Both the position numbers and the translations under genes were made by a program. From Vitrella brassicaformis CCMP3155 (lineage: Eukaryota > Protista > Chromerida): DNA of 61,197 nucleotides. Within the stretch, counting starts at the first letter, position 1; each line of letters opens with the position of its first letter. A model generated the notes under the pieces. It worked only from the letters and a program-made list of their open reading frames with translations, had not been told where the DNA came from and made no database searches. The stretch lies in contig CDMY01000514.1 in the NCBI GenBank assembly GCA_001179505.1, forward strand, positions 1-61,197, given 5' to 3'. Of this stretch, positions 1 to 61,197 are shown piece by piece.

Positions 1-126
1 GGTATGCTGATGGGGCGGGGATTGATCCCTCCTCCCCTTGAGCCTGTTTGAGTCTGCGTGCTGATGGGACTGTATTTGTATGAGTATCACGGACACACAG
101 ACGAGTGTTACGGTTAATGACATTTC
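1..126 (+). mobile_element. 3' end (last codons + 3' UTR) of a CRE-like non-LTR retrotransposon, second copy of the family at 43989-44988
   Basis: Bases 1-~126 nearly match 44859-~44983 (GCTGATGGGGCGGGGATTGATCCCTCCTCCCCTTGAGCC...GTGTTACGGTTAATGACA), including the element's stop codon; the flanks then diverge. Confidence 0.85.
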
Positions 127-780
127 TCAATTTATTGGTTCTCTGACTACATCATAAAAAACACGAATCCACTGTGCACGACCGAAACAAGTCGACTAAT
201 CTATCGACCAACAACACACCCACCCACCAATCTACCTACGGCGCATGGTATATGTACCAATACGAAAAAACAGAATGATCCATCGCGTTGCCATGCTAGC
301 TGGGGCGATGGGCTGTCGGCAAGTTATGAAACACACATACACATACATATGCGTTATGTGTACGTATGGCATATGGATTCGTGAGCTTGATCGTCGACAG
401 CATGCACAAAAGACACGAATGCACAAAATACACGAGCACACGAAGGCCACCCACCACACGACGCACAGTAGTCACTCTACGTAATCCACCGCCAGACAGT
501 TACAAATCCTGCCCTGGACGCAAAGATAGAGCACCGACGAAAGCAATATAACTCACAATCATCCCACTCCCTCTCTCCCCCCCAGCACACCACACACATG
601 TCACACAACTCACGTGTGCAGAGCATCGAATGAAGTACACCCTAGGCCACACACTCGATCGAACCTCACAAGGCCCCCCAGACCGCGAGACCGCGCGATT
701 CACGGCCTATCTTAGTTGACTTGGTGCGAGAGCGGACGCATCCCCTATTCCCTTTCCATCCCCCCCTTTCGCCCTCGCAA

Positions 781-2304
781 TCAGACTAAGACTGCTTCTG
801 CCCTTGTCTCCCTCGTGGTGGTCCTCGTGATGCTGCTCGTCGTCTGCTTCTCTCTCAGTCGCTTTCTCCTCACTTGGGCAAACAGCATTCCTCCTTTGAA
901 GCAGACCATCAGACAGGTGAAGACGACTGAAAGGACGTAAAGGACGATTGTACTGAGGTCCGACTGGTCCACCGGCATAGACATGAAGGTAATGATCGCA
1001 ATAGGTATCTCTCCCAGCGAGACGATAAAATTGGTAAGATGGAATCTCAGGGACAATTCCATCAGAGGCCGCGCACGAAAGTGTGCATTGAGGGCAACGC
1101 AATCACAGAGACAGAGGACGAAGATGACGACGGATTGCCAGAGAAGCCCACGAGTGACAAGATCAAGACCGACGGCAAGATCGGAAGTCCAATCGAGCAT
1201 CACGAGGAAAAACAGCAAGAGTTTGAGTGATCTCTCCTGACAAATAGGATAACGTACATGTACACAGGCAGAGAAAGAGAGAGTTGCTGGTGCCATAAAC
1301 GAAGAAGTCCGTCAGTGGCTTACCACTGCGATGGCGCTGACTTTGCAGGAACACCATTGAGCGAGTCTTTGATACGCAATCGACTCCTCATACCGAAGAG
1401 GTGAGAACTCTTTGGCGAGAATATGCTGAGTGATATGGGCACGAGGAAGGCGACACCGGTCGGCCCGTGGGACCTTGAATGACCTTGGGACAAATGTGGT
1501 GAAAAGGGTGCATCCTCTGCACCAAATCGCCCCGATGTACACCAGAAACGTGAACAGACCTATTCACAAGAGGTGTACCCAGCCGATGCATGCATTGATC
1601 TTGATTCATTGTCCCTGTCCATTGTTGTTTCTTACGTCCGATTGGCGCAATGTATAGAGCGAAGCTGCCCAGTCCGACGGAGACGATGCAGGCGATATTG
1701 ACAAGCACCATTTCAAAGACGCTGCGCGGAGGCTGGAAATGACCCACGATTTTAAACGCGAGGATCAATGTCGGCCAGAGATATCGACAGGCAATGTCGA
1801 ACCACCAATAACGCAGTCTTTCGGGGCCGACGAGATCCATGAGCGTGATGCAGTAGGCATAGTTGAGCGCACCCGCGAGGACAATATCGATGAGGATGTT
1901 GACGGGAGTGTCCCTCAGCCACTGAACAAAAGGAAGAAGGAAGCAGAACGGAAATCTCATCGTTTTCTTGACCGACTGAAGTGACTGACCAGTTTTATCG
2001 GACCGCAGGTCTCGATAGTCCAAAACCCCCATTCCTCAGGCACAGTGCCGATGTCCACCGGCACACTGTCATCGGCAGCCTTGGTTGGTAAGCAAGGTGG
2101 AAGAGGCTGGGTGTCTTCCGTGATCCGACGACTTGAGCCTGTAGGTGTCAGCGAGCGGGGACTGTCGGCACTCGGACCCTCCGCAGGGATGGCCGACAGG
2201 GAGCGGGACGGACGATGGCCGACAGGGAGCGGGACGTAGCGGGACGGACTGCCGGTGTACAAACTGCCACTGCCGCTGTGACCTCGAGGCAGTTTCATCA
2301 TCAC
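781..2304 (-). pseudogene. Probable pseudogene of a multi-pass membrane protein
   Basis: Hydrophobic segments lie in three ORFs (1957-2304, 1388-2032, 781-1296). One intron is visible (GTAAGC donor ~1322, TTTGTCAG acceptor ~1238). Continuity needs frameshifts at the G/T run ~2022-2030 and at ~1600, and there is an in-frame TGA at 1564-1566 inside a hydrophobic stretch (IGWVHLL*IGLFTFLVYIG). Confidence 0.45.
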
Positions 2305-2846
2305 TCATCTGAGGAAGGAGCCCTGTGGGCGAGGGAAGAAGGGACAGCAGGCGTTTGCCAATGAGTCCGAGCAGGGCAAATTGGAGCAGGGCCAGCGAGC
2401 AGTTGAAGCAGGGGGAGACGAGAAGCAACCGCAGAATGGGATGGATGGATAGATCTCACGAATCTCAGCCTCCACCCAAACGTTTGTACAAAGACAGAGA
2501 AGAGAGAAAGAGAGAGGAGGAAGATTTCAGGAGCACCCTAGGCGGCCTAGAGGGGGGAGAGCGGTTTCACGGAATGTCCTAAGTGCCCCGAAAGCCTGGT
2601 CCAGTGTCTTTCACGCGAAGGAAGCACTTGTCTGGCATTCGTCCACGACAGGCTGCGCATCATTGGAAACATCTTAAGAGGAGAAGCATCTTGCTGACCG
2701 ACCTTCCACGCGAGGCAGTGGACGAATGCCGCCAGTGCGCCAAGGGTGGTTCATATATGTGGAAGACCGAGCGATCCCGAGGAGAGTGAAGGAGCCGATG
2801 CATCGTCCTTTGAGCCAGCCGAATGACGCTGTTCTAAACGACGACA

Positions 2847-3001
2847 TGACAAGAATTTATGGCATGGCTGGCCAGGATTATGACCATTATGACCGTTATG
2901 TGTACAGCGTACCAGCTGACTGTGGTCTGTGACGTGTGGGACTCATGGCCGTACGTGTGGCTCAGTGACGGATTGTCTCTTCACTCACATCGGATCTGAC
3001 A
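2847..3001 (+). repeat. 5' LTR of the copia element
   Basis: TGACAAGA...TCTTCACTCACATCGGATCTGACA, homologous to 6543-6682 with several substitutions and indels. Confidence 0.85.
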
Positions 3002-3045
3002 TGGGCGCAGCAAGTGGTGGCGAGTCGTGAGTGAAGAGGGACGTG

Positions 3046-4322
3046 ATGAGCGTCAATGCCCAGGAGATTGCTGAAGCCTTGGGCAAGGCCCTCGCCAGCA
3101 AGATGGCCAAGGTACAGGGCACCAACGCTGCAGACATCACTCAAGCAGTGGTGGCAGCACTCGGCAATGGAGGGCAGACCAGTGGCTTCTCGTCCAAGCC
3201 CATGACCGACATGCTCAAGTTCTCGGGCATAGCGGGGGAGTGGTACGACTTCTACATGAAGCTGTACGGCCTGATGACGGCAAGGTCGATGGAGGCGCTC
3301 CTGCCCATGACCGAGGCAGAAAGGGCCGCAGCACCAGGGCTGTGGGAGGCTGACTCACTGACGCAGGCACTCTCGGCTGGCTCGAAGGACGAGCCCGTCC
3401 GCCGCCCCACCAAGCAGCACAGGCCCTCAAGGAGCTCTGGAGCCTGCTGATCATCTGCTGCCAGGGCAGGGCACAGGAGATCATCCAGTCGGCAATGGCA
3501 GAATGGAGAGGCAACAAGGACAAGACGGGCAACGGGGCAGAGCTCTTCTACCGGCTGGCAGCGGCATATGCCCCAGACCTGGACGCCATGAAGAGCAGGG
3601 CGGTCGACAACGTGATTCTCTTCGAGATGGCGACCATCGACGTACCCCTCGAGCTGGCGCGCTTCAACAAGCTGTGCGCGCAGGCCAAGGCGCTCGGCCA
3701 GGAGGTGAACGATCTCATTAAGGTCAACATCATGAAGAAAGCCATCTGCAAGACGTTCAGCAAGACAGCCCTCGAGGACTTCATCAAGTACCTCTACGGC
3801 TCGCCAGCACTCCGCGACTGGCAGCAGTTCCAGCAGCGCCTGCAAGACTACGCCGACGACCACAACATGGAGAGCGGCAACATCTCCATGTCGGCCAGCG
3901 TCAAATCGTGGAGCACCGGCAACACAGGCGGCAGAGGCAACGGCAGAGGCCGAGGCAACGGCAGGGGCATCAGTCGCGGCAGGGGTGGTTACGGCAGAGG
4001 GGGCTTCGTCGGCGGTGACGGCCAGGCGGACAACAGCAAGCCCCTCACGCCCCTCCTCTGCGACTACTGCCAGAAGACGCACAAGGGCGGCTGGAAGCAC
4101 TGCTGGGTGCTCAAGTCGGATGAGGAGCGCAACCGGGTCCAGTGGCCGAATGGATGGGTGCCCCCAGGATATCGCAGTCGAGGTGGCCGCGGCGGCTATC
4201 AGCCGTCGAGACGGGGCAGAGGTGCCTCCCGCGGCAGAGGGGGCGGAGGTCGCTCGTACCACACCAACGCGACATTCGAGGACGAGGCCTCGCCGGTCTT
4301 CGAGGAGTCGTACGTCATTTAG
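3046..4322 (+). pseudogene. gag: Copia gag (frameshifted near 3400)
   Basis: ORF 3031-3450 continues after a frameshift into 3495-4322; CDYCQKTHKGGWKHC knuckle flanked by RGG-rich tracts; lies directly after the 5' LTR. Confidence 0.8.
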
Positions 4323-4369
4323 GAGAGCCACGGCATCAGCATGGCGTCACACACAAGGGTGGAGGACGC

Positions 4370-6471
4370 CATCATCGACACACTGCATCATTGCGGACTC
4401 GGGCGCGCAGAAGCACTGCATGTTCGACAAGGGCAACTTCCTCAACCTCACACCCACCAACCGGTACCGTATCCGATCGGTGACGGGGGATACAACAATG
4501 GCAGAGGGGGTGGGTGATGTCCAGCTGTTCGTGCGGACAGCAAAGGGTCGTGTGGCGGAGATGCGAGTGAAGGATGTGTTGTACGTGCGGCGTCACGATG
4601 AGGGTCCTGACATCGGCGGGTGCCCCCAACGGCAGGTCAACGTCGTCAGGACAGAGGAGGAGAACAAGATGCCCACCTTGCTTACATCCGCAACAGGGCC
4701 CCGCAGCTGCGCGGCAGCACCATCCTCCGCAGGCAGCATGCACAGCGGGAGTGGCAGGAGATGCTCAACGACCGCGTCCGCGTGCGACTGGGGAAGCCGC
4801 CGCAGAACAGATATGGCGATGATGCGGGGCGGACGTAGACATAGAGGGGGAGGCAGAGGGGTCGGTGCATCAGTGTGCATGTGCGTGTGTGTGATGTGAT
4901 GTGTTGTGGTGCGTTGTGCTTTGTTGTATCGTGTCGTGTGAATAGAATGAGTGTGCATTCACTCACTGATGTGTCTGGCTGCCATGCCTGCTGTGATTGA
5001 TGAGGAGCTGAGGCGTGACTTGGCGCAAGCCCGGCTTTTGGGCGAGCCCAAGACGTATGCGCAGGCAATGAAGAATCCACTGAGACATAGATGGAGGAGG
5101 CGATGGATCGTGAGATGAATAGTGTGCGTGCAAAGGAAGTGTACAAGACAGTGTCTCGTAGCTCAGCTAGAGGTCAGGTCCTGTCTATCAAATAGGTGTT
5201 TGCTGTACGGTGCGTGGTTTTGAGCAGCCATGGCAGGAGAGAGACCCGACATTCTCACCCACACTCAACTTTGATGCGTTTCGTGTCGAAGCCAGCACAG
5301 CCAATGCGACGGACCTTGACCTGAAGCACATGGATGTCGAGACAGTTTCTTTACTCTCCTTTGCATGAGCCTCTATGGTGTGAGTTTCCTGATGGCTATC
5401 GTGTGGATATATTGGGTGTGTGATGGAGTTAGCGGGTGCTGTATGGTCTGCCCGACGCACCTCGTGCGTGGCACGTACATATCGATTCGTATTTGTGTGA
5501 GCTGGGCTTCCTATCTGTTCGCAGTGAGACGTGACTCTATTACCACGAGTCTCGCCGTATTTTGCTCGCGCGGTATGTAGATGATATGGTAGTTGCATCG
5601 ACGAGTGAGAGCTATGCGTGGCTGCAGGACCGACTGAATGAAGGGTTTGTAGATGTGAGTACCTTTTTGGGCGTGTCACTTGCTCGGGACAGACAGAGTG
5701 GCCTGCTCACGCTCCATCCGTCTAAGTACGTGGATGCTGTGTTAGACAAGTTCAATATGACTGACTGCACGCCGGCCGATTGCCCTCTACCTATCGGCCC
5801 CGATCTCAATGTGCGTAGTGATGCGTACTCACAGAGAGAACTGGCCAAGATAGCTGGCTTCCCGTATCGATCTGTAGTGGGCCACCTGCAGTACGCTGCG
5901 TCGACATGTAGGCCTGATCTGTCCTTTGCGTGTTCCGTGCTGTCTCGTGTGTTGGATGCACCCACACCTGTTCATGTACATGTACATGCGTGTGGTCATG
6001 TGCTGCGTTACATCAAGGGGACACGGGAGCTAGGCATCACTTTTTCTGGCGGTGAATGGGACACAGTGGATGTGCATGCGTCTGGCTGTTTTCAATCTGG
6101 ATGGCTATGCTGATGCGTCACTGACTGACCAGCCAGGAGCAAAGTCGACTGATGGTCATGTGGTGTTCATGGGTGGCGGCGTTGTCATGTGGCGGAGCCC
6201 GTCCAGCACACTGCTGCACAGGGTACATGCATGTGAGTGAGAGTATGATGCCATGGCGCAGTGCACCAAGGCACTCGTATATGTGAAGTTCGTGCTGGAG
6301 GAATGGGTTGGTTTGTTCATTTCGTGTGGTCGTCTCTCTCTGTATGGCGCCACCTTCATTATTTACGTGACTATACAGAGAGAGATGGTCCTCAGATACG
6401 TGCCGAGCAAGGAAAACGTAGCCGATATTTTCACTAAGGTGCTGGATAGAAAAAGCTTTCTTTATAAATAG
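4370..6471 (+). pseudogene. pol: Copia pol remnants: protease, (integrase absent), RT, RNase H
   Basis: IIADSGAQKHC protease at ~4390; RT from ~5045 with YVDD at ~5574; RNase H GYADAS ~6100 and VADIFTK ~6420; fragmented over several frames. Confidence 0.88.
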
Positions 6472-6542
6472 AAGGAGCTTTCTTTTGCTCGGGCGGTGTC
6501 CGCCTCAGTGCCCATATTGTCCTTTTTGGTGCCACTGAGGGG

Positions 6543-6682
6543 TGACAGGATTGGCCAGGAATATGACCGGTATCTGTACAGTGTACCAGCGGCATGCACT
6601 GTGGTCTTTGACGTGTGGGACTCATGGCCATGTGTGTGTGGCTCAGTGACGGATAGTCTCTTCACTCACATCGGATCTGACA
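6543..6682 (+). repeat. 3' LTR of the copia element
   Basis: TGACAGGA...CATCGGATCTGACA after GCCACTGAGGGG; homologous to 2847-3001. Confidence 0.85.
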
Positions 6683-6959
6683 GAGACGGCTCGATGAACA
6701 AGGGCTTTGCCAATGGTGAGAGCGGTAAAACTGACTCCCGAGTATGCTCACCATCCTTATGTCAGCGTTCTGATGGCCACTTCCCCAGGGCATCACTTCT
6801 GTGCACTCTACATGTCAAGGGTTGATGATCCATGACGGACTCGGTGGGGGGTCGGGCAGAGGCTTCTATTTGGCATGCTTGCAGTGATTGAAGGGACAGC
6901 TTGCGTAGTTCTTAGTTTGGATTCTTGATGGATTCCTCGTGCCGATGCGCTTTGTATCT

Positions 6960-8620
6960 GTCCGTCCCTCAGTCCATCGGTTTATGAAATACGTACTGAG
7001 ATATCTGGCTGGGCAGATACATACATAACCTGTCGTATCATGTCAACATATGTTTGTGAGTGAGTGAGCGAGTGAGTCTTCACAACCCATGTGTGTGTGG
7101 TGTGGTGTGCCATCCCTGTGTGTGTAGGTGTCCCTCCCCCCTCTCCCCGTTGGCAGATACGTACGTACGTGTGTGCAGACCAGCAGCATCCCCGCCCATC
7201 AGACAGCCACACAGGCAGGCAGGCAGGCGGGCAGACGGAGGGATGGGAGAGAGACATCAACGATGAATGCCGACACACAGCAGGCAGGTGGGCACGCAGG
7301 CAGGCAGGCAATGCGGCTATTTGTCCTTTCCTTTCCTTTCCTTCTCCTTTCCTCCTTTGCACAGTAATCAGATGGCCAGCCAGCCAGCCAGCCAGCCAGA
7401 AAACAAACGACGACATCCAACCGGGACGCGCATACATGTGTATGCTGTCTATGCTGTGTATGTCATGTCCGCACGGCACGCACACCGATGCGATGCGATG
7501 CACATCCACCAACCATCCAACCACCCATCCATGCATCCATCCATCTCCACACAAAGGAAGAAGCACACCATAGGTACACATGACACTCGCACATCCATCC
7601 ATTCATCCAGCCATCCATGCAGCCTCCCTGTCAATCTCTTCTTCGGTCTGTCGGAGCGTGTGGCGCATTCTCTGCCCCAAATAACGGGCAGAGAGCACCC
7701 ACTCATCTCGTCTCTCGTCGCGTGTCGCCCCTTCCTTCCTGCCTGCCTACCTGCCTGCCCGCCTGCTCGCCTTTCTGCCAGCCACAACACATCGCTCTGT
7801 CCCTCGCTCTCCCCTCCCTCCCTCCCTGCCTGCCTGTCTGTCTCCCTGCCCACCTCGTGCAGACATACACACACCCATGCCCGCAGCACCCCTGTCCCAT
7901 TCCATTCACTCTCCCAGACACAGACAGATCCCTCCCCCCTCCCAATCGTTCGCTTCGGGGCTTTGACAGCAGCACGCTACGCTACCATACCACATACGAG
8001 TCGATCCGGTTCATTCCATTCCTCCTCTCTCTCTGTCTCTCCCCTCCCTCTTGCCCTCCGTCCGTTGATTCCTTCCTTCCTCTCGTGGTGCGTTCCGTGT
8101 TGTGTGCTGTGCTGTGCCGTGCTGAGCTGTGCCCCTCCACTGAAATGCAGATATACGCCAGCCATTCATCCATCCATCCTTCCACCCAACATGTACGTGT
8201 ACGTGTGTGTGTCATGCACCACCACCCACCCACCCCCCCCACCCACTCACACGCAGCCAAGTCAAGAGGGGCCGCATTCAGACGAGGGACAAAAGCACGA
8301 CAGAGGCAAGAGACATTCGAGACCGGCCTGGTGCGTTTGGTGACACCGTTGGCCCAAGTCCCTTTGCTGTCTGGCTTGCTGCCCACCTGCCTGCCCCTAT
8401 CCTTGTGCATTATGAGTATGCCCTCCCCTCCCTCCTTTGCCGCGTGGGTGCGGGTGTGAAGGTGTACGTACGTGTCATGCCATACATACACACATACGAC
8501 GTACATCCACGTAGAAGGAAATGAGCGAGTGAGTGGACGAGCCACTCATCCATCCATCCATCCATCCATAATCCATATAGGCATGCAGATTGCGTGTCAG
8601 GTAGGTCCATGTGGTGTGAT
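6960..8620. repeat. Mosaic of microsatellites and low-complexity DNA ((GCAG)n, (CATC)n, (CCTG)n, (CA)n), apparently intergenic
   Basis: Directly visible short tandem motifs; the ORFs here are translations of repeats. Confidence 0.7.
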
Positions 8621-8678
8621 GTGTGTGTGGTGTGTGGTGTCGGTCGAAGACTTCACGGTCGATCTGTCTGTCTGTCGG

Positions 8679-11171
8679 TCAGCCGTCCATGTGCGGCCCC
8701 CCGTATCCGCCGCCCCCCACCGGAGCCGGTCTCGGGCGATACTGGCTGTGGCCGAACGGCGGGTAACGCCTGACACACAAACACACGATAGACATACAAA
8801 GACATCCATCATCGGCCATATTTCAGTCTGTGGGTATGGTGTGGATGTCATGTACCGACCCGCGTCCGCCGCCCCTGTATCCGCCCCGCCCCCGGCCCCG
8901 CCCACGACCGCCAAAATAACCGAACCCCGGACCGCGACGGGGCAACGCTGCCGTACCAAACGTCTCCTGACACATCGCAGACAGACAGACAGACAGACGA
9001 ACAGACAGACAGAAAATTTACTCGTACATACATCATACAGACACCCAATGTGTTGCGTGCAACATCCATCCATGCATCCATCCCTGCGTGAATGGGCGGG
9101 TGGGGTATGCAGGTAGGTACCGTGTCGACTTGTCTTTGTTTGTCTCTGTCGAGTCGTGTGTCGTGTCCCTCCTGGCGGTCGAGGGTCTCGCAGCTGATGC
9201 TGTCGAAGAACGACGACGCCTTGTTGTACCCGCTCTTCACGTCACCCACATGCGGGTCGTTGGGCGCTGTCTCTACGCACACACATGCAGCCATTCACCG
9301 CATTCAACCATCAAACACATGCATTGGATGCATCAGTCGCGCTTCTGTCTGGTGGGTGCGGTGCGCACGCACGTTTGATGGCGTTTTTGTCGAATTTGAG
9401 GTTGGCATCTTCAAAATTGAATTCGCCCTCGCGTCGCATCTCCTCCTTGACGGCAGCGTTGGGCTGGGCCGGCAGCTCACCAACCACAGTGCGGGGCGCG
9501 TTGGGCTGGTGGTGGGGGTGGCCGCCACCACGGTGGTGGGGACCGCGACCTCCCTGAGACAGACAGACAAACACCCATCTTAATGCTCAGGTGATATCTT
9601 GTGGGATGTCTGTCTGTCTGTCTGTCTGCCTGTCTTTAGTGAGTTATGTGAGGTTGTTGCTTACGTATCCGCCGCCCGGTCCTCCGCCCATGGGTGGCCC
9701 CCCGCCGCCATAGCCCCCGTAGCCCCCACGACCACCACCACGACCGCCGTAGGAGAAATAACCGCCACGACCACCCTACACACACATAATCAAATGGACC
9801 CATACGGCCATTGAGTGACAGAGGCATGGATGGATGGGTGCATGGGGTAGTGTTGTGTCATACGGGGGACTTACTCGTGAGTCGTACCGCGGTGGACCCT
9901 GATGGATGGACAGACAGACAGACAGACAGACAGAAAGACAAGGAGGAAGCGAAAGAAGAAAAAGCGCCACACATGAATGTCGGTTACGAAGTATCTATCT
10001 GCGTATGTACGTATGTAGCTCGCTACGCGGCCTGTCTGCATCCCTCCCTCCCTCCCTGCCTGCCCGTTCCTCGATTGCTTTGCTTGCTTACCCCGTAGCC
10101 TCTGTCGTATCCGCCGCCGGATGGCCCCTGCCCGCCTCCGTATCCGCCGCCACCCATGTGGTTCATGTGACCCCCAGACGAGCGGTACCCGTCCTGCTGA
10201 CCTGCAGTGCAGTGCAATCACACATACATATACCCATCAATCACACCAACGCGTCAGTCACGACAGGTAGGTCCGTGATGTGCGTCGCGTACCATAGCTG
10301 TTGGCGCCTGATGGGTACTGCGGGTAGTTGGCCTGTCGGTCACGGCCGCCGCCCATTGGGCCGCCCATTCCGCCGCCCGGACCACCCTGGGGCGGCCGCT
10401 GACTCATGCCCACACCACCTGGAAGGCCCTGGTCCTAATCAACCCACAGACAACCGCACACGAAGGACAAGAAAATGGTGTTTGGTGACTGGCGTGGGTA
10501 GTTACCTGTGCGTTGGGTGATTGTGCCGGTGCTTGAGAGGTGACGGTGACGATGGCCGGGTCATCGGGTACCTTGTTGGCCTGCTCGCACACCGTCAAAT
10601 CCTTGATGTCCTTGCCTGACAGACAGACAGACAGACAGACAAGAACACACCAAGATGCACCCAGACAGACGTACTCCTTCATCGGCAGTGGGTAAGCGCG
10701 TACCTCGAAAAATAATGAAGTCGTAGACCTCCTCGGACGGCGGGATCTCGGGCGTCTTGCGACCCTCAGTGCCTGATCAAGGTGCAACACCGACACAGAA
10801 GCAGTGTGTGTGGTGCAGGGCCTGCCTCGCTGCCTTTCTGGGTGGATCGCTCACCGAACGATCTGACGCTCTGGAGAGCGACAGTGGACTCCTGGGTGTT
10901 GATCGTGTACAGAATACCTACACAGACAGACAGGCAACACAGAGAAAGGGGGAGAGTGAGGCCGTGACCCTGACGAACAGGACCCACACATCCTCCCACA
11001 CCCTGCCCCTCTCTCATCGCGCGACACGCAACGGAGAGCTGCACATCCCTCCCTCCCTGCCCGTCTGTCTGTCTACCTGTCCTACTGTGTGTTGTGCTAC
11101 CGACCTTCATATCGGATCTCCGAATTGGAGATGAGACTGATTTTGCTGCCGATGTACGGAAGGGTCGCCAT
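8679..11171 (-). CDS. LSM14: LSM14/Scd6/RAP55 (Plasmodium CITH-like) mRNA repression and P-body protein, multi-exon
   Basis: Spliced exons 11105-11171, 10855-10917 and 10704-10772 plus the next give [77 protein letters not shown] (LSm domain). FDF motif EFNFEDANLKFDK (~9400), FFD box YNKASSFFDSISC (~9200), TFG box (~8960), RGG tail; stop at 8679-8681. Confidence 0.95.
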
Positions 11172-11810
11172 AGGTGGTGTCTCTCACTCCTGACGCACCC
11201 ACCCCTTCTCTGCTCGCTCCCCTCTGGCCCTCTCCTCAATCCCACCTCGCTGCGGCCGACGGACTGACAGCCGACCGACCGACAGATCTCTCCTCCCTCC
11301 CCGCTGGCTGCTTGTGCGTGCCGCCGCCTGCCCTGTGCGCTGGGACGGACGCCTGACGTCACTCACCGCCGGCTACGTGTGCTCCTCTGGCCTGAGATCT
11401 CGACGCCTATCTTTTGCTCCCTGCTGAGACGGTACACGCTGGTGCGCACTGGACATGTGTCTGGCCCAACACTCACCCCAAAGACACTCGCTTTTCGAAA
11501 AAGCTCGCAGTTTCAAGCTCGCATCACGCTTCGGGAAGGTTCTCGAACAAAGTGACACAACGAGCTCCTAGAAGGTAGATCAGCAACAGAGAGGAGCGTC
11601 GGCTCGACTGTGTGTGTGCGTGGCAATTGGTGTGTGGGTGTGTGTTTTTGCGTGTTCAGGGCTTCCTGTTGCGATGCCGGTGGAAGGCGTTGGGCCTGTG
11701 CCTCACGAGGAGGACCTGTGGCTGACTGAGCTCCGCGTGCGATAGCGCCTGATTGTTGGATCTCTTGTTTGTGTGTGATGCGACGAAGGCGGCCTCCACG
11801 TGCACTCCAA

Positions 11811-14800
11811 ATGAAGGCAGTTCTGCTGCTGGCGGCATCTCTCGTCCCGGGCGGAGGTACACAACCGACTAACGCGGATGAATGAAAGAGTAGTACAGGA
11901 ACCGTGCACAATTCATTACGCATTGTTTGTTTGTGTCTGTTTGGTTGGGTGCAGACACGTCGGATCTCCAGTGGCGGTCGCTGCACGTGCAGGTGAGCTC
12001 CCCGCACGCACCGCCAACCACAATACTCGACGACGTCAGCGGCCGGGCCGAAAAGGGCAGACTCCTCGCCATCCTCGGACCCAGTGGCAGCGGCAAGGTC
12101 AGTCAGATGTGCTAAGTGGATTCCATTCCTCGGGCCATTGTCATGTGTATGTGTTTTAGACGACGTTGCTGAATTGTTTGGCTGGTCAGCTGAGGAAGGG
12201 CAGCCCGGGTCAGAGGTTTGAGCTGACGGGTGAGATCACCAGCGACGGCAAGGCACTCGACGACCTCAGGGACAAAGAAAAACCCGCATACGTCAAACAG
12301 GAAGACCGTAAGGAGACGACACAGACAGACAGACGGATGTGGCTTCTGTGTCTGATCTGTATCGTTTGCTGTGCGGTGCGTTTGTGTCCATTTATGTCAG
12401 TGTTCTTCCCCTTCTTGACTGCGCGCGAGACTCTTCGGTTGATGGCCAGACTGAGGCTGCCCAGAAATCTCGACACGCCGGCCAAGGTGAGCTGAGTCGG
12501 TCGCTGGCCGGCGACCATTGGCTGCGGCGGTATCCGTCAATCATCTGCTTGTGTGAATGCATGTGTGTGTGTGCGGGTGGGGTGGGTGGGGTCAGAATGC
12601 GGCCGCAGAGAATGTGTTGCGCGAGTTGGGTCTGTCCAAATGCGCTGAGACGGTCGTGGGGGATGTCAACGGACCTGGTCAGTACGGCTGTCTGGGTATT
12701 TATTTCCGCTTGCAAATACCTGCGCTTTGTTCGCATACAGGTTTGAGTGGCGGCGAGCGCAAGAGGCTCAATCTCGCCTGCGAGCTCATTGGCGGGGGCG
12801 AACTCGTAAGCCACAAGAAAACAACACAGACACACAGACACACAGAAACATGGATACGGTCTCTGTGTCTGTCTGTCTGTCTGTCTGTGCGTTTGACATG
12901 TTTGTCAGATATTGGCCGACGAGCCGTCGTCGGGTTTGGATTCGTTTCAGGCGCTGCAGGTGATGGAGGTGCTGCACCGGCTGTGCCGCGACCTCAACAA
13001 GACAGTCGTCGCCTCGATACACCAGCCAAGGTCGTCGATATGGAGCCTTTTCGATGACGTTCTCGTACTCAGCGAGGGACAGGTACTCGTGTGGTGCCCA
13101 CCCACCCATTGGCTGTGGCTGCATGGCTGTTTGCGCGGGTGTCCATAGGTGTTGTTTCACGGCCCTGCTGAGCGTGCCTTGCCCTACTTCAAGGAACAAG
13201 GGTGGGCAGAGACGTCGCCCCCGCACCCAACACGTGGGCTCTTGCTGTCAATATTGCCCCGTCTGTCAGTTTCCCCTGTCCGGCCCAGTACAACCCCGCC
13301 GAGTTTCTCATCGACCTGGCCGCCATCGACCGGACTTCCAAGGACAAGGAACAGACGTGCAAGGAACGAATCGACAAACTGGCCAAGGGTGCGAACATTC
13401 ACACAACAGAATCCCGCACCATAAATACACATGACGCAACTTTCATGTTAATGTATGTGTGTGTGTATCAGCATGGCGCACCAGTCCGCCAGCGTATGCG
13501 GCCTTGCCGAGGGAGCAGAGCAGCCCACTGGTGCGGCGGAGGGGCCGTGGGGAGGGCAGGAGGAAGACACCAGCTTCATCCAATCTCGTACCCAAATGCA
13601 GGTGAGCAAGGCGTACGCCGGCAACACAGAGAGGCTCCTCTAATCCCCTCTCTCTCTGTCTGTGTATCTGTCTGTCTGTCTGTGTATCTGTCAGTGTGCC
13701 CGAGCAGTTTGCCCTGCTGCTTTCCCGTGCGTGGCGGCAGACGGTGCGCGACTCGCTCGCCAATCTCCTACGAGCGACCATCTCAGTCGCCCTGGCCGTC
13801 CTCTTTGGGCTCATCTTCGGGAGGCTCGGCAAAGGTACACGTACGCACAGAGAGGGGTGTGCGTGTTTGTGAGTATCGATGGCATCGATCGGTGCGTGTG
13901 TGCAGGTCAGAAGGCGATAGAGGACCGGATGGCGTTGCTGATGCACAGCGTCATCAACACGGGCATGATCGCCATGGTCAAGGCACTCAACGTCTTCGCA
14001 CGGGAGAGGCACGTTGTGCAGCACGAACGATCAAAGTCGTCGTACGGCGCCGCGCCTTACCTACTGTCAAAGGTCTGTCTGTCTGTCAGAGAGAGAGAGA
14101 GAGAGACCATGAGATGGATGGACGGATGGATGGATGGAATCAGATATTGTCTGAGCTGCCGGTGGAGCTGACATTTCCTCTACTCTTTGGCTCAATCCTG
14201 CACGTCATTGTGGGGCTCAATGCGGAGCCGGTCTCCAAGCTATACGGATTCCTCGGTCAGTCAGTCAATGGCCACATCCAACAGGAATGCACTTCGCTTG
14301 ATGTGCACATCAACGTCATCTCTCTCTCTCTATCCCTGACTGTCTGTCTGTCTGTCTGGTGCAGGTGTGCTGGGTCTGCACACGCTGGCATCCTCCTCTT
14401 TCGGCATGATGCTCTCCAGCATCGCGCCCACCACAGAAACGGCACTCGCCATCGGTAACAGAGAGACCATAGATGGCCGGACACACACCGATGGACGGAT
14501 GGATGGATGTTTGTGGATGGATGGATGGCATTTCTTTGTTTGTGTGTACGTTTGGTGCATGCAGGTCCAGCGCTGATGGTAGTGTTCATTCTGTTGGGTG
14601 GCATCCAGCAGAACCACCAGATGCCCTCATGGCTGAAACCGCTCGAGCAGGTATCCCTCGTCAAGTGGGCCTTCCAGGCGCTCGCTATCAACGAATTCAC
14701 GTAAGTCATCAGCGCACGCTCATTGTCTGCACCGAGATGCAATGAGATAAGATGAGACGGATGCACGTCTGTGTATGTGCAGCGGTCTTCGGTTCATCCC

Positions 14801-15505
14801 CGAGGTGTCGCGGCGGATGGGCGTCATCCCACAGCCACCTGCGATCAATGGCGAAATGGTACAGAACGTACACCAACCAAAACAGACAGACAGACAGACA
14901 GACGTTGATTGTGAACAGGTGTTGGAGCGGATGGATTTGGCCGACTGGCCGTTGCGCAAGCCCATTCTGGTGCAGTCGTCCCTCACCATGGCCAACTACC
15001 TCATCACATACCTGGCCCTGCTGCTCAGCAAACCCCAGTTTGTCGCCATCGGGGCCCCGCAGGACAACAATGTCAGTCAGTGAGCCCACGAGAGGGAGTG
15101 AACCACCTATGCGGCCCACCTCTGTTCGTCTCTGCGACTGTTTCCACCCATGTGTGTGTGTGTGTGTGTGTGTGTTTGCAGGTGCCTTCATCGAGCGAGA
15201 GCAACGCCAACAGTGCTGATTCTGAGGAGGGGCCAGTCAAGGGCGGCGCAGCAGGTAGCGGATTGGCTTTCCACACCAAGGTACGCCCACCCACCCCTCC
15301 CCACCCTGCACAAACAAGAGTGCGTGTGTGCGTATGTATATATGTATGTGCCTCTTCTGTGAGTGCCTTTTGTTTTTGTGTGTAGGGTGGGTGGCGCAAT
15401 GGCAAGAAGGTGCGTCTGCGGGGCCCATCATCACACCACACCCACCCATACCCCCACGCCATGCAGACAAACAGGGGCAAGGCGGCCGGGCGGCCGAAGG
15501 CTTGA
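11811..15505 (+). CDS. ABCG (White-type) half-transporter, NBD-TMD order, multi-exon
   Basis: Walker A GPSGSGK|TT, Q-loop AYVKQED, signature GLSGGERKRL, Walker B ADEPSSGLDSFQA, H-loop SIHQPRS, NPAEFLIDL, ABC2-type TM exons (ELPVELTFPLLFGSI, SLVKWAFQALAINEF). Start and last exon uncertain. Confidence 0.93.
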
Positions 15506-16268
15506 TGATTGATTGATTGAGACGTGGTGACCGACCAACCAGCCAGCCATCCAATCACTGAGGCCGTCTCTCGACGCGAGTCTGAGACACAGGCAATGAT
15601 CAATCGTATACGGGGTGGATCTCTCTATGGGGTCCGTTGTCTGCAAATGAAGACGGAGAGGGAGAGAGGCAGACTGACGTGCGGGGCTTCTTTCATTTAG
15701 GTGTACGGTGTACAGCCAGACAGACAGACGGACAGACAGACAGAGAGATTCGTCGTGAGGGCTGGGTAGGTATGACAAAACTATTGTCCCGTCTAGATGG
15801 CTGTGAGAGTGTTTTTTCACCGAACAAGACAGACAGACAGGCAAACACTTCGCGTGTGCACTGTGCATGTCTGTGTGTGTGTGTGTGTGTGTGTCTGTGT
15901 CGATTCCACGGAAGACACGCATCCCCAAACCGAACACCTGCCTGACCCACCGAGATGTCCTCTCACAACAAATACCACACTCCCACCCACCACTCATGGC
16001 TTTGTGCGTCTGCGGGTTCTCATGTGCTCAAGATGGGCTCCGCCCTCCCGATGGATGGATGTAGGCCAGTGTAATTGGAGAAATCCCAACGGCCAAGAGA
16101 GCAAAGCGAGAAGAAGGCAAAAACAGCGAAGATCCCCGATTTGCCCGCACACACACACACAATTGTGCACACACATGCCCAGCCACATCAACATCGACAG
16201 ATGCGACAGCAAACTCCCACACGGCAGAATCCGACATATATATGTGTGTGTGTGTGTGTGTGTCTCGG

Positions 16269-17283
16269 TCAGTGTGGCGTGTTTTCGATCTCTCGCAGCA
16301 CCTGTCCTTGATAAGGTAAATGCCATTGGCCTATTAGGACAGCAGCCCTCCTCGCTGCTCTAGAGACTGACTTACCTCGCGTGCAGTGGGGCGCTTCGCG
16401 GGGTCAAACTCAAAGCAACGCTGACGCGCACAACAACACAACACAATACAACACAATGGACACACACACGCGTCTCTGTGACTGCAGCGAGGAGAGAACT
16501 TGGGTCTCCCGTCACCTTAATGATCTGTCGGATGTTGGGAGGGAGAAAATGGGGGACCACCGGGGGCTGCACACGTCAACACAACACACGCACAAACCGC
16601 ACAGAGACACCCAATTAATGGCATGTGGTGTGGATTGTGATGACGGACGTACCTCTTTTTTGAGGAGGAGTGAGGTCATGATTTGCTGGATGGATGTGCA
16701 GTGACTGAAGGGGAGGGGCCCCCCGAAGATCTCAATGACGATGCAACCCAATGCCCAGATGTCCACCTTCTCAGTTATACGACTCGCTGATGGATGCAGT
16801 CAGTCACACCAGGCCACACCATTCATCGCCAAATGCACCCGTGCCTCTCTCTCTCTCTGTCTCTGTGTGTCTCTCTGTGTGTGTCTTTGTGTGTACTGGA
16901 TGAGTCGTAGCACTCGGGGGCCTGTTTGTGTCGCATAGACACACGCACAGGCACACACAGATGTGCGATCTCATGGTGTATGAGTGTAAGCTGTTTCGTC
17001 GTGCTGGCAGACTTGCCATATATCGAGGCGACCCTCCTGCACACAACAGGCCAGGCCAAGACAGGACATACAGACTCGTGTGTGTAGGTATCATATCGAT
17101 GTGCTCCATCCTTCTATCCATCCATCCATCCACCATACAAACAAACAAACAGACATCTGTGCGGTGCGCACCCATTCCGTCTTTGAGCGATATGTGTGTC
17201 CTCTCCATGCTCGTCGTCAGCCCAAAGTCGCACAGCTTAGCGTTCAAATCACGGTCAAGCTGACAACACACCGGCCCACCACA

Positions 17284-17317
<34 letters not shown>

Positions 17318-20300
17318 CATGAGAGCCGGTGAATGCCCTCCACCGCCACCCACCGACGGACCACAATATTGAGCGACTTGAGGTCTCGGTGCACGACAGT
17401 GGGTGTGCAGGCGTGCAGAAACACCACCCCCTCGCACGTCTGTTTGGCGATGTTCCACTGTGTCCTGAAGGGCAGCGGCCTCTTCTTCTCGTGCAGCAGG
17501 TCGTGCAGGGAACCACCCTCCATCAGCTCTGGACCGATCGATGGATGGATGGACCAGAGAGAGACAGAGGGAGACATGTGTGTGTGTGTGTGTGTAAGTG
17601 TACCGGTGACAATGCAGTAGTTCGGGTGTCGCAGGCAGGCGCCGTAGAAGGCCACCAGCCGCTCGTGGCGAAGGTCGCGAAAGGCCAATATCTCGGCCTC
17701 CAAATCACGAATCTGATCGACACAGCGAGACAAATTGGAGTGCGTGGCTCGATGGAGACACACCACATCGCATCACACTGCACTGCACCAAAAAAAGACC
17801 AGGTGTGTGATTCTGTAGTGTATTCTCGGGCTAGTCTTATCATCAGGCGAAAGTCAGACAGCAAAGAAGCTCCTCCCTCCCTTCCGTCCCTCCGTCCCCC
17901 TACTCTGCTTTGTTGCCATGCACGACTCACCCCCCACTCACTGACCCACCTGTTCCTCAGTGACGATTCCCTTCTCGAGGTGGAGTTTCTTGATGGCCAC
18001 CTTGTGCCCCTTGTACAGCCCGCTGTACACGCTCCCGAACCCCCCGCTGCCCAACGACTTGAGGAGCGTCAGCTCCTCGTACCGAATCCGCTCAGGCTTG
18101 GTCAGACCCAGCCGCTGACCCAACACCGTTGTGGCGCTCATGCGACGGCCTCGCTCGGCTGATAATGGATGGATTGTTTGATGGAATAACGGAGAGGGGG
18201 AGAGGGAGAAAGGGTGTTTCTTTATTGTGTTTCTTTCCTACGTGGCTTTGATGGGTCCGCGAGGCCTGACACGCTTGAAGGTACCGCCTGACACACACGT
18301 ACATGGCATACAGACAGACATTGAGACAGACATGCCTCCGTTCCTTTCTGTCTGACTGTCTGTGCATTGGTTCACCGAGTACTGCTGCTGCTGCATGGGC
18401 AGCACGGCGGGCGATGGCGGCGCATACACGAAATGGGCAGCAGGCAGAAACGCAGGACCTACACACACAACGGAATACTCAGCCATACATATCCCTCCAC
18501 CCTTTGCTCCCTCACGCACCAGCCTGTTGATGTGGATGTGGTGGTCTGGGCTGGCCAGCGGAGGGGGCGCGCCATTCCCTTCGCTGCGGTGCGGGGGCGG
18601 GGGAGGGCGACTGGGACCGGGCGTGCTGATGCGCGGCGGCAGCGGCAGCACCGACTGGAACCGGCACAGCAGCCACAGCAGCAGCAGCAGCGGGTTGTTG
18701 CTGCTGCTGAGATGACGAGGCATACCTGTACACCCAGCCACCCCACCCACTTTCACACCACTTATGGATGGATGGGCTGACTGCTGACCTGTAGTTGGGT
18801 GGGGGCGTGGCGGACCGGTGATACGCACCCCTTTGCTGCGCTAATGGTGCTGGCGTAGCTGGGGTGACGGCCTTGGCTGGTGCTGGTGCTGGAGCTGGAG
18901 CTGGTGGTTGTGGTGGTTGTGCTGGTTGTGGTGGTCCCGGCGGGGCCACATAGGGGTGGTGTGGCTGAGGGGGTGCCGATGCCGCCGCCCCCCACTGCTG
19001 GCCCAGCGACCCAGACCCGTAACGATTGAGTGGCGGACGGCTGGACGGGGGCTGAATTTAGCGCATACACAGACAGATACATGGAGAGAAAAGGATCCAT
19101 CCAACATGCACCCATCTGTTCATCTGTACCTACCTGTGGCGTCATGCACCTTCTCATTTGCCTCTCCACACCAGCAGCGGGACCGGGGGCGAGATGCTGC
19201 TGGGGCTTGCCAGGTGCTGCCTGCAGTGTTGGCTGGGGTGCCGCCTGTGGTGCTGGTGCTGCTGCTGGTGCTGGTGCTGGCTGCTGCTGTGGCTGTGGCT
19301 GCTGTGTGGGTGTTGCGGGTGTGGGTGCAGGTGCTGGTGGCTGCTTTGTGTCGTCAATGTACGTCAGACACAGATGCGCACAGAGTAGCCTGACAGCACA
19401 CATAAAGAGGCGTCTTTGTGCGTTGTGTGTCCCTCTCTCTTACTTGGCAAGCGTCTGGGCATCTCTTTCTGAGAGGTAAAGGTCAGTGAGCTTCGTGAGC
19501 TCGGCTGCCATGGCGGAGAGCTTGTGTGTTGTCCCGGCTGAGCTGCTTTGGGTGGCTTGCAGTGACGCCACATGGGCTGCCAGGGGGCCGTGCAGCGCGG
19601 TGGCCTGCTGCATGTGGTGGCTGTATGCCGCATACGGCGTCTGGTCCCCCTTCTCATGAGCTGCCACCAGGGCCATGTAGATGTGCGCAAGGCCTGCAAC
19701 GGATGCACCCACATGTCTGTCTGGTCGCTGCATCCGTGTGTGGTGCATGAGAAGTGACCTTTGATGGAGGGTTGGGCGTTGATGAAGCTGCCGGGCAGCT
19801 CTAGTGCGTGAGACAGCGCCTTCTTGGCCCCTTCGGCGTCGCCACGCACACACATGCAGTACCCCTGAGACAGAACAACACACACATCCGTCCATCCATC
19901 CATCCATCCACGGATCCAGCCCTACACAACGGACCATTTTGGTGTGCGCCTCTGGGTGAGTGGCGTTCAGCTCGACGGCCTTATTGAAGAAGTTCAATGC
20001 CTCCACTGCACTCGTGTCGACCGAAGGAGAGGAAGAAGAGGGCAGTGCTGCGAGTGCCGCAGACATCGACATGGACCCCTGCAGCAGAGGAACCAGGTAC
20101 GCATCCACAGCCACTGGGCCCTGCAACACACACACAAACAAACAAAGAGGCTTTTGTGTTGGTCTGTGGGATGGCAAAGTGGGTGCTCACGAGTTTCTGC
20201 GCTTCGTCCAGGTGAGTGGCGAGCTTGGGGGCGTTGTGTGTGCGATCGGCTATCTGGGCCATCAGCAGATGGAGGTCCGCCTTGATGGTCCTGACACACA

Positions 20301-20825
20301 TGAATAGAGAGAGGGATGGATGGAGACACATGTCACACGTTGATTGATTGACTGACATGGCGTTTGGGTCGTCCTCCTTGACGGCTCTGAGTGCGTGTTG
20401 TGCGCTATTGTAGGCGTCGTGGTGCTTGTGCTGTCTGAACCAGATCAGCGACTCCAGCCGATAGAGGGCTGCCTCGGTGGCCTTCAATGCCAAACCCTAC
20501 ACACACACACATCACACGTACGTAAGGATGCACACATGTGGAAGGAGAGAGAGAGGGAGGGAGGGAGGGAGGGATAAGTAGTTACTGACCGCTCTGACGT
20601 GTGCCATAGCCTCTTCGTGTTGGTCATCCATGGCGTGATACTTGGCACCTGCACAGCCCACACCAGCCAGGACCTTTCCATTTTCGCCTTACGCTGTCTC
20701 TCCGTCATGTGATGTGATGTGGCTCACCAAGGTAGTGAAGGGCCAGCCTTAGCTCAGGCGACTGGGCCATATTCAATGCCTGCGCACACACACACACAAC
20801 ACACATACGGGTCGGTCATGTCTCC

Positions 20826-20861
<36 letters not shown>

Positions 20862-23800
20862 TCTCCCTCTCTCACCAAAGCCACATGTTTCTTGCCCTTC
20901 GACAGGTCCCTGCCCCCGTCCATGTAATCGCCCCCCGACAGCTCGGCAATGTGGTAGTGCGCCTCCGCCATGGCCGGCTTCACAGCCAGCAGGCGCTCAT
21001 ACGCACGGATGGCCTCGTCACGGTACGCCACACCACCCCTTGTGTCGCTTGGGGTGCTGGTCTGGGTGGTCACCAGCTTCCTGAGACACCTGGCGTAGCC
21101 TTCCAGGTAGTCGGCATTTTGGGGCTCGTGGGAAAGCAGCCGGTCGTAGTGCCTGGAAGCTCCGGCAAAGTCCCTGCAGATGAACAATTTTTGCAAGCGA
21201 GATTGCTTGTGGTGGGAAGAAAATATCTGTCTGATTTGGTTTGCTGACTTCTGGTCGATGGCGTGCTGTGCGAGTCTTGCGATGACATCGGGCAGGTCAC
21301 AAAGGGGCGGGCTCAGCTGGGAGTAGCGCTCCATGGCCTTCTGACGGTCCCCACTTCGGTCATGCAGACGCGCAAGCGACAGCCTGTTGCACAGAAAAGT
21401 GTGATACACGAGGCACATAAGTCCACACAGGTGTGCTTATGGGTACGTGTGCTGGTTGGCGTTGTCCTTGTCGAGTGCGATGAGGCGCGTGAGGCACTTG
21501 ATCTGCAGATCCAGCCCATCGAGGCGCTTCCCCACCTCATATAGCCCGATCCATGCGTCGAGACACCCAGCGGCACCACCACTGCTGCCCACAGCGATGG
21601 CCTCCTCGTAGCACGACTGGGCCTCCCCCCACGCACCCAATTGTATGTGCAGGCCGCCAAGCTTGACCCACACGGCGGCTCTTCGTGTGCCGTCCAGCTC
21701 GCCGACCAAAGTCTGGCGGACGAAAGGATGTATAAGGGTGCCGGATGGTGTGGTTTGAGGTCTGTCTCACTTGGTACGTGGCTATGGCTTCTTGTGTTCT
21801 TCCTTGTGTCGCGTACGATCGTGCTATTGTCTCACGAGCGTCGGGTGGAAGCGCACCCACTGCACACACACAGCCAGCCAGCCATCCATCTCTCTCTCCC
21901 GGTGTCACGTGTCTTCACTCACCCTTGTCGCCCGGCATTTTCCTCATTGCGGTGTCGAAGCAGCGCATGGCGTCTGTGTCTTGCTGGCGACTGCTGAGCC
22001 ACCGGCCGTACTCGATTAGCAATCCCACATCTGCACCACCACCACCAACCCACAACACAGGCCACCAATCCAATCATGCAAAGCACCTCGTCTCCAGACA
22101 GGCAACAGACAAGCCTGCCCACCCACCCAGGAGGTCTCTTGCCAGGCCACGGCGGAGCAACGAGTCAGCGGCAGACATCCTGACACACAAATGGATGGAT
22201 GGATGGATGGATGGAGGGGACATTCCCAATTCTTCCCACCCCCCACACACCCTTGTGCATCCACAGTCGCTCTGATGAGCTTGGCGAGCAAGTCGTCACT
22301 CATGCCCTCCCCCTGGGTGTCTGCGATCTTCTGCAGATGGGGGAGTGCGTCTGCGTATCGGCCCTGCCGCCAGAGAACGTCGGCCATGTCAGGTGAGATG
22401 TCCATGTCTGGCGGCATGAGGTCCGGCAGAATGGACAGGAACAGCTCCTCCGCCTCCTTGTACCGACCCTGCACCAATTGAATGCAATGAGACGAGACGA
22501 GACGAGACGAGATGACACGAGACGAGAGAATCAGCTTAAGATGCCTCTCTGTGCGCCTGTGCCTGCCTGCTTGGATTTGAATTGCCCCCATGATGTGAGT
22601 GCATGTGGGTCTCCCGGCCTGGCCATGGTGGCCTTGCCGAGATAGCGCTCCACATCGGTCTCTGACCCGTCACGCGCCGCCTGTTGACCCAGGTGCAGAT
22701 TGATGGCATACCTGCACTCATGCCACACACACACACATCGGTGTGGGGGTGAGAGTGGGTGTTGGTGTCTTGTGTTGGGTACCCCACCCAAGGTCGACTG
22801 TGTCGGGGAGGAGCTTGACTCGCTGCATGACGTCCCTCAGCCGACTCTCGTCGCCAACACCGGCAAGCCACCTACCACACGCATACACAGACAGACAGAG
22901 GGAAATGTAGGTGTCGTGGATGAGGTTCGGCCTTTTGTATGTGCTTACAGCTCGAGGGTCCCCCTGGCCATCATGACGAGTGCTCTCTCGTCGTCACACA
23001 CATACTGCAGCCGCTCGCTCGCCAACACCAACACCTCTTGCCACTTGGCTGTGCCCTGGGGGCCCTTGACGGCCTCCTTGTAGACCTTCTTGAGCTGCTC
23101 CTCGTTGTCGCGCAGCCTTTGCTCCCGGAGCTCCTTCTCTTGTTGGAGCCGCTGCTGTTCCATCTCCCTCTCCATGTCTATCTGCTTCTGTCTCTCCATC
23201 TCGCGCTGTCTCTCTCTTTCTCGTTCGCGTTCTCTTTCTTGCTCCTCTTGCTGCTGCTGCTCTGCAAGCCGGCGCTGTCTCTCCATCTCTATCTGTTGCT
23301 GTCTCTCCATTTCCAGCTCCCTCTCTCTGTCCAGCATCATCGCTTGCTCATGGTCGATGGACAGGTATGGCGGCTGCCCTTGCTGTGTTTCTTCGCCACC
23401 AGGCTGCACGCTGAGGGGAATGGGCGGCAACAGCACGCCTGCCGCCGCTGCGGATGGCGGTGCCGCTAGTGCTGCTGATGCAGTCGGTGCACTGAAGGGG
23501 TCAGGCCCGCCGTCGAGCGGTGCCGAGAAGGTGGGCGGTGCCCGCTGGTAGGGCGAGATGGGCGGCAGGGGGGCGGGGAAGGGCAGCAGGGGGGAGGGGG
23601 ACACATCAACCTAACCAAGCACAGAAACGCACAGAGAGAGAGAGGGAGACATACTGATACGTGTAGCTACAGATCGCTGCTGGCCTGTCTCACCCCTCAC
23701 CTCTCTCTCCCTCCACACACTTGCAGGGGTGTCGATAGCCGCATGTGGGTGAGACATGAGAGGGACGGATGGCTGGGCCGCTGCGGGTGCGGGTGCGGGT

Positions 23801-26625
23801 GTGGGTGTGCTGATGGCTTCTGGCAGTATGTACGTGACAAGACCGGTCAGACAGGGGGGCACAGTCGCAGTGGGGTCCGTTTCCACCGTATACTGGGCCT
23901 CTGGCCAACAGACAGAGACCCACACAGCTGTACGTGTAGACGTGTAGAAGTGTACACTGGTGTCACGCACTAACCAGGGATGATTTTCTGCGCAAAGTAG
24001 TTGGCCCATTCGTGGCACTGGCGCAGCGACATGCTGCTGCTCAGCTGGCTGGTGTGGGGCAGCAGGTCCAGGGAGGGAGGGCACAACGGGCGAGCGCGAT
24101 CCAACAAATGACGGCACAGACCCTGGATACACGAAACACCTGCTGGCGGTTTTTCTCTTTCTCTTTCTCTCTCTCTCTCACGTGTTGTTGGCTTACGGTG
24201 TCTCCCTTGTATAGGCACAGTGTGGCCGCTTTGATGAGTGGCTTGTAGGCCACGGGTGAGCGGCGAAGCCCATCGCACAACCGATCCAAACAGGCGCGTC
24301 GGTGATCCATCCTGCAACAATGCATTCACTCAGCAATTCAACAATAGACAGATAGGCCACCTGCGCATCCATCCCCACCCAGCGACTCACTGCTGCATTC
24401 TGGCGCACAGGTAGACGAGCTCGGTGCCGCCTCCCGCGCCATCCAGCCAGCCCTCCATGTCTCCATCACAGCTCATCCCATACACGCAGGCCAACTCGAT
24501 GTACCACCCCGCCTTGTCCGCACTCTCTGCCCTCTCCTTGTTGGCCAACACGTGCTGGAACCTGACCAGGGCCTCCCTATACTGCCTCGTCTGGTAGAGA
24601 TATATGCCAATGAGAAATATCACAAACAGTGCCGGAGGGTGGTCCTCAAATGCGGTCTGGAGGAGCGTCTGGGCTTGGCTGAGCAGATGGGGGGTGGGAG
24701 GGGTGGTTGACGGTGAGGGGTACAGGTCATAGAGAGCAGCGATCTGCACGACAGACAGACAGGCAGAAAGGGGAGACATTTAAGTGTGAAGGATATGTGC
24801 ACATTGGTGTCCCTGCCAACACGCACCCGAAGGTACTGGTCTGCGATCATGGTGATGGTGTGTGTGTCGGGCCGCAGCTGCTGGGCGACGTGCAGGTGCG
24901 TGGCGGCATCCTCCAGCCGACCCGACAAACGCCACAAATCAGCTGGCCCACATACATTCGCAGCCGTTCAGCCCATCCCGGTTCCGTACACACGTGAATA
25001 TGCGTACCTGCTCTCACGAGCAGTTGCACTTTCTCAGGCGACTCACCGCTGGACACAAACTGACCGTGAGAAGGACAGGGGAATACAGACAGCCCGCCAC
25101 GGGCTGTTTTCCATCGTGCGTACCTGCCGAATGTCATGGCCGTCGAATCCGTAGTCGTGTCTGAGGATGTACTCGAGCTCCTCTCGTGCCTTGCGATACC
25201 GATGCAGATGCAGCAAATACTTGTCTGAAAAAATGGAACAAACACACAGGGAAACAAAGGTGCCAGAGAACTTATCCGTGTGCGCTCACGTCTGATCCCA
25301 ATCGCTTCTCGATACACGGCTGATGTAATGAATCCATGCAAAGGAGAGAGATCACGTTTGGCCACCCATCGGCGCCACAAGCAGTCGAGTGCCAAACTGC
25401 GCGTACCTCTGTCTCTGCCTCTCCAATCGTGGTCTTTGCGAATACACTCCACAATATGCCGCGTGTGGTGAGCCGCCTCGGGCACGCTGGCCACCAAATC
25501 CTACAACGCACACAACAGATGACAACAGAATCGATGGAACCATGGCTGCCTTCCCTGCCCCCTCTCTGCTCACTTACGTATGCGAAAACGAGTGACTTGT
25601 GTGCACTGATCCGGGCGTCGGCTTTGTCTTGCTGGTCGAGGTCACTGCGAGTGTCGCACAGCTCGAGCACCTTGAGTGCCTGTTGAATGGCCTCCTGGGG
25701 CCTCATCGGCTCCACATTCAGCAGCAGCTCGGCCAGCAACTTGTACGGCAGCGGCTCCGTCGGGAAATCCACAGCAGCCTGTTCGCACACCTTGACCGCT
25801 CTGCCATTGGACAGAGAATACCGACTGATGTCTCATTGTGTTCTGTTTTCGTCCTCACTTGTCTGTTTGTTCCGTTCGCCTGAGGCAGTAGACGTACATC
25901 TTGACGGTCTCCAAATCTGTCCGCCCACACTAACAGAGCGGAATCACACAGCACGACAGAATCATAGCGCACCATATTCAGCTTTGATCAGCTTGTCTTA
26001 CATATTTCCAGGCCTGTTCGAAGCACTGTGTGGCGCTCGGCCACTGCCCCAGCTGGCCGTTGCAGAAACCGCGATTGTGGAGGGCACTGATGTAGTCGTC
26101 GCCCGAGAGTGCCGTCTGGTGACGAAGCACTTCTGTGTACAGTCGGACGGCCTCAGCGAAGTGCCCTTTGTTCATGGCCGTCATGGCTTGGTGGAGAAGG
26201 GATGCCAGGGGAGAAGCAGGGCCCGGGGAGGACCGCCACTGGCTGCCTGCACGGTAGACACGCGAGAGACCGGGACATACATGCACAGACAAAGATATGC
26301 ACACTAACTCTCATATGCATACGCATGTACCTCTCTGGGTGATCTGCATCGCCGGCTGATGCACATGTTGCATGTACACCGCCGCACTCTGGGGAAATGC
26401 CGAAACGGGCACAACCGAATGGCCGGATGCACTCACCCGCTGGCCTGTTGGGAGAGGGCCGTTTTGGTTGACGTAGCTGGTTCTGGACACGTCAGCAGAA
26501 TGACGTGAGGGGATCCTGCCTGCGTCTGGGGGAGGGGTGGGGTGCATGACTAGTCGGGGCGTCCATTCTTCCTCGCGTTGCCGAGGGGCATATGCGGCCA
26601 CGGGAGAGGACTGCTCATTCCCCAT
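16269..26625 (-). CDS. Large TPR-repeat + coiled-coil + Pro/Gln-rich + C-terminal TKL protein kinase, with N-terminal MGNEQS myristoylation-type motif (single-gene model inferred)
   Basis: Kinase exons 16269-18141: LGSGGFGSVY, VAIKKL, ELMEGGSL, HRDLKSLN, LCDFGL, GSPRYMAPE, DIWALG, FDPAKRPTARE; stop at 16269-16271. Upstream, many TPR-like helical exons (AEAVRLYTEVL, QYREALVRFQHVL, GRYKEAEELF, AIRAYERLLAVKPAMAEAHY) and an E/R/Q coiled coil at 23050-23350. No intergenic break was seen between them. Kinase call ~0.95; fusion less certain. Confidence 0.75.
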
Positions 26626-26727
26626 GAGGGCCCGTGCAGTGACGCCGACGGGAAAGAAAACGCCTCGGGAATCTTTCAAGATCGCAGCCCCCACGTGGCC
26701 CCCGTCTCGCGAGAGAATTTGAGGCCG

Positions 26728-29700
26728 ATGGAAAACCCGCAGTCTCCTCACTATTCGCAGACATCCTGGGGAGTGGACTCGAGTTTTTCACCGCAGCATG
26801 TGGAGAGTCTTCGGTCTCCTCGCTATTCCCCAAGAAGAACGATTGCGAGTGTTGTTCCCGAGGAGTCCGTGCCACTGGCAGGCCTGGCTGACGGAGAGAC
26901 TTCTCAGGGGGTAACAAAAGTAAGGATTGCGTGAGTGTGCATGTGTGTGTCATGGCGGAGCGACGGACCGGCTTGCCTCTGTCTGTTCGTCTGTTCAGCC
27001 TGTGGCGAGCACCCCGTCAGAGTCACGCCCCGACTCCGATGTTGTCCGTGTCCATGATGCTGAGATGGGAGAAGTCGGCTCCGAGATGGCAGGCCCACCA
27101 GAGCCGCATCCCGCGCAACAACCTGTGGACGTTGCTGGGGAATCAGATATTGAAGAGACCTCGAGGGTAGGCAGAAACTAGAAGACATATGGTGCACATA
27201 AGTAGTCGTCTGTTCTGTTTCAGCCTGCATCGGCCGGGCCTCCTTCCCCCGATGCAGGCACAATTGATGACGAAAGGAGGCTATGGACAAAGGTCCAGGA
27301 GTACTTAGCAAACACAGATGACGAGGGACGTCTGCAGCCCGATATGGTTGCAGTCGAGGAAGTATTGGAAGCCGGTGGCGAACCAGGGGTAATCCATTGA
27401 ATTATGTCCATCCTCTGTCATCAGCCCTCCCACTTTGTGTCATAGGGCATCGACGGGAAGACGCTGCTGCATTTGATCTGTGACGAACAATCCTGGACCG
27501 AAAAGGGGGAAGAGTGGCTTAAGTGGCTGGGAAAACAGGAGAGGCATTGAGGAAGAAGTCCTACAATGACGGTTTCACGCCACTTGAAGCAGCTCTGGGA
27601 GGCGACGAGGCATTCGCCGCAATCAACGTGCTGACCAAGAAAGGCGCCGTCGAATTGTTGGAGGAAGGCAGCGTCAACCCTGCTGGTAAGGGGCTGAAAA
27701 CTGAGCTTCTTGTATCTGTTTGTTGACTCCTTGGCTCCTTCAGCAACCAAGAAGTCCATCAAGGAAGCCGAAAAATTCTGCCGTACTAGCAGAGCCATCA
27801 TATCAGCCTGACACATCGGAGGCTGCCCAAATAGACGGAGCACATGCGCAGAAGCGATTCAAGAATAGTTTGAAGCAGCGACTTGAGAAGCACCCGGAGA
27901 AAGGGCAGCTTACCCTCAAGTTTCTTGACGTGATGCTCTTGGCGTCACATGGCAAGAAAAACGACTTCAGCGATTTCCTGGAGCAGAATAGTCCGGCTTC
28001 AATCGCGGTAGGAGGGCCTCTGTCATGGAATTAAGACATGTTAAGAGCTGTATGCCTGGTTGATCAGGTCGAGGAGGTCTTTCTCCTTGATGAAACAACG
28101 GGTCTGTCACTGATGGACGTGCTTGGTCGGGTATATCCGACTGCATGGAAATGCCTTTTGGATACGCCGCTCTGGCAGGACAAACTCGTTTCTCGGGTGA
28201 GTGCATCATTGACAATGAAGCCGCCGCATCATCCCATAGCATCATCGCTCAATACCATACCATTATTTAATGTCTAGGCCGACTCATACAGTACGAGTAC
28301 AGAAGCTCCCCTCGATCCGTTCATCTTCTATCTCCTTCAACCTGGACGGCTGTTCGAAAACGACAAAGCTCGACGAGCTCGGCTTGCACTCTTGGGAGAC
28401 ATCCTCGAGCGAATGCCAAAAGAGACATTGCTGGAGCTCAAGACTCCGAAGAAGCATGTAGTATATATGGCGGAGAAAATGAACTCGCTTTGAAGAAGTG
28501 CTTCTTTACGTGACACCTGTCCGAAACACGAAAGTGGTGGAGGCGACCAAACGTTATTGCACAAAGCTGTCGAAGTAAGCGATTTGCCTGTCGTATCCTA
28601 TCTGCTAGAGCTTCCACTCGGAGATGATACCATGAGGAAATTCATCACACAGCAGGACCAGGTCCGACATTGAAAAGAGGTAGACTCGCCCTAAGTGGTC
28701 CCCAAAAACGTTTTTTCCCGTTGACAGAAAGAACGTGTACCACTTCACTGCGCCCTGGACGTTAAATGGGTATCTGATGAGCAGCATGGTAAAGCTGACC
28801 GTCTGGCCATCATTGACAAGCTATTGGAGGCTCCAGGGGGGAGAGCTGCCTTGCAAATCCCAAGGAGGAAAGTGAGTTTACAGAGACTGACAAGAGAATA
28901 GGAGACAGCGTTCTTTTTTTGGCAGGGAGATAATCTACCCATCGAGGCATTTGTTTCCAAGGCAGAAGGCGTGGAGGAGCCTAAATGGCCGCGCCTCAGA
29001 CAAATCTTGTTTCCCATCCTCAAGCGGCTTACAGACAGCAAGGAAGGCAAAAGAGCATTTCTCAGCCGCCGGACGGAAACACAGGCACCCGAGACACTTG
29101 TGGTACTCGTAACTTGTCTGAGTACTTGGTACGCTGCCGAAACTTCTGTTGCACCTCGCAGACACTGCTGAAAATTGTTGCGGACAAGGCTTCACCAGAA
29201 GAGGAAGGCTATGTGCTGATCGGCCGTCTCCTCGAAATGTTCTACGTGGCGCTAAGAGAGGTTAGGAAGCCAACGAACTCTATCCCCTTTTTCTAGGTCT
29301 CTGTCTATAACAGGACACAGGAATCCCACAAGCCCATCAAATCGACGTGCTGGACGAAAGAGACATCATGAAAAATTTCCAAGATGGCGTATGCCGTCTG
29401 GTGCTAGAGGCAAACAAGCGCCTCTTCAAAAAGCGCAGGAGAAAGACTGTCGAAAGCAGAGCCGCATTTCTCCATACCTTGGGGAGCCTGCTCTGCCATC
29501 CGTCAATTCGGACCATCCGTCGAGAAGTGTTATCTTTCGTGGTCGAGAAACGGGTACGTATAGCCAGAGCCAGAGTCGCTCTGTTTGCGACTGTTCTCTG
29601 TTTTGTTACCATTTCGCCACATCTACAGATATTGGAAGACACCGACGTGCACAAGGACCGGAAGGAAACACTGTTCCGCAACATGTTGACGGTGCGAGCC

Positions 29701-32700
29701 AGGAGAGGAGCAGAGGTTTTCGACGCAGCCTTCGAGCTCCTCCACGCGTTTAATCCGACTGTGCCAATCCTGCCGCTCACTGTCGCCTTTGTGCAATATG
29801 TCAGCAAATTCAAGCTCATTCACCATTGTCACAGAGGTGCTTACATTTCTGGCAGGTGCTTCACGAGCTCTCAGTGGCATTCCTGTCTGAGCACTACCAA
29901 GCCGTGAGGGCGTTTCTGAAAGGCCAAATCGTTTCAAGCAGGACACCGATCAGTCTCTGCTTTGAGGTCGCGACAGTCGTCAAGAAGCGCTTTAAGGAGG
30001 AGAGGGACTCGCTGTCGGATGAGCTTGGCGAGCTCTTAGAATGGATAAAGGTCAGTTTCCAGTTGAAGGTGAGACCTTGGATCCTGTTCCTTGCGCTTCA
30101 GAGATGCACGGCGCATTATTTGCAAGATGTGGACGAGTGAGAGTGCCCACTATCTTGCGTGTGATGTAGCCTGTCGGCTTTTGCACTTGTCGCTCTTGCA
30201 GGCACACGCTGTGGAAAATGCTTGCACCACTCTTTACGGTGAAAGAGACTCAGGCCCTTAATCAGGCCCTTAAGGGCCTGCCGGAGCCGTCTGTGCCATC
30301 AAATGGCCTTCGTGGCTGCCTCCCCAACTCCCTTTGCTCATGTCTGCTTCCAAGTCGGATCCACACCGGAAGTCTCAAGAAGTGGCACGCAGTGCTTACT
30401 GACCCACAAATTCGGACGTCTCTTGGCTACACGAAGGCTTTCCTCGATGCACACGTCTCCCACTATGACCTTCAGACGTTCCTGGTACGGTCAGATGGGA
30501 GAATGTGTGCCACCATCACGATGTCTGCCACTTCGTTGTAGGCCATGCTTCGTTTTCCTCGATGCACACGTCTCCCACTATGACCTTCAGACGTTCCTGG
30601 TACGGTCAGATGGGAGAATGTGTGCCACCATCACGATGTCTGCCACTTCGTTGTAGGCCATGCTTCGAATCGTAGGGAAGGATACGAACAGTCCAGGAGC
30701 CCTCGACTTACTCGTCCTTAGCTTCACCAGCGAAAGAAGGGAGGAGCGTCACTTGCTGCAGCTCACGGAGTCGCTGAATGCCCTCGACGTTGCTCTCTGT
30801 CCGAGCATCATCCGCCTAGCCAATGAACGGTGGAAAAAGGGCAATTGGAGCGACCTGTCGCTCCACGCGCTGACTCGAAATGCCCCTGCTTGGCGGTGGG
30901 CAGAGAGTCGCCCTGTTCAAGCAGCTTCACTGCTGTTTGCCCCTGCGACCATGTTTCTGCTACAATCCATGTCAATAGCCCTCATGTACGAATGCCACAC
31001 ATTTCATCATGTGCGATTTGTTATTGCGGGTATGATTGACTGTCCCAGGAGCGGTTTGGCATTCGGGGGCGCGGCAGACAGCAGCGATGCACGAGAGCCA
31101 CGATCTTTCCTCAAAGTTCCCGTCTTTTGGCCTTTATTTTTGATGACAATAGGGCTAGTGGTGCAAGAAGTGAAGCAGGTAAAAAATGCTGAGAAAAGGC
31201 GACGTCATTCCCTTCTCAATTCTTTTTCATCATCCGAATGCCTGGCAGATGGCTCGCTTTCCTATTTGTTGGGACTTGTAGCGGTATCTCTTCAATCCTT
31301 GGTCAGCTGTCTCCGTGTGCTCTTCATCACGTGTACAAGACGCTTCGATGGATGGCTCGATCGCCCGTCTGCAGGAACATCCTGGATTTCGCAACTTGCG
31401 TTTTGGGCATCGTCTTTGTCTTTTTTTCATTCGACCGTGGCGACAGACAGCCGGTCCCGCAGCTGTTGACGCTAATCGGACTGACAACCGCTCTGCGCCT
31501 ACTGCAGTCTGCGACATTGTTCAGGCCCATAGGGCCGCTCGTCCTGTAAGTCAACCATCGCTGAACAATGAAAGCTGTGGCGATCCCTGTCTTCAGGACA
31601 GTGATTCAGATTATTCAGCGCGATGTGACGAGGTTTTTCCTTATCTACGGCCTGATCATCGTCACATTCGCCTTGGCATTGTGGGCCCTCGCTAGAGACG
31701 AAATGCCACAACCGTTTGGCACTTTCGACGTCGCGTGTTTGACGCTCTTCTACGTGTCCGGTATTGAACAAGAGCGACGTTCTCCTGTCGAAGTAGGGCT
31801 GTACGGCTGCCCGTGTGTATGGCTGCCCGTGTCCACTCTTTGTAGTCGGGGATTTCCGAGGGGTCGTGGACACTGCCTTTGACGAGGATCTGGTGCTGGT
31901 AGGGGTCCTTGTTATCGTCTTCGTCATCGTATCATTCATCATCGCGGTACATGAGACCAAGAGCAACAATCTCTTCATGGAAAAAACTCTGTATTGGATT
32001 GATCCCTGTTGCAGCTCAACCTGCTCATTGCACTGTTCACGACAACCTTTTCCACCATTCTTGAGACTAGCAAAGCCCAATACGAGCAGCTACGCATCAA
32101 AGTGCTCAACGAGTATTCATATTCATACATCTGCACCGAGCTCCCCATCCCGCTCAACTTTTTACCCGGTACACACTCGTCAACAAGACATTTGGAGGAT
32201 AATTCTGACGTTCCTGTGTAAGTAATCGATGATGCAGGACTGCTTCCCTGCCTGATGCTGTCCCGCTACATCCAAGGCCGCGTGGCAAAGCAAGTCGAGC
32301 ACCTCTCAAACCCACAGGCCCCCAAGAAGCATGAGAGCGTTCAACTCGTATGGGCTGCCTATGCGTATTGGGTCATATTTGGTCTTATCTTTTTATCTTA
32401 CCTGCTCCTTTTTGGGGCTGTGTGGATGTTGTCTTGGGTGCCAAGGCTGCTGAGACTCCTTCTCTTCTATGCGAATCCACCGAATTGGAGACGCTGCTGT
32501 GAGAGACACTGCGAGGAAGGAAATCAGGACAAGCCGACTGATGAGGCATCAAGGGTCGACAAGCATAAGGACGATACCGCGCGAAATAAATTATCATGGG
32601 CGACGTTCTCAAAGGCATGCAGCTGCTCGAAAAATTGTCCGGGTTTTTGTCTCATTTCACGACAAGTTGCGACTCTTGTGCTACGAGTGAGCTATTTGGG

Positions 32701-33166
32701 CGGGGGGGCAGCGGGGGAGGGGCACAGGTGACTTGAAGCTGATTTATGTGGATGTCAGGAATGTCTTCCCAAGGTGGATCGTCTATCGCTTGAAGATGCA
32801 ACAGAAATGGTCAGGAGCAAAATCCTGAGCAGCTACGCAATTCCCGATAAGGCGGCAGCAGGAGACACGAAGGTATTTCACGGTGTCATTTTTGGCTCTT
32901 CTGATAGCTATGCACTGTGCAGACAATGAACACACCGTATGTTCATCCCCGATTCGATGTATTGGGTGCCGAGATGCCCGAGTCCCTCGAGGTGCTTCTG
33001 AATAAGAGCATCTGGGATCAGGCCGACCATCAGACCGCGACCATGGGCGACATCTCCAAAGGTAAGAACCATAAATGAAGCTCAATGCAATTCCTTACGA
33101 GACCCGCTTACAGGCTTGCGTGAGCTGCGCGAGAGGATTGAAGCGGTCGAAAGAAAGAAGAAATGA
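26728..33166 (+). CDS. Ankyrin-repeat TRP-type cation channel homologue, multi-exon, with apparent lesions (possible pseudogene or assembly errors)
   Basis: Ankyrin-like motifs (GKTLLHLIC, DGFTPLEAAL, QTLLHKAVE, RVPLHCAL). Channel segments: LVVQEVKQ, WNILDFATCVLG, LRLLQSATLFRPIGPLVL, RDVTRFFLIYGLIIVTFALAL, LNLLIALFTTTF. Ends in coiled coil LRELRERIEAVERKKK* (stop 33164-33166). Start ATG inferred. Confidence 0.8.
30439..30667 (+). repeat. Exact 114-bp tandem duplication (period 115) spanning exon end + intron + next exon start of the TRP-like gene
   Basis: 30439-30552 and 30554-30667 read identically (TTTCCTCGATGCACAC...TTGTAGGCCATGCTTCG). Confidence 0.95.
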
Positions 33167-33674
33167 GGAAGTGAGCGAGTGTGTCGTGGAGATTTAAGTA
33201 CCTTTGATCGCGCGTGTGAGCTGTGTGTTGAACTTGTATGTACTGTTGCGCTTCGTGAGACACGCTTACAAAATTCGTCGCGCACTTCAGCAGGCTCAGG
33301 AAGACACACGACCAAGCCAGCGACTAAGAGCCTACTACAGACAGCAGCAAGTGAAGTCAGGCTGAAGTCAGGCCGGTGACGCAAAGACACACAGACTCAG
33401 ATCCAACCATCTGCCAATCACGACGGCGTTGCATCAATCAATGTGGGCGTCGTTTTCGGAGGACCGCAATCGTTGCCCCACTGCCTCATGAGGTGTGAAC
33501 GGGGAGTGGTTTTCCATCGTCGTGTACGCTACTTTGTGTTCGCTCGCCATTGAGCGGCTGTTTTCCATACCGGAAAAGACGCCCGTCACAGTACGAGACA
33601 CTCGGGCAATTTTGTTTGTGTCAGGGTCCAATGATGATGTCTGTATGTGTGTGCATGTTCAAGTTGTGTCTCGT

Positions 33675-33974
33675 NNNNNNNNNNNNNNNNNNNNNNNNNN
33701 NNNNNNNNNNNNNNNNNNNNNNNNNNNNNNNNNNNNNNNNNNNNNNNNNNNNNNNNNNNNNNNNNNNNNNNNNNNNNNNNNNNNNNNNNNNNNNNNNNNN
33801 NNNNNNNNNNNNNNNNNNNNNNNNNNNNNNNNNNNNNNNNNNNNNNNNNNNNNNNNNNNNNNNNNNNNNNNNNNNNNNNNNNNNNNNNNNNNNNNNNNNN
33901 NNNNNNNNNNNNNNNNNNNNNNNNNNNNNNNNNNNNNNNNNNNNNNNNNNNNNNNNNNNNNNNNNNNNNNNNNN
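33675..33974. other. Assembly gap (300 N), followed by a poly-C/poly-T run
   Basis: Directly visible. Confidence 1.
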
Positions 33975-34275
33975 CCCCCCCCCCCCCCCCCCCTTTTTTT
34001 TGTGGGCGAGGGTTTTTGCCAGCAGCTTCGCCCTCCTCAAACCCAATGGAAAGCACACATGTGTCGGTGTCTAGAAAGGACAGGATGGTGATGTTCCATC
34101 GAGGATCTTCAGAAGTGTAAACTGCTTCATTTGATGTCCGCCTCAGCAGTGTTCTGACCCGTCAGGAAGCGGCAACCGCTGCATTCAGTTCTTCTATTAC
34201 CCATCCACCCTTCCCGCCGGTCTGCATGCTGCCCCCCCATGCCTGCCTCTCCCACACAAATGGGTTGGTGCGCAT

Positions 34276-35408
34276 TCACCATGTATGCACGAGGAATTTC
34301 CGGGTCTCATTTTGGTGAGCTTGGTCCTGCATATATTTCTCCACATCCTCCAGTGCGCTCTGGAAGGATTCCCCCTTCTTCTCCATCTTCTTGAAGTCGC
34401 CCTCCCTGTACACACCACACAGATACAGACACACGTGTACTTCCGTGCATGGCCACGAACTCTCAGCTGGAAGTGCCTCCCACCTGTAGTGTCTCAGGAA
34501 GAAGAAGGGCGCCACGATGGAGAAGGCCGGCAGCACGAAACTCAGCCGCGTGCCGTACTTGACCGCCGGCCCGATGATGTAGTCCATCGGGTGCTTGTGC
34601 AAGCGGGACTCGGCAATGTACCGCTTCCACCAAATCACGGACCACTCGGGATCCAATAGGTGGTCCCGAAACAGCCGCATCATCACCATCACGCCCCGCT
34701 TGCCCTTGCTGTACCCGCCGTAGAGAGCCCGGCCCACGGTGCTCTTGTTCACCATCCGAATATAGTACGGGATGGATGGCCGGTAGCACATGGCGGTCAA
34801 GCCGCCAGTGGCGGCTAAGCGCAGAAGGCGACTGGCGGGCGAGCGCATGATAGCGTCTATCTCCTCGTCAGTGCGGGGCCGGGTCTTGAATAGAAGGGGC
34901 GGCACGATGGACAGCACCACGTAAGTGGTGCCAGAAAGCATCAACCAGAGGCCTGAACAGCAAAAGATACAAGAACACACAAGGCGCACGGTCGTTATTG
35001 TCTGTTCTTCGCTGCCCTACCTGCTGCGAGGACGATCATTAGCGGACCTTTGTCCACCTGCTGCCTCTCCGCCCGCACAATGACTCCATCCAACCACTTG
35101 CCGCACCCCGTCATCCAATCCTCCCCAGGCTTCACCAATCCATCACTCTTCCCTTCACCCTTCCCTTTCGTCAGCCGAGTAATGATCTCCTTCACTTTCG
35201 TCTTTGCTTTGACAAGCAGAGCTTCGGGAGAGGAAGGGGCGAGAGGGAGGGGCGCGTCCGGCTCTGATCTGATGACGACGCGGGTGTTTGAGGGTCCGAA
35301 TGTGCTGCTCGTCGATGGGTTGTAGCGCGATGTTGCGAATGGCCGCGGCCATCGCGGCGCGACGGGGGATAGCCGGGCAGCACGGATGACGGCTGTGCGG
35401 CCCTGCAT
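34276..35408 (-). CDS. Hypothetical membrane protein, possibly organelle-targeted
   Basis: Exon 1 MQGRTAVIRAARLSPVAPRWPRPFATSR (Arg/Ala-rich, no acidic residues) to CAG|GTAGG donor ~35020; exon 2 with hydrophobic segments; GC-rich coding-like composition. No family recognised; 3' end uncertain. Confidence 0.6.
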
Positions 35409-35527
35409 TTCAAGGCTGGCGTGGCCTCAGTTTCACGCGATACCCGAAAGCAGCAACGGCATCGCAAACGACGCAAAGATATACAGCGCTTGTAGCACTT
35501 TCAGCTTCCTCCCCTTTCTTTCCTGCA

Positions 35528-37658
35528 ATGTCGCGGTTTCTTGTCCTTGCCGTCTGGCTCACTTTGGCAAACGCGGCGAAGGACAGCACGTCTGCAAACC
35601 CAGAGCCAATCGAAACAAGTGGACTGAAGAAAGCAGGTATTTGCCGTTGCGTGTGGCACTGCGCGCCGATCTCACTTTCTCCTCCTGTTTCTCTCTGTCA
35701 GGTCCTGCAATGCGCTGTGCCGAGTGGTGGCTGGACCACGAGCTGTTCGGCGCCGAGCTGGCACGAGAAAAGGCCGCCTCGGCCAACGAATGCCAAAAGG
35801 AATGCCAGGACACCAAGGCGTGCAGGTTTTTCAGCTACTCCGAGCAGCGGGGCTGTCACCTCAGGTCTGGCATGGGCAAATCATACCGAATAGCCGCCGG
35901 TGCTGTGGCCGGACCGAAGAGCTGCACCCGAATCCCCGTCAGCGAATACATGGCGAGAGGTACGGATAAGTGCAGGGGCTTCTGGCGATGAGCATTGTTT
36001 GTTGGTGTGCAGGCCCTGCCAATGCGTTGGGTGGGCTTGTCTACGTGCCCCTGGGCAACCAGAAAGATCACTCCAAGCGATTGAGATCGGTGGCCAAGGA
36101 CCCTATCGGTGTGCCGTATGATTATCCGTTGAAGACGTACTTGACCCCCGGCTTGGAGTCAGACTACACGTGGGGTACGTCTGCATAGGTGCGTGATGCT
36201 CGTCAACCCATGTGACGATTGTGTGTGCAACAGCTTCGGTGCTGACGCGCAAGTCCAGGTCCAATGGGAAGGTTCGCTACACGCTCCTCCACTATGACAC
36301 CCAGGCTGGGCACACTACCACGGTTTCGCTGCACGGCTCCGAGAAAGCGGATGGTGGTGTTCTTGCCGTCACCGAGGCAGCGTTCCCCTTCGCTGCCACC
36401 TCGACGGCTAGGAGCAAGGCAGGCTGTAGTGGAGGTCTGTCATGTTTTCAATTCGAAAGTTTGACGGACGTCCTCTTTCAGGGCAAGACGCAAGGTACTC
36501 ACTCAGGCGTGCATGTTTCGGTTTCATTTTCATTCGTTCCCCATTTCTGTACACGTAGGCCTGAAGAAGCAGCTAGGACCTCATCATGCAGAGACCTTTG
36601 TCCTCCGCGCGCAGTACGTGCCGCCTGCTGGCCAAGGCTCTGCAGGCCCGCCACTGGTCACCTACATCCATGTCAAGCCCCCAGCTGATCACAAAGCGAA
36701 CAACGACACGATCGGTCAGCCGCTAGGTAGGATAGCTTGGGAAAGGCCAAACATGATGGCTCCACACACCTATTGTGGTGCAGAGAGGTGCATCACAGAC
36801 CTGGCTGCGGCGAGAGAGCGTCGTATCTGCGCGGGGACCAATGTCTCTCTGTCATCCGAGGAGTGCTTGGTGAGTCGCTCAATGGGCAAAACGCGTTAAT
36901 GATAGGTTTTTGATGTGAATAGGCCCGTGACTGCTGCTATGACGAGCTGCCTGTTTCGTTTTTTGCTCCTGACTGCTTCTATAAGAGTACGGAAGACCGA
37001 CGAGGGGATAACAGTAATGTGTATGTTTGCCTTCTTTGTTTGGTCGCCTGCAGCCTGTGGTGCACAGCAATCCTCCTGCCCCGATTGGGTCAGCTGAATC
37101 TATCTAAACTATGAGGCAATCCATCCATGTGTCTTGCCACCTGACAGGTCACGAGTCAAGGCACAGGCATATCCCCGACGTTGCGATGCGGCAGCCTTGG
37201 CGTCAATGTCACCAACGCCGACAACTCGAGTCGCATTCGTGGATACGTCAACTGCAGGGGTGCACCGGGGGACGGCTCAATCTTCCGCTTTCGTGGCGCT
37301 GGGACATGGACACAGATCTATCCCCTGGAGATCACCGAAGCTGCCATTGTCCGCATTGCCACGGGAGCGAACAACTTCGATCCCATCCTGGCGCTGCTCA
37401 GCGACTGTTGCGGTGAACCTGAGGCCTGCATCTTCGCCAATGACGACGGGCCGTACAACCTAAATCCGAAGATTGAGAGGCTGCTGCAGCCGGGGTCTTA
37501 TTTCGTTGCCCTCGGAGGGCTCACTGGGGACACAGGCAAGGCAATGCTTGATGTTACGGTGAGAGAAGAGCAGACGCACAGACATAATTGAGCTCTGTCC
37601 ACATTTGCTTGCTGTTGTCTGCTGCCTTCTCTAGTGCTCGCCGGGTGGGACTAATTGA
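35528..37658 (+). CDS. Secreted protein: signal peptide + PAN/Apple domain + unknown region + trefoil (P-type) domain + PPC-like beta domain
   Basis: MSRFLVLAVWLTLANA signal; ECQKECQDTKACRFFSY...CHL...GPKSC (PAN/Apple). Spliced RRICAGTNVSLSSEECL|ARDCCYDELPVSFFAPDCFY matches the trefoil Cys pattern. FDPILALL...ANDD...LLQPGSYFVALGG resembles bacterial pre-peptidase C-terminal domains. Confidence 0.75.
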
Positions 37659-38592
37659 GTGGACGGAGTGCGACGATGTGGCCGGCGCCTCGTTCGGCAG
37701 GACGCCGTGTACTTAGTCGTTGCAACGCGGACGTAGTGGAGGACGCCGTGCAGAAGCTTGACCACCTTTCTATTTTTCAGATGATGAAGTGCTCTCTCCT
37801 TCATTGTGTTTTGTGCACAAGTGTACATGATACACGTATGTGTCTAACCGCGATTTATCTATCATCATTCTTGTTCTGCACTTTCATCACTTTCATATTT
37901 CAGCGTATCTGTCCTCTGCGAGGTGTGTTTTGCTGTTTGTCGCTGACCACGGCTTCCCTGGTTTTCCTTTGCATTAGGTATGTTGCACGTCCATTTATTC
38001 ATGAGATTTAGGCCTAATGGTGCAGATATTGCGGCGTATGCATGGATAGTCGTCACATGGGCGGGTGGCGAGGCAGAAATTTTCTCCGGATTGCCTCACG
38101 TGTGTGCTGGTGTTGCCGCTGATAGATTGAGATTTTTGATCTACTGCACTGCGTCTTCGACTAAGTTGAGTACTTTTAGAGACAGAAGTCATACGCAATC
38201 GTACTCCACCTTGACATTCTTGATTCTTGACATTCTCCACATTATGAAGCGTCCGAGTCCGTTTTCCTTCAAGTCAGTAAATCCACTCGCTCGCCCTCCG
38301 TGGAAAAAAAAGCTATCGCAGCCTTGCCTGGCGCACGCCTGAGCACGAGAACGACAGATGACGGGGCTTCTGCGCCGGGCTTAGGGACAGGTGTCCCATC
38401 AAACCCCCCTGTCGCTGCGTCCCTCGCTTCACCACCCATGATCCACTCAGACAGACAAGCTCTTCGAATTCCTGTGGCCTATTGTTCAACCATGAGTCAG
38501 ATCTCACCCCTGTCTTCACCTCAACGCCGATGGTGGGTGCCACCACAACACATCAGATCAATCACATGTCTGGCTGCAGAATCTGTCTGTGT

Positions 38593-38650
38593 TCTCCTTT
38601 TTTCCTGTTCACAGGTTGAGCTCTCCTTTTTTCCTGTTCACAGGTTGAGC
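38593..38650 (+). repeat. 29-bp tandem duplication of a splice-acceptor-like sequence
   Basis: TCTCCTTTTTTCCTGTTCACAGGTTGAGC occurs at 38593-38621 and 38622-38650. Confidence 0.9.
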
Positions 38651-38846
38651 AGCAGCTCGCTTTGCCTCCCTCTGGCTCGTCGCTTCCGGATGGCCATTAT
38701 GCTGTGGATCTCTCTCTTCATGCTGCCACTGTTGATGGCCTTTCGGCCTTCGTTGATTGGCAGTGGCCTCAGCAGACGCACACCACTGAACAAGGCGGCC
38801 CAGTCCATCATCTCACCGTTCGGGCAGCTGTCCTCGCGTCCTTCAC

Positions 38847-40934
38847 ATGAGTCAAGAGGAGGCCAATGAGCCACATGGTGGGCTATCTCAAGTCAGGACC
38901 GGAAGGGGATATGTGACTCACACACACTCCTTTTGTTTGTTTATGTATGACCATGCAGATACCGTCGCTGGACCAGCCCGCCGCTTCAGCGACTTCCCGA
39001 TCACGGCTAGTCACCTCATTTCGCTGGACAAGCTCACAAGCTCCGCCAATCAGCGTGACTCTCCACACGTGCCAAGACTCGTGTCAGAATCCCCGTCCGT
39101 CCCGACGACACTCTCCCGTCCAGAGCCTGAAGAGTACGTGGGCCTCGACAGACTGCTAGGGGTGGTCGACGACTACATTTTGCCACTGTTCGCCAGCTAT
39201 GACACGTCGGACTTTCGGGTGGGCCCTGTGGCGCTAACGCGGTTCATGAGAGGCGGCAAGACGCGGGCCCTCAAGGAGCTCGGGAACGAGCTGCAACGAC
39301 GTGAGAAGCCGGTGCTTTTCATAGCATTCACCGGACAAACTCGCTTGAACGAGCATGAGGCCCAGCTCCACAAGCGCGGCGAGTTGACTCTGCTGGACTC
39401 AATAGTGCTGCGGATGACGTGGGCATGTGCAACAGAGGAGACAGTCGCGAGTCTGGCGGAGCAGATCGGCAAGGACCCGGGTGACATCTCGTTCGAAGAC
39501 TGGATAGACCACGTCTCTCTTGATCCGCTTCTTCTGGATAGATGGCTCACCGGTCCCCTGATTCTCCTTTTTGACAAATTAGACCAGCTTGTCACGAAGG
39601 AGACCTTGCCGGCACTGACTGTTGAAGGATCGGAGGCGAGGGCGGTAGCTGAGTTCATCCTTAGCTGCCTCGGAGCGAAAGATCGTTATTTCATCTTTTC
39701 GAGCCACGATGCCACAGTGGGCAAGAGCATCAGGGATTACTGGGTCGACCAGAGAGGCTCACGTGACGTCTACAAGCTCGAGCTCCCCCGTATCGAGGAG
39801 CCGACCGAGGCGCTGGCCATCAGCCCCTCTGCAAGCACTGGAGAGATATGCTGGACTGGCCGGGCACCTGCACTGCTGTTCGAGCTCTACCGGCGGAGCG
39901 AGACCTCCTCGAACAAGGAGGATGTGCTGAAGCACTTCACTAGCAGCAAATCCGTTGACACGTCCACAGCCCCGGCTGTCATCCGCTCGGCACTCAAGGG
40001 AGATCCAAGCGCTGCCTACTTTGAGTCACTCGGCGCGATGACGAGCGCTCTAGACGTCTACGGCGAGGGTTGCGTGTGGCCTCCCTGCTATTTGGGAAAG
40101 GCTTGTTCACTTGTGGGCGAAGCAATGTCCCTCCCCAAGAACGACCAGCTTGTGACCAAGTTCGGCGGTCCTTTCATCAACAGCATCGGCATGGTGGACC
40201 GATTCCTGAGACGGCTGCTGGAGCCCCGAGGCTCTGGGAAGTGGTGGGAGGGGGTGGTCAAGGCTGCCGTACTTCTGCGACTGCTGGACAGCCACACTAC
40301 GGCAATGGATGGATCCGAGTCGCCCACATCGTTGCTGACCGGCATGCCAGCAGCCCTTCTGCCGCCTCCGGTGACAAGTTATCGTGGGTGCCCATTCGCA
40401 GGGATCGTGCGACTGCCTGTTCGAGAAGCGAGAGACCTGCCGCAGCTCATTGAATGGTTCAATCGTTACGGAGTGCGCAAGAACATGAATGAAGGCTTTG
40501 TATCCTATTTGGTTGACCCTGAAAACCCCCAATTCCAGGGCTGGGACTTCTTCGTCTTTGTGACCGACAACGGCGAGCTGCGCCAGATCTGGGGCTACCA
40601 GAGCAAGGAAGACGACCAGGGGCCAGAAGGCAGGAAGCCGACAATCGAGCGGGCTCTCGAGGCCCTCGGGAACGAGGGTCTTCTCAATGGTCTGAACATC
40701 CACACCGTGTGGCTGCAAGGCGACGCACCGATATCCTTTGCAACACCTACAGCTGCCGCAAAGCAGGCGGCTCGACAAGACAAAACGGATAACATCAACG
40801 GCACGCCGCTGTACTATCCTTCTCAGTCGTCTCTGAGGGTGTTCGTGGGATTTTCCCTGGCGGAGACTTGTCCATTCAGCTTCTTGACGGAACGGAAGTA
40901 TGAGAGAGGGAAGGGCGGCGACGGTGTGCGTTGA
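38847..40934 (+). CDS. Crinkler-like (CRN/CR-protein) P-loop NTPase + C-terminal restriction-endonuclease-fold domain
   Basis: 695-aa ORF, essentially intronless. RVGPVALTRFMRGGKTRAL (Walker A-like, 39249-39263), PVLFIAF strand, LILLFDKLDQL (Walker B-like, E>K), C-terminal NPQFQGWDFFVF...GYQSK (D...QxK REase-like). Family assignment is by motif recall; true 5' end uncertain. Confidence 0.65.
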   Translation: MSQEEANEPHGGLSQVRTGRGYVTHTHSFCLFMYDHADTVAGPARRFSDFPITASHLISLDKLTSSANQRDSPHVPRLVSESPSVPTTLSRPEPEEYVGLDRLLGVVDDYILPLFASYDTSDFRVGPVALTRFMRGGKTRALKELGNELQRREKPVLFIAFTGQTRLNEHEAQLHKRGELTLLDSIVLRMTWACATEETVASLAEQIGKDPGDISFEDWIDHVSLDPLLLDRWLTGPLILLFDKLDQLVTKETLPALTVEGSEARAVAEFILSCLGAKDRYFIFSSHDATVGKSIRDYWVDQRGSRDVYKLELPRIEEPTEALAISPSASTGEICWTGRAPALLFELYRRSETSSNKEDVLKHFTSSKSVDTSTAPAVIRSALKGDPSAAYFESLGAMTSALDVYGEGCVWPPCYLGKACSLVGEAMSLPKNDQLVTKFGGPFINSIGMVDRFLRRLLEPRGSGKWWEGVVKAAVLLRLLDSHTTAMDGSESPTSLLTGMPAALLPPPVTSYRGCPFAGIVRLPVREARDLPQLIEWFNRYGVRKNMNEGFVSYLVDPENPQFQGWDFFVFVTDNGELRQIWGYQSKEDDQGPEGRKPTIERALEALGNEGLLNGLNIHTVWLQGDAPISFATPTAAAKQAARQDKTDNINGTPLYYPSQSSLRVFVGFSLAETCPFSFLTERKYERGKGGDGVR

Positions 40935-41931
40935 CGGTCGCCTGAGATAGATGACTTGCTGTTGCTTGCCATTCATGTGGCAGTCGGTCGATGCCCTCGT
41001 TTTCGTTGACTGTAGATTCTGTGAACCGCGAGAAGAAAGGAGCGCCGTCTTGATTGAGGGAGGCGGGGGGACGGTATTTGTCGACCTGAAAGATGGCTGC
41101 ACACACGGCCGTCGTGGACCAGAGTCTGCACTCGTGGACTCTGCACTTGTGGACTTGAGGTGGCCGGCGCTGTCACCTGAATACAGACATGTAGGCAGAC
41201 AGAGATGTATGCCGCTCGCCAATTACGGGCCACACAGTGATGTATCAGCGAGGCCCATTATCCCTAAGCATTGACCGTGATCGCAACCGAGTCACTTCAC
41301 ACACACAAGTGGCTTCCACTGACACATACAAGCACCTGTTGTTTCCATCATGGCCATGCTGTGACATGTACATGTATGACAGTCTTCTTCACAGGCACAT
41401 AGCGCATACTATCTGACATGACATTATTCATGCCATTCGCTGGCGCATGCATCGATCTGTTGATCTCATTGAGTGAAAGGGACCTCCTTTGTGCCCCCAC
41501 TCCATCCCTTTGAGGTGTCTATATGTATGTATTCGTGCACTTCAGTGGTAGACACAGATACATACATAACATACATACAGGGGGAGCAGAGAGAGCAGGA
41601 CTGTTAGTAGTTACATAGCTGTAGAGCCGAGAGGGAAAAAGAGTCCCGCCTGGCCTGGCTATTTATTTTGCCCTGCCGCTGGCTAGGCCCAATGAAACAT
41701 ACAAGCTTGTACACACAGTCAGTTCGGCCGAGCACCTTGTCGATAAATGCTGCATATATCACCCAAACACAGACACGGCAAGAGACGGAAAAAGTACGTC
41801 AGGCTCGTGCAGGCGTCTTGCTCGCCACTGCACCGGTGTATGTGTGCGCATAGCAAGACAAAAAAGAGTGGCATTGCCACGTGTGTAGGCACTACGTGTG
41901 GCACGCTCTGCGTCTATGTATGCCACAGAAA

Positions 41932-43599
41932 TTACACAACGTTGCCGCCGGCATATTGGTTGAGAAAATCTTCAACGAACTCGACACTCACATCGAATCG
42001 CTTGGCGAGATCCTCTGTCGACACACACGCGAGACAGGAAGACATATATCGCATTCGTTCGGGTGCATAATTGTATGAATGCCCCGTACCAATCACTCCC
42101 TGCTGTTCATCAACGTCCAGTTTATCAAACTCGGCGAAGAAGTTGTCCAGCCAGTTCTGCTGGGCATCTGTCACTTGCTCAGCAATTGCAGCAGCTTCAC
42201 TTGCAGCAGGTGTGGGCGTGGGTTTGATTCCTTGAACGAGATCGAAGAAATAGAACACAAAGCCCGCAACTGTACACACACAGGCAAGCCACAACACAAA
42301 CAAGACATCAGACGCATTCGGTAGGTCTGTCTGTCTGCACATTGATTGCCCGCCTGCTTACGGATAAACTCCTTTTGAATTTCGTTCAGAGGGCCACCAT
42401 CGAAGTTTGCGAAAAGAGCGACGAACGCAGCCGCTGCACGCACGAAAGGATTGACGCACAAAAGGGAAGAGAAGACACATTTCACATACCCGCTGCTCTG
42501 CGTCTCTCTCTCTCTCTCGCTCTGTGTGTGTGTGTGTGTGTCTGAGTGTCTTAGTTTTCTCTCATACTGATAGCAGCTTCTACGTCCGGATCTTCAAGCT
42601 TGGCAACGCATTTGAAGAAGGCCTCTACCACCAGCTCGATCACGTCGAGGCTGAAGCCTGGTTTGAGGACCAGCAAGATGTCCACGCACTTCTCAGCAGA
42701 CGAGGTACGGTTGAGGGGCAGGGGCTCGCCTCCTCGTCCGCCGCTGGTATCAGGTGTGACGGCCGCGTCCCAGCTCGCAAGATCAGTTTCATCCCCACAC
42801 CGCTCAATCTCTTCGCGAGCGGCAACTGCAGGAAAGGAGAAGGCGGGGATCTTCATTGCTCACATGCATCTTATCCTGGCTTACAGATTGTGAGCCTGGC
42901 CTCGTCAGCGTTTTCAGTATTGGCCTCTGCCCAGGCGACATACTCGTCGGCGAGCGCGTCTTGCAGCTCAGGCGAACCATCCAGGGCCACAAACGTCAGA
43001 CCTGCACAGGTGACAAACTGGCGTCTGTTTATATCAAGCCGTTCATCAAACATACCGACTGCCTCATTCACCAACTGTTTTTCCAGAAACGTGTTCAAGA
43101 TGCAGTTAGTGAAAAAGGTTGAGACCTCCGCCACGTCGGTAGGCAACTCCGCGCAGGCCGCTGGCAGAGCGCCACCAAGGAAATTCTCCGCAAGTTCCGT
43201 CAGCGTGCAAGCCTGTTCCTTCTTGGCGGGTTCATCGTGCGCCGCCATCTTGCCGAGTTGTTTGCCCATCTCGGTTATGACGTGCGTGACATCACTGATG
43301 ACCGGCTTGCCGTCAGCCTGATATGACGCATCAGAGTACACTGTCAGGGAAACAGAAAACGATATGATCCGGCGTCGCGTACGGCGGTTTCAATGTCTTG
43401 GATAATGCCCGCGATGGCACGGGGGAGAGCATCGACGTCACCGCCATCTACACACATGCATGGCACTGACCAAGCACTCCCTGACCGCCATCTGTGACTC
43501 ACCTTCTGTTGACGGGAGGAATTTTTTCTCCTCCGGTAAGGCCGACGCCGTTTGGATGAGAGCCACCAATGCGGCCACCGCCACTATGTCCGTCTTCAT
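41932..43599 (-). CDS. Secreted, acidic, probably helical hypothetical protein, multi-exon
   Basis: MKTDIVAVAALVALIQTASA signal-peptide-like exon from 43599 with GTAGAG donor; downstream coding-like exons (42871-43341, 42551-42856, ~42340-42450, 41932-42290). No family recognised. Confidence 0.6.
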
Positions 43600-43988
43600 T
43601 ACTTGATGCTCTGATGCTTGGACAATACAATACCGCGCGTACGTGTGGTGATGAATTTACGCGACAACGGCCGTGTGTCAGGTACGCGATTATGTTGCAT
43701 GGGGTGTTGATATGTGAAACATACGGGTGTTTGGGGGTGCTGCATGACGGATCTTCGGGCAGCCGGCTTTCCAGGGCATTCCCCGGACTATGGCCAGACA
43801 AGAAGTATGAGGCCCAAATGACGATGCAGCCTGCAGTGGTCGATTGACGCATTGCCAGCCGACCTCGGGGACCTGCGTGCAATGATGTTGAAGATGCATG
43901 AAGAGGGTGGTCTGGCCGTGGGTGGACGTCACGGCGGATGATCTGATGATCCAAGGGGTGACCGGGATTGACGATGATGAAAGACTAA

Positions 43989-44988
43989 GGTCCGTTCCAC
44001 CCTGGCGACCATCGTGCCACCATCCGCCACGCCCTCACCCGGAGAAAGCAGCAGCAGGACGTCGCCCACAAGACCAAGAGGGAGGCCGCCCTGCCGCACA
44101 TCGACCGCCGGCGCCATCGCGTCCTCTCCCGCAGCGCCGAGTACAAGACGTCCGGCTGGCTGACCACCCTCCCGTCGACAGACAACAACACTGGTCTTGA
44201 TGCTGCGGAGTTTCGAGATGCCCTCAACATGCGTTACGGCCGTCACCCCCCCGGCCTCGCTGCACGCTGCGACCACTGCAACCAGCCCCTCACCGTCGAC
44301 CATGCGCTGTGCTGCAAGCGGTACGGCCTGGTGATTCGTCGCCACGACGAGCTGCGGGACACTTTTGCCGAGCTGATTGGGATGGCGTGGGGGGACGCTG
44401 GTGTGCGTCGGGAGGTGGTGTTGAAGGAGGGAGAGGAGGGGGAGGGTGGGGTCAGGGCGGACATCGTCGCTCGGGGCGTGTGGGAGCGGCAGGCGGCTGC
44501 GTCGTTTGACATCTGTATTACGGATCCTGACGCAACGTCTTACGCTTCCAAGAACCGATCGACCAAGTCCATCCTGAAGCAGCACGAGACCGCCAAGAAG
44601 AAGAAATACCGCTCGGCCGTCTGCGACTCCCGCGTGACCTTCTGCCCTCTGGTGGTGACGTGTGACGGTGTGTGGGGACACGATGCCAACGTGTTCATCG
44701 CCCACATGGCTCATGCGCTGTTGGAGAAGGAGGGGTGGAAGGGTCGGGGGTTCAGTCATGTGTCTGGATGGATTCGCTCTCGCTTGTCTATCGCCCTCGC
44801 GCGTGCGACTAGCTTCTGTCTGCGTGGGGGAGGGAGGGGAGGGTTTGCGGGACTGGGGTGTGCTGATGGGGCGGGGATTGATCCCTCCTCCCCTTGAGCC
44901 TGTTTGACTCTGCGTGCTGATGGGACTGTATTTGTATGAGTATCACGGACAGACAGACGAGTGTTACGGTTAATGACAGTTTCCCCCC
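43989..44988 (+). mobile_element. 5'-truncated CRE-clade-like non-LTR retrotransposon (restriction-like endonuclease type), 1.0 kb, with 14-bp TSD
   Basis: Open frame 43989-44897: SGWLTTLP...EFRDALNMRYG, CDHC-x8-HALCC knuckle, RHDELRD, RADIV...DICI...ETAKKKKY endonuclease motifs. Flanked by TGATGAAAGACTAA at 43975-43988 and 44989-45002. Confidence 0.9.
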
Positions 44989-46585
44989 TGATGAAAGACT
45001 AATGAGGCAGAGAGGGAGGCTCCCTGACGATACTATCCTCGTCATCCTGCGCAGACGTATTAATGCATGTGAATCTGTCACCCACACTACACAACCACAC
45101 GTCTGTGTTTGTTGAGTTGTGTCTTGTCTTTCAGCGGCCAGTCGGAGCACAGATCCAGAATAGGGTCAGCCGCAGACAGACATGAAATTGATTAATGATC
45201 GCAATGGCTTCACTCCCTCACAGTCCCTCACAGTCCCTCACAGTCTGTCTTTCCTCTTGTTGTCTTGTGTCTGTCAGATACAGAACCGATTTGCGCAGAT
45301 GCAGATGCAGAAAAGGAGAAGGAGAAGGAAGAGTGAAGTTTCGGTGCAGGAAGATTCTGCTCGGCAAGCATAGGGTGTCTGTCAGCAGAATGTGTGATCG
45401 AGGGGAATTGTTGTACCGCGTTGATGGATGTGCATATTTTTTGCAAGGGATGCACGGACTCACCTATGTGATTTTCAGACGTGTTCGTTCGACAGATGGC
45501 ATGAGAGAGGCTCGTCCCCACACGCACATGTGCACACCCAAACGCAGCCTTCTATAACGCAGCCTCTTGCGCGTGCATTGGTGCAGCAACCTGTGCCTCA
45601 CCTAGTCTGGGATGAGGAGGTGCTGACCTTCATTGCTTGCGTCCATCCCTTTCCTTTGAGTTTGACCTGGTGGGTTGCAAAAGACCTGAGTGAACACTCT
45701 TTTGACCTCTTTGCGGCATGCTGCTTCCTCTGTCGTGTGCTTGAGCGACTGATTGTGTTGCGTAGAATAGCCGGGTGGGTAGAAATGCATTCGATTGCTT
45801 CGCAGTCTGCCCTGCATGTTCTTCAGCGGGCACTCGGCCTCTCTCGGCTGTCTTTCGCTCTGTCGTCTCCTGTGCGTGGCGTGAGTGGCGCGGGTGGAAC
45901 GGAAGACTCTGTCCCATCGCATGGACACAGAAACTCTCCACCTTCTTACTGTGTCCATGACTATTGTCCTGACGGCGGACGGGTAGCGAGACATGTAAGT
46001 GACGCGGCGGTACTGGATAGTGCGCTCACCTGGCATATCTATCGACTGAGTTGTTGAGAATGAACTCATTCAGACACACCCACCCATGCACTCAGACACA
46101 TATATGATTTAAGTCATGGTCAGACGTAAAGTACTCAAAGTGTGCGCACCAAGTCATTGTTGCTGTAGCTCCCTCATCGCCTTGACAAGGGAATATTTTG
46201 ACATGGATGGCCCAAAGGACATACAGGCGTCCTTTCAGAACGGCACGTTGCTGTTTTTGGGTGGAGAGCTGTCCTCGTTGGAGCGCGCGTTGACTTCGAG
46301 CAATCGACAGGAGACAAAATCTCGAGAAACAACACAGAATAGAGAATAGAGACAAGGACGGGGAAGGTCATTGCTGGCACCCATTTTCGCTGAGTGCTTC
46401 CAGTGCTGGCAATGGATCTATCTGGCCGCCTGGTACTTGCCGCCAGCTGGAAAAGGACACGCAGAGTGAGACTGTGTCCATGTGAATTCGTGTGGTAATC
46501 TTTATTCTTTCTCCTCGTGATTTTTTCTCCTCCGTTTGACCGTCCGACATGAAAACGCGCACCCCAACATTCACACAGCAAGACG

Positions 46586-46775
46586 TGCCATCGTGAACTC
46601 ACCCTAAAACCGCGCAGTGCCACCCTAACCCCTCAACAACATCACTCGTGATATTTCTCTCCCGAGCCATTCAGACCTCCAAAATCACAAATAGCCTACT
46701 CGGACAACACGACGCCCGTGCATGCGCTCATGCCATCGTGAACTCACCGTAAAACCGCGCACCCTAACCCCTCAA
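46586..46775 (+). repeat. Pair of ~45-50 bp direct repeats containing CCCTAA motifs
   Basis: TGCCATCGTGAACTCACC(C/G)TAAAACCGCGCA...CCCTAACCCCTCAA at 46586-46636 and 46731-46775. Confidence 0.8.
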
Positions 46776-47279
46776 ATCTGAGACGGCAACGCGGCGGTTG
46801 TGCAACGCAGCGGTTGCAACGGAGGCGCCAAAACGGCCGGGACGGAGGAGAACACGAGAAGCTCCAGGACGGACGGAGAGTGATAGAGAATGTCGCGTGC
46901 CTGTGTGCTTGCACTTGTTTTCTGTGTGTTTGTTTCTCTGGGACGTGTGGAGGTGAGAGAAAACGAGGAAGGGGATCTCGAGGTGTTGGACTTGGGTGCG
47001 TTTCGTGGGGAAGAAAGGGACTGGAGTTTGTGCTTTGTGCTTGTCTTGGGCCAGGCCGGGTACGATCATTGCAACGCACATCATCAGTTAACGGAAGTCA
47101 ACCAAAAAATGTGGAAAACACCTGACATTGATTGCCGTGGCACATACAATCGCCCGCTAACACACAGCATAGGCACCAGCATGCACGCCCACACACGCAG
47201 AGAGAAAGAGAAAAAGAGAGAGAAAGAGAGCGCGATAGAGAACAGAACACCAGCCCGTTCTCGTGTGTCGTGCGTAGCT

Positions 47280-48548
47280 TCATATAAAATGTGTCTCGAG
47301 GAAGTCGAGAAGCCGATTGCGTTGCACATCCATGGCGGCCTGCAACGCCTCGGACGTCGCTAACCGCAGCGTTGTCGTGTCGATGTGAGGGTGGGACACA
47401 CGCGAGAAGAAAAAGGAGGAAGTGAGCGACGCACTCTCGTGCAGTACGCAGCCAGCCAGCCAGCCGGCCGCCACACCCCCCTCTCGTCGTCGGGGGGTGT
47501 GGGGCCGGCTGGGACTATTGCAGCTGTGTCCTATGCCGTACCAGTGGCGTGCCCGCGTAGGCGATAGTGTTGCGCAAAAGGACATCACTGATGGCGGCGA
47601 CGGCAGACTCCAGGTAGCAACAGAACATGCTGTAAGGACAGAGGAGAGAGACATCCGCACACACAGACACACACAGGGCTTGTGTGGTCCTCGCAGCTGT
47701 CCAGTCGACTCACTTGGTGCTGGCGGGCTCGAAGTGCAGGACCTCCATCGTGTACCGGCGAGCGATGGCGAGGGCGTCTGTCTGGGTCGGGGGCCGGTTT
47801 GGGACGAGCCGGGCACGGTCGAAGGCCTCCTGCAGGTTGCCGTCAAAGAACAGGCCCAGCATGAGAAGGACATACTTGAGGAAGCGGCTTGTAGTCATGA
47901 GTGTCACATGCGACATGACGACAATCGTATCCAGCCGCTGGCCGAACTTGCCGAAAGACCGCTTGCCGCACTCGGCGAAACGGTCGAAGAACGCCGAGTC
48001 AGTGGCAGGATTCTTGGTCGCTTCACGAAGGGCGTCACCGCACTGCACGTCCAGTGCTGCCAGGGGCTCGATGAGCTCGTGAAGGACGGGATGCAGCAGC
48101 TGCACCCCATCCTGGACAATCTGCGCTGGGAGCCGCTCGTGGGCGGTGGTGGCTACATGCTGCAGGTAGCGTCGACGAATTTTCACCACATAGCAGGGGG
48201 GAAGCCGCAACGTCCTCTTGGCGCCTTGGTTGATTTGTGTCCTCGCCGACGAACTGACCGCGCACCACCTGCAGACGCCTGCAAACATTCACAGAATACC
48301 GTGACGGGCTCGACATCGTGCGACAGTGCAGCAGAGCCCACTTGAGGTATTCCTCAATGCTGCCGATGAAGTGAAGCTTTGGAGGGCGCACGCCGAAGAG
48401 TGTGACGGCATCATAGCGCTTGTTCTGCACCCGGTCGGCAATGTGGAATTGCTGGTTGTCAGTCAGCTGCCGGTACGCAGGCAGGCGGGCCCGCATCGCG
48501 ACGCCGGCGAGCTGGTTGGCTTGAACACCGGCGGGCGTTGGTCTCCTT
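47280..48548 (-). CDS. Lineage-specific hypothetical protein, multi-exon (start not located)
   Basis: Coding-like GC-rich exons (QLAGVAMRARLPAYRQL...KWALLHC; YLQHVATTAHERLP...LHFEPASTK|GTGAGT donor; MDVQRNRLLDFLETHFI*). Confidence 0.55.
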
Positions 48549-48925
48549 CTGCACTCCTCTTCTCACTCCATCCTTTTCTCCCCAACCCCCAGCGACGAGA
48601 CACTCTACGTGTATCAGGACGGGGAACAAGTCCCAGCAGATGCCCAGATGTACCACACTCACTGCCCGTACGTCACCTGCAACGAACCACACATCGTCAA
48701 ATACAAAATCATCAAGGCGTAAGCTCCTCACATACATACAGTCACGCACACGAGCACAATCACACATCCATCCCATCTCCTTCCTTCCTTCCTTCCTACC
48801 TTGTTCACTCACAGCAATTCAGTGCCAAGTGCGCCTCCAGCGCCCAACAGTGCTTCCAGCAGCGCATCCGCGTCCAGCAGTGCATCCAGCAGTGCACTCG
48901 CTACCATCACTGAGTAGCCTACCTG

Positions 48926-48957
<32 letters not shown>

Positions 48958-49325
48958 TGCATGCACAGACGCGCTTCTCTGTGCCCTGTGCTTTTCACCT
49001 GCATGTATATCTCCCCCACCTGCACCACACCACCGCAATCACACCACAGACCAACTCATGATCAACACACCTGCACCGTCTTCCAAACGAACGACAACAC
49101 ATCGCCTGGACACACACAGCAGCACATAAGTCAACGCCACCTGCACCACACACGCACAGCACCGCAGTGAATACGCGTCGGCCGATGGATGGATGGACGC
49201 GTCTCCTCGCCAGAAGCAACGCTGCTGGGAGCAGGTGCCTGTACATACACAACACAACCTTCTTCCACACGCACGGCAACACATCGCACGAAACGCACAG
49301 CCCCCTCATCTGCACCGACGTAATG

Positions 49326-49474
49326 GCACCATCTGTGTCCGACTTTCTTGTGTGAAATTCACCTCCAGATGTGGCTTGGACACAGACAACCTTCTGATGA
49401 AACAGACGGCCTCCTCATCTGCAGCACCATCTGTATCCGACTTCATCCGCGTGAAATTCACCTCCAGATGTGGC
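49326..49474 (+). repeat. Imperfect ~50-bp direct repeat
   Basis: GCACCATCTGT(G/A)TCCGACTT...GTGAAATTCACCTCCAGATGTGGC at 49326-49375 and 49424-49474. Confidence 0.8.
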
Positions 49475-49799
49475 CATTTCCCCGCCTTGCCTATCTTCCA
49501 TGACTGTGACATCTGCAGATGTGGCCATCTTTCGTTGTCTTCCATGGTTTCCCGCTCTCAATTACCAAACTCCAAGCTCCCTGATGACCCATACACGTGC
49601 ATAAAAGCTGTTTGGCGGTGGGAACGCTCCACTGTTGGATGTTGCTCAGACTTGAACTCTCCAAAAAACGCGGGGTGGACTTCCTCTGTGCGAGCTGGAG
49701 GTCGATCCCTTGGGTTAATAAATTTAGGGTTTTTCTACTACTCTTTCCAGCTCGCGATTGAACTATCCCCGAGTTGTATTATTGGGTAAGCCGCCGCCT

Positions 49800-51001
49800 C
49801 GGGCGCACCTCGTCGTCGGCAATACGTACGACGACCTTGTGGTGAGGGGACGAGCACGGACTGTCTTCAGACACTTGTCCTTTTTCTTCTAACAGGGACG
49901 GTGGCTGGCCTGGGGCCTCGATGATGCTATCCCTGGTGGAAGTGGGTCCGCCTCTGGTGGAACGCGGGGATTCTGGTGCGTCAGGTTCGGCAGGACTAGG
50001 GGTGAGGCTCGGTTCAAGGTGAATGCGTGTTGCCTCAAGTTCATTAGAAAGCGTTGTGACGACAACTTCCAGTCCGAGAGATGCTTGGTGAGATGCTCAC
50101 TGAGACCCGAGACCCAACGCTGCGCCGGACTGCATGTCCACGGACATACTTGTGTGCAGGCGATCCGTGAGTACGACAGAAGTCGGCCTGTGAGGGAGCT
50201 CTTCTATTTTGGAACTGGCAAATCGTTGAAAGCGGCACGGCAGAATGCGAAAATGGTACGTCCCATACACAGCCTAAAGAGACACGACGATTCCCCTGTC
50301 GTGTCAATCTCAGGCGTGCTTTATGGATCCCTCAATTCGATTTCTAACTACCTGCCGCAGGAGCTACACATTGGTGTTCAACATCTGTCCCAGGAGGCGC
50401 CTGCTCCAGGACATCATCTCGCCCCAGAACAACAGCAGCATGGCCCCGACCAGTCAGCGTAGCGGCGAGCCGGTACGCAATGTGTTCAGCGCGTGCTATT
50501 ACCGCCGAACGCACCCCTACAAGCGCTGCGTTTTGGTATCTGTCTGCATCAGGTCCCTTTGCTGTTCACGGGGTTCATCGTGGTACGTTGGCAATGGGCA
50601 CTGTCCGCTCTACTCCCTACCGTGCTGTGTCATCTATCAGAATGGTGGGAATGGCGTCGTGGATGCGCTCGACACTGTCTTCGCATCGCCAGACACGAAG
50701 GGCACAGGCATGAAGGTCGCGTACGACTTGGCAAAGGAATGGGGGCCAGGTCAGTGAGTTTCCTCTCGGGGGACGGCACTGAACGGGTGGGAGGGGGCCG
50801 TCCAGTCTGCCACTCGGTCATTGGTCGTGTTTACGCTTGCTGTGTTGGTTGGCAGACTTTGGCCCACCGAAGGGCTTCCAACCCATGGAAAAGAATCTGG
50901 GATTGCTCCCCGGCCTGTCTGGTGAGGATGGTGGGGGGCGACAGGAAAAGGACGGACCGATCACAAACCACACTGCTGGTGGGCAGGGTGCACACCAGTA
51001 A
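49800..51001 (+). CDS. Small multi-exon hypothetical protein
   Basis: Exons joinable by GT-AG: GRWLAWGLDDAIPGG...EARFK; AIREYDRSRPVRELFYFGTGKSLKAARQNAK; SYTLVFNICPRRRLLQDII; NGVVDALDTVFASPD...EWGP; DFGPPKGFQP...GAHQ* (stop 50999-51001). Start not located. Confidence 0.45.
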
Positions 51002-52096
51002 ACAGCTACATAGCTGGAGCACCCGGATCATGTGGGTTGTCTGCCCATTGCTGCATGATCATTTTGCACCACTCGTGGTGGAATTAGTTTGATTGTCCTA
51101 TGTGTCCTCTGTCTGTATCGCGTACACCCGCGCACCGTAAACACAACTGGTATCCTGCCCCAGGCTGTGCACGCAGTCTGAATACTTGCATAGGTAGTCA
51201 AGCTGCGCGTGCAGCTCAGTATTTGTGTTCTTTGTACACCCGTGTGCTGCCCTCCCTCAGCTACAGTGCCTGTGATTCATTGTGGGGGGATTGTGGGTGT
51301 GGATGATAGTGTATGGGCGACCGAGTCTTACATGCTGCTTATATGCACCTTGTCATTGTTGTGCCCATCCGGGCCATTCCGATTTTTCGGGTTTTCATTC
51401 CATTTGTGTAGCCATCGGACGACTTTCACTAGCCGTATATGACGTGGGATGATAGTCTTATTTCGATGTCCAGTTAGGTTCCGTGTACGCCGATGCACTC
51501 CCTATCTCTGATGCTGTGACGAGAGCGCGACGACAATTTTTGACGCCGTAAGTCATGTGACGTCTGCGCTTCGCCTCACATGAGACGCTTGTGGGTACCG
51601 ATTTTTCGTCTGCTATTCTATCCATCCATCCATCCATCCACCTACACTGATCAGTATAGCACGCTCCATCTACCATCCATACGTCTGAGGCGTGGGTTGA
51701 ATTCATATCATGTGAAACGGACTCTGCTGCGTTCGAATGATCTTAAGAGGTCTCACATGTCATTGAGTGCCATGACAATGAGCGTGCAACGGGCAAGAAA
51801 CGAAAGAATCACTCTGTCATTGTGCACCGACACGGCGTCACACGGAGACACCCAACATGGCTGAACAGGCTCCAGCCACCCGCACCCATCTGAGAATGGA
51901 TGGTTTTTCGCCGCTTCAGAAATTTGAGGGGGGGAAAAAAGAGTCAATGTAGTGGAGGGCGGCTCGGGTGAGTGATTCACGGCGAGAAACCCCGCATGAA
52001 ACAAACAGGAGATAAAGCAATCACTTGCTTGTGCGTATAAACCAATCAAGCGCCTGGACACACGGACAATCTTACCCTTAACCACCACCCATCAAG

Positions 52097-52135
52097 CGCC
52101 TAAAGCAATCAGCCCTGTACTGATTGCTTTAGGCG
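52097..52135. other. Perfect 16-bp-stem hairpin, 7-nt loop
   Basis: CGCCTAAAGCAATCAG-CCCTGTA-CTGATTGCTTTAGGCG. Confidence 0.9.
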
Positions 52136-52297
52136 GTACTTACTGTACCCATCTCAAATAAATGAGCTGCAAGGGATTGCGCATTTTTACTTTGAGAAAT
52201 GCGGGCGCAGCGTTCTTGACACATAAAAACCTACTCCTCACGGGGCACTGAAAAATGAATCATTTTGGAAACCACCCCAACGTAAGTGATATTTTTT

Positions 52298-53610
52298 CTC
52301 CTGACACAGGGCAAACAAGCCCAGAGAAACCGCACCACGCTGTCGTCCGTCGTCTGAAGGTGATTTCCAGGCCCACACCATTGCCTGCAAAATTGTTTGA
52401 GAAGCGGATTGTGTCTCTGACAAGAGCCTTTCGGTCCCGAATCATCCAATTAGCAGCTGAAACCGCATAGTTATCTCTGCAAGGACCCGACCTGCCCACA
52501 GTTGCCCACATAAAATTCTGCCACAATGGGGCGGTGGTATGTCAAAGGAGTCACATCAAGAAGTTCTCCGTTTTTCGTCTCGCTTCGTTCTTCCAGGTCT
52601 TTCAGTGGTAAATATCTGGGCTCTCCACTATGCCACCCTGCGCATGCCTTTTCTGTTGCTGCCAGTCCAAAATCGATGTGTGCGTGGGGCCGATGGTTGG
52701 TGCCCCGGGAAGGCTTAAACTATGCGAAGGTGAGACCCGAAGGGCCGAGCCGAGCCACGAGTAGCCAGTGATTTGACTCTATGTAGAATGAAACTCTGTC
52801 CCACCTGCGCGGACATCTATTCACGCGAAGACGAAAAAATAGAAACGAAGGACAGTGAAGAATCATGCGGACAAATTACGAGTACAAATGCCTCAACACA
52901 CGCGCAAGCCGGAGGCGTCACGTGTATGAGCTATAGACACCATAAAAAGCAAAGATCGGCACACAGAGCGAGACAGACCCTGTCGCGGCCATGCTCGCAC
53001 GTACATTCGCGGGGTCGACATAATGAACGCGTTACTGCTTACACCCCCAACCGTGGGCGGCGGCTGAGCCTCTGGAACACTCGTTCGGCATTGACAAAGC
53101 CGGCGCCTGTCACACACAGAGAGATGACACTGAGATGGGCCAGGCCCTCCGTATTCTTCTGCTCAGCTGCCTGACCTGTCTTAGAGTCAAACCCTTCGTC
53201 AAACTGGGCTGTAGCGGGATCTGGATCAGCACAGAGAGAGCAATACAAGCCTCACCCCGACTGCACATGGGCACCTCGACTGCACATGGGCACTGACCGT
53301 TCATATCGTCAGCTGTTTCCATCACCAGTTGCTGAATCTCCTTTGGCCTGAGTGCTTTGTCGAAGTCTAGCATCAAGCCTGCCGGCAGAGGAACAGAGGT
53401 GCGTCGTTTTCTGATGGGGTGGACTTGTCTCACTGACCTGCCAGTCCGGCGATGTGAGACGCTGCCGCTGTGCTGCCACGGAAGTCTGATGATTCACTCA
53501 AGCGCACACACTACACGTGCAGCCACTGGTGCGCTTGACGCCTGAAGTACTCACTTGAGGCCCCACTTATACGACAGACACACACAAAAAAAAAACACAC
53601 ACAGAGCCAT
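52298..53610 (+). repeat. Copy A of a ~1.3 kb diverged segmental duplication (copy B at 59763-~61030)
   Basis: Colinear similarity from CTCCTGACACAGGGCAAA through the last exons of the peptidase-like gene, with many substitutions and indels. Confidence 0.9.
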
Positions 53611-56346
53611 AGATAATCGGTCGTCCAGGCATCGTTCTACGCCCGTTCGTGCGCTCACTATAATCTCGTCTTGGTACCTGAAGCGAAATTTGCCGATGAG
53701 CGTGTCACCAAAAGCGTGTCGGTCGTTTTCGTACCATCAGGCCCTATGAAATTTGGTCGCATTCGAGCTTGTGGCGGGGTGATGCGCCTGCCTTGTGCAT
53801 CAAAGGACTTTTGGAACGCACCTGCACGCAGCCCACCAGATGGATACGCACGCTCTTCTGGCTCTTATACTTGCCTCGCGAAGAGCTGCGTCTGACTTTA
53901 GCTGGCGCGGTCCCGAACGCTGGGGTGCTGTTGTAGAAGGCGGCACCTACGCTCGACGCGCCAAGGGCATTCACTCTTCCGAAGCCGGAAACCACACGGC
54001 TAGGCGGCGCGAACTTTGACAGGTTCTGCGCCAAAGTCCCGTCACCAAGATCAGGGTTGACGAGCGCGATCACACCCGGGTCTGGCCCCGGACTGAGGAG
54101 GCACAAAGAAAGGAAAGGGATGTTTGTGTGTTTTCTCGTCATCCTCGGGACAGATACCGACACCGACTCACTCGATTCCCAGTGGTGGGATGAACTTGCC
54201 CACTTTGATCGTAACGTCCGTGAAGGTGTCGGAAAACAACGGCGAAATCACTTCGATCGGATCGTTATTCCTACTCAAAAGGAGAAATAGAAACACACAA
54301 GTGCCTTTTGACGACTCGCACATATACAAGCACCTGTTGTTTTCGGTCGCCGCAATAAGAAGCTCGCCATTCTTGTCAAAGACGAGGAGATCCAAGTCGG
54401 TCTGTGCCCCCACACCACCAACGCTCTTGTACTACAGAACAGTCAGACAGAGAGAGAGACAGACAGACAGCAGACAGACCACACCGTGGCTCTTCACCCA
54501 CCGGTGACTTACATTCTGATCCCACTGAAGGATCAGGTCCAACGCAAAGCCCCCCATATTCTCCACGAGGGTCACATTCAGTGAGGTGGAGTTTGTGGCG
54601 CTCCACACGTGAAACTCGTACGTGAAGATCGCGTCCTCGTATGTCGTGAAGTCGACGGTCTCACGTAAGCCCGAAGAACGGAAGGGCTCCCAAAACCTGC
54701 ACAAGGATTTCCGTCGAGATGCGTTCACCCCTTTTCCCCTTGACCACCTACCCCCTGTCTGCATTGTCCCCATGCGCCGCAATGTACGAGACCCCCGACG
54801 TACGAGCGACATTGTCGATTGCCTTTTCGACCACGCCAGGAGCGAAGAAAGGTCTGCAGTAGCCAGGCAACCAGAGCCTGCTGCTTTCGTCTGGTAGGCG
54901 AAAGAAGTGGATACTCGTAGTAGGACTGCGAAGAAGTGTCGTCCACGATGACTTCGCATTCTGTCTCTTTGGCAAGCCGCTCGATGCCTGCACAACAATG
55001 ATTGGCTGGCTGGTTGTTGTGCATCAATTGCATCACGTCGATCACCTGTCGCAAGGCTAGCCTCTCCCCTAGCGGATGAATGGAACACGAATTTCGGCAG
55101 ACCCGGAACCTACATGCATATGGATTTCATTTTCAAAGCCATCATGACCTGCAGAAAACGGTTACAACATCGTAAATCAGCTCCATCATGCCAGTGCCCT
55201 ATAGCAAGTCAGAGGACACATGGAGCGGAATGCCATCCGTGACCACTGTATACTCTTCCGTGTACCCGTGCGGCGCACAGGAAAAAACAGTTCTGGACAA
55301 ACAAGTACATAATACAAATCAACCCATTGGGCCCACCTACTCCCTTCTCCGCATTGGTCTTACCTTCAACGCTTCCACTTTCCTCGGTAGTTCACACTTC
55401 TGCTTAAGATCGCCTCCATCGTGACTGTCAGACAAGACGCCTGCAAGAGTCAGATAAGCTCATACTCCGTGTCGACCTACTGACTCGTTGCTCCACCAAC
55501 CGATGCACTTGAGGGATCTGCCGTCCAGTGGCCGTCCGTTGACATTGTAGGTGCGTCTCACCACGTCGGTACCCATCGCCCTATCGCCCTGCGACACCAC
55601 ACGCCGGCTGCAGTCACGCTGCTGTCTTGGAGCATCTCCCGTATCCCTTCGGTGGCCGCGCATCGGCCAGCGGCTCGTCGTTCTGACAGCGTGAACAATT
55701 GAAATCCCTTCGACATCTAGCATGCGTCCAATCGAATCATATCTGTGTCGACAGGCAACGCGTGTGACCAGATGAGAGGCGCAACCGCATCCTTTCTGTA
55801 TCCTTCGTCCTCACGGCAGCATCCCCGAGACGATGCGTTCGTAACGGACCAGATCTCGCATGCCCAAGGCCCGTAGCGTTGCCTCGAGCGTCTTCACTCC
55901 TGCCTTCTGCTTGATGGTCACGTCCACATAGACGCCCTCCGGAGTAACCCTTGTCCCCGTCGCACGGGAAAACTCGGCCAGCTTCGACGGCGAGCGGAAG
56001 AGGCCCCGCCAGCGGTCGAAATTGGAGCCAGCCAGGACACCCACTTGGGCTGGGGAATCGAAGTCGGTGAAGGGGTCGCTGACGTCATTGCCCTTTGTCG
56101 CTCCGTGCAGACGCTACACACAAAGACAAAGAGAAAGGTAGATGCGTACGGTCCGCATCATGATGTCAGTGCTTTTCTCAGCCCCTATACCTGCTCCCGT
56201 GCTAAGAAGTGCAACGTGACCAGGATGGTGTCGATGCCAATTCTGGGCTTCGTGAATCGTTTGAGGTCGTTCCGAATCGAAGAGGAGTCGCCCTCAAACG
56301 ATTCAGAACCACAAAACCAGAGAACCACAAACAAGGTCAAGCGCAT
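53039..56346 (-). CDS. Secreted bacterial-type S8/S53-like peptidase homologue (copy 1), probable pseudoprotease
   Basis: Signal MRLTLFVVLWFCGSES, prodomain, then VVSQGDRAMGTDVVRRTYNVNG, CIG|VLSDS, GMMELIYDV|VPG, IVDD...EPFF...AIDNV...SYIAAHGDN, VGAAFY, RPNFIGPDGT, FRGSTAAASHIAGLA, METADDM...GFDSKTG|AGFVNA; stop at 53039. Confidence 0.85.
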
Positions 56347-56473
56347 ACTTGGTAGCACTTCGCGGAAAGGTGGTGTGAAATAATAGTACGCACCAGATTT
56401 GCACCTTCCTCGACACACTCTTTGACGTAGAAGTACTTGTTCGTCTCCTTCGTGTCGCCCTTCTCGAAGCACG

Positions 56474-59382
56474 ATGCCCTTCAGGCCTGGTTCGCCTCAG
56501 ACCATTGTTACGTTTTTTGTATGCCTCGTCGCTGGGGCGGATGGTCAAGGCCTCGCCAAGAGCATCCCGTCGGTCGTACGGCGCCTGACGAGCCTCCCGT
56601 CGCAAGTGGACACTCTCCTTGTGGATATCTTTGCTGAGGTGGGATGGAGAGCCTGTCGGACTGCTTGCCAAACTTGTCCCCCTTCCTCGTTGTGCAGCTT
56701 ATATACGAGCGACAGAGGAAGGCTGGGCGGAACCAAACGTCAGACGGACGATGGCACGCCAAACTCAGGAAGTTTCAGCAGCAGGGCGTTGCTGCCGCAA
56801 AGGGAGGGATCTATGTGGACATCGCGACGGACGCTGCAGCGCTGCAGAAGAATGGCGGCATGAAAGGGTTGTTAGAGCATTTGAGACGAATCGGCTTGCG
56901 AGAGGTGTCCATTCACAAGCACATGCTGTCAGGGCTCTTGCCATATGACAAGATCGAGGCAGCGGCCAGCACAAAAGGGGTGAGAATCATGCGAGCGGTG
57001 TACCTGCGTCATCGTCCTGCGCTGAGGGAACCAAAGGCGGGTCTCGTGCAAAGCGAAGGTGAGGTGCTCCAATGCTGCACGGTGGATAAGGCAAAGCGTG
57101 TGACGTCACAGGTGATAGGGCGATGGGTACCGACGTGGTGAGACGCACCTACAATGTCAGCGGACGACCAGTGGACGGCAGATCCCTCAAGTGCATCGGG
57201 ATTCTCTCAAGTGTTTCTGTCAGCGCCTTTGCCGTCGAGGCACTGCGGTACGGCCAGGCGATGCCAACACACGATTGCCTTTTCTTTTTTTCTCCTTTTG
57301 CTGCTGTGTTCAGGGGCTCGGGTGATCTGCCGGACAAAGTGCGGGCATTGACGGGCTTCGATCTGAAAAGTAACTTTACATCGACGGTGAGAATATGCAG
57401 TGTACGGTAGGGCACATCTCAGGTGTGCCCGCGGTGTCTGCAGAGCCTTCAAATGATGGAAGTGATGTTTGACGTCGCCCCCGGCCTACCCGAATTTGCC
57501 CAATTCACGGCATATGGCGGCCAAGCTGCGATGGTCAATGGCATCAAGAAACTCAAGGAGAAGGCTGGATGCTCAATCTTCGTCGACGACGGTCGCACAT
57601 TCCTGACGGAACCGATGTTCCAGGTTCGGCGGGCCGACAGGCACAGACTCAATCACCCTCCTGTGATGGTGAGATGTGTGGCCTGCACAGGATGGACGGA
57701 TCACGCAGGCCGTTGATAGTGTGACAGCGGACGGCACCGCATACATTGTGGCCGCAGGGGATGCCAACGAGTTGAGAGTGCATTGGTGCACCTGTTCATC
57801 CATCCATCCCCTCCTGTCTGTCTGTCTGTCTGTCTGTGCCTGGCTGAAGCAACGGGTTGTTCGAAAGGTAGACGACCTTGAGAGCTCTCAACGGCAAATA
57901 TTTGTCGCCTCGCCGTCATCGATGCGCGTGACAGGTTCAACAACTCAGGGATCCGAGAGAGGGTCAGGATTAAGGCAAGGCGGCCTGACCTGTATTCCAG
58001 ATATGCGCCCCGTTTTGATTTCGGTACGCGTGGACGAATGCGAGCATCGTGCATACAACAATGCACTCTGTTCTGTGTATGCCCCAGCGAATATTACGTA
58101 TGAGTGGCACCGGTTTGAGCTCAATGGGAAGATCGAGCTTCCGCTGAAGACGTTGCCGTACTATGGTGGAAGAGACTGCTGTCCAGGTAGCGTAGCCACT
58201 ACTTCCTCAAGGCGCAAATCACTCTTCGCCTTTCTATGTGATGGACAGGGCCCATCGTACTTAACTGGGTGGGAAGGAGAAATCATTCGTGACTCTGTCT
58301 TGCGCGTGTGTCTGTATCAGGACCAGCCCTATTTCTCCGTGACGGGAGATCGCGGTGCAACAACTGATTTGGATATTATCGTGATGACCAAAGATGGTGA
58401 CGTGGTTGGCCGCTCCATCTCAAACAACGTGGGAGGTGACCCGATTGAAGTCACGGCGGGCGGAGGACTGATAGTAAGCAAGGCGAGAGAGGGCTGAGAT
58501 GATTCTGTCGCTGTTGTCTCTTGTGCGTGCGATACATACCCTCAGTATATGTATCGTCCCGGGTATGACCGGCTGTTTCTTCGGGTGGGCAAGAAGGTGG
58601 AGGGCAGAAGCGGGTATGTGATTGAATGCGGCGCTGCCGGCATGACTCCCATGTACAACACTTACTGCAGCAATGCACCCGACCCCTCACATATCGGGTT
58701 GCTGTTTGGCGACGACTTCACCAATGTGCCCGCCGGTCCCACCATCTACGGGTATCCACGGGCTGGCTTGCCAATTGCTGAGGATGCATGTGGTCTTGAC
58801 TTACGGCATCGTGTGGGTGTGGCCAGGCGTGCCGCTGCGAAAGGAGCCATTGCCGTGGGGTCGAGCTTCTACAAGGGCACGACGCGATTTGGTGTGGACC
58901 CTCCCCTGATTCGCAGCACTTCGTCACGAGGCAAGAACTGACTGATTCTCTTGAGGGCGCTGAATTGGTCGTTTCGTTCAGGGGTCTTTCCAATTCTGCT
59001 TGACACGAAGGGCGACCGCACTGAGCCGAAGCTTCGCAGCACCCCAGCTGTGGTCGGACCTGATGGGGTGTCAACCAACGAAGTGGGTTATGGGGGGGGC
59101 TTCACGGGCACAGCATCTTCGGCGTCGCATGTTGCTGCCCTGGCTGCGCTTTTGAGGGACTTCGATCGCACGCTGACGCCCGGGCAGATCAGATCCATTC
59201 TGACGCGGACCGCAAGGGACATGAATGATCCCGAGACCAGAGGATTTGACCAAGGAAGAGATAATAAGACGGGTCAGATACAGCTCGTCAATTCGAGACA
59301 AATGCACTTACTGAAATGGCCTGCAGGCTTTGGATTTGTGAACGCACCCAGGGCATTCAACGAGCTCGCCACTCGCAAGTGA
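56474..59382 (+). CDS. Secreted bacterial-type S8/S53-like peptidase homologue (copy 2), probable pseudoprotease
   Basis: Hydrophobic N-terminus (IVTFFVCLVAGADG), prodomain, GLVQSE|GDRAMGTDVVRRTYNVSG, MEVMFDVAPG, IFVDD...EPMFQ|DGRITQAVD...YIVAAGDA, KGAIAVG, PAVVGPDGVST, FTGTASSASHVAALAAL, RTARDM...GFGFVNA; stop at 59380-59382. Confidence 0.88.
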
Positions 59383-59762
59383 ACGTTGAAATCTGTCTAC
59401 TCACTCAGTGTTTGGATTGCCATGAGTCCCCTTGTCTCTAATATCTGAGATCACTGAACCTTCTCCTGCGTTCATTAGGTAGTGTCACGTGTAGATTTCT
59501 GTTCCCTACTCTTACATACAAAGCTTTGTCGCCTTCTCTCTTTGCATACAAAATTTTTCCGCTGTGTACCGTTGTCGGTATCTGTACCGATCGCTGCTTC
59601 GACAAATTGCTAACACACGTGCGTGTTGTGTGCGTGTCTGCGTTTGTATTCCTACATTGGTATAAAGATGGTTCTTCCCTCGTGTGGAATTAACAGAAGC
59701 AAAATGTTCAACACAGTGAGATATCCGTTGCTCCCAAACGGCCAACGCACATGGTGGTTTTG

Positions 59763-61030
59763 CTCCTGACACAGGGCAAAGAAGCCCAGAGAAACCGCAC
59801 CACGCTGTCGTCCGTCGTCTGAAGGTGATTTCTAGGCCCACACCATTGCCTGCAAAATTGTCTGAGAAGGGGATTGTGTCTCTGACAAGCCTTTCGGTCC
59901 CGAATCATCAAATTGGCAGCTGAAACCGCATAGTTATCTCTGCAAGGACCCGACCTGCCACAATTGCCCACATAAAATTCTGCCACAATGGGGCGGTGGT
60001 ATGTCAAAGGAGATACATCAAGAAGTTCCTCGTTTTTTCTGAGTCTCGCTTCGTTCTTCCAGGGCATAGTGGTCTTACAGTGGGCATAGTGGGTAAATAT
60101 CTGGGCTCTCCACTATGCCACCCTGCGCATGCCTTTTCTGTTGCTGCCAGTCCAAAAAATTCGATGTGTGTGGGGGGCCACTGGTTGGTGCCCCGGGGAG
60201 GCTTAAACTATGCGAAGGTGAGGCCCGAAGGGCCGAGCCGAGCCACGAGTAGCCAGTGATTTGATCTATGCAGAATGAAACTTTGTCCCACCAGCATACG
60301 AAACGAAGGAAAACGAAAAATAGAAACGAAGGTCAGTGAAGAAGCATGCGGACAGAGTACCAACACAAATGCCTCAAACGGCGCAAGTCACATGTATGAG
60401 CTATAGACACCATAAAAGCAAAGATCGGCACAGAGAGCGACACAGACAGTGTCGCGGCCATGCTCGACATAATGAAGGCGTTACTTATACCCCCGACCGT
60501 GGGCGACTGCTGAGCCTCTCGAACACTCGTTCGGCATTGACAAAGCCGGAGCCTGTCGCACACAGAGAGATGACACTGCGATGGGCCAGGCCCTCCGTAT
60601 TCTTCTGCTCAGCTGCCTGACCTGTCTTAGAGTCAAACCCTTCGTCAACCTGGGCTGTAGCGGGATCTGGATCAAGCACAGGGAGAGCGATACAAGCACC
60701 ACCCCGACTGCACATGGGCACTGACCGTCCATATCGTCAGCTGTTTCCATCAGCAGTTGCTGAATCTCCTTTGGCCTGAGTGCTTTGTCGAAGTTTAGCA
60801 TCAAGCCTGCCGGCAGAGGAACAGAACAGAGGTGCGTCGTTTTCTGATGGAGTGGACTTGTCTCACTGACCTGTCAGTGCAGCGATGTGAGACGCTGCCG
60901 CTGTGCTGCCACGGAAGTCCGACGATTCACTCAAGCGCACACACTACACGCGCAGCCACTGGTGCTCTCTCACTCTGTCGTCAAGACACTTATACGACAG
61001 ATACAAACCAGACACAGAGCCATAAATAAT
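59763..61030 (+). repeat. Copy B of the ~1.3 kb segmental duplication
   Basis: Colinear with 52298-~53610 at an offset of ~7.46 kb; similarity stops near 61030. Confidence 0.9.
60485..60920 (-). pseudogene. 3'-terminal fragment of a third peptidase-like gene
   Basis: Keeps FRGSTAAASHIAAL, DKALRPKEIQQLLMETADDM, GFDSKTG|SGFVNAERVF. The acceptor that is CAG in copy 1 reads CGG here (~60919-60921), and upstream homology to copy 1 ends by ~61030. Confidence 0.7.
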
Positions 61031-61197
61031 CTGTGCGAAAAGGCCGGTGAGGACCTTTCCTGTACTTAGCTGAATAGAGGATCTGCTGGGCGGTAAGTCC
61101 CAGAGTAAGAGTGCTTTTACTTGAATAAGACCGATGGACTGGCCAGTCAGTCAAAGTTGTTTCTGTCCATGTATGGCATCATGAAGGGTGGTCAACA

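Follow-up and report, generated by a model that had tools for sequence, protein, structure and literature searches.

An ancient, divergently transcribed pair of probable secreted pseudoproteases of the subtilisin fold in Vitrella brassicaformis

The window analyzed here is the 61,197-nucleotide stretch of contig C514 of Vitrella brassicaformis CCMP3155, near one end of which lie two divergently transcribed, intron-rich genes and the remnant of a third copy. Copy 1 (53042..56346, minus strand) comprises 18 exons and corresponds to the 685-aa public model P0152, which is identical to the exons read in the window, while copy 2 (56474..59379, plus strand) comprises 16 exons and codes for 657 aa (CEM19527.1, P0151). 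GT/GC-AG borders flank every exon of both genes, the exon map contains zero internal stops, and the 34 exons together are free of stop codons and frameshifts. The start codons, at 56346 on the minus strand and 56474 on the plus strand, are separated by a 127-bp spacer (56347..56473), presumably a shared bidirectional promoter together with the 5′ UTR region. This head-to-head layout, with the two ATGs so close, fits the co-expression suggested in the original prediction and supports that suggestion to that extent. Copy 1 codes in order for a signal peptide, a prodomain and a subtilase fold that carries a large beta insert, and both proteins are probably secreted, judging from signal peptides that were read by eye. 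Spliced versions exist on short JGI contigs: P0001 on one of 1642 nt, P0006 on one of 2575 nt. However, P0006 combines stretches of copy 2, of copy 1 and of sequence resembling the fragment, and this mosaic makeup leaves it weak as evidence that copy 1 itself is transcribed.

The third copy (59742..61034, minus strand) is a partial duplicate of 52277-53621, i.e., of the last four exons of copy 1 and about 760 bp of 3′ flank. Its exon equivalents lie at 60918-60871, 60806-60726, 60666-60622 and 60552-60488 (minus strand), the first of which repeats the G-S-T-A-A-A-S-H motif of copy 1, and its homology ends within an intron at 61034, 163 bp short of the end of the contig. It is 85% identical to the copy 1 region over 1378 columns; when gaps are left aside, the exons are 94.6% identical, the introns 90.7% and the flank 91.4%. 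At the first acceptor site AG has been replaced by GG, and most of the differences in exons are non-synonymous. This segment is a decaying, dead 3′ relic without function, not a third gene, and the cluster that had been proposed at this locus is thus reduced to two full genes and a truncated duplicate.

Copy 1 and copy 2 have long evolved apart, since their amino-acid identity is 39% and few intron positions are common to both (about 3 of 15-17); their third-position identity is 38%. In a blastn self-comparison, the segment 57096..57199 of copy 2 (plus strand) is 92% identical at the DNA level to 55500..55604 of copy 1 (minus strand, inverted), whereas coding sequence outside this tract is 49% identical between the copies. 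Likewise, sliding codon identity peaks at 94% over residues 176-205 versus about 50% elsewhere. This 105-bp tract, which covers the block from G-D-R-A-M to K-C-I-G where the mature domain begins, is a probable product of gene conversion.

Both proteins are confidently modeled by AlphaFold (mean pLDDT 82.9 and pTM 0.88 for copy 1; mean pLDDT 85.5 and pTM 0.89 for copy 2), and both models match many S8 structures with a Foldseek probability of 1.00, as expected of the subtilisin alpha/beta fold. The structure prediction and alignment against subtilisin that had been proposed as a check superposed residues 170-651 of the copy 2 model on residues 1-275 of subtilisin BPN′ with a Z of about 32 and an rmsd of 2.1 Å (VIA-align), about 253 of 275 residues being aligned at about 21% identity. 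At the level of sequence, Pfam PF00082 was found above its gathering cut-off of 21.8 bits in the last large exon of copy 2 (25.3 bits), in P0001 (29 bits) and in P0006 (24.2 bits), the match being confined to profile positions about 231-288, the C-terminal third of the profile. Compared with subtilisin, roughly 190 residues are inserted between the positions of the Asn and the Ser, and the loop that leads from helix to strand behind the His position is shorter by about 10 residues. In the copy 2 model, strands and helices alternate over the predicted prodomain, and pro-subtilisin-type structures can be aligned with the model from about residue 40 or 91 onward.

The family to which the two genes belong is a large bacterial-type clan-SB (subtilisin-fold) family that counts at least 22 Vitrella loci, the pair included. 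The 20 other loci that were fetched are nearly all canonical, with a first Asp (LSDSF), an Asp-Glu pair (DEGRAM) whose Glu occupies the position of the subtilisin His, an Asn (SAGN), a His (GHANA) and the nucleophile Ser (GTSAAAPH). When 286 proteins of the family were aligned by HMM, these residues were conserved in 230/242 (D173), 240/244 (D206), 237/244 (E207), 251/257 (N289), 265/278 (H438) and 273/285 (S525) sequences, so that the D206-E207 pair is 97-98% conserved. The same motifs define a bacterial “S8 family serine peptidase” group (SQGD / LSDSF / DEGRAM / VDD..EPMFQDG / SAGN / GHANA / GTSAAAPH), with proteins from, e.g., Oculatella, Scytonema, Coleofasciculus and Hymenobacter. These bacterial proteins and the 20 or more Vitrella paralogues are full-length homologues of the pair at 30-44% identity and share its domain order and non-catalytic motifs. 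However, of the residues in this motif set the pair lacks D-E, N, H and S, all of which are retained by its close Vitrella sisters (L015-L019, P0010).

Both copies deviate from the family at D206, E207, N289, H438, S525 and P529, and copy 2 additionally at D173. Copy 1 retains the first Asp as D237, but has A266/R267 at the Asp-Glu pair, D353 at the Asn, R524 at the His, S610-T611 in place of the family Thr-Ser, and S615 in place of the Pro. Copy 2 has S209 at the first Asp, S244/T245 at the Asp-Glu pair, D329 at the Asn, R509 at the His, A587 at the Ser and S591 at the Pro. The absence of the canonical nucleophile, and the exact codons concerned, had been correctly predicted: at a column occupied by Ser in nearly the whole family, copy 1 has a Thr (ACA, 53469..53471, minus strand; F-R-G-S-T-A-A-A-S-H) and copy 2 an Ala (GCA, 59113..59115, plus strand; F-T-G-T-A-S-S-A-S-H). 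When aligned to solved subtilases, the Ala of copy 2 faces the nucleophile Ser of mirolase (G-T-S), and G-T-S stands at this site in 120 of the exon's 150 best database relatives. Copy 2 also reads I-L-S-S-V-S in place of the family V-L-S-D-S-F, which bears out the predicted loss of this Asp and is not a splicing artefact, because both flanking introns show good GT..polypyrimidine..AG signals. The loss was also found to be wider than first noted, the Asp-Glu pair, the Asn, the His and the Pro that precedes the motif His being replaced in both copies.

Several lines of evidence place these substitutions at the catalytic set of the fold, as judged from alignment and predicted secondary structure. 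The S-A-G-N motif falls on the A-G-N of 1r6v, 1v6c and 9ues in profile alignments, and in the copy 2 model a helix begins at residue 245 and a strand ends at residue 208, matching His64 and Asp32 of subtilisin, respectively. One relative, P0067, carries H-G-T at the position of the Glu, and among non-Vitrella sequences the Ser is lost in 3/4 of those without the Glu versus 1/235 otherwise (Fisher 7e-6). Read against subtilisin BPN′ and Carlsberg (S8A), the Asp-His-Ser triad is represented by D / R / T in copy 1 and by S / T / A in copy 2, and the oxyanion-hole Asn (N155 of subtilisin) by Asp in both. By residue content, then, essentially the entire catalytic machinery is gone from both copies. 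Having clear homologues in an enzyme family while their catalytic residues are substituted, the two proteins answer to the definition of pseudoenzymes, and the original description of the full genes as intact, intron-rich, apparently secreted and non-catalytic by their residues holds.

The “S8/S53-like” label initially given to these proteins is reasonable. On the one hand, the parent family shares with the sedolisins (S53) a Glu at the site of the subtilisin His, and the Asp at the oxyanion position of the pair (A-G-D) is the sedolisin state; the 13-residue spacing from this Glu to Ala-Pro is presumably also the same in kumamolisin and in the family. On the other hand, the family differs from sedolisins in that its E-G-R-A-M motif has no Asp at +4 from the Glu and its oxyanion residue is Asn, not Asp. 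The pair itself does not have the Ser-Glu-Asp triad of sedolisins, since R or T stands at the Glu and T or A at the Ser, and Pfam detected no Pro-kumamolisin activation domain in the window exons, P0001, P0002, P0006 or other relatives. Similarly, the PPC-type inserts that had been proposed were not recovered: Pfam found no PF04151 in the window proteins, and the insert lies within models whose best match in the fold search is the architecture of Csp proteins.

Indeed, the top Foldseek matches of both models were the Csp proteins of Clostridioides difficile, i.e., the pseudoproteases CspA and CspC together with the protease CspB (PDB 4i0w, 6mw4, 9pr8, 9pr9), with E values of 1e-16 to 1e-13, TM scores of 0.39-0.56 and alignments spanning about 570-696 columns. 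These matches are taken to reflect a common predicted architecture, namely a prodomain, a subtilase core and an inserted beta domain. CspC and CspA resemble the pair in being conserved subtilase folds with substituted catalytic residues; they act as a heterodimer of two pseudoproteases (PMC12880746), which parallels the arrangement of the two genes here. Moreover, restoring the triads of Csp pseudoproteases did not restore activity (PMC7200643). Nevertheless, identity is just 9-14% in the structural alignments, so the pair is not of the same subfamily, and no Csp protein was among the best sequence matches to PDB listed. The Csp proteins belong to the spores of Firmicutes, are intracellular and go back to a triad of the His type, whereas the pair is encoded by intron-rich eukaryotic genes with signal peptides and derives from a Glu-type family.

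In the family tree, copy 1 and copy 2 are sisters (SH-aLRT 96) nested in a Vitrella-specific clade (SH-aLRT 97), on long branches (0.85 and 0.92 versus a median of 0.36). The scenario of an acquired peptidase duplicated once into the present pair is contradicted by this nesting and by the at least 22 Vitrella loci, nearly all of which are intact. A horizontal origin of the parent family as a whole is plausible: outside Vitrella, every one of the nearest relatives that has a source name comes from bacteria, although one MMETSP transcript (P0035) also falls in the family and the deep branches of the tree are not resolved.

Comparison of the two copies, another check that had been proposed, yielded a dN of 0.73-0.75, a dS of at least 2.1-2.4 and a dN/dS of about 0.30-0.36 or less, as expected under purifying selection; with dS saturated, this ratio is an average over the whole history and is blind to recent relaxation. 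On these sequence-based measures the pair is maintained by purifying selection, and so does not consist of pseudogenes, because dN/dS is low, the frames are intact in 16 + 18 exons and the models are confident. That the two genes are functionless, as plain pseudogenes in decay or as products of over-optimistic gene modelling, is accordingly most unlikely. Their long branches, the loss of all catalytic residues and the clearly dead duplicate next to them would suit such decay, but the exons have stayed open with canonical splice sites despite saturated synonymous divergence, spliced cDNA-like sequences exist, and 70/95 (copy 2) and 68/95 (copy 1) of the family-conserved positions are kept (72-74%), versus 77/95 (81%) in the intact sister paralogue P0010.

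Very unlikely, too, is a rewired hydrolase in which the Thr of copy 1 or the adjacent Ser would serve as nucleophile, assisted by the new Asp or by a His of the insert. The G-S-T of copy 1 does keep a hydroxyl side chain at or beside the nucleophile position; the Asp at the Asn, the Arg at the pocket His and a His at family position 314, independently kept, suggest selection on the cleft; and the sedolisin-like oxyanion Asp in both copies would leave room for altered chemistry. Against this stand the Ala of copy 2, its missing first Asp and the absence from both copies of the Asp-Glu pair, whose loss goes together with that of the Ser in dead relatives that arose independently. The failure of triad restoration in Csp proteins further indicates that such scaffolds easily lose competence (PMC7200643). 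There is a small chance, finally, that the proteins are non-catalytic but act singly, e.g., each as a structural or adhesive wall protein, or as a decoy or inhibitor that, its own prodomain still attached, would titrate away the substrates or the inhibitors of the active paralogues. The layout would then be a by-product of inverted tandem duplication, which yields divergent promoters automatically, and the low identity and scarcity of common introns agree with long separate evolution. The gene-conversion tract argues the other way insofar as the loci still interact at the DNA level, as does the presence of a pseudoprotease heterodimer among the nearest structural matches (PMC12880746), neither being proof of a protein complex.

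We therefore regard it as likely that copy 1 and copy 2 form an old, divergently transcribed pseudoprotease pair. The pair descends from a catalytically intact member of the expanded Vitrella clan-SB family; in its lineage the active site was dismantled, but prodomain, subtilisin core and large beta insert were all retained. Some changes are common to both copies (Asn to Asp at the oxyanion position, His to Arg in the pocket, Pro to Ser beside the motif His), others separate (the Asp-Glu pair and the nucleophile Ser, and the first Asp in copy 2). The proteins would enter the secretory pathway through their N-terminal hydrophobic signal; being unable to cut their own prodomain, they would stay bound to it or be trimmed by an active paralogue, and the remodelled substrate cleft could bind a peptide or protein ligand instead of cutting it. 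The single 127-bp bidirectional region would drive both genes, and therefore the two proteins are probably made together. By their sequences, they belong to a known general class of conserved non-enzymes and, going by the gene layout and the Csp analogy, they may form a complex and thereby modulate the active paralogues or the substrates of these.

Vitrella brassicaformis is a photosynthetic protist related to the apicomplexans, and the assembly that holds the present contig (C514) comprises 72.7 Mb in 1064 contigs. An exact-sequence look-up identified the plus-strand gene of the candidate pseudoprotease pair as CEM19527.1 of strain CCMP3155. Mapped onto the DNA, the public model of this gene (copy 2; protein P0151) extends from 56474 to 59379 and contains 16 exons coding for 657 amino acids, and that of its minus-strand neighbor (copy 1; protein P0152) extends from 56346 to 53042 and contains 18 exons coding for 685 amino acids. 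The start codons of the two genes are divergent and lie 127 bp apart, the stretch between them being presumed to act as a promoter region common to both copies. Both proteins carry a short hydrophobic N-terminus which, read by eye, is typical of signal peptides and suggests that they are secreted. All introns are of the GT-AG type except one GC-AG intron per copy, found at the equivalent site after S-S-S-R-G. Only about 3 of the 15–17 intron positions, including that of the rare GC-AG intron, are common to both copies; this suggests that the duplication is old and was followed by extensive intron turnover, with heavy gain or loss. Sequence searches were carried out with single exons, full-length work relied on the public models of P0151, P0152 and P0010 (CEM22657.1, a catalytically intact sister paralogue in Vitrella), and exons were concatenated only to map coordinates, compute dN/dS and build the tree.

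The full-length relatives of these proteins are mostly bacterial or metagenomic and share 30–44% identity with the Vitrella proteins. Those with a named source, i.e., cyanobacteria, Bacteroidota, Planctomycetota, Chloroflexota and others, are annotated as “S8 family serine peptidase.” The family is very large and recognizable by the motif series S-Q-G-D, V-L-S-D-S-F, D-E-G-R-A-M ... H-D-V-A-P-G, V-D-D ... E-P-M-F-Q-D-G, S-A-G-N, G-H-A-N-A and G-T-S-A-A-A-P-H. Among 286 family sequences aligned by HMM, the conserved positions include Asp173 (230/242), Asp206 (240/244), Glu207 (237/244), Asn289 (251/257), His438 (265/278) and Ser525 (273/285).

Measured against this family, both window genes have lost nearly the whole catalytic set, which supports and extends the pseudoprotease reading of the original prediction. 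The codon coordinates and residues that it had given for the nucleophile were exact: an ACA (Thr) codon at 53469–53471 sits within G-S-T-A-A-A-S-H of copy 1, and a GCA (Ala) codon at 59113–59115 sits within G-T-A-S-S-A-S-H of copy 2. In alignments, the Ala of copy 2 falls opposite the nucleophile Ser of solved subtilases such as mirolase, and G-T-S occupies the nucleophile motif in 120 of the best 150 of 1239 relatives recovered by a full phmmer scan with the copy 2 exon; together, these observations place the Thr and Ala codons at the nucleophile position. Accordingly, family Thr524-Ser525 reads S610-T611 in copy 1 and T586-A587 in copy 2. Asp173 is kept in copy 1 (D237) and replaced by S209 in copy 2, where I-L-S-S-V-S stands in place of V-L-S-D-S-F. 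This loss had also been claimed from the sequence, and it is real: mis-splicing is ruled out by the canonical, strong signals of both flanking introns, and no alternative in-frame exon supplying an Asp was found in the frames around that exon. Asp206-Glu207 is replaced by A266-R267 in copy 1 and by S244-T245 in copy 2. Three changes are common to both copies, namely Asn289 to Asp (D353 and D329 in copies 1 and 2, respectively), His438 to Arg (R524 and R509) and Pro529 to Ser (S615 and S591), which makes it probable that these alterations predate the split of the two copies. The remainder of the scaffold has been largely spared. Among the 95 positions conserved in at least 90% of the non-Vitrella family members, copy 2 retains 70, copy 1 retains 68 and the intact P0010 retains 77, and the positions missing from both copies mainly belong to the catalytic set.

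The catalytic set that was lost is itself unusual. No conserved His was found at the position of subtilisin His64 in the 286-sequence alignment, Asp-Glu being present there instead, and four lines of evidence (predicted secondary structure, motif order, an H-G-T-bearing relative and co-loss statistics) place Glu207 at the position of His64. AlphaFold predicts that residue 245 of copy 2 (the Glu207 equivalent) starts a helix, that residue 209 (the Asp173 equivalent) immediately follows a strand, and that residue 587 (the Ser equivalent) lies two residues into helix 585–603; this is the subtilisin arrangement, as expected if Glu207 takes the place of His64. The order and spacing of the family motifs presumably agree with those of the subtilisin sequence as well. 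One relative, P0067, bears H-G-T exactly at the Glu207 position. Outside Vitrella, Ser525 is lost in three of the four sequences lacking Glu207 vs. one of the 235 sequences with Glu (Fisher 7e-6), and the dead relatives devoid of Glu207 have Asp173 or Asn289 changed too. In the profile alignment, the family S-A-G-N pairs with A-G-N, the oxyanion motif, in three subtilases of solved structure. The 13 residues that separate Glu from the following Ala-Pro correspond to what we take to be the sedolisin spacing, that of kumamolisin, which makes the “S8/S53-like” label of the original prediction apt.

Scans of Pfam and NCBIfam exon by exon gave no match outside the last large exon; over its N-terminal two thirds, the family has diverged too far for the S8 models. 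Sequence searches of the PDB, using either a single exon or the family profile, returned no solved structure of the parent family, the alignments being confined to the Asn and Ser regions, and hhalign of the family profile against one canonical Vitrella subtilisin fragment (L024) aligned the Ser motif alone, with a probability of 1.6%. No description of a Glu-type catalytic variant was found for an S8-annotated family, and this Glu-for-His family, with its Asn oxyanion residue and G-T-S-A-A-A-P-H motif, possibly represents, judging from its sequences, a catalytic variant intermediate between S8 and S53. Ser has also been lost independently in the metagenomic or bacterial members P0110, P0123 and P0201 (also P0025, P0062, P0066 and P0131), which, where visible, lack Glu, Asp and Asn as well; pseudo-members thus recur in the family outside Vitrella.

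The predicted structures are of the subtilisin fold. AlphaFold models built with ~117 homologues reached a mean pLDDT of 85.5 and a pTM of 0.89 for copy 2, and of 82.9 and 0.88 for copy 1. Subtilisin BPN' is matched along its whole length (1–275) by residues 170–651 of the copy 2 model, ~253 residues being superposed with a Z-score of ~32 and an rmsd of 2.1 Å. We read the alternating strand/helix block upstream of this fold in the models as a putative prodomain. An insert of ~190 residues, mostly beta, separates the Asn and Ser positions; the PPC-type inserts originally proposed were not borne out, family-profile scans detecting no PPC domain in the window proteins. Pseudoenzymes are common, and subtilase-fold pseudoproteases such as CspC and CspA are already known, so the Vitrella pair is not a new principle. 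The best Foldseek matches of both models are CspA and CspC of Clostridioides difficile and CspB of Clostridium perfringens (E-values of 1e-16 to 1e-13), and include the heterodimer 9pr8 formed by CspA and CspC, both pseudoproteases; sequence identity between the window models and the Csp proteins is only 9–14%. The Csp pseudoproteases illustrate that scaffolds of this type can take on regulatory roles, and also that restoring the triad need not restore activity (PMC7200643).

Genes without a catalytic set could be plain pseudogenes, a reading that the substitution pattern of the pair argues against. Copies 1 and 2 share 39% protein identity, 49% identity in aligned codons and 38% at third positions, with a dN of 0.73–0.75 and a saturated dS of at least 2.1–2.4. 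The resulting dN/dS, a check that the original prediction had named, is at most ~0.30–0.36 and not near 1, and together with 34 intact exons it speaks for maintained genes. One 105-bp tract, at 57096–57199 on the plus strand (copy 2) and 55500–55604 on the minus strand (copy 1), is 92% identical and spans G-D-R-A-M ... K-C-I-G at the start of the mature domain; its sequence is probably the product of gene conversion between the inverted paralogues. Spliced versions of both genes occur on short JGI contigs (P0001, 198 aa/1642 nt; P0006, 518 aa/2575 nt), which are most simply transcript-derived since the genomic genes are ~3 kb with introns. P0006 is a mosaic, the N-terminus of which corresponds to a copy 2 exon (56923–57063) and the body to copy 1 (55741–53042), the parts being probably joined at the exon that holds the 92%-identical tract; a short part matches variants of the fragment described below (60937–60488). 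P0006 is judged less likely to be a third full gene than a chimera of transcript assembly or an allele of another strain.

The third “copy” of the cluster, near the contig end, is a partial duplicate. The stretch at 59742–61034 copies 52277–53621, where copy 1 has its four 3′-most exons and ~760 bp of downstream flank; identity is 85%, gaps included. A gene cut by the contig end is ruled out, as homology stops within an intron, 163 bp before that end. Exons (94.6% identity) are hardly better kept than introns (90.7%) and flank (91.4%), the first splice acceptor is now GG, and ~10 of 13 exon differences in a hand count of the exon alignments change an amino acid. Taken together, the intron-internal end, the similar identities, the GG acceptor and the non-synonymous changes identify the fragment as a dead relic. 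The ORF-like repeats at 52277–53041 and 59742–60487 are the duplicated 3′ flank (91% identical) and not separate genes.

The pair belongs to a large Vitrella family. At least 20 further loci of the parent family, all matching most of the family profile, are present in the genome, and nearly all of them are canonical at L-S-D-S, D-E-G-R-A-M, A-G-N, G-H-x-N and G-T-S-A-x-A-P-H; exceptions are few and fall at exon junctions. Loci were fetched from contigs C252, C688, C908, C502, C323, C249, C366, C520, C385, C907, C938, C275, C200, C130, C295 (four loci), C554 and C964, and further matches lie on C458, C616 and C497. The family has expanded to at least 22 loci with very different intron loads, some being almost one open frame vs. 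16–18 exons in the window genes. In a quick maximum-likelihood tree (LG+G4, SH-aLRT; 102 rows, 467 columns), in which 20 Vitrella loci were represented by merged HMM-anchored exon fragments as a crude approximation, copies 1 and 2 are sisters (support 96) nested in a clade of Vitrella genes from C295 and C554 (support 97), on terminal branches of 0.85 and 0.92 vs. a median of 0.36. The deeper branches are weak, so the tree does not decide between single and multiple bacterial acquisition. No other named eukaryote was seen in the best-match lists of the family. P0035, an MMETSP transcript coding for a complete 687-aa member with canonical G-T-S-A-A-A-P-H, bears on the question of horizontal transfer, its source being either another microbial eukaryote or bacterial contamination of the transcriptome.

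The pair thus couples a subtilisin fold and a divergent layout with loss of the catalytic set and long-term purifying selection. The dead copies would be unable to self-process their prodomain, their remodelled cleft may be used for binding, and the two proteins might act jointly, by analogy with CspC:CspA (PMC12880746). A more ambitious proposal, which we consider improbable as a whole, would make the pair a secreted heterodimeric module, the eukaryotic counterpart of CspC:CspA, sensing a ligand or gating the ~20 active paralogues, themselves a third subtilisin-clan catalytic type (Ser, Glu in place of His, Asn in the oxyanion hole and Asp where subtilisin has it) bridging S8 and S53.

On the level of annotation, loss of the catalytic set corrects the automatic label “subtilisin” that CEM19527.1 and its neighbor bear in public databases. 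On the level of biology, the pair is a very clean eukaryotic case of pseudoproteases: within one lineage of a ~22-gene family, the scaffold was kept and the whole catalytic set lost, the dead state has been long maintained, and the two genes presumably share a 127-bp promoter region. The Glu-for-His set of the parent family is a more general and more unusual outcome than the pair itself and, if confirmed biochemically, would amount to an additional catalytic variant that stands between subtilases and sedolisins.
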